Below the pieces are notes generated by a model. It made no database searches and was not told the DNA's origin. It saw only the letters and a list, made by a program, of their open reading frames with translations. DNA of 64,000 nucleotides, from assembly GCF_964204645.1 (NCBI RefSeq), contig NC_134033.1, forward strand, positions 14,702,655-14,766,654. Direction: 5' to 3'. The position numbers and the translations under genes were made by a program. Shown here piece by piece: positions 1 to 64,000 of this stretch. How positions within the stretch are numbered: position 1 is the stretch's first letter; each line of letters opens with the position of its first letter. The stretch comes from Tubulanus polymorphus. Its lineage: Eukaryota; Animalia; Nemertea.

Positions 1-802
1 AACATGAAGTAAAAACTCCTCAATCCTGAAATACGAAATCATGATTTAAACTTAGGAATTCGAAATGATTTAGCAACATTTCAAGTATGAATCTAAGGTA
101 TTGGAAAATGATAGATCATAGCAGAAATAAGAGTATAGAAAATACGTGTTTAATCTGTAATTCCCTACATCTAAACTCCATATCTGTGCATCCCGTATCT
201 AACTTCGTTTTCTTATTTCGAAAGCGAAAATATTTCAAAACAGATCATTTTCATCCCACCACATCACACATAAGCATTGCACTTGCGTGGGTTACAATGG
301 GTTGGTCATCAACATCCTGTTATGTACACCTCAACGCCGTCCATTCGAAATTACGAATGATTCTAATTTTCATGAAGCCATGGCAAATTGACAACAAAAC
401 ACAATTTATTTTGAGACGAATATATTCAAACAACACGATCGATTTCACTGATTCATTCAGCCTCATCAATTCTAATTCTGGGGTGCTGCTAACGCGAAAA
501 GAAGCTGTCTGTGCGGCCCAAGCAAAGCCTTAAGGCCGCTGTCGCAAGCACCCAGTAAGACACTCTCATATCTAGATAATTTGCGGTTCTTTCTACAGGA
601 TTCAATCAATCTATTAGTCAACACACGGGACAAACAACGCAGAGGACTTGTATACATCATTATCATCTAAACTGAAAGAATAGACTAATTTAAAATCACA
701 AATTTCGGACTATTTACACGAAGGAAGTCAGTGACCAAAAGTGGACAATATATGATCTTAAGGGTTACTTCGAAATCTCCGCCATTTTACTTATACACAT
801 CA

Positions 803-910
803 GGCCCGGTTTTATATACTGGTTTTATCTATAACCCCGGGGCTAACTCAATTCATTATCAATTGCGTCAGCCCCCGGGTTAAAGGTAATACCGGTCTAT
901 TAAACCGCGC
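803..910. mobile_element. MITE family C (palindromic, degenerate)
   Basis: ggcccggttttatatactggtttta...aaccccggggct pairs imperfectly with agcccccgggtt...taataccggtctattaaaccgcgc. Confidence 0.6.
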
Positions 911-1048
911 TGAGAAAATTAACCCCAATCAGTCGAAATTTTCAATCATGTACTTCGATTAGAAAATAAATCATGTAAATCGTACAAACGACCATCTTAC
1001 TATTATATCTGTACTAATCGAGTTCCGATTTCAAAATCTAACCCTCTG

Positions 1049-1155
1049 CACCCGGTTCCACAGTGTGGGTTAAACTTAACTATGAGTTGAAATCAGTTCA
1101 TTTTCAATGAGTTAACCCAGAGTCAAAACGTAACTCACAACTGCGGAACTGGGAC
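1049..1155. mobile_element. MITE family A copy 1 (Harbinger-like, CWG TSD)
   Basis: TIRs cccggttccacagt.../...actgcggaactggg, flanked by ctg/ctg; alignable to 3457 and 41169. Confidence 0.75.
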
Positions 1156-1329
1156 CTGATGGCGTTCCTGGCAGGCGTGGCTGGTGGGTTTGTAAGGTAC
1201 AACAAATCGAATCAACCAACGAATAAATAAGAAGTGTAATCCCTATTTTAAGATCGAACTCATCTCATCGCCCCTGCTTCGTTGCGCAAGGGAGGGAGCG
1301 CCGGAGTCTACTCCACGTCGCTGCTGCAA

Positions 1330-1593
1330 CCAATAAACAGCGCTTACGGGGGAAGAACGACTTCAAAACGGCCAATTAACAGCGCTCAACTGGGTAATAA
1401 GGAATATAAAATACGCTCAGTGAGAGCTGTTTATCAAATATGATATCTCACTCTCCTGCGCCAAACAGGTACGAAATAAACAGACTGACCACATAATTAT
1501 TAGCTGGGTCAACATCGAACCGTCGACATCCGAAACATAGAAATACCGAACGACGAATCGAAAAGAAAACAACAGAAAACGCTTAAGAAGTAA
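1330..1593 (+). promoter_or_regulatory. Putative Arx core promoter and non-coding first exon
   Basis: Two CCAAT-containing 15-mers (1330-1344, 1372-1386), TATAAAA at 1405-1411, and a strong donor gtaagtaagt at 1590. The ATG exon (4331) has an acceptor, so an upstream UTR exon is expected. Confidence 0.55.
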
Positions 1594-3456
1594 GTAAGTT
1601 TTATTCACGCTATAATCTATTGACGCTATAGATTTTCTTATCGATATCTTTAGTTTTTCAATTTTTCAGTATTTAAGCTTTTTAACATTAGTTCAGTGCT
1701 ATCTTAAAGATTGTTGAATTTATCTCTTTATTTCGTCGAAGCAATGAAAATAGATTCTGTTTAATAATTTTTTTTTTTTTCTATAATTAAACACTAGTTA
1801 GTGTAAATAATGAAAGAAAATATCATCATTCTACTTCGTTGAATTTGACTGTCATGATTTGCAGGATGAAAAACCGGTATTTTGATTTTAGTTTCGTATT
1901 CGAAATGAATCGGCGTTTTCCGTTATCGATGGTCAATTTGAAAAACAAATACTTTACCTAATTTGCATATTCATAACATACATCGAAATTGAATTGTCAA
2001 TGTCCTAAGACAATGTTCCTCACTAATTTGAACCGGACAATAGAGCGTTTTAAAATGTTCAATGCGATTAGATATGGTGATATTATTCGCCACAGTGACG
2101 AAAAAGTGGGATCTTGTTTTCACCAGAACTTAGATGCATCAAAACTAACATGAAATTTCACCTCAAATATTTTGATAACGAACAAATCTAAGCACTTTCT
2201 CGGATAAAAATAACAACTCACTATTTCATTAAACACGGGTTAATGCACAAAGCTGTCTTTTAGAAATATAGGTGTTATAGGTCAAGATTAATGTACATTT
2301 TAAACAGCACAAATACCACTTCAATCGAATTATCAGGTTGGACCAAGAGTAGATCCCGATTCTTTTACTACAACTGACTTTTTGAAGAACACTTTCAAAA
2401 TTTTACTGTACAAAGTGAAATTTGTTTCAGAAGAGGGCCAATCAATACATAGATATTCTTGCACCTGGCCCCAAGACCCACTGTATCTGTGCTTGGTGCA
2501 TCCGACCTGTGATTCTGCAGCGCTTACGGAGACATTTGAGAGTTGGGTATAGATAGCTTGGATGTTGGTTCCATCAGGATATAACCTGTTTGGGGACGAG
2601 GAGCCGCGTTTTGAAGAAAGCGTCGCCGGCAAATATTTACCCCCGAGACGCCGAGCCAACACGCCAACTTCCGCCGCATCGGTATAAACGCGTCGGCGAT
2701 GCTGAAATTATCCGAATCACTCAAATCAATTAATAGTCAATTTACTTTTCATAATTAGCAATACACATCAGGTTAGAAGATCAAATACGATGCATAAGTG
2801 ATGATGATCAGTTAGAGATATCGAGTCTCGCGCATCATGCCACTTTCTCTGTATATAAATCAAATTTGAATTATTAATTCTATTCATCTTGTATACAGTT
2901 ATAATCTCTAACTCGTCTACTTTTAATTAATTAATTGGCAATATCAATTGATCGCAGGTGCGCTATAGCGGCTTATAAACCTATTTGAAATTATGCAATT
3001 ATCGTAGCAGAAAGGCGTCGATGTTTGTCACGATACATTCGCGGATTTTGCCCCTATTCGGCCGGCGATGTATCAAACATACCCGTAATCGTTCTCGACG
3101 CCACCCGCCGAAATCGTACTCCATTTATTATCGTCTTTTCAACCGTGGACTCTAAACGATTAGGGTTTTGGTTTAAGAGTCCATGATTTAACCGAATTTG
3201 CGAGCGTCTCATCGGAATCGGGTGGTAAAAATCAGCATAGATGCGGCGGTCTTCAAAATGGAATATAGCGTGAGCGCAATGATGTTTCAATCATTTAAAT
3301 TGATAATTCACATCTCATCCCACATAAACGTTACTCATCATTAGTTACTGATGTAAAATACTCAAGTCAATACATAATAGAGGTAAACAAAGCGATGTGT
3401 ATAAAATAAAGACTATTCGACACTGAACACAGATTTTACTATTGTCACAGAAACAG

Positions 3457-3567
3457 GACCCGGTTCTATAGTTGTGAGTTAGATTTAACTCTGAGTTAAG
3501 ATTAGTTCATTTTCGATGAGTCAGCTTTGAGTCAAATCTTAACTCGGAACTCTGGATCGAACTGGGT
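3457..3567. mobile_element. MITE family A copy 2
   Basis: gacccggttctatagttgtgagttag...taactcggaactctggatcgaactgggt, flanked by cag/cag. Confidence 0.75.
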
Positions 3568-4340
3568 CAGAATAACACATAGAGAACATTTTAACGGTTC
3601 TAACTTGCTTTTTGAGATGGACATAAAACATGGCCCAGCGATGTTGATACATGAAACATGAGCGCGCCATCTTCGGAGAAAATTCAACCAAAATGATAAT
3701 AGATATTGATATTATAGAAGACTTCGCTCATGTCGGGTATTTTGGGACCGACTTGAGTGATCTGATCACAAAGATATTTAATAAAACGAGTTAATCAAGG
3801 AGGGACCAGACCCGTACCAAATCTTAGCACGGATCAAATCATTGCGTTTGAATTGCTACTGGTTCAGAAAGTGACACACTTCACTTAAGTTTTGTTTAAG
3901 TATCGAATGAGTGGTTTACGTGCGAGCGCGCTCTCTCTAATTTGGCACGGGCCAAATTCGACTCGGGCCTGTGATCCGTACCCGCTGCTATACACAGTGT
4001 TACCGTTAAACATGCGTGACAGCAGAAATTTCACATGCGATCAGGGCGTGTCACATTCGCGCTATCATTGAATTGAATCCAATCATCGCCTCCACAAAAC
4101 TATCATCTCGTTTAGTTACAACTTGTTAATTAGTTTTTCCAAACATATTTATTAGTTCGCCGCGAGCCGAAATGTATATTATCATACCGCTAATGGTACT
4201 AATATCGGTTTCTATTAACGCTCGCGATGGACACACAGTTACATAGTCGTGCCGTTCTTCACAGAGACAGCACCACAACTTGGCAGCTTCGGAGGAGATA
4301 TTATCATAAGAACAATCGTTTTTATTTCAGAAGTTGAAAC

Positions 4341-11976
<7,636 letters not shown>

Positions 11977-12049
11977 CTCTGTCAGCCGCTGTGCGATCGA
12001 TTACGCCAAGTTTCCGAAGAACAAACACAACAGGAGACCGGATCCGAAC

Positions 12050-12302
12050 CAGGGGCGGATTTAGAGGAACTTATCCTACTCTGATGCCAAAAAAGGCAAT
12101 ATAAGGTATATTCCTGTCCCGCACTAAGGGGCTAGTTGTGAGGAACTTTCAAGTCTTAAGAGGGGACTTCGATGTTGGATAAAGGCAATATAAAGCATAC
12201 TCCCACACTGGAATTCATCAATTTCCTCTGATGACAAAATGGAAAAATGACGCTCAAATGTATGTACCTTGCAAGTCTCACAAGTTTCCTGGATCCGCAA
12301 TG
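12050..12302. mobile_element. Degenerate element with the same TIR type, in the Arx 3'UTR
   Basis: caggggcggatttag ... cctggatccgcaatg. Confidence 0.45.
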
Positions 12303-13750
12303 TACAATGTTGAATCCATGTATTCAAGACAGTAAATCTATATCCCCTTAAATGTATCATTTTTTAATGTTAAGTTGTTTTGTCCACAACAAGTGCTTCA
12401 TGACGTAACCGCTTAATGTGTTCGAAAACGTATTTGAATCCTTGATTACAAACGCTAGCAATATCTAAATTCCTGGTTGGTCGTCAATTCTAAGTTATTT
12501 TGCCCACAAGTGTTTGACGATGTAACAATATTGTGTTTGAGAGTGTATTCAAATCCGTAATTGTTACACGCTAGCGCTATAAACCCAGTTCTGCATACAG
12601 TAAAGCTAATTTGAAAAAAAGATTACCTGGTTTGTCGTCAATAGTGGTAATGTTGTACGATCAGAACGTTTTGTACACCCTGTGTTTATTAGATCACGTA
12701 AGAAAAATTCTATTTGTAAAAGTGACACGTATTGTTAAAAGCAAACTCCATGAAATCTTGTATATATGTTATAATGATGTATACTAGAAATATATCTAAT
12801 GTATCGATTAAATTATGTTTTCAAAATGTCGTAAACTTTCTGTTGTTCCTTTGATTCGATTTGGTAGATATAGAATAACTCCTGGCGAGCGACGATCCAG
12901 AGAGATTCACACCGGGCGGAAATGGCTCCGTCTAACGACTATCTCCGTCTCGGAGACAAGATGCGACTCGGTGTCACCTGACACAGCCATGCGCAGTTAA
13001 CGGAAATTGGCAGTATGAATGCACTGGTAGCGCGGCTTGTGCGCGCACGGAGGATGACTTTCAATTTATGAATATAATGCAATAAATATTTAATGACACG
13101 AGGACTGGGCATTTATAGAAAATTAATTGACTGATGACAGGAAATCGAGTTGATGATCGCTGCACACGATGCAAAAGATCATATATTAAACAAAGCTATG
13201 AGGCAATGACGGACAGTAAATTTGTTAACATAAGGAATATTGGTTTCCATAGTCAGTCAGTTACCAGGTATGCTTGATCATGATTTAACTGAATAAATAA
13301 GCCACAACCATGTAGGGAAACTTAAGAGGGGATATTTTAACTCAATTCTATGAGCTATTGTAAAAAATGAATCGAATCGATGTGATAAAAACGCAGGCCC
13401 GTAACAAAAAAAAACAATCAAACGAAATCTACCAATTAGATTAATGATAGAGTCAATCCCTATTTTTAGATCAACAACGACTACACTATAGTACATGTAG
13501 CCTATAAAGACAAATTGTGTTCAGTTATTTCCTTCGATCATCAAGAATTGCCCACAGGCCATAACTGAGCATCACATTTTCAAAATCCTGCCGGGTGGGC
13601 CCCAGATCCCGTTAAATTCCACTTAAATTCTTACATTCTTTTGGAAGGATTTAAAGGACATTGTCTAATGGGAAAATAAAAACAAATTACAAGATTACAC
13701 AGGCCCTTTGGATAATATTCGCTGTTTTTTCCTTGGAGAGATATGTTTTA

Positions 13751-13756
13751 TTTATT
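13751..13756 (-). terminator. Probable polyadenylation signal of the giant-protein gene
   Basis: AATAAA on the - strand (overlapping AATAAATAAA) ~105 nt downstream of the stop codon. Confidence 0.55.
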
Positions 13757-13860
13757 AAACGGAATCAATTTATTTACAAACAAATTTCACGTTGTCGAGC
13801 TACAGTGAAAAATGAGATAAATGACATTCAGTATTTGCCGGTACGTCAAGCAGATACGTC

Positions 13861-15200
13861 TTATAGTGGCGCCGCCACGCGCCGGAAGCAGGAAAGATAA
13901 AATTCCGTGTTCGAGTCCTTGGTATTATTAGCATTTGTCATCAACGTTATCTGAAATGTCAACAATCGATGATTCAATCGATCATACTCTAAAGACATTC
14001 CCTACGTCAGGTGTTCAAGGAAATTCCCTAAAATCTCATTGAAAATTCTACTTTCAAGTTTTCATCACCTACCATAGTCAGCAGTTTTATCAAATCGTGT
14101 ATCGCTTCAACGTCAATAATTATATCTTGAAAATAACAAAAACAAAGGAAATTATGTTAAGGCTGGAGTTGAAAAAGATTGTTTTTATATTTTGAATAGA
14201 AAAACGTAAGAACATTTTCACATATTCAAAGGCCTACCATTTTATTCAACGTCGCTCTGAGCAAGTTCATCCCTTTATTTTTGTTGTGGGGTTTGCTTCG
14301 TTTGACGGCCGCTTGTCTCGAATTTGACACGATCTTCAATAACGAACTCACTCTATGCGCCTTTTTAGCTTGTGATTTGGCGGCTAGTTGATTCTGTAGA
14401 TAGACGATAGAAGATTAACTTATATAGAGAAGAAATGATAGCTTTTGGACCTAGAGACATTATTCGTCAATGTATTCTTCAAAAGGAGTGCTCCTAGAAT
14501 ATGATCATGTATTCAGACATTATTCAGATAAATATATTATTCCAATCATTCCCAGATCCCTTTGAACCGGTACTTAGCCAACGATTTAGACTTACTGTCT
14601 TAGCGGCTGACGGCTTCTGTGACTTTACATTTTGACCAAGCGGCATTCCCTGTGATGGAAAATGACGATCGTAAAGCAAAAACAAAAACTATTTGTAATT
14701 CCCTGATGGCCTGAACTCTTTCAACGATGAATGAATGAATCACCATAATCGATGGGAAAAAATCGAGATTTTAAATGTGGGTTCTTTAAGTAAGAGTAGC
14801 TCCATTTCTATGGGAAGGATACGGTTGAATAATTATTACAGTTACAACGCATTATGTACATCTTCTACCTTGACATCTGCCGCAGTTGCTTTCAATTTTG
14901 CCTCAGGTACCATCTTCATCACCGGTTTGTTGACGGTTACCGATCTATCTCTTTGACCTTTTGGCAACGCAATCGGCATTTTCACTGTTTTGACGACGTC
15001 ATCCAGCTTCTTAGCTTTCTCAGCACCGGTGCTGTTACCAGCTGAGACGTCAGACGTAGCATTTCCAGCAGTGGCGTTTCCAACAGTAGTATTTTCAGCC
15101 GTGGTGTTTCCAGCAGTAGCACCTTCCGACGAAGCATTCTTAGGTTTGAGGCCTTCGAGCTTTTTTCCAAGTTCATCCCGTAGCTCTTGTGGGCAGGGCA
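13861..15200 (-). CDS. Giant protein terminal exons (NxT/S pentapeptide repeats, basic tail, stop)
   Basis: Exon 14869-15200 lies within ORF 14842..15357; then 14596-14649, 14238-14393 and 13861-13950, ending ...FRRVAAPL*. Confidence 0.72.
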
Positions 15201-18200
15201 CTGTTAAGCGAATTGTATAACAGAAATAAGCATTTTGCATCCAATGATTGCAGCAGATAAACATTACGAGCTTGTGTACGACGTGTGAAGTTCGTGTCAA
15301 ATCCACTTTGTTCAGATTGTGCAACTTGGGAGTAGATGCAGGAAAATGCAAACCCACTCCGTCTTAAATTGAGCGCAAATTGTTGAGTATGGTTACTTCC
15401 AGATGGAACACGCTATAGACATGCATGTTTTAGCAGCCGATCAACATGCACAGGGTGATTTTTTTTCTATTTTGATGCCATTATCTTTTATACACACGAT
15501 TAAGATCTCTAAAACCAAAAGATATAAGTTAATCTAGTTGTAGTGTAAACGATGATTTGAAAGAACTTACGTTTCATAGAATTTCCTTTGCCTGTGGGTA
15601 AATCGAAACAGAAAAGACAGTAACAGGTGAGACTGGTTTAAATAAGACAAAAAACGAAGACTCAATCGAGTGACCCAGTGCTATGCTTACTTATGCAGAG
15701 ATCTCCGTACAGATTCCAACCGCGTGGACACTTGAATTCTAAATAATATAGAAACATCAGAAATTATTATTCAAATGTCTTTGTTGTAGTTTAATCTTTC
15801 GGAACCATACGCACTGTAACATTTGCCGTCATGTCTAATCCATGAAACTTCACACGTCTTCTCTCCCTCCTTTATTGGTTGTTCTAAATGGAGAAAATTA
15901 CATTACGCTGCTACAAACAATTCTGACTAGTTTGCAAATCGGTACAAATTTTATGATATCAATTATGCCACAGACTATATGACGAGATGCATAAATAAAT
16001 GCACATTAAGGACATACCTTTGGCGCACATGCCGTTCATTGGTTTGTAGAGTGGATCACAGGAGTATACTATAAATGATAATACCAGTAATAAACATATG
16101 GATTATAATAACTACGTAATGCAAAATGCAAAAGTTGATAAATTAACGATTCATTTCAAGTAGTGCTTCCTTTATAAGCTTGCTATACTTAGATTACTTA
16201 ATCGACCTGGAAAAATAATCACCATCTGCTAACTCGGATATGGGTCTACGTAAGGTTGTGATGATTTTGATACTTACCAAACGTCGATTTACTCACGAAT
16301 CCGTACATCGCGTTCGCATTTGGCTTTTCTGAAATAGGAGAGTGTATATTCAACGACGATCCAATTTTGCACAATGACATCAGTGAAATATTTACCTGAA
16401 ATGGCATAATTAATTCTTTTCGAAACTTAATTGGTTAACAACGCAATGAAAGTGTTTTATAGGCCTAATAAACTACTAGGTGTTAACCCAATACCATGAA
16501 AAATACCGATATACAGACAATGACAAAATAAACGATAAATGATTAAGATCGAGAGAATAGATAAAATACCTGAACATTTATCGAATCCTACCATGATTGA
16601 TCCCAATGGACAGACACGTTCTGAAATTTAGATACAAAACAAACCATATAATTCGACATCGGTAATGCCACAATTAAAAGGGCCCTAAAATCTTGGCGTG
16701 AAAAAATAAGAAAAAAGCAAACCGCTGTCAATTCAGTTACGTGGTTTTGATAGGCGGAGGTGAATAAATAAATCATTCGATCACTCTGCTTTACCAAACA
16801 GAATTTTTGATTCCCATTCAGAAAAAGCCAGTAATTTTTTTCTCGTTAATTGCCTTTCCACCTGGTCTGGGCGTTATCCATGGCAAACGGAGGCCCCAAA
16901 TCATACTTACTTATGCATGCTCCATCGATAAGATGCCATTTAGGTGGACAATCCTTCCAGGAGCGCGGTAGAGAAAATCCTAAAATAAACAGTGATCAAA
17001 GAAGACATTTATATCTGATAAGCTTGATTGAATAGAAACAGGTTGGGTCGAAGATTCATTCACTTACGCGCTGCACAGAATCTCTTATTCAGTGGTTGAA
17101 ATCCATCAGGGCAATTAACTACAACAAACGAATGAGTATCAGTGTCAATATAAATTAAATATTCGGTAGTATCTCGAAATCTTCAAATTTCAAGCTTGTT
17201 TTACTAACGTTTTAATTTTGATGTACAATGTTCGTTTTCTGAAATGTTAAGTTCAAGTATTGAATGTGGGATGATAAAAACAGGTGAGCTGAAGTAACAG
17301 TAAAACCAGCAGGCCTGGGCGAACATACCTGTGCAATGTATACCAAGACAATCAAGGATCTTTCTCTGGTAGGTCGTAAATTTAGAATACGCCTTGTCCA
17401 TATCAGCCAGTTTACCCCCTTCCGATTTCAATTTTTCATATTCATCTTTAGCAGATGCATATTGTTTCATATTACTATCTGTCAGACACTTAAAAGGACT
17501 CGCTAGTGATGGGGGCTTAGGCTTCCCTGCCGATTTGGACTTTTCAGCAGCTTCTAATTTCTTTTCTTCCTTCTTTTCATCTTTGGCGGCTTCTTCGACT
17601 TTTTTCTTATCCTCGGTGACTTCTTTTTTAACTTCTTCAACTTTTTTCTCAGCCCCCGGCTTTCCTTCGGCCTTTTCTTTCTCAGCTTCCTTGAGTTTAT
17701 TTTCCTTTTCTTTGAGTTTCTCAGTTTTCTCCTCTACTTTCTTCTTGGCTTTTTCTGTTTTTTCCTTTTTCTCCTCGACTTCTTTTGCGGCTCCTTTTTT
17801 GGCTGGAGCTGGAGCACCGGTTTCCTCTTTCTTTTTGGCCTCGTCCAATTTCTTTTCTTCTTTCTTTTCATCTTTGACGGCTTCTTCGACTTTTTTCTTA
17901 TCCTCGGTGACTTCTTTTTTAACTTCTTCAACTTTTTTCTCAGCTCCCGGCTTTCCTTCGGCCTTTTCTTTCTCAGCTTCTTTGAGTTTATTTTCCTTTT
18001 CTTTGAGTTTCTCAGTTTTCTCCTCTACTTTCTTCTTGGCTTTTTCTGTTTTTTCCTTTTTCTCCTCGACTTCTTTTGCGGCTCCTTCTTTGGCTGGAGC
18101 TGGAGCGCCGGTTTCCTCTTTCTTTTTGGCCTCGTCCAATTTCTTTTCTTCCTTCTTCTCATCTTCGGCCGCTTCTTCGACTTTTTTCTTATCCTCGGTG

Positions 18201-21200
18201 ACTTCTTTTTTAACTTCTTCAACTTTTTTCTCAGCCCCAGGCTTTCCTTCGGCTTTTTCTTTCTCAGCTTCTTTGAGTTTATTTTCCTTTTCTTTGAGTT
18301 TCTCAGTTTTCTCCTCTACTTTCTTCTTGGCTTTTTCTGTTTTTTCCTTTTTCTCCTCGACTTCTTTTGCGGCTCCCTCTTTGATTGGAGCTGGAGCACC
18401 GGTTTCTTCTTTCTTTTTGGCCTCGTCCAATTTCTTTTCTTCCTTCTTTTCATCTTCGGCGGCTTCTTCGACTTTTTTCTTATCCTCGGTGACTTCTTTT
18501 TTAACTTCTTCAACTTTTTTCTCAGCCCCAGGCTTTCCTTCGGCTTTTTCTTTCTCAGCTTCTTTGAGTTTATTTTCCTTTTCTTTGAGTTTCTCAGTTT
18601 TCTCCTCTACTTTCTTCTTGGCTTTTTCTGTTTTTTCCTTTTTCTCCTCGACTTCTTTTGCGGCTCCCTCTTTGATTGGAGCTGGAGCACCGGTTTCTTC
18701 TTTCTTTTTGGCCTCGTCCAATTTCTTTTCTTCCTTCTTTTCATCTTTGACGGCTTCTTCGACTTTTTTCTTATCCTCGGTGACTTCTTTTTTAACTTCT
18801 TCAACTTTTTTCTCAGCCCCCGGCTTTCCTTCGGCTTTTTCTTTCTCAGCTTCTTTGAGTTTATTTTCCTTTTCTTTGAGTTTCTCAGTTTTCTCCTCTA
18901 CTTTCTTCTTGGCTTCTTCTGTTTTTTCCTTTTTCTCCTCGACTTCTTTCGCGGCTCCTTCTTTGGCTGGAGCTGGAGCACCAGTTTCTTCTTTCTTTTC
19001 ATCTTTGACGGCTTCTTCGACTTTTTTCTTATCCTCGGTGACTTCTTTTTTAACTTCTTCAACTTTTTTCTCAGCCCCCGGCTTTCCTTCGGCTTTTTCT
19101 TTCTCAGCTTCTTTGAGTTTATTTTCCTTTTCTTTGAGTTTCTCAGTTTTCTCCTCTACTTTCTTCTTGGCTTTTTCTGTTTTTTCCTTTTTCTCCTCGA
19201 CTTCTTTTGCGGCTCCTTCTTTGGCTGGAGCTGGAGTGCCGGTTTCCTCTTTCTTTTTGGCCTCGTCCAATTTCTTTTCTTCCTTCTTTTCATCTTTGAC
19301 GGCTTCTTCGACTTTTTTCTTATCCTCGGTGACTTCTTTTTTAACTTCTTCGACTTTTTTCTCAGCCCCCGGCTTTCCTTCGGCCTTTTCTTTCTCAGCT
19401 TCTTTGAGTTTATTTTCCTTTTCTTTGAGTTTCTCAGTTTTCTCCTCTACTTTCTTCTTGGCTTTTTCTGTTTTTTCCTTTTTCTCCTCGACTTCTTTTG
19501 CGGCTCCTTCTTTGGCTGGAGCTGGAGCGCCGGTTTCCTCTTTCTTTTTGGCCTCGTCCAATTTCTTTTCTTCCTTCTTCTCATCTTCGGCCGCTTCTTC
19601 GACTTTTTTCTTATCCTCGGTGACTTCTTTTTTAACTTCTTCAACTTTTTTCTCAGCCCCCGGCTTTCCTTCGGCCTTTTCTTTCTCAGCTTCCTTGAGT
19701 TTATTTTCCTTTTCTTTGAGTTTCTCAGTTTTCTCCTCTACTTTCTTCTTGGCTTTTTCTGTTTTTTCCTTTTTCTCCTCGACTTCTTTTGCTGCTCCTT
19801 CTTTGGCTGGAGCTGGAGCGCCGGTTTCCTCTTTCTTTTTGGCCTCGTCCAATTTCTTTTCTTCCTTCTTTTCATCTTTGACGGCTTCTTCGACTTTTTT
19901 CTTATCCTCGGTGACTTCTTTTTTAACTTCTTCAACTTTTTTCTCAGCCCCAGGCTTTCCTTCGGCCTTTTCTTTCTCAGCTTCTTTGAGTTTATTTTCC
20001 TTTTCTTTGAGTTTCTCAGTTTTCTCCTCTACTTTCTTCTTGGCTTCTTCTGTTTTTTCCTTTTTCCCCTCGACTTCTTTCGCGGCTCCTTCTTTGGCTG
20101 GAGCTGGAGCACCAGTTTCTTCTTTCTTTTCATCTTTGACGGCTTCTTCGACTTTTTTCTTATCCTCGGTGACTTCTTTTTTAACTTCTTCGACTTTTTT
20201 CTCAGCCCCCGGCTTTCCTTCGGCCTTTTCTTTCTCAGCTTCTTTGAGTTTATTTTCCTTTTCTTTGAGTTTCTCAGTTTTCTCCTCTACTTTCTTCTTG
20301 GCTTTTTCTGTTTTTTCCTTTTTCTCCTCGACTTCTTTTGCGGCTCCTTCTTTGGCTGGAGCTGGAGCGCCGGTTTCCTCTTTCTTTTTGGCCTCGTCCA
20401 ATTTCTTTTCTTCCTTCTTCTCATCTTCGGCCGCTTCTTCGACTTTTTTCTTATCCTCGGTGACTTCTTTTTTAACTTCTTCAACTTTTTTCTCAGCCCC
20501 CGGCTTTCCTTCGGCCTTTTCTTTCTCAGCTTCCTTGAGTTTATTTTCCTTTTCTTTGAGTTTCTCAGTTTTCTCCTCTACTTTCTTCTTGGCTTTTTCT
20601 GTTTTTTCCTTTTTCTCCTCGACTTCTTTTACTGCTCCTTCTTTGGCTGGAGCTGGAGCGCCGGTTTCCTCTTTCTTTTTGGCCTCGTCCAATTTCTTTT
20701 CTTCCTTCTTTTCATCTTTGACGGCTTCTTCGACTTTTTTCTTATCCTCGGTGACTTCTTTTTTAACTTCTTCAACTTTTTTCTCAGCCCCAGGCTTTCC
20801 TTCGGCTTTTTCTTTCTCAGCTTCTTTGAGTTTATTTTCCTTTTCTTTGAGTTTCTCAGTTTTCTCCTCTACTTTCTTCTTGGCATTTTCTGTTTTTTCC
20901 TTTTTCCCCTCGACTTCTTTCGCGGCTCCTTCTTTGGCTGGAGCTGGAGCACCAGTTTCTTCTTTCTTTTTGGCCTCGTCCAATTTCTTTTCTTCCTTCT
21001 TTTCATCTTTGACGGCTTCTTCGACTTTTTTCTTATCCTCGGTGACTTCTTTTTTAACTTCTTCAACTTTTTTCTCAGCCCCCGGCTTTCCTTCGGCTTT
21101 TTCTTTCTCAGCTTCTTTGAGTTTATTTTCCTTTTCTTTGAGTTTCTCAGTTTTCTCCTCTACTTTCTTCTTGGCTTCTTCTGTTTTTTCCTTTTTCTCC

Positions 21201-24200
21201 TCGACTTCTTTCGCGGCTCCTTCTTTGGCTGGAGCTGGAGCACCAGTTTCTTCTTTCTTTTCATCTTTGACGGCTTCTTCGACTTTTTTCTTATCCTCGG
21301 TGACTTCTTTTTTAACTTCTTCAACTTTTTTCTCAGCCCCCGGCTTTCCTTCGGCTTTTTCTTTCTCAGCTTCTTTGAGTTTATTTTCCTTTTCTTTGAG
21401 TTTCTCAGTTTTCTCCTCTACTTTCTTCTTGGCTTTTTCTGTTTTTTCCTTTTTCTCCTCGACTTCTTTTGCGGCTCCTTCTTTGGCTGGAGCTGGAGTG
21501 CCGGTTTCCTCTTTCTTTTTGGCCTCGTCCAATTTCTTTTCTTCCTTCTTTTCATCTTTGACGGCTTCTTCGACTTTTTTCTTATCCTCGGTGACTTCTT
21601 TTTTAACTTCTTCGACTTTTTTCTCAGCCCCCGGCTTTCCTTCGGCCTTTTCTTTCTCAGCTTCTTTGAGTTTATTTTCCTTTTCTTTGAGTTTCTCAGT
21701 TTTCTCCTCTACTTTCTTCTTGGCTTTTTCTGTTTTTTCCTTTTTCTCCTCGACTTCTTTTGCGGCTCCTTTTTTGGCTGGAGCTGGAGCACCGGTTTCC
21801 TCTTTCTTTTTGGCCTCGTCCAATTTCTTTTCTTCTTTCTTTTCATCTTTGACGGCTTCTTCGACTTTTTTCTTATCCTCGGTGACTTCTTTTTTAACTT
21901 CTTCAACTTTTTTCTCAGCTCCCGGCTTTCCTTCGGCCTTTTCTTTCTCAGCTTCTTTGAGTTTATTTTCCTTTTCTTTGAGTTTCTCAGTTTTCTCCTC
22001 TACTTTCTTCTTGGCTTTTTCTGTTTTTTCCTTTTTCTCCTCGACTTCTTTTGCGGCTCCTTCTTTGGCTGGAGCTGGAGCGCCGGTTTCCTCTTTCTTT
22101 TTGGCCTCGTCCAATTTCTTTTCTTCCTTCTTCTCATCTTCGGCCGCTTCTTCGACTTTTTTCTTATCCTCGGTGACTTCTTTTTTAACTTCTTCAACTT
22201 TTTTCTCAGCCCCAGGCTTTCCTTCGGCTTTTTCTTTCTCAGCTTCTTTGAGTTTATTTTCCTTTTCTTTGAGTTTCTCAGTTTTCTCCTCTACTTTCTT
22301 CTTGGCTTTTTCTGTTTTTTCCTTTTTCTCCTCGACTTCTTTATCGGCTCCCTCTTTGATTGGAGCTGGAGCACCGGTTTCTTCTTTCTTTTTGGCCTCG
22401 TCCAATTTCTTTTCTTCCTTCTTTTCATCTTCGGCGGCTTCTTCGACTTTTTTCTTATCCTCGGTGACTTCTTTTTTAACTTCTTCAACTTTTTTCTCAG
22501 CCCCAGGCTTTCCTTCGGCTTTTTCTTTCTCAGCTTCTTTGAGTTTATTTTCCTTTTCTTTGAGTTTCTCAGTTTTCTCCTCTACTTTCTTCTTGGCTTT
22601 TTCTGTTTTTTCCTTTTTCTCCTCGACTTCTTTTGCGGCTCCCTCTTTGATTGGAGCTGGAGCACCGGTTTCTTCTTTCTTTTTGGCCTCGTCCAATTTC
22701 TTTTCTTCCTTCTTTTCATCTTTGACGGCTTCTTCGACTTTTTTCTTATCCTCGGTGACTTCTTTTTTAACTTCTTCAACTTTTTTCTCAGCCCCCGGCT
22801 TTCCTTCGGCTTTTTCTTTATCAGCTTCTTTGAGTTTATTTTCCTTTTCTTTGAGTTTCTCAGTTTTCTCCTCTACTTTCTTCTTGGCTTTTTCTGTTTT
22901 TTCCTTTTTCTCCTCGACTTCTTTCGCGGCTCCTTCTTTGGCTGGAGCTGGAGCGCCGGTTTCCTCTTTCTTTGTGGCGCCGTCCAATTTCTTTTCTTCT
23001 TTCTTTTCATCTTTGACGGCTTCTTCGACTTTTTTCTTATCCTCGGTGACTTCTTTTTTAACTTCTTCAACTTTTTTCTCAGCCCCCGGCTTTCCTTCGG
23101 CTTTTTCTTTCTCAGCTTCCTTGAGTTTATTTTCCTTTTCTTTCAGTTTCTCAGTTTTCTCCTCTACTTTCTTCTTGGCCTTTTCTGTTTGTTCCTTTTT
23201 CTCCTCGACTTCTTTTGCGGCTCCTTCTTTGGCTGGAGCTGGAGCGCCGGTTTCCTCTTTCTTTTTGGCCTCGTCCAATTTCTTTTCTTCCTTCTTTTCA
23301 TCTTCGGCGGCTTCTTCGACTTTTTTCTTATCCTCGGTGACTTCTTTTTTAACTTCTTCAACTTTTTTCTCAGCCCCCGGCTTTCCTTCGGCTTTTTCTT
23401 TCTCAGCTTCTTTGAGTTTATTTTCCTTTTCTTTCAGTTTCTCAGTTTTCTCCTCTACTTTCTTCTTGGCATTTTCTGTTTTTTCCTTTTTCTCCTCGAC
23501 TTCTTTTGCGGCTCCCTCTTTGGCTGGAGCTGGGGCACCGCTTTCTTCTTTCTTTTTGGCGTCGTCCAATTTCTTTTCTTCCTTCTTTTCATCTTTTGCT
23601 GCATCCTTAACGTCCTCTTCAGCTTTTTTGATCTCTTGTTTAACCTCTTCAACCTTTTCTTTGGCCCCCGGCTTTCCTTCAGCGGTTGCATTCTTTGCTT
23701 CCTCAAGTTTTTCTTTCTCATCATTCAATTTTTCAGTTTTCTGTTCAACTTTTTCTTTTGCCTTCTCTTTTTCTTTCTCTTCTTTTTCAACCTCTTTTTT
23801 GGCTTCTTCTTTTGACGGTGTTGTTTTGCCAGTTTCATTTTTTTCCATTCCTTTTACTTCGATTATTTCTTTTTTCCCTTCTTTTTTTACCTCTTTCTCT
23901 TTCTTTTCAGCTGTCTTGATTTCTTCATTAGATTTTGCCTCCTCTTTTTTAAGATCCGCCATTTCTTGTTTTATTTCTTCACTCTGAACTTTGTCCGTCG
24001 TTTTATTCGATTGCTTTTCTTTAACAATATCCATCTTTATTTTAACTTCCTCTTTTTTAACTTTGGCATTTTCTGCTTCTGCTTCTGCCGCATCATCTGC
24101 CTTTTGAGCAGCGTCTTTAGCTGTTTCATCTGCTTTTTTCAATCCTTCCTTCACAGCAACCTTTAATACTTCTTTTTTTATTTCAAGTTTGTCTTCGGTT

Positions 24201-27200
24201 GCCTTATCACCAGTTGCCTTTGCAGTTTTGATGTCCTTTTCGATTGTTTTCAAATTATCTTTCTTTTCCTCTACCTTTTTATTTGTTTCCATGGACTTAT
24301 CTTTACTTTTCTTAGCTTCTTCTTTTGTGTTCTCCTTGTTATCTTTAGCCTCTACAATAGCTTTTTTGATAACTTTTTCAGCATCTTTTGCAGTCTTCTT
24401 AGCCTTTTCCTGCAGGTTAGCTGCTTTTTCCTCTTGCTTTTTGTCGCCTTTAGATGCTGCTCCCTTCATCATTTTATCGGCTTCAGTTTTCTCTTCTTCT
24501 GCCTTTTTCACAAGATCTTTGGCTTGTTCAGCATCTTTCTCGGCTGTGTCCTTTGTCTTTGTTCCTGTAATCTTTTTAGCAGCCTCATCAATATCTTTTT
24601 CTTCTGTTTTTACCACTGCAACCCCCTCATTTGCTTTTGCCACTGACTTTTCTAAGGTTTTAGTGAGTTGCTTCTCGGCGTTTTCGATGGCTGTTTTATC
24701 TCCTTTCTTTTCAACTTTGTTAACATTTGCTTCTGCTTTCTTTAATTCTTTCTTTTCTTCTTTTACTTGTTTTTCCTCTTTTTTCACTTTATTCATTTTC
24801 GTTTTTAACTAAAAAAAAATTCAAATATCAAGTAATGTTCAACCTAATCGTTTAAACGAAGGATCTCAAAATTTCAATAAATGTGTCAATGACAACTCCT
24901 ATTCTTTCTTACCCCCACCCAGCCCTTTCATTACACATTTCCGAAGTTGGAACTATCGATTTTTTAATGAGAGACCGCCGACAAACATAAGCCCTCACGA
25001 ATGCATTTTGATCACAATTTTGATTGAAAATTACATAGAAACATTATAAACAAATTGTGAAAGAGCTCTAATAGACTATAAACAAATGCGCCTCCACAAA
25101 TCTCTCGTAAAGGGAGCATTTGTTTTCAAACATCTTTTTAAATTAATGTAAGAATCATATTGCATCGATAGTTCGGCATTCGTGATCATTCCGCGGGAGG
25201 CCTTCGATCTCCCACCCACTTCCGCAAGTTATACTAATTGGAACAACTACCGAAATTTTGAGATGCTCCTTAATGAATGTATGCTGCGGGATTGCATAAC
25301 TCCTACCTTACTACTTTCCTTTTTGGCTTTTTTATCCTGCTTTCTGGCTTTCTTTATTTCCTTTTTCAATTTCTTAATTTTTCTCTTCTGACCTTTGCCT
25401 GGTTTTTCCTTCAGTTTCACAAGTGCTTCTTTTTTATTTTTTATTTCTTTTTTTAATTTGTCTTCGTTGCCCTTTGCTGTTTTCAGTGTCTTCTCGATGG
25501 CATCTTTACTGCCTTTCAAACTCTTTTCTGCTTGAACAACCGATTTTTCTGCACTTTCTTTTACTTTAGCCTTTGTTTCCGCTAACTCCTCTTTCATTTT
25601 GTCTGTCTTATTCTTACCACCTAAAATACAGATAATGTATATGATTATCTATTATCATCGTCGCAAAATGAAAATATGAATTGCTTACCTTTATTCTCTG
25701 CCTCGCTTATTTCTTTCTCGATTACTTTGGCTTTAGCCAAACTTTCCTCACTTTTAGTTATTTCTTTTTCGGTATCTTCAGCCTCTGTTTTGGAAGCTGC
25801 GGATTCCTCCTTCACGACCTCTGCCTTATCCTTTGCTAATTTCTCTTTCGCACTTTCTGCATCCTTTTCAGCTTCCTGAGCCTTATCTTCCTTTTTCTCG
25901 AGCTTTTCATCTAACTTCTCCACGGTTGTGTTGTCCCCCTTTTTTTCTGCTACAGCTTTCTCTTTCTCAAGAGATTTAACTTCGGCTTCATCTTTTTCCT
26001 TCTCAGCATTTGCCTTTTCACTCTTTTTATCTGCATCAGAAATCTTTGTTGCTTCGGCAAGCTTCTTAACATCTTTGTTAGCATCAACTGCTGTTTTGTC
26101 TGCTACATCAGCTACTTTTTTCATTTCGTCATTCATGACATTTTTAGCTTTATCAGCCTCGGATTTTGCTTTCTCTGCTGCTGCTTTCATTCCAGGATCT
26201 TTCGTTTCACTTGCCTTTTTCTCGAGGTCTGATGCCTCTGTTTCTTTCTTAACAAGTTTTTTGGCTTTTTCGTCCGTCTCCTTTTTCGTCTTTTCGAGGA
26301 CATCTTCCTCCTTTTTAGCTTTCTTTAGTGCCACTTCGGCTTCTTTAACAACTTTGCCCTTTTCTTTAGCTATGTCTTTTTCAGCTTTAACTTCTTCCTT
26401 CGCCCCTGGTTTCGTATCACCTTTTTCTTTAGCAGCTTCAGTGGTAGCCACTTTTGCGTCTGACTTGGCTTTATCCAATGTATCTTTTGCAACTTTAATC
26501 TGCTCCTTTACGGTATCGTTTGCTTTATCTAATCCCTTTTTGACCTCGTCTACGCCTTTCTTGATCGCCTCCGTTTCTTTCTCCTCTTTATCTTTCTTTT
26601 CTACCTCAAGCTTCACTACTTTAGCCGCATCACCTTTAGTTTTAGCTTCAACAATCTCTTTTTTTATGTTACTAACCTCAGTTGCAGCTAAATCTGCTTT
26701 GTTGGCTGATTTCTTAGCTGCCTCGGTATCCTTTTCTGTGTCTTTCTTATCTGTTTTTGCTCTGTTTTTATCTTCTTTTTCTTTCTTCTCAGGGTTAACA
26801 GTCTCTTTTGCGGTCTTTTCAACCTGAAAAAGTGTCTCAATGGATATAGCAAATACTCTCTTTAAAACGATAGAAGATAAAAGAATATCTTACCGACATG
26901 ACTGATTTAGCAACCGATTTCATTGAAGCGATTGCTTTTTCTTCTGTATCTTCTGAAGTGGTCTTCAGTTGTTTTCCTTCGGGTGATTGTTTACTCGCTG
27001 ATTTCAACTGTTTTTCAAGGGCATCGGCTTTTTTCAAAGCACTCTCAGAGACCTTCGCATTATTTGCAAGTTCTGCTTTCTTCTTTTCCGTAGCTTTTAC
27101 TTTATTCTCCCTGGCTTTAGAATCCTCAGCAAGTTTCTCTGCCTTTTCTTTTAGGTCTTTTGCTTTCACATCATCGCCATCTTTCTCTGCTTTTTTAGCA

Positions 27201-30200
27201 TCTTTTAAATTCTCATCAGCCTTCTTTTTGTCATCTTGTGCTTTTTTCTTTTCAATTTTTTCACTTTTATCTGCCACCTTTGCTGCTGACTTCACAGCAT
27301 CCAACTGATCTTGCAAAGCCTTACTTTTAGAATCTTTTTTCTCTTTCTCCGCCTGCTGCAGTTTGGTTTGTACTTCACCTACAGTCTTTTGATCACCTTT
27401 TCCTTGCTTGACTTTAATGGTTACTTCCTGTAATTTATCTTTCAGTTTATCAACCTTTTTAGCTGTCATCTTAACAGTTTCAGCACTTTGAGATGCCTTT
27501 TCCGCTTCAGATTTAGCTTTGGATGCCTCTTTTTTAACCTCTTGCTTCTCAACCTTTTCTGCTACTTTAGTTTTTTTGTTTGCCATTGTGTTCAACTCCT
27601 TTGAGCTTTCAGCAGCCTTTTCTGCTTTTACTTTCAGCAAAGAATCATTTGAAGCTTTTGCATTTTCTGCCAATTTCTTTGCCTTTTCCTCTTCGGTTTT
27701 TGCTTTTGATTTGAGATCGGTTGCCTCCTTCTTCAATTCAGTGGCTGGGACGTTTGTAAGGCTTGCGATGTTTGAAATTGCCGGTTTAATAGTTTTTTCC
27801 ATGTCTTTAGCGTAGACTTTAATGTCTTTCTTTATTTTTTCTCTCTCATTCTTCATACCGATTCGTAGCGACTTTTCTTTTTCTTTGTCACCTATTATGT
27901 AGATCACGCATTACATACAGCAACATTAAAAGTACTTGTTATTATACTTACTAAAATTGGCATGTAAGAAATGCTCAAATTAGCAGATTGATTACTCGAA
28001 ATATCAATTAAAACATATATATCGAATAAAACATACAAATATATAATCTGTGTACTAAAGATAATTGTAAAAGTCCTACAATAGAATTTCATATGATAAA
28101 ATGTTTTATTACATTACTATTAGCCAACAGCCAAAACGTTGTGGTTTCGTTGTAATAAATTTTATCAAATGAAATTCTATTGTGGGACTTCGATTAAATA
28201 TGAATAAAGACATGGTGGATACCTTTGGTTTCGGCATCTTTTGCAGCAATTTCGTCATCAGAGATTTTCTGTGCAAGTTTCTGCACCTCCTTTTCCTTTT
28301 TGGCTATTTCATCTAATTGCTTTTTCACATTCACCGATGATTTCTTCTTTTCTTCAGTTTCCTTTTTCATTTGTTCGGATTCAGTTTTATCTTTCTTACC
28401 AATTTCTTTTTGTGTTTCATCTTTGGATTTTGCAAGTTCCTATTAAAAATGTGGTTAAGATATATTATTCATACAATAAATGAGACAACCACAGTATTAT
28501 CTGTAACCATGTTTACCTTGGCTTCCAAATCCTTATTAGTTGCTTTTGTTTCTATCTTTGAAGTTTGAACTTCAAGAAGCTTGAGCAGATTTTCAAAAAC
28601 AAGTTTTGCCTGTAGCAAAGCCGCTTGATACACTGTAATTACATGGATTATCAATTTCCGTCGCCCATCCCGCTTTGCATCTAGTTTAGCTTTGGCTTGT
28701 GTGATGAGTTTCTGATCATTCTTTGCAGTTGCTTTTTTAAGTTCAGCCCGTGCATCAGCCACTTCTGTTTCCTCTTTCTCGTACTGAATCCAAGAAGTAC
28801 ATAATATACTAGTGTTGGGGTAGAAACATCGAAGCACGAACATTTTTAATGATAAAAATCTTATTCTACCTTATTTAAATCGTCTACGGTTTCCTTTGTT
28901 TTCTTCTCTACCTCCACAACATCGTGCTCAACCCTTTTAGCTTTATCTTCCTTCGCCTGCGTGTCTTCATCGTCGATTTCGTCTTTCTTTTCAGCTTTGT
29001 CATCTTCAAGTTTTTTTACCTCTCGCTTTAACTCTTTCGATTCTTTTTCGGTTTTTGAATCATTTGATTTACTGGATTTTTCTTCAACCTTGGCGAGTTC
29101 ATCTTGCTTTGACTCGATTTTATCATCAATCTTCTTTAGATCTTTCTTCTTTTTATCAACTTTCTCCTTACTTTTCTCTTCTGACTTTACGTCATCAGCT
29201 TTCTCTTTAACCTGTTTCTCCATTACAGTAGCCTTTTCAGCTGTGAGTTTTACTTTCTCCTTCTTGATATCAGCCTTTTTCTTTACTACCTCAGCTTCCT
29301 TTGCCTTAAGGAATATCAAATTGAAATGAGTACATTAAAAATGTCACAACTAAATAAAAAATTGTATTTTATGATCAGTATAACTAATAAATCACATCTT
29401 TACCTTGCCACTGCTCTTTAATTCAGCAGCTTTTTTCTGCAGTTCTAAAGCTTTTTCTTCATCCTTCTTCTCCTTGTCTTTTATATTTTCTACTTTCTTC
29501 TCTAACTTCTTAACTCCTTTCTCTTCTTCTTTAATGACCTTTGCCTTTGCTTTTTTCATATCGTCTTCTGTTTTTTCGACATCCTTAGTTTTTGATTTCA
29601 CTTCATTTTCCAATTTGTTTGCAATCGCTTTGTCTTCAGGTTTTCCTGTTTTCAGTGCTTTAGCTTTGGCATTGCTAGCTTTTACTTCAGTTTTTTCAAG
29701 ATTTTTCTTCTCCGATTCTTCCTTAGCCTTGCTTTCTTCCACCTTTTTCTCTGCTTGCTTCTGTTTTTCGACTGTTACCTTTTCGTCTGCCTTTTCTTTT
29801 TTGCTTGCTAGTTCCTCTTTCTTAGTTTCCAATTTTGATAGATTTTTCTTTATGTCATCAGCTTTTTTATTTGCATCTGGTGATCCTTTCGCGGCAGCTT
29901 TTTCTAAGTCAACTTCTTCCTTTTCAATTTTCTCTTCGGTTGCTTTTTCCTCCTTGTCAACCTTTTTCACTTCTTTTAGGTCCTTTGCTACTGTTTCAGA
30001 TGATTTCTTTTCTTCCTTTGCTTCTTTAACAAGCTTCTTTGAATCAGCCTTCATTTTATCAGCATCGGTCTTTGCCTTATCAGCTGCTGCTTGAGCCTGG
30101 GCAGCCTTTTCTTTGTTGCCTTTATTAGCTTCATCCTTTGCCTTTGCTTCCATTTTCAAAGCTTTTGTTTCTTCTGTCTTTGCTTTTTGTTCGTCTTTCT

Positions 30201-32899
30201 TTGCTTTTTCTTCAAGGTCTTTTGCACCCTTCTTTTCAGCTACTTCCTTAGTTTTTTCCGCCTTTTCAGATTCTTTTTCCTTCTCTTTTACCTCTCCTTT
30301 AACTTTTGTCACCTCCTTTTTGGCCTCTTCCACCTTTGCTTTATCTTCGGGTTTATTTGATTCTGCAGCCTTCGTTTCTGCTTCGGCAACTTTTTTAGTT
30401 GCATCTATTTTCTTCTTTTCAGCGGCCTTGAGATCATCATCAATTTTATCTGATTTATCTTCTTTTGACTCTTTCTTGCTTTCCTTTTCAGTTGCTACTT
30501 TATTTTTGTCCTCTTTGGTTTTTTCAATTTTCTTTTCAATTTTCACCTCAGATGCTTTAAGGGCTTCCACCTTCGTTTTATCCGCTGGACTTCCAGATGC
30601 GTTTGCCTTACTTTCAGCTTCTTCTATTTTCTTTTCAATGTCAACCTTCTTTTTTTCTTCGCCCTTAATTTTTTCATCAGCTTTCTTTGCTTGTTTTTCG
30701 ACATCTTTGTCACCTTTTTTCTCAACATTATTTTCAGCCTTCTTCAACTCTTTGACCTTTGCTTTGTCTTCCGGCTTTCCAGATTCCTTTGCTTTCTTCT
30801 CTGCCTCTTTAACCTTCTTCTCTGCCACCTTCTTCTCTTTTTTATCTTCCTCGATTTTCTTAGGTGCTTCCGCCGTTTCATTTTTCGTTCCATTTTCAGC
30901 TTTTTCTACTGCCTCATCTTTTTTCTTTTCAGCATCTTCTGCTTTTTTTTCTAATTTCTTTACTTCGTTCATGTCCTCTTGTTTCCCTGATTCCGAAGCT
31001 TTTTTCTCAGCCTTCTCTAGTTTTGAGGCAAGAACCTCGACCTTCTCTTCGGCCTTCTTCTCTGATTTAGCAGTCTCATTTCCAGCTTTTGTCTCATTTG
31101 TGGCAGATCCGCTGGTTTCAGCAGATGGTTTCGTCTCATTTCCAGCTTTCGACTCATTTTTAACAGACTCACTTGTTTCAGCAGAAGGTTTAGTCTCATT
31201 TCCAGTTTTCGTCTCATTTTTGGTAACCTCGCTTGATTCAGCAGTTGATTTTGTTTCATTTTCACCTTTTCCTTTCTCGCCTACTTTTGCTTTTTCCTTC
31301 ATCTCTGTCTTTTTAGATGCTTCGTCTAATTTACTGGTTGCTTTAACAACCTTTTCTCTTTCTTCTAGTGCTTTTTTCGTATTTTCCTTGATGTCTTTTT
31401 CTGCTTCGGTGGCTTTCTTTGTCATATCAGCTTTGCCCCCTTTTGATTTGATTAGATTTATAAGATCTGTAGTCAAATCAGCCAGGAACTGCATCTTCGT
31501 TGTAATCTTTGTTGTCATATCATCTAATTCCAATGCCTGTAACAATCATGTATGACGTACATTTTCGGAATCTTGTAGAACATAGTGTGTTGTAATTGTA
31601 TCAGGATTTTACCTTGTTATCGGCAGCAACTTTTGTTTCTGCAGCCACCCAGGTATGAGCCATATCCTCAGGCGATTTAGATTTTTCTGCTTTTGTTTTC
31701 GCCGCATTGTAGGCAACCTCTAATTGCTTGGATTGATCCCTGACACTAGCCACTTGTTTTGAGAGTTCTTTGACGATTCCAAGTAAAATACCAACCTTAA
31801 AGAATTTAGATTAACAATGACTTAGGCCTACTCATATCATACAACTTGTTAGAATGATCGACTCAAGTCTCAAACTAGTCTCTTAATGTATTTGAACTTA
31901 TCAGAATGATGTCACAATACACTTCCTGCCTTACGTTTTTCTTGGTTTGTTGAATTTCTTTCAATAGCTTATCTGGATCTTGTGTTTTGTAAATCTTCAT
32001 CTTTTCTTCTTTTTCCTTTTGTAATTTGACAACGTTCATCATCATCCAGCCTTCTCCCAAAACTGAAACGAACATTTCGATAATATTTCGACTTAATACA
32101 TATTTACTTTCTGGTAACATACACCGGAGAATATGAATTGTAATTGAGCACGAGTCATCAATTGAGGAACGTGTGCAGGAAAACTATTAACAATCAGAGA
32201 TGCACCATCTATAATGAAGCTACCTTTTGTACATTGTTTACGTGTCTGCGTGAGGCTTACGTCAGGAAATTTCACTCCAGTGTTGACTACCGTACCAGCA
32301 CTCTTAGTAGCATTAGTTGAAGCATCTACAAATGGCATATTCTTATGACTTAGTCAGATAAAACGTATTATGAAATAATTCACCATCAACATTATGATAT
32401 TGTAACAAATGCAACAAAGATCAGTAATATATTTGCAAATGGTTTGCATTTTTCATCGTCTTAAATCAATCGCGATACGTAAGAATCGTGTCTTTTTATT
32501 GATAATTACCGGTAATAACGACGCGTTCGCATTGTCCTTTAGAGTCCAGTTTATATCCGGTCGAACACTGTATAGCAGGCTTCATCATCGCAGCATCTGT
32601 ATATGAACATGAAGTATCCCGTCATAAAAAAATCATTCCGGTACAGTAATACAGTTACATTACATAACTTTGGTACAGTCATCTAATATGGCAATTTTGC
32701 TGTTCTTATGATCTAAAATTTGCTCTGCTTATTGAACTGACTAAAAACAACAATAGCGAATCGATTCTTTTCTTTAGGGTGATATTTTACTGTAGACCTG
32801 TAGAATTTGGCCCTGTACATCTATCATTTGTTTACCTTTTGCAGAGGAAACTGCAGCTGAGGAGATGACTAGCATCAGCACTAAGCCAAGCCTTGTCAT
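13861..32899 (-). CDS. Giant secreted Lys/Glu-rich repeat protein, ~4,829 aa, 24 coding exons, family not recognised
   Basis: Exons 5'->3': 32836-32899, 32510-32596, 32261-32325, 32123-32183, 31935-32062, 31613-31795, 29404-31536, 28870-29304, 28517-28783, 28223-28439, 26894-27891, 25689-26823, 25307-25620, 17329-24808, 17068-17118, 16911-16979, 16278-16328, 16018-16068, 15691-15738, 15571-15591, 14869-15200, 14596-14649, 14238-14393, 13861-13950. All introns are GT-AG with compatible phases; total 14,490 nt, open to TAA. Starts with signal peptide MTRLGLVLMLVISSAAVSSA; AATAAA lies ~100 nt after the stop. A few donors (28517, 31935, 14238) have alternatives. Confidence 0.85.
15571..17118 (-). 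CDS. Giant protein C-terminal microexon cluster (six 21-69 nt phase 1-1 exons; four encode two-Cys loops)
   Basis: Translations VNCPDGFQPLNKRFCAA / RFSLPRSWKDCPPKWHLIDGACI / KKPNANAMYGFVSKSTF / VYSCDPLYKPMNGMCAK / EFKCPRGWNLYGDLCI / SKGNSMK, each bounded by yag and gtaagt/gtaagc/gtatgt. Confidence 0.8.
17329..24808 (-). CDS. Giant protein exon 14, 7,480 nt, contains the 97-aa tandem array
   Basis: ORF 17204..24796; acceptor tttttttttag|TTA AAA ACG, donor TGC ACA G|gtatgt. Confidence 0.93.
17552..23539 (-). repeat. Coding tandem array: 21 units of 291 bp (three are 258 bp); a diverged unit precedes it to ~23830
   Basis: 291-bp periodicity is visible directly and in the spacing of the shadow ORFs (17734, 18025, 18316, 18607...). 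33-bp deletions near 18990, 20120 and 21250. Confidence 0.97.
25307..29304 (-). CDS. Giant protein exons 8-13 (KE/KA-rich helical region)
   Basis: ORFs 28861..29319, 28469..28843, 26837..27907, 25645..26616 and 25247..25597, plus exon 28223-28439, linked by short GT-AG introns in phase. Confidence 0.88.
29404..31536 (-). CDS. Giant protein exon 7 (711 codons, KE-rich, NET sequon repeats)
   Basis: ORF 29392..31545; ttacag|GCA and AAG|gtaaag, phase 0-0. Confidence 0.9.
31075..31265 (-). repeat. 60-bp (20-aa) coding repeat rich in N-E-T/S sequons, ~3 copies
   Basis: gtctcatttccag recurs at ~31074, 31134 and 31194; protein KNETKTGNETKPSAETSESVKNESKAGNETKPSAETSGSATNETKAGNET. Confidence 0.85.
32836..32899 (-). 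CDS. Giant protein signal-peptide exon (MTRLGLVLMLVISSAAVSSAK)
   Basis: ttttcttag| acceptor at 32913, ccaagATG, basic residue then hydrophobic core and small-residue cleavage site, AAAG|gtaaac donor. Confidence 0.8.
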
Positions 32900-33360
32900 C
32901 TTGGCTGGTCACCCTAAGAAAATGTTAAAGAAAAATGTATTCATTGCACCGGGTAATGAAGGTGTCTAACACAACATCGTATTTTTTCATATCCTATGAT
33001 AAATTTGTTGAACACATTTTGGATAAGGTTTACCTCTGATTAAGCCCATCTATCCGAATGCTCTAGTAAAGTTCGCTAGTTCGATTTGACATTTTGAAAA
33101 ACGATGCCTATCTTGATTCTTTTATTGATTACAAAATGGAGAATAACTAGACTAGGCTAGCTGGGCTTGAGGTCTGTCATGTTGTAATTAGGGTCTGAAA
33201 CCCTTGTTGTATCAAAACATTTATCGCAATTAAGGGAAACTTTACTCAAACCTTACTTTACCCAACATTTATTTCAACTTTATTCGACTTGAAATGTGGC
33301 TCATATTTAACAAATGATACAATTAAAAGTCACATATAAACCACGGAAAATGAATTTTAC

Positions 33361-33420
33361 CTGCTTTTTCCTGTGGGCCGGCGAAACTTCAGTACGAAAT
33401 TTACACGATCAGCAAGAATT
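33361..33420 (-). promoter_or_regulatory. Probable non-coding first exon/promoter of the giant-protein gene (5' limit uncertain)
   Basis: CAG|gtaaaa donor at 33361/33360, upstream of the ATG exon, which itself begins at an acceptor. Confidence 0.35.
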
Positions 33421-34359
33421 ACAATCACCGACTAATCCCAACACGTGCGCCTGGTCCCACTTGTTGTCCAACGCGTTGTTGCCTCCTGCCCGATAGCGCC
33501 GAGCAAATTCAATAGAATATCGGCAGCAATTACCCGTTAATTTCTAGTTAGAACAATTAAAACTATCGGATCTCTAGTTTCTATCGGTAATCCGGTATTT
33601 TTTGCAGTGTTAAACAGACGCTGAAGTGGCTAATTACGGATTCGAATGAAAATCTATAACAATTTGGCTGACACCATCATATTTTTAAAATCATTGGTAG
33701 ATTAAAATATTTGGTATTTCTATTTCGCAGTTCAATACAATACCACCTGTGAATTTACTGAAGCATATCTTTTACGTTTACCGAATTATTTTGATAGCGC
33801 CCATGGATGAATATTCTAAGTGTTTAAAAACAGCTTCTTCCATTTTTTTCACCGTCGCGTGCGTAGCTAGGCATTGCTGTGTCTTAAACTGTGACGTCAA
33901 CGGATCCAAACTTTGAGTTGCTTCTGTTGCAAGGACGGTCGAGACAGGTTCATTCTGTAGCGTTGAACTTCAATACCGGACCCGTATACGATTGCATTTA
34001 TCTTGCGTTTCAAAGAAATTAACACAGTCGTTCGTAGCGATTCTCAATATTCAATGAGATTCTTTACTTTCTGTATCGTAAGCCAAAGATGCCATTTTCG
34101 AAATGGTCGATATTATGATAGCTATGTTTCAACGCCTAGTTTTGTATATACCTGTTGACGTCAAGAATCGCGAATCGCGGCTTTTGGTCTGTGGAGTTGG
34201 AGGACCGCGTTATGAACTAGAAGCAATCGTTCATCGAATCTTTATTCGCTCATAAAACTGACTTACTTCGTCCGTTTACAATCTATGAGATAAAAGTTAT
34301 TCTCGAATTCCGAATTTAACTTTTAAAAAAAACGGAATTTCATCAAATCAAATTTTTGA

Positions 34360-34465
34360 TTTTCTAATGTGCCAATGACCTAAAAGGTTAATGGCACATG
34401 AGAAAACTTAAATTCAGATTTTTCAATGCGGCATTGACCTAAAGGTAATAAGCACATTAGAAAAA
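34360..34465. repeat. Tandem pair of ~47-bp hairpins with 13-bp perfect outer inverted repeats
   Basis: ttttctaatgtgccaatgacct-aa-aaggttaatggcacatgagaaaa, repeated in diverged form; ends ttttctaatgtgc / gcacattagaaaa. Confidence 0.7.
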
Positions 34466-34837
34466 TTCAGATAAAGATTCGTCGGATGATTTCCCGTGTA
34501 TGAATTTGAATTAGAATCTTATTTTCACCTATCTGAAATCCTCCTACGAATTTTCACTTCTAAACACAACAGACGCAACATTTGTATTACGTGATATACC
34601 GAGGTTTTGTCGTTGTTAATCATATCAAACTCAATACAATTGTAACGTAAATAGGATGCTAATCGTACATATGGGATGGATCTTTTCAAAATCCTACCAG
34701 CCTCTCGAAGTACCTCTTCTGTCACCAGTGTATTATAGCATAACAAGCCACCCGTTAAACGTCGAAGGGCGGAGTCGATTCAGTTGCACCAATTAAACAA
34801 ACAAAAAATTAACAAGTTCTTAACAAAAACATTTTCG

Positions 34838-34843
34838 TTTATT
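34838..34843 (-). terminator. Probable polyadenylation signal of the EGF receptor gene (3'UTR ~1.6 kb)
   Basis: AATAAA on the - strand followed by a T/GT-rich tract (tttttgttaag, tttttgtttgttt). Confidence 0.5.
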
Positions 34844-36405
34844 AAATCAATATCGTTATCACTATTTACACGGATTCACTAAGGCCTTTTTAATGACAAA
34901 TACTTAAGTCTTTCTAACTCTATCGACACATAAACGCGATTATTCTATTCAATGAATCGATTGCGTAATATTTACACTATATAAAAATTCGTTATTCTCC
35001 ATCGACGACACAGAAATTCGAAGCTACCAGAAACAACTATATACATACAATTCATCATTAAAACATTTCGTAAACGCGAAGACAATATTAGTAAAACAAT
35101 GTTTAAAAGCAGAGATGAGTTTATCGACGCGGTATATCCACTAACCGACATAATCTACTGTAAAATGCACTACCTTGTCGATGCAGGGTTTAGTTGGCTG
35201 AATTAGCCAAAAATGCAATAGGGAGAAAACAAGATTCGAGGTTCTTTTTTCGCCGCACAATATAACAAGAACATTTAACAAGCCATTTTAATGAGAGGTT
35301 TTTAAAATTCTGATCAGTCAGTCAGATCAGTCAGTAGCCAGCTGTTTTAGAGATAATCGTCTTTAAACACACTTTTGAGTATAAACGCTTTAATCTTTGT
35401 TCACAACGCTAAGCCTCGCAGAAGAAACAATGCATGACAATCAGCTATCTAATCATATTTGGCTAGTGATACGTGTCATGTACCCGAGAATTTCACCGTC
35501 AACTCTCGTACGTAATTATACGATATGTACTTGTACAAATTACTTATTAATATGATATATAATGTATCTATATATTGTATTTTAATAACAACTATTTACA
35601 GATGAAATACTGAATTCTTTGTATTTTTATGAATACATTCTTGGTATACATGTATGTACATACGCAGTATGAAATATCGGATTTTCTAAATCGTAGTTCT
35701 ATAAATCGTTGCTTTACTCAACATACGTCATCGTCACTGGGCCGCCACCTTTCGCAATATCGTAGTACCAACAATTTCAGGGCCATTTTCTTCGAAAAGG
35801 TTTGACACATGAATCCGTGTTAGTATCTTCATTCATCCAGCTTTTAAAGTTTAGAAAAAAAAATATCCAAATACTTAAAAAGCAAGAATGCAACCACTGA
35901 AAATCTTCATTTTCAAAGTGCGATCAAAATTAACATTTTGATAGTTGTGTTTCTTGCACTTCTTTAATAATTCAGCTTTAATTTGTCAGGTAGATTTAGG
36001 AGTCAATTTTGCTTACAACACTGGACTGTATTCATTTCTTCGATAGATTCTAATCTCAACTTTTATGTTTGGCACAAACAACGGAGTATTGTATCGTACC
36101 GTACGTATGTTTGAAAACATACCAAGCGCTATAGCACAAATAACACCTCGGTACTTAGATTGCTCCCTTCGACGGCCCGATACGGAACTCACTTCCTCGG
36201 TGACCGATCATACCCCCCCCCCTACCGGGTCTATATTATTAGTTATTTGAGAACTAGTTATCGCAGTTATTCAGTCATACGATGGTCGACGATGTTGCTT
36301 TTTAACTGCTGGTTCGGCGGCATCTGGAAACTGTTGTCGTGTGTCACGGTTCGTGTGGCCCCATCCACCTCTCTGTCGGATACAGTTTTCCAAATACCGG
36401 TTCAG

Positions 36406-63790
<27,385 letters not shown>

Positions 63791-64000
63791 CTGCAATTAA
63801 CAAATGAAACGAACTTCTCGGTAATTAACTATTCGTGCGAGGGTCCCTTTTCTAGATATCCCCCATTTGAAACGCCTTCGCTCGTTGCGAGATTCGTCCA
63901 GTGTAAACGTGAAAGCAAAATCAGGAAACATTTTCGTGCCCGATAAAGGCGTGGAATTACTTTTTGAGAAATTGAAGACGTTCATGGAATTGACTTATGA

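Follow-up and report, generated by a model that had tools for sequence, protein, structure and literature searches.

Several lysine- and glutamate-rich reading frames lie on one strand of a 64-kb window (the whole stretch of 64,000 nucleotides analyzed here) and raise the question of whether a single gene joins them and, if so, what kind of protein it would encode and where that protein would act. A preliminary description had proposed a single spliced frame of 14,490 nt in 24 exons for a secreted protein with Cys confined to its ends. The evidence assembled below suggests that a new secreted protein with a structural or gel-forming role is probably encoded at this locus.

Gene model and selection on the reading frame

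The plus strand is T/C-rich, with an AT skew down to −0.75 over 18–32 kb, and the minus strand carries the gene (Table 1). We reconstructed the gene by hand from the sequence and checked the model by script: all 21–24 introns are GT-AG with compatible phases. The longest model runs from ATG 32899 to a stop at 13861 (25 exons, 14,586 nt, 4,861 aa) with the frame open throughout; if the T9 donor at 14869 is unused, the frame stops at 14842 (22 exons, 14,313 nt, 4,770 aa), and skipping of optional exons gives coding lengths of 14,376–14,472 nt. The predicted protein therefore comprises 4,770–4,861 aa, with a mass of ~0.54 MDa and a pI of ~9. The previously proposed exon number and coding length fall within these ranges, and the start and stop coordinates given for that frame coincide exactly with those of the rebuilt model. 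We infer the joining of exons in the 22–25-exon model from DNA; the only public runs, three from one study, are also DNA (one intron-spanning contig, two Hi-C-like) and contain no splice joints over 27050–33049.

Both the E3/E4 junction and everything beyond 14869 have alternatives that shift the number of unpaired Cys. E3 would become shorter and lose its Cys if a second donor at 32261, in phase 0, were used, and the T10–T13 stretch, where AATAAA also occurs inside T11 (14279, 14246), is the least certain portion of the model. The E13 donor reads CAG/GTATGT in phase 1, with no in-frame stop there. Neighbors bound the gene at both ends: upstream, an EGF/TM gene on the minus strand terminates near 36.8 kb, and downstream lies a homeobox gene in convergent orientation.

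Table 1. Features of the predicted gene, by position in the 64-kb window
Feature	Position	Strand	Content	Basis
E1	32836..32899	-	ATG and signal peptide, 21 codons + 1 base, donor phase 1	sequence reading, signal-peptide rule scan
E2	32510..32596	-	phase 1-1; first single-disulfide loop, C-x11-C, G-Y behind first Cys	
E3	32224..32325	-	phase 1-1; N-glycosylation sequon and one more Cys	
E4	31935..32062	-	phase 1-0; K/E-rich part begins	
E5	31613..31795	-	phase 0-0	
E6	29404..31536	-	711 aa, non-repetitive, K/E/A/T-rich	
E7-E12	25307..29304	-	K/E-rich helical exons	splice choice
E7	29304-28870	-		
E8	28783-28517	-		
E9	28439-28223	-		
E10	27891-26894	-		
E11	26823-25689	-		
E12	25620-25307	-		
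E13	17329..24808	-	7,480 nt; 423 aa non-repeat, repeat array, 70-aa tail with 3 Cys	
Tandem array	17528..23539	-	within E13	TRF, unit table
Microexons	15571..17118	-	eight, symmetric, phase 1-1	
C1	17118-17068	-		
C2	16979-16911	-		
C3	16620-16570	-		
X4	16328-16278	-	Cys-free	
C5	16068-16018	-		
C6	15883-15815	-		
C7	15738-15691	-		
M8	15591-15571	-		
T9	14869..15200	-	one Cys, then sequon cluster	
T10, T11, T13	13861..14649	-	optional last coding exons, all phase 0	
T10	14649-14596	-		
T11	14393-14238	-	alternative donor 14352	
T13	13950-13861	-	stop and one Cys	
Polyadenylation signals	13751..13774	-	two AATAAA, ~90-110 nt past stop 13861	

A second DNA haplotype carries 15 exonic SNPs, 10 of them synonymous, 5 non-synonymous and none creating a stop, a synonymous share of 10/15 compared with 20–27% expected (P 1e-4 to 1.4e-3). 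SNP density in exons is half that of non-exonic sequence, none of the SNPs in E2 (one), E3 (one) and E5 (three) changes an amino acid in the model frame, and 6 kb of this haplotype is free of indels. The synonymous excess between haplotypes and the lack of stop changes show purifying selection on the frame. The 31 variant codons among the repeat units of E13 comprise 17 synonymous and 14 non-synonymous ones.

Secretory signals, terminal cysteines and the helical core

The signal peptide proposed earlier for the start of the frame stands out in the window: of the 2,038 ATGs on its two strands, a simple rule set picks out ATG 32899 alone as signal-peptide-like, with a basic n-region, a 14-residue hydrophobic core and small residues at −3/−1. 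It is also the top Kyte-Doolittle 19-residue window of the protein, and the profile of the whole predicted protein reveals no further convincing TM helix, as previously claimed; the second-best window (1.61, around residue 1088) is borderline hydrophobic and contains H, T, Y, Q, Q and K. Rule scan and hydropathy profile together describe a protein that lacks TM helices and starts with a predicted cleavable signal peptide, as expected for secretion by the classical pathway. Ten exons are symmetric with phase 1-1, seven of them microexons of 21–51 nt, and 7 of the 10 each carry one disulfide-loop motif; extracellular mosaic proteins are typically marked by phase 1-1 exons combined with a signal-peptide exon in phase 1. 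T9 adds six N-x-S/T sequons inside 35 residues, encoded by a 15/30-nt tandem repeat, and N-E-T sequons also occur in a 20-aa repeat (3.3 copies) within E6. Secretory routing is thus supported in silico by the phase-1 signal-peptide exon, the phase 1-1 exons with loop motifs and the six-sequon cluster.

Cys residues occur at positions 32, 44 and 82, are missing from the following 4,379 residues and number 16–17 from residue 4462 to the end, so that the previously described restriction to the ends holds and the accompanying counts (4 and 13) do not. Even if Cys made up just 0.5% of residues, a Cys-free run this long would have P < 1e-9, which, together with purifying selection in the frame, excludes chance as its source. 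The ends carry seven single-disulfide loop motifs, six of them each on a separate phase 1-1 microexon, and the same motif is present at both termini; in the six C-terminal microexons it reads C-(P)-x-(G)-aromatic...C with 10–11 residues between the Cys. Twelve C-terminal Cys pair naturally within loops, and 5–6 Cys lie outside them: residue 82, three in the E13 tail and one or two past the loops. A homodimer prediction for the 77-aa tail gave an ipSAE of 0.32 versus 0.02 for the best control, with contacts including Cys76-Cys76; it barely reaches our mark, in two of three runs and for a fragment delimited by an exon boundary, with at least 16% of contacts agreeing between runs and a partner pLDDT of at least 55. 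Among solved structures, 21 of 30 homodimers and 0 of 23 single chains from microbes reach the same mark, as do 7 of 16 animal ones. Disulfide polymerization is therefore only hinted at, by the unpaired Cys and this borderline predicted tail homodimer.

Lysine (28%), glutamate (21%) and alanine (12%) dominate the whole protein, with R at 0.7%, P at 2.3%, N at 2.6% and a K:R ratio of ~40:1. The core contains K 29.9%, E 22.4%, A 12%, T 5.1%, G 3.4%, S 2.7%, P 2.0% and almost no R, and with an FCR of 0.58 and an NCPR of +0.03 it is nearly charge-balanced. Its array consists of 21 near-identical units (18 of 97 aa, three of 86 aa) with 96–97% DNA identity, and three unit pairs (4 and 18, 6 and 20, 8 and 16) are fully identical. 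Fold, complex and homology runs used individual exons or fragments, and the joined model served for counting only. Each unit is modeled by AF2 as two helices of ~47 and ~42 residues with G-K-P-G and G-A-P-A-P turns between them (pLDDT 84.5), and E10 as helices of 45, 32, 79, 70 and 62 residues (pLDDT 87.4, pTM 0.60), from single-sequence input for which idealized K/E helices tend to score high. Hydrophobic residues recur with a period of 3.5–3.65 (z 12–18), opposite charges are enriched at i+3/i+4 (z 2.6–6.5), the hydrophobic face is narrow (VLIMFWY 10–16%) and an 11-residue periodicity is absent (period-11 z −2.2 to 0). Model confidence (pLDDT 84–87) and amphipathic periodicity indicate a core of predicted amphipathic helices of 40–80 residues broken at Pro/Gly turns, and the helical, nearly charge-balanced core of the preliminary description is borne out in silico.

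Relatives and comparison with known systems

A word-indexed search with length windows applied, using E6, the E13 non-repeat tail region and three repeat units as queries, returned no match, and an exhaustive phmmer search of 1.84 billion representatives with E6 was equally blank. E10 and the tail, queried by ESM Atlas features, retrieved no relative, an exact-ORF lookup in public assemblies came back blank, and Pfam gave nothing above threshold for all larger exons plus E2, E3, C2 and C6. Foldseek comparison of two AF2 models with the PDB produced just generic long-helix or designed-bundle matches (E > 0.1). Within the same genome, E6, E10, the tail and the repeat have no paralogs; the sole other match, 1.2 Mb away, is weak, stop-riddled and of low complexity. 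The gene thus appears to be single-copy and lineage-restricted, with no homolog, Pfam domain or paralog in the searches run.

Similar to gel-forming mucins and vWF, the predicted protein combines a signal peptide with a long repetitive core between Cys-bearing ends, and possibly end-wise disulfide multimerization. VWD, C8, TIL and CTCK domains were not found by Pfam in the larger exons plus E2, E3, C2 and C6, searched as individual exons, and the minimal two-Cys loops of the predicted protein differ from the VWD-C8-TIL and cystine-knot ends of vWF and mucins. Mucin cores are Pro/Thr/Ser-rich and O-glycosylated, whereas the predicted protein lacks such a core (P 2.0%, T 5.1%, S 2.7%), and minicollagens have a Gly-X-Y core, polyproline and six-Cys CRDs, whereas here there is no Gly-X-Y (core G 3.4%) and the ends are two-Cys loops. 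Of the parallel originally drawn with mucins, vWF and minicollagens, the layout of Cys-bearing ends survives and the VWD, CTCK, PTS and Gly-X-Y features do not, none being present in the exons examined; the comparison is best read as analogy only.

In velvet-worm slime proteins, terminal Cys build disulfide-linked complexes, and ES_P1, ES_P2 and ES_P6 are secreted, large and Cys-poor, with Cys solely at the N-/C-termini; ES_P6 is Lys/Glu-rich and has three Cys near its N-terminus (PMC9218773). The predicted protein likewise confines Cys to both termini, by analogy rather than homology: the slime proteins are Pro-rich (16–17%), mostly disordered or beta-forming and of 70–230 kDa (PMC9218773), whereas the predicted protein has 2.3% Pro, is predicted to be all-helical and measures 540 kDa. 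E6 showed no similarity to ER_P1/ES_P1 in the search against 1.84 billion representatives, and the host genome (268 Mb) belongs to a different kind of animal. Another giant, secreted, helical invertebrate protein family is that of the Dreissena byssus precursors, alpha-helical biomaterial precursors of 354–467 kDa that are Asn-rich (19–20%), form continuous heptad coiled coils and are encoded by intronless, probably horizontally acquired genes (PMC10691215). In contrast, the predicted protein has 2.6% Asn, is K/E-rich, breaks its array helices every 42–47 residues and is encoded by 22–25 exons.

Very high E+K and enriched i/i+3–4 opposite-charge pairs also recall ER/K single alpha-helix (SAH) domains. 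These are intracellular, use R besides K and have no hydrophobic seam, whereas the predicted protein has a strong 3.5–3.65 hydrophobic periodicity, its 40-fold excess of K over R, a signal peptide and regularly broken array helices; a literature search for secreted SAH domains gave nothing usable. Group 3 LEA proteins and exchangeable apolipoproteins, some of them secreted, share K/E/A/T-rich amphipathic helices with Pro/Gly interruptions, but Pfam scans with E relaxed to 1–10 returned neither LEA_4 (PF02987) nor Apolipoprotein (PF01442), and the predicted protein has no 11-mer periodicity, is far bigger, ends in Cys loops and has a hydrophobic fraction of just 10–16%. For the loops themselves, the same C-(P)-x-G-aromatic-x(6-7)-C hairpin, including its phase 1-1 exon encoding, occurs in the EGF C-terminal sub-domain, the GBP/PSP cytokine loop and the N-terminal hairpin of long-form C-type lectins. 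The predicted protein has the two-Cys loop only; a full six-Cys EGF domain or a lectin domain is missing, and Pfam scores for E2 are sub-threshold (GBP_PSP, 14.1 bits, cut-off 25; Antistasin, 14.2 bits, cut-off 21.2; E 0.04–0.07). The flatworm adhesive Mlig-ap1, a domain-rich K/R polycation with a pI of ~14, was ruled out as a relative (PMC6410801).

Candidate explanations and their meaning

We tentatively favor, at a little under an even chance, a single-copy, lineage-restricted gene for a secreted ~0.54-MDa glycoprotein that is end-linked into an extracellular gel, coat or fibre precursor. In such a protein, the core helices would fold back on one another at the Pro/Gly turns to form hairpins or bundles, with a narrow Val/Leu/Ala seam and dense i/i+3–4 salt bridges, and the core as a whole would be a polyampholyte of great length, strongly hydrated and weakly basic. 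Upon passage through the ER, the two-Cys loops would close on themselves and the 5–6 leftover Cys could form interchain bonds, giving dimers or multimers and, as the product, the proposed gel, coat or fibre precursor. Solubility would be maintained by the extreme preference for K over R, which may also provide lysines for cross-linking. We consider it unlikely that the protein represents an undescribed class of extracellular biomaterial, in which half-megadalton chains of salt-bridged K/E helical hairpins would be linked by their minimal two-Cys loop modules and free terminal Cys to give either a zwitterionic hydrogel or the precursor of a mechanoresponsive (helix-to-sheet) fibre; such a reading would place it in a small-genome, possibly spiralian, invertebrate.

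Somewhat unlikely is a secreted helical protein that forms no disulfide polymer and, as a monomer or dimer either in solution or bound to a surface, acts as a hydrating, lubricating, anti-fouling or desiccation-protecting coat, with LEA-like or apolipoprotein-like helices and terminal Cys that are intramolecular or anchor it to another matrix protein. Its composition and amphipathic periodicity resemble those of hydrophilins and exchangeable apolipoproteins, K/E-only polyampholytes are very soluble, twelve of the C-terminal Cys pair within loops and the short E3 would leave an even N-terminal Cys count, but the missing LEA_4/Apolipoprotein matches and 11-residue periodicity, the narrow hydrophobic face, the Cys beyond the loops and the predicted self-pairing of the tail all speak against it. 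The splicing model is built from DNA alone, K/E-rich helical proteins are mostly intracellular, and both the alternative E3 donor and the alternative stops and AATAAA signals at the 3′ end would allow a chimeric model: translation from an internal Met would make E4–E13 a coiled-coil-like protein of the cytoplasm or nucleus, and the exons with the signal peptide and the Cys would go unused or be part of other transcripts. We regard this as quite improbable: the strong phase-1 E13 donor is reached without a stop and followed by eight phase-1 microexons, the loop motif is common to both ends, the only signal peptide in the window lies on the right strand at the right place, the SNPs in E2, E3 and E5 are synonymous throughout, and the Cys-loop and sequon exons fit the secretory pathway only and have no other start or signal peptide. 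The near-identity of the units, complete in some pairs, and the lack of homologs in the searches run would also suit a decaying or never-expressed repeat expansion, or an array length produced by assembly, yet a 14.3–14.6-kb open frame, the indel-free 6 kb of the second haplotype and the synonymous excess both between haplotypes and among units make this very improbable.

If expressed and secreted, the protein would embody a rare structural principle, a charge-balanced, arginine-free, all-helical repeat core whose chemistry would be unlike that of mucin, collagen, silk or elastin. The locus also illustrates that a 0.5-MDa gene can escape homology-based annotation. Zwitterionic polymers are valued synthetic anti-fouling and hydrogel materials, and a natural, genetically encoded one would be of interest for biomaterials research; the protein would likewise provide another case of a recurring design in which a huge Cys-free core is combined with Cys at the ends only.

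Gene model and genomic setting

Reading the 5′ and 3′ parts of the K/E locus base by base, scoring candidate junctions and assembling the exons by their coordinates, we obtained a gene model that runs from an ATG at 32899 to a stop codon at 13861 and comprises 25 exons, 14,586 nt and 4,861 codons for amino acids. All introns are GT-AG, 68-498 nt long and consistent in phase. If the donor at 14869 is left unused, the frame ends at 14842 in a shorter model of 22 exons and 4,770 residues, while skipping of optional 3′ exons gives lengths of 14,376-14,472 nt; the 24-exon, 14,490-nt frame of the preliminary description represents another version of this model and shares its end points. The less certain parts are the donor of the third exon, E3 (32224 in phase 1 or, with E4 bypassed, 32261 in phase 0), the small 3′ exon X4 and all sequence after 14869, and AATAAA signals lie at 14279, 14246, 13774 and 13756. 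By a simple signal-peptide rule, the ATG at 32899 is the sole signal-peptide-like start among 2,038 in the window. Exons E2 and E3 and all eight 3′ microexons (C1 to M8) are in phase 1-1, and loss of any one would leave the frame intact, and E2 and six of the 3′ microexons have one two-Cys loop motif in common, which ties both ends to one gene. The interval would be a single gene, its splicing predicted from the DNA.

The locus shows strong strand asymmetry, with a T/C-rich plus strand (AT skew to -0.75), an asymmetry explained by long purine-rich runs of K/E codons on the minus strand. Open frames on that strand follow one another across the locus, the largest in the ORF list extending from 24796 to 17204 (2,530 codons). 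Many long ORFs also occur on the plus strand and in other minus frames at 30747-31280 and 17400-24000 (e.g., 17394-23987 on the plus strand, 2,197 aa); as genes these were rejected, being by-products of the purine-rich repeat. The K/E gene is bounded on one side by a paired-like homeobox gene, with the first half of the homeodomain at the end of its first exon (Pfam Homeodomain, E 7e-07) and the second half in a later exon, and on the other by an EGF-repeat transmembrane gene. Long dinucleotide microsatellites of (TA)n-like and (CT/GA)n-like type at 59577-59981 and 37715-38081 give spurious long ORFs in several frames.

Features of the K/E locus and its neighbours (window coordinates)
Feature	Position	Strand	Remark
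Paired-like homeobox gene	8794-11976	+	convergent with the K/E gene; OAR-like C-terminal motif, in the later exon
Tandem array	17528-23539	-	within exon E13
EGF-repeat transmembrane gene	36759-46907	-	upstream neighbour, same strand as the K/E gene
EGF-like exons of upstream gene	~37444-37797, 39048-39350, 39639-40118, 44527-44802, 46605-46907	-	
Last exon of upstream gene	36759-37010	-	transmembrane-like segment

Purifying selection on the K/E reading frame

Public runs with K/E sequence come from one study only, and a DNA contig from one of them (X1) spans the introns throughout 27050-33049; two other runs of that study carry GATC-GATC-type junction ends typical of Hi-C, and none of the three showed an exon-exon joint. 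The contig represents a second haplotype or individual, with 25 substitutions (0.42%) and no indel in 6 kb. Ten of its 15 exonic SNPs are synonymous, where chance would give a share of only 20-27% (P = 1e-4 to 1.4e-3), none creates a stop codon, and the five non-synonymous changes are all conservative (A/E, E/D, K/N, K/E and E/K). SNPs number 3.4 per kb within exons versus 6.5 per kb outside, and in the small 5′ exons E2, E3 and E5 all five SNPs are synonymous in the frame of the model. A comparison of the first 20 repeat units of E13 (excluding unit 21) gave 31 distinct variant codons, of which 17 are synonymous. Purifying selection on the K/E reading frame is thereby shown.

Protein anatomy and predicted structure

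The mature protein has a mass of ~535-545 kDa and a pI of ~9.0, and is composed of K (28.2%), E (20.6%), A (11.7%) and V (6.5%), with R at 0.7%; the near-absence of arginine (33 residues, versus 1,369 lysines) argues for selection on solubility and/or lysine chemistry. Cysteines are confined to both ends, as the preliminary description held, although its counts are corrected here to three at the N-terminus (residues 32, 44 and 82) and 16-17 from residue 4462 onward, leaving a Cys-free span of 4,379 residues. Three of the C-terminal cysteines lie in the tail of E13; six C-(P)-x-(G)-aromatic...C loops follow, one per microexon and with 10-11 residues between the Cys pair, and downstream of these come one more Cys, a 35-residue stretch with six N-x-S/T sequons, and finally a basic C-terminus. 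By motif reading, 5-6 cysteines outside the loops are left unpaired.

In the core, the fraction of charged residues is 0.58 and the net charge per residue +0.03. Its E13 array comprises 21 tandem units, 18 of 97 aa and three (8, 12 and 16) of 86 aa, at 96-97% DNA identity. The short units have in common an 11-codon deletion after codon 81, and three unit pairs are identical in DNA (4 and 18, 6 and 20, 8 and 16), with one-base differences in 9/17 and 11/14, a higher-order structure that reflects recent block duplications.

AlphaFold2 (AF2) predicts six helices of 41-47 residues with 5-6-residue turns for three repeat units (pLDDT 84.5, pTM 0.46) and main helices of 45, 32, 79, 70 and 62 residues for exon E10 (pLDDT 87.4, pTM 0.60), both from single sequences; high scores are common for idealised K/E helices. 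Independently of AF2, repeat and non-repeat parts show a hydrophobic periodicity of 3.5-3.65 residues (z 12-18 versus shuffles), and at i+2 to i+4 opposite charges are enriched and like charges depleted, so the helices would be amphipathic with a narrow apolar seam. Such a seam is easier to reconcile with hairpins or bundles than with isolated ER/K single helices, and Foldseek searches with both models returned nothing beyond generic long-helix bundles.

Modelled as two copies, the 77-aa E13 tail, a fragment cut at the exon border, gives a predicted homodimer with an ipSAE of 0.32 (best control 0.02), just at a mark attained by 21 of 30 solved microbial homodimers, by none of 23 solved microbial single chains and by 7 of 16 animal homodimers. 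The mark was reached in two of three runs, with at least 16% contact agreement between runs and a partner pLDDT of at least 55, and the predicted interface includes a symmetric Cys76-Cys76 contact. The model supports a possible self-pairing of the tail. The secreted, disulfide end-linked polymer proposed in the preliminary description is partly supported: secretion and helicity are likely, given the signal peptide, the AF2 models and the periodicity, and disulfide polymerisation is only hinted at, by the unpaired cysteines and the tail prediction.

Relatives, comparable systems and a candidate mechanism

An exon-by-exon Pfam scan found no domain, E6 had no match among 1.84 billion representatives, and three word-indexed searches and the ESM Atlas yielded no relative; the Cys-rich ends were searched as single exons, most microexons being below searchable length. 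The animal's own genome (268 Mb, 77 contigs) holds no paralog. A weak K/E-like match to the repeat unit (51% identity, E 1e-8) lies ~1.2 Mb away at G000:C9:15922672-15923020 (+); riddled with stops, it probably reflects low sequence complexity, not a paralogous copy. Kinship is hinted at solely by the E2 loop, whose similarity to the GBP/PSP and Antistasin models stays below threshold. We take the two-Cys loop motif to resemble the last EGF-domain loop and the N-terminal hairpin of long-form C-type lectins, as a lead only.

Velvet-worm slime proteins likewise combine a huge Cys-free core with cysteines at the ends only, and their terminal cysteines build disulfide-linked complexes, but they are Pro-rich and disordered (PMC9218773), whereas the K/E core is predicted to be helical; one of them, ES_P6, is K/E-rich with three N-terminal cysteines (PMC9218773). 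Dreissena byssus precursors are giant secreted helical proteins of 354-467 kDa (PMC10691215), yet they are Asn-rich, intronless coiled coils, unlike this K/E-rich product of 22-25 exons. Kinship with flatworm Mlig-ap1 was rejected, as that protein is a K/R polycation (PMC6410801) and the K/E protein a polyampholyte. Checks of the K/E protein for the hallmarks of mucin/vWF, minicollagen, LEA_4, apolipoprotein and SAH proteins were negative in every case.

We propose that the protein would enter the ER via its signal peptide, its core forming a series of helical hairpins or bundles; the two-Cys loops would close, the C-terminal stalk would be N-glycosylated, and the remaining cysteines could join chains into a polyampholyte network that is weakly basic and strongly hydrated. 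Invertebrate genomes not infrequently contain giant orphan repeat genes. The locus works like a known kind, the end-cysteine giant secreted repeat protein, yet stands outside every described family, and a K/E helical-hairpin core, as predicted here, is unusual in a secretory protein and directly testable.

Follow-up and report, generated by a model that had tools for sequence, protein, structure and literature searches.

The 97-aa repeat encoded in a giant exon of the nemertean Tubulanus polymorphus is, on balance, best explained as an antiparallel coiled-coil hairpin of ~6 nm, 22 of which, hinged in tandem, would make up an extensible chain. Modelling supported two helices per unit, a tight GKPG turn, a flexible Pro/Ala hinge and a preference for the antiparallel hairpin. 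The analysis covered a window of 64,000 nucleotides, which is the whole stretch of contig NC_134033.1 considered here, and all positions are given within it.

Anatomy of the Repeat Array

The repeat lay where the preliminary description had placed it and was coded on the minus strand of the window, as were all features given below, within an ORF at 17204–24796. Tandem Repeats Finder reported a period of 291 nt with 96–97% matches, and splitting of the translation gave 22 GKPG turns and 21 [ST]G[AT]PAP linkers. The array (17531..23542; aa 419–2422) comprised 21 near-identical units, of which 18 had 97 aa and three had 86 aa, and the mean pairwise nucleotide identity among them was 96%. Each 97-aa unit consisted of a linker of 10 residues, an arm of 42, GKPG and an arm of 41. 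In unit 5, for example, the linker or hinge TGAPAPIKEG (22349..22378) was followed by arm 1 (22223..22348; net charge +2), the GKPG turn (22211..22222) and arm 2 (22088..22210), and both arms were modelled as single helices. The GKPG turn was invariant at the protein level in 22/22 units. The 86-aa form, found in units 8 (21248..21505), 12 (20117–20374), and 16 (18986–19243), lacked the final 11 residues of arm 2. Blocks had been duplicated within the array: units 4–7 matched units 18–21, and units 8–9 were identical to units 16–17. A degenerate unit 0 (23543..23833), 61% identical to the array units, retained the GKPG turn and had TGKTTPSKEE where the array units have the PAPA linker.

The composition described earlier for the AAED variant was exact (32 K, 29 E, and 3 D; net charge 0; 66% charged), and a recount of the array agreed that Arg, aromatic residues and Cys were absent. 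Charge neutrality, which had been attributed to the unit in general, held for 7 of the 21 units, the AAED minority; the commonest form, AVKD (13 units), had a net charge of +2, and the whole array amounted to +22 across 2004 aa. Arm 2 bore the claimed −3 in the AAED form and −1 in the AVKD form. The net charge of arm 1 was +2 and reached the claimed +3 only with the turn Lys counted. The arms were 71–76% charged, and the charges were very well mixed (kappa about 0.02–0.04).

Gene Structure and Relatives

The array belonged to the giant central exon of a multi-exon gene (17329..24808; 7.5 kb, ~2,493 codons), which was delimited by the ORF and its splice sites. Within this exon, unit 0 and the 21-unit array lay between a K/E/A-rich non-repeat head and a Cys-bearing 76-aa tail. 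Its acceptor (a T-tract plus AG) ended at 24809, and the upstream exon terminated in AAG/GTAGGA at 25307 with an in-frame junction to the central exon. The donor was CAG/GTATGT after 17329 (phase 1), and a second possible donor, also of phase 1, was present after 17344. Coding was supported by the canonical GT-AG junctions, in frame on the minus strand, and by the bias of the variable columns among units to the third codon position (9/9/24). The translated exon tail (EAAEKSKSAGKPKPPSLASPFKC...LDCLGIHCTG; 17327..17554) had three Cys, and a search for relatives of this tail found none.

The first coding exon (32836..32899) encoded a signal-peptide-like sequence, MTRLGLVLMLVISSAAVSSAK, and its donor (G/GTAAAC, phase 1) spliced in phase to a phase-1 microexon (~32510–32602) encoding a C-x-x-G-Y-x(7)-C loop. 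Because the signal-peptide exon splices in phase to the next exon, the protein was taken as secreted. Judged from its sequence, the array-bearing product is most likely a secreted protein of ~4,800 aa with the array in its middle. The remainder of the protein was amphipathic-helical with a periodicity of 3.6–3.67 residues, small disulfide loops and blocks of N-glycosylation sequons were predicted at its ends, and the Cys of the gene were confined to these ends. No relative turned up when 1.84 billion protein representatives were searched exhaustively, and Pfam contained no match for the repeat protein, including the apolipoprotein, LEA and spectrin-family entries. Among solved chains, SipB alone showed some sequence signal (E = 0.038).

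Heptad Seam and Register

The 7-residue spacing noted previously was recovered at V5/T12/V19/L26/L33 in arm 1 and V5/V12/V19/L33 in arm 2. The heptad a positions were V, T, V, L, L, K in arm 1 and V, V, V, E, L, E in arm 2, and the d positions were A, K, A, K, K, A and A, V, D, A, E, A, respectively. The hydrophobic moment of both arms peaked at 102.9 degrees, exactly the heptad angle (z = 3.8–4.1 against 3000 shuffles), and was equalled by at most 1 of the 3000 shuffles per arm. The nine arm positions that varied among the 21 units fell on 0 of the 24 a/d positions (hypergeometric P = 0.038). Compared with the array units, unit 0 kept the apolar a/d residues at 14/14 positions (one V to I), and its charged or polar a/d residues were changed at 6/10, together with many surface charges.

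Sixteen antiparallel registers (i+j = 34 to 49) were tested, and i+j = 41 was the only one with 12 a/d layers, zero polar/polar layers and zero like-charge layers. This is the register imposed by a GKPG loop of 5–6 residues, and a-d′ packing was satisfied in it. The core was thin: 4 of the 12 layers were apolar on both sides, and the other 8 set an apolar residue against Lys, Glu or Asp. The buried surface is small, so the stability of the hairpin may be marginal, and with such a thin core the arms may be exchanged between units or chains. Of the interhelical e/g charge pairs, 6 were attractive and 3 repulsive, which was not better than shuffles (P = 0.22).

Structure Prediction

AlphaFold2, run with single sequences, confidently folded one unit into a hairpin (pLDDT 85.8, pTM 0.67; pLDDT > 90 for 72 of 107 residues) with helices at residues 13–56 and 62–103 and the GKPG loop at residues 57–61. 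Three units gave six helices with a pTM of 0.43, and pLDDT dropped to 56–58 solely at the PAPA linkers; at the GKPG turns it was 82–91 over the models and 82–85 in the three-unit model. AlphaFold2 is prone to fold back any two loop-joined amphipathic helices. The one-unit model superposed on the LSD1 tower, MacA, CT398, CdsO, and SipB (TM 0.67–0.77, rmsd 1.6–2.7 Å) and on a lengthened ROP (Z 11.7, rmsd 2.0 Å over 84 residues), and further matches were HlyD, SMC arms and prefoldin. All matches were antiparallel hairpins and generic, with Foldseek E-values > 0.3 throughout; the similarity to known hairpins in a second structure search was Z 10–11.7, and a Z around 11 falls in the range usual for helical models. 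The three-unit model matched no compact fold among solved structures (TM ≤ 0.24). Computationally, the proposal of two-helix hairpins on Pro/Ala hinges was supported by the AlphaFold2 models, the seam, the register and the structure matches; the thin core tells against it.

Alternative Explanations

The arms might instead be independent single alpha-helices, that is, monomeric E/K helices of 41–42 aa resembling ER/K or SAH domains, in which case GKPG and PAPA would be mere kinks, the arms would make no mutual contact and the array would consist of 44 stiff rods of 6 nm. We consider this unlikely, although it is favoured by the strong and well-mixed charge of the arms, the helix-favouring residues E, K, and A, the surplus of i,i+3 opposite-charge pairs in arm 2 (z about 2.8–3.0) and a core with only four fully apolar layers. 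The density of i+3/i+4 opposite-charge pairs in the arms was 0.36–0.45 of that of EEEEKKK, against 0.83 for the proven design AEEEKKK, and in this respect the single-helix signature was weak. On the other side, this surrogate for salt-bridge density comes near the Waggawagga cut-offs of 0.25–0.35, the two scales not being identical (PMC5812594). However, opposite charges at i,i+4 were not enriched (z 0.06 to 0.5), the heptad seam of both arms was significant and had beta-branched Val at a, the conserved residues were those of the seam, and AlphaFold2 packed the arms together. It is the unenriched i,i+4 charges and the seam that weaken the single helix, which the preliminary description had set against its hairpin. 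AEEEKKK repeats are monomeric single helices and single-alpha-helix domains are by definition without a hydrophobic seam, whereas an alanine-only seam sufficed for E/K helices to dimerise: AEEAKKA repeats form dimers that are helical up to 85°C, in which their authors suspected an Alacoil-type antiparallel pair (PMC5347031). Rather less probable still is antiparallel pairing of arm 1 with arm 2 across the PAPA linker or between molecules; the outcome would be a physical gel that forms reversibly, or a rope of several chains with the terminal cysteines as staples. In the symmetric i+j = 41 interface the layers are the same whichever loop closes it, and neighbouring units or separate chains could form it just as well; the complementary arm charges (+2 vs. 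−1 or −3), the Cys at the gene ends and a thin core favouring exchange are consistent with this, as is the intermolecular dimerisation of the AEEAKKA polypeptide (PMC5347031). Nevertheless, the short GKPG loop is entropically better than an 11-residue Pro-rich loop, and AlphaFold2 was confident at GKPG and unsure at PAPA. The 11 residues missing from the 86-aa units belong to the open end of the GKPG-closed hairpin, and their loss leaves its register unaffected, but in a linker-closed hairpin it would move the heptad register by four positions and so throw these units out of register. In parallel in-register homo-oligomers, like charges would meet in eight core layers per unit (K-K in four arm 1 layers, D-D or E-E in four arm 2 layers).

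Exchangeable apolipoproteins and group 3 LEA proteins fold on a partner or on drying, and the arms might likewise be disordered or loosely helical until they encounter lipid, a polyanionic glycan, mineral or drying. A secreted protein of tandem, proline-punctuated amphipathic helices would suit this, as would the Lys clustered beside the seam with Glu on the far face in arm 1 and the 3.6–3.67-residue periodicity elsewhere in the protein; but the apolar face is 1–2 residues wide and V/L/I make up only about 10%, far too little to bind lipid, the periodicity of the repeat is 7/2 and not 11/3, and Pfam had no match to either family, which makes such induced folding very improbable. The explanation that we can scarcely credit is an intrinsically disordered strong polyampholyte, a random coil without persistent helix. 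Its composition would be right (66% charged, net charge near zero, charges well mixed, no aromatics), yet E, K, A, and L have high helix propensity, pLDDT was above 90 over most of the modelled unit, and a significant, conserved heptad seam would be senseless in a coil. Comparable E/K polypeptides are > 90% helical (PMC5347031).

Comparison with Known Systems

The antiparallel hairpins of ROP, the LSD1 tower domain, MacA/HlyD/AcrA, prefoldin, CdsO/YscO, and SipB/IpaB resemble the predicted unit in having two antiparallel helices of ~40 residues and a short turn, and Alacoils resemble it in the prevalence of small residues (Ala) at one core position. However, the known hairpins occur singly in larger proteins or oligomerise, have richer cores and show no significant sequence similarity to the repeat, which is two thirds charged and occurs in a secreted animal protein as 22 near-identical tandem copies linked by Pro/Ala hinges. 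The ER/K SAH domains (myosin VI/X, caldesmon, INCENP, drebrin, and the designed AEEEKKK) share with it long, soluble, Glu/Lys-dominated helices without aromatics, and by this analogy the arms are likely to be helical even if unpacked. The repeat differs from them in its heptad hydrophobic seam, in the lack of enriched i,i+4 salt-bridge pairs and of Arg, in helices fixed at 41–42 aa with G-K-P-G between them and in its extracellular location, known SAH proteins being mainly cytoskeletal or nuclear (PMC5812594).

Spectrin-family repeats (spectrin, alpha-actinin, dystrophin) also form elastic chains of ~100-aa tandem helical units, but these are intracellular, bundle three helices around a rich core and continue as helix through their junctions, in contrast to the two helices and flexible Pro/Ala hinges of the present units. 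The silks of honeybees and other aculeates are, like the repeat, extracellular materials whose coiled coils are weakly hydrophobic and have small residues in the core (PMC12284834). They are built from ~30-kDa chains as parallel heterotetramers with far fewer charges and without sequence relation to the repeat. To our knowledge, no tandem hairpin architecture occurs among silk proteins. Artificial helix-linker-helix multiblocks form reversible gels, and such synthetic coiled-coil hydrogels were counted with the alanine-core silks as materials akin to the repeat. Exchangeable apolipoproteins (apoA-I type) are likewise secreted tandem, proline-punctuated amphipathic helices with Lys by the polar/apolar boundary; they have an 11/22-residue periodicity and a broad aromatic/Leu lipid face, whereas the repeat has a 7-residue periodicity and a very narrow Val/Ala stripe.

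Proposed Mechanism and Implications

In the hairpin model, from which we infer stability, mechanics and biological role, the 42-aa arm 1 and the 41-aa arm 2 would be pre-stabilised as helices by their well-mixed Glu/Lys surface and would pair along a narrow seam, in which a is Val/Leu and d is mostly Ala. The pair would resemble an "Alacoil," in which two antiparallel helices with small residues in the core are tightly packed; Lys would flank the seam in arm 1, and Asp/Glu would take weak core positions in arm 2. The E-G-K-P-G loop would close the hairpin, and the 10-aa T-G-A-P-A-P-A-K-E-G would serve as a flexible hinge between successive units. Because both chain ends exit the hairpin at the same tip, the array would take the form of a comb, with rods along a thin thread, and on pulling, low-force unzipping is expected rather than a high-force sawtooth. 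Under tension, each weakly held hairpin would open at low force into two rods that are still helical, so that the array could become several-fold longer.

SAH domains behave as low-force springs (PMC4183817). A designed E/K helix was helical from pH 2 to 10, and in 4 M NaCl its helicity was still 60% of the original (PMC5347031); by analogy with this helix, the salt/pH-responsive behaviour once proposed for the repeat appears doubtful. The antifouling property and extensibility proposed with it are plausible possibilities. If the hairpin model is true, the array would provide an extracellular secretion or matrix with a polymer that is soft, extensible, highly hydrated and close to neutral.

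Organization and variation of the repeat array

The array of Lys/Glu-rich 97-aa units (17531–23542, minus strand) had a period of 291 nt with 96–97% matches (Tandem Repeats Finder), and its translation contained 22 GKPG and 21 [ST]G[AT]PAP motifs at a spacing of 97 aa, with three spacings of 86 aa. Each full unit comprised the 10-aa linker TGAPAPAKEG, arm 1 of 42 aa, the GKPG turn and arm 2 of 41 aa. The 21 units counted in the preliminary description were recovered, but a degenerate 22nd unit (unit 0; 61% identity) lay ahead of the array, the strand was minus, and three units were short. Units 8, 12, and 16 were without the final 11 residues of arm 2, which gave the 86-aa forms and corrected the earlier account.

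The mean DNA identity among the units was 96%, and the variable columns were distributed 9/9/24 over the three codon positions. Units 4–7 were nearly equal to units 18–21, units 8–9 were identical to units 16–17, and the three 86-aa units came round every four units. The matching blocks indicated that the array grew by multi-unit block duplication. Long near-identical blocks are also where assemblies can miscount copies.

The composition proposed earlier for the AAED form of the unit was exact (32 K, 29 E, and 3 D; net charge 0; 66% charged), and Arg, aromatic residues and Cys were indeed absent from all 2004 aa of the array. Charge neutrality applied to the seven AAED units, but the 13 units of the AVKD form carried a net +2, and the charge of −3 assigned to arm 2 was only −1 in the AVKD form. 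The array surface was zwitterionic, with an average net charge of +1 per unit, and charged residues made up 71–76% of the arms and 66% of the unit.

Gene structure and encoded protein

The repeat was contained in a 2,530-codon ORF on the minus strand (17204–24796), within a giant exon bounded by canonical junctions (24808–17329, minus strand). The upstream exon ended in AAG|GTAGGA at 25307, the acceptor consisted of a T-tract and an AG ending at 24809, and the two exons joined in frame; the 3′ donor of the giant exon was CAG|GTATGT after 17329, in phase 1. Exons rich in K, E, and A ran on upstream as far as ~31.8 kb. The first exon (32899, minus strand; donor G|GTAAAC, phase 1) encoded the signal-peptide-like sequence MTRLGLVLMLVISSAAVSSAK and joined in phase to a microexon with a small C-x-x-G-Y...C loop. 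Phase-1 microexons with a single short C-(P)-x-(G)-[WFY]-x(5-7)-C loop in each were found on the minus strand at 15600–17200 and ~32510–32602, which placed them at both ends of the gene. These Cys loops resembled the final hairpin of EGF-like modules or the initial hairpin of C-type lectin domains.

The downstream part of the gene (14.8–17.2 kb) combined similar Cys-loop microexons with a last exon containing a sequon-rich block of NTT/NAT/NST repeats (14842–15357, minus strand). A second block rich in N-glycosylation sequons, with GNETKPSAETSE repeats, was located near the N-terminus (~31100–31250, minus strand), and no such sequon was found in the 6-kb repeat array. The linker Thr stands in a T-G-A-P context, which we take to be one that possibly favors O-glycosylation. 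The signal-peptide exon and the further spliced exons indicated that the gene product is a very large secreted protein.

An antisense ORF of 2,197 aa, rich in Ser, Phe, and Leu, covered the array on the plus strand (17394–23987). Plus-strand coding was rejected, because the signal peptide, the exons with Cys loops and the splice sites were all on the minus strand. In this ORF and in the real frame, the third codon positions fell on the same nucleotides; the coding strand was 79% purine over 6 kb, and the ORF was regarded as a shadow of codon composition. The whole 64-kb window contained only 15 ORFs of at least 150 aa and had a eukaryotic appearance. Next to this locus was a paired-class homeobox gene on the plus strand, with one exon carrying the homeodomain start (8794–9768; Pfam E = 7e-7) and another the C-terminal OAR motif (11398–11976; E = 3e-7); this gene strongly suggests an animal genome.

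The remainder of the protein was also amphipathic and helical, with the hydrophobic moment peaking at 98–108° in 36–100% of windows vs. ~9% in shuffled sequences. A related turn, [ST]-G-K-P-E-D, recurred elsewhere in the protein, together with SGSPAD, SNKPED, and KSPED. In the upstream exons carrying it (29392–31545 and 31604–31810, minus strand), the turn was flanked by AEKKAKE...KAKVKELKKAE and spaced irregularly at 26–150 aa. Since both the turn and the amphipathic helices are found throughout the protein, the 97-aa unit looks like a recently amplified and regularized descendant of a gene-wide motif.

Predicted structure of the unit

One unit with short flanks was modeled by AlphaFold2 as two helices (13–56 and 62–103) with a loop at E-GKPG (pLDDT 85.8, pTM 0.67); both this model and that of three units came from single sequences, with neither an alignment nor a scrambled control. 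Three units gave six helices with a pLDDT of 82.5 and a pTM of only 0.43; the local pLDDT was 56–58 at the PAPA linkers vs. 82–85 over the GKPG turns, and the model matched none of the compact solved folds (TM ≤ 0.24). The dip at the linkers and the lack of a compact match form the pattern expected of independent hairpins on flexible hinges. The two-helix hairpin proposed in the preliminary description was thus the predicted fold of the unit, with a turn at GKPG and a flexible hinge at the linker.

Foldseek and VIA-align both described the one-unit model as a long antiparallel hairpin. It could be superposed on the LSD1 tower, MacA, CT398, CdsO, and SipB (TM 0.67–0.77, rmsd 1.6–2.7 Å) and on a lengthened ROP (Z 11.7, rmsd 2.0 Å, 84 residues), and further matches included HlyD, SMC arms, prefoldin and colicin receptor-binding hairpins. 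These matches were generic, as every Foldseek E-value was above 0.3 and helical models often reach a Z of ~11; what the matches establish is the topology of the model and no kinship. An antiparallel two-helix hairpin is a plausible structure for the unit.

Helical seam and proposed arm pairing

The hydrophobic moment peaked at exactly 102.9° in both arms (z = 3.8–4.1), a level reached by no more than 1 in 3000 shuffles. The heptad core was V,T,V,L,L,K at a and A,K,A,K,K,A at d in arm 1, and V,V,V,E,L,E at a and A,V,D,A,E,A at d in arm 2. Beta-branched residues at a, combined with Ala at d, are characteristic of coiled coils. The seam was thin, with eight of the 12 core positions in each arm apolar or small.

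In a scan of antiparallel registers, in which residue i of arm 1 faces residue j of arm 2 (i+j = 34–49), i+j = 41 was the only sum giving 12 core layers with zero polar/polar or like-charge contacts. This register corresponds to a-d′ packing set by a loop of 5–6 residues at GKPG. All core Lys residues of arm 1 then stand opposite Val, Leu or Ala of arm 2, and all core Asp and Glu residues of arm 2 stand opposite Leu, Ala or Thr of arm 1, with only four of the 12 layers apolar on both sides. Interhelical e/g pairs were attractive in six cases and repulsive in three, a balance no better than chance (P = 0.22 vs. shuffled surfaces). The matched arms (42 and 41 aa), the short E-GKPG loop and the compatible a-d′ register are as expected of an antiparallel, Alacoil-like hairpin, as is the a/d seam with small residues at one core position.

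Nine arm positions varied among the 21 units, and none of them coincided with the 24 a/d sites (P = 0.038). In unit 0, the apolar core was kept at all 14 residues (with one V changed to I), and changes occurred at six of the 10 a/d residues that are charged or polar and at many surface charges. The deletion in the 86-aa units trims the distal open end of a hairpin closed by GKPG and leaves the register untouched; in a hairpin closed by PAPA, the same loss of 11 residues would move the arms four heptad positions out. Taken together, four independent lines from the sequence, namely the seam, the register, the conservation and the 86-aa deletion, favor pairing of the two arms.

Other arrangements of the arms were considered. 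A parallel in-register homodimer was rejected, because like charges would meet in eight layers of its core (K-K in four, and D-D or E-E in four). By its symmetry, the i+j = 41 interface could equally be formed between neighboring units or between chains. Another arrangement was a single alpha-helix (SAH) with no contact between the arms, and the E/K-dominated composition agreed with it, though without Arg. SAHs are defined by the absence of a hydrophobic seam (PMC5347031), and hydrophobic networks are penalized in SAH scoring (PMC5812594); both arms possessed a heptad moment (z 3.8–4.1), and arm 2 had one hydrophobic network (V5-V8-V12). The excess of opposite over same charges at i,i+4 was within the range of shuffles (z 0.06 to 0.5), and opposite charges at i,i+3 were enriched in arm 2 only (z 2.8–3.0). 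Arm 1 alternated E and K, and arm 2 had an EEKK-like pattern in which only i+2 and i+3 were enriched. The density of opposite i+3/i+4 pairs was 0.36–0.45 of the EEEEKKK maximum vs. 0.83 for AEEEKKK, a design confirmed by experiment, on an unweighted surrogate and not the Waggawagga score of PMC5812594. The SAH signature of the arms thus appears weak beside the evidence for pairing.

Designed polypeptides offered a physical comparison. As a monomer, the AEEEKKK polypeptide forms a single helix; it is >90% helical, is stable from pH 2 to 10 and in 4 M NaCl retains 60% helicity relative to its original level, and the AEEAKKA polypeptide, with an alanine seam only, is a dimer that remains helical to 85°C and was suspected by the authors to be an Alacoil-type antiparallel pair (PMC5347031). 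Compared with AEEAKKA, the arms of the present unit have a seam that is stronger at a (Val/Leu) and similar at d (Ala), which makes pairing of the arms physically reasonable. By analogy, the behavior of these two polypeptides speaks against a strong response to salt or pH within physiological limits; salt or pH responsiveness had been suggested earlier for the array.

Distribution of the repeat and comparison with known families

The exons were analyzed singly, and the searches used exon sequences or parts of them. Pfam searches with the repeat, its flanks and the other exons returned nothing beyond noise, and four units gave no Pfam match even at E ≤ 1. An exhaustive phmmer search with two units as the query, covering 1.84 billion representatives, found 0 sequences at E ≤ 0.001. 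A word-index protein search with residues 1–620 and the C-terminal residues 2412–2490 of the exon found no match among proteins of 1,391–4,427 aa. The ESM Atlas gave no usable match by features and only generic hairpins within unrelated proteins by shape, and the PDB searched by sequence returned SipB alone (E = 0.038).

In its own genome (268 Mb, 77 contigs), the unit was confined to this gene and one single-unit fragment 1.2 Mb off (C9:15922400–15923100, plus strand; positions 4400–5100 of L011, a second stretch of this genome). The fragment had 72% identity, a frameshift, a stop and GKQR in place of GKPG, and it is probably a dead copy. It was adjoined by a 667-aa glycine-rich ORF with GGAYGGNAGGGG-type repeats (L011 1284–3287, minus strand), which may be another structural-protein gene. 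Long shadow ORFs accompanied this ORF on the opposite strand and in other frames.

Spectrin repeats (PF00435) and exchangeable apolipoprotein/LEA-type repeats were both rejected, as neither gave a Pfam match, the model had two helices per unit instead of a three-helix bundle, and the moment peaked at 102.9° rather than at the 98.2° of the 11-residue periodicity of apolipoprotein/LEA-type repeats. Lipid-binding apolipoprotein-like helices were rejected because the apolar face was too narrow and V, L, and I made up only ~10% of the residues. A polyprotein processed by furin at R-x-K/R-R sites, such as the nematode polyprotein allergens, was incompatible with the zero Arg in the 2004-aa array. 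The hairpin fold itself is of a known kind, and we could not assign the tandem array of near-neutral secreted hairpins to a named family.

Proposed mechanics and role

Each hairpin would be ~6 nm long (42 residues at ~0.15 nm), and its N and C termini would leave by the same tip. With the termini at a shared tip, the array would form a comb of 22 rods off a thread of 10-residue hinges. A force along this thread would act in an unzipping geometry on the thin core, and the hairpins would be expected to open near equilibrium at low force, each into two rods that probably remain helical owing to their E/K surfaces. Melting of the helices at a roughly constant force, as described for single alpha-helices (PMC4183817), would come next. 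By simple arithmetic, the array would extend from ~0.1 μm when folded to ~0.35 μm as open rods and ~0.75 μm when fully unfolded.

Since the gene has Cys loops and blocks rich in sequons at either end, a hydrated, extensible part of a secretion or the extracellular matrix would be the most economical role for the array. A bolder proposal, which we consider unlikely, is that the protein is a natural extracellular "jack-knife" polymer. In it, 22 near-neutral, weakly zipped Alacoil-type hairpins would open reversibly at piconewton forces into SAH-like rods, or swap arms between chains, to give a self-healing, strongly hydrated and low-fouling gel or thread. It would represent an undescribed class of animal material protein with no relatives detectable outside the lineage.

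The repeat is well supported as an observation. If the hairpin fails to form, it would be one more lineage-specific Lys/Glu-rich low-complexity repeat. If the prediction holds, the array would be a multiblock polymer that is encoded genetically, is almost monodisperse and has defined hinges and a zwitterionic surface, and its folding unit, two charged helices with a Val/Ala stripe, would be near the simplest possible domain. It would then provide a clean natural model of the boundary between SAHs and coiled coils, two classes still confused by prediction tools, and a template for soft, extensible and non-fouling protein materials. The array also shows that giant orphan secreted proteins of little-studied animals can conceal regular architectures without being flagged by family databases.
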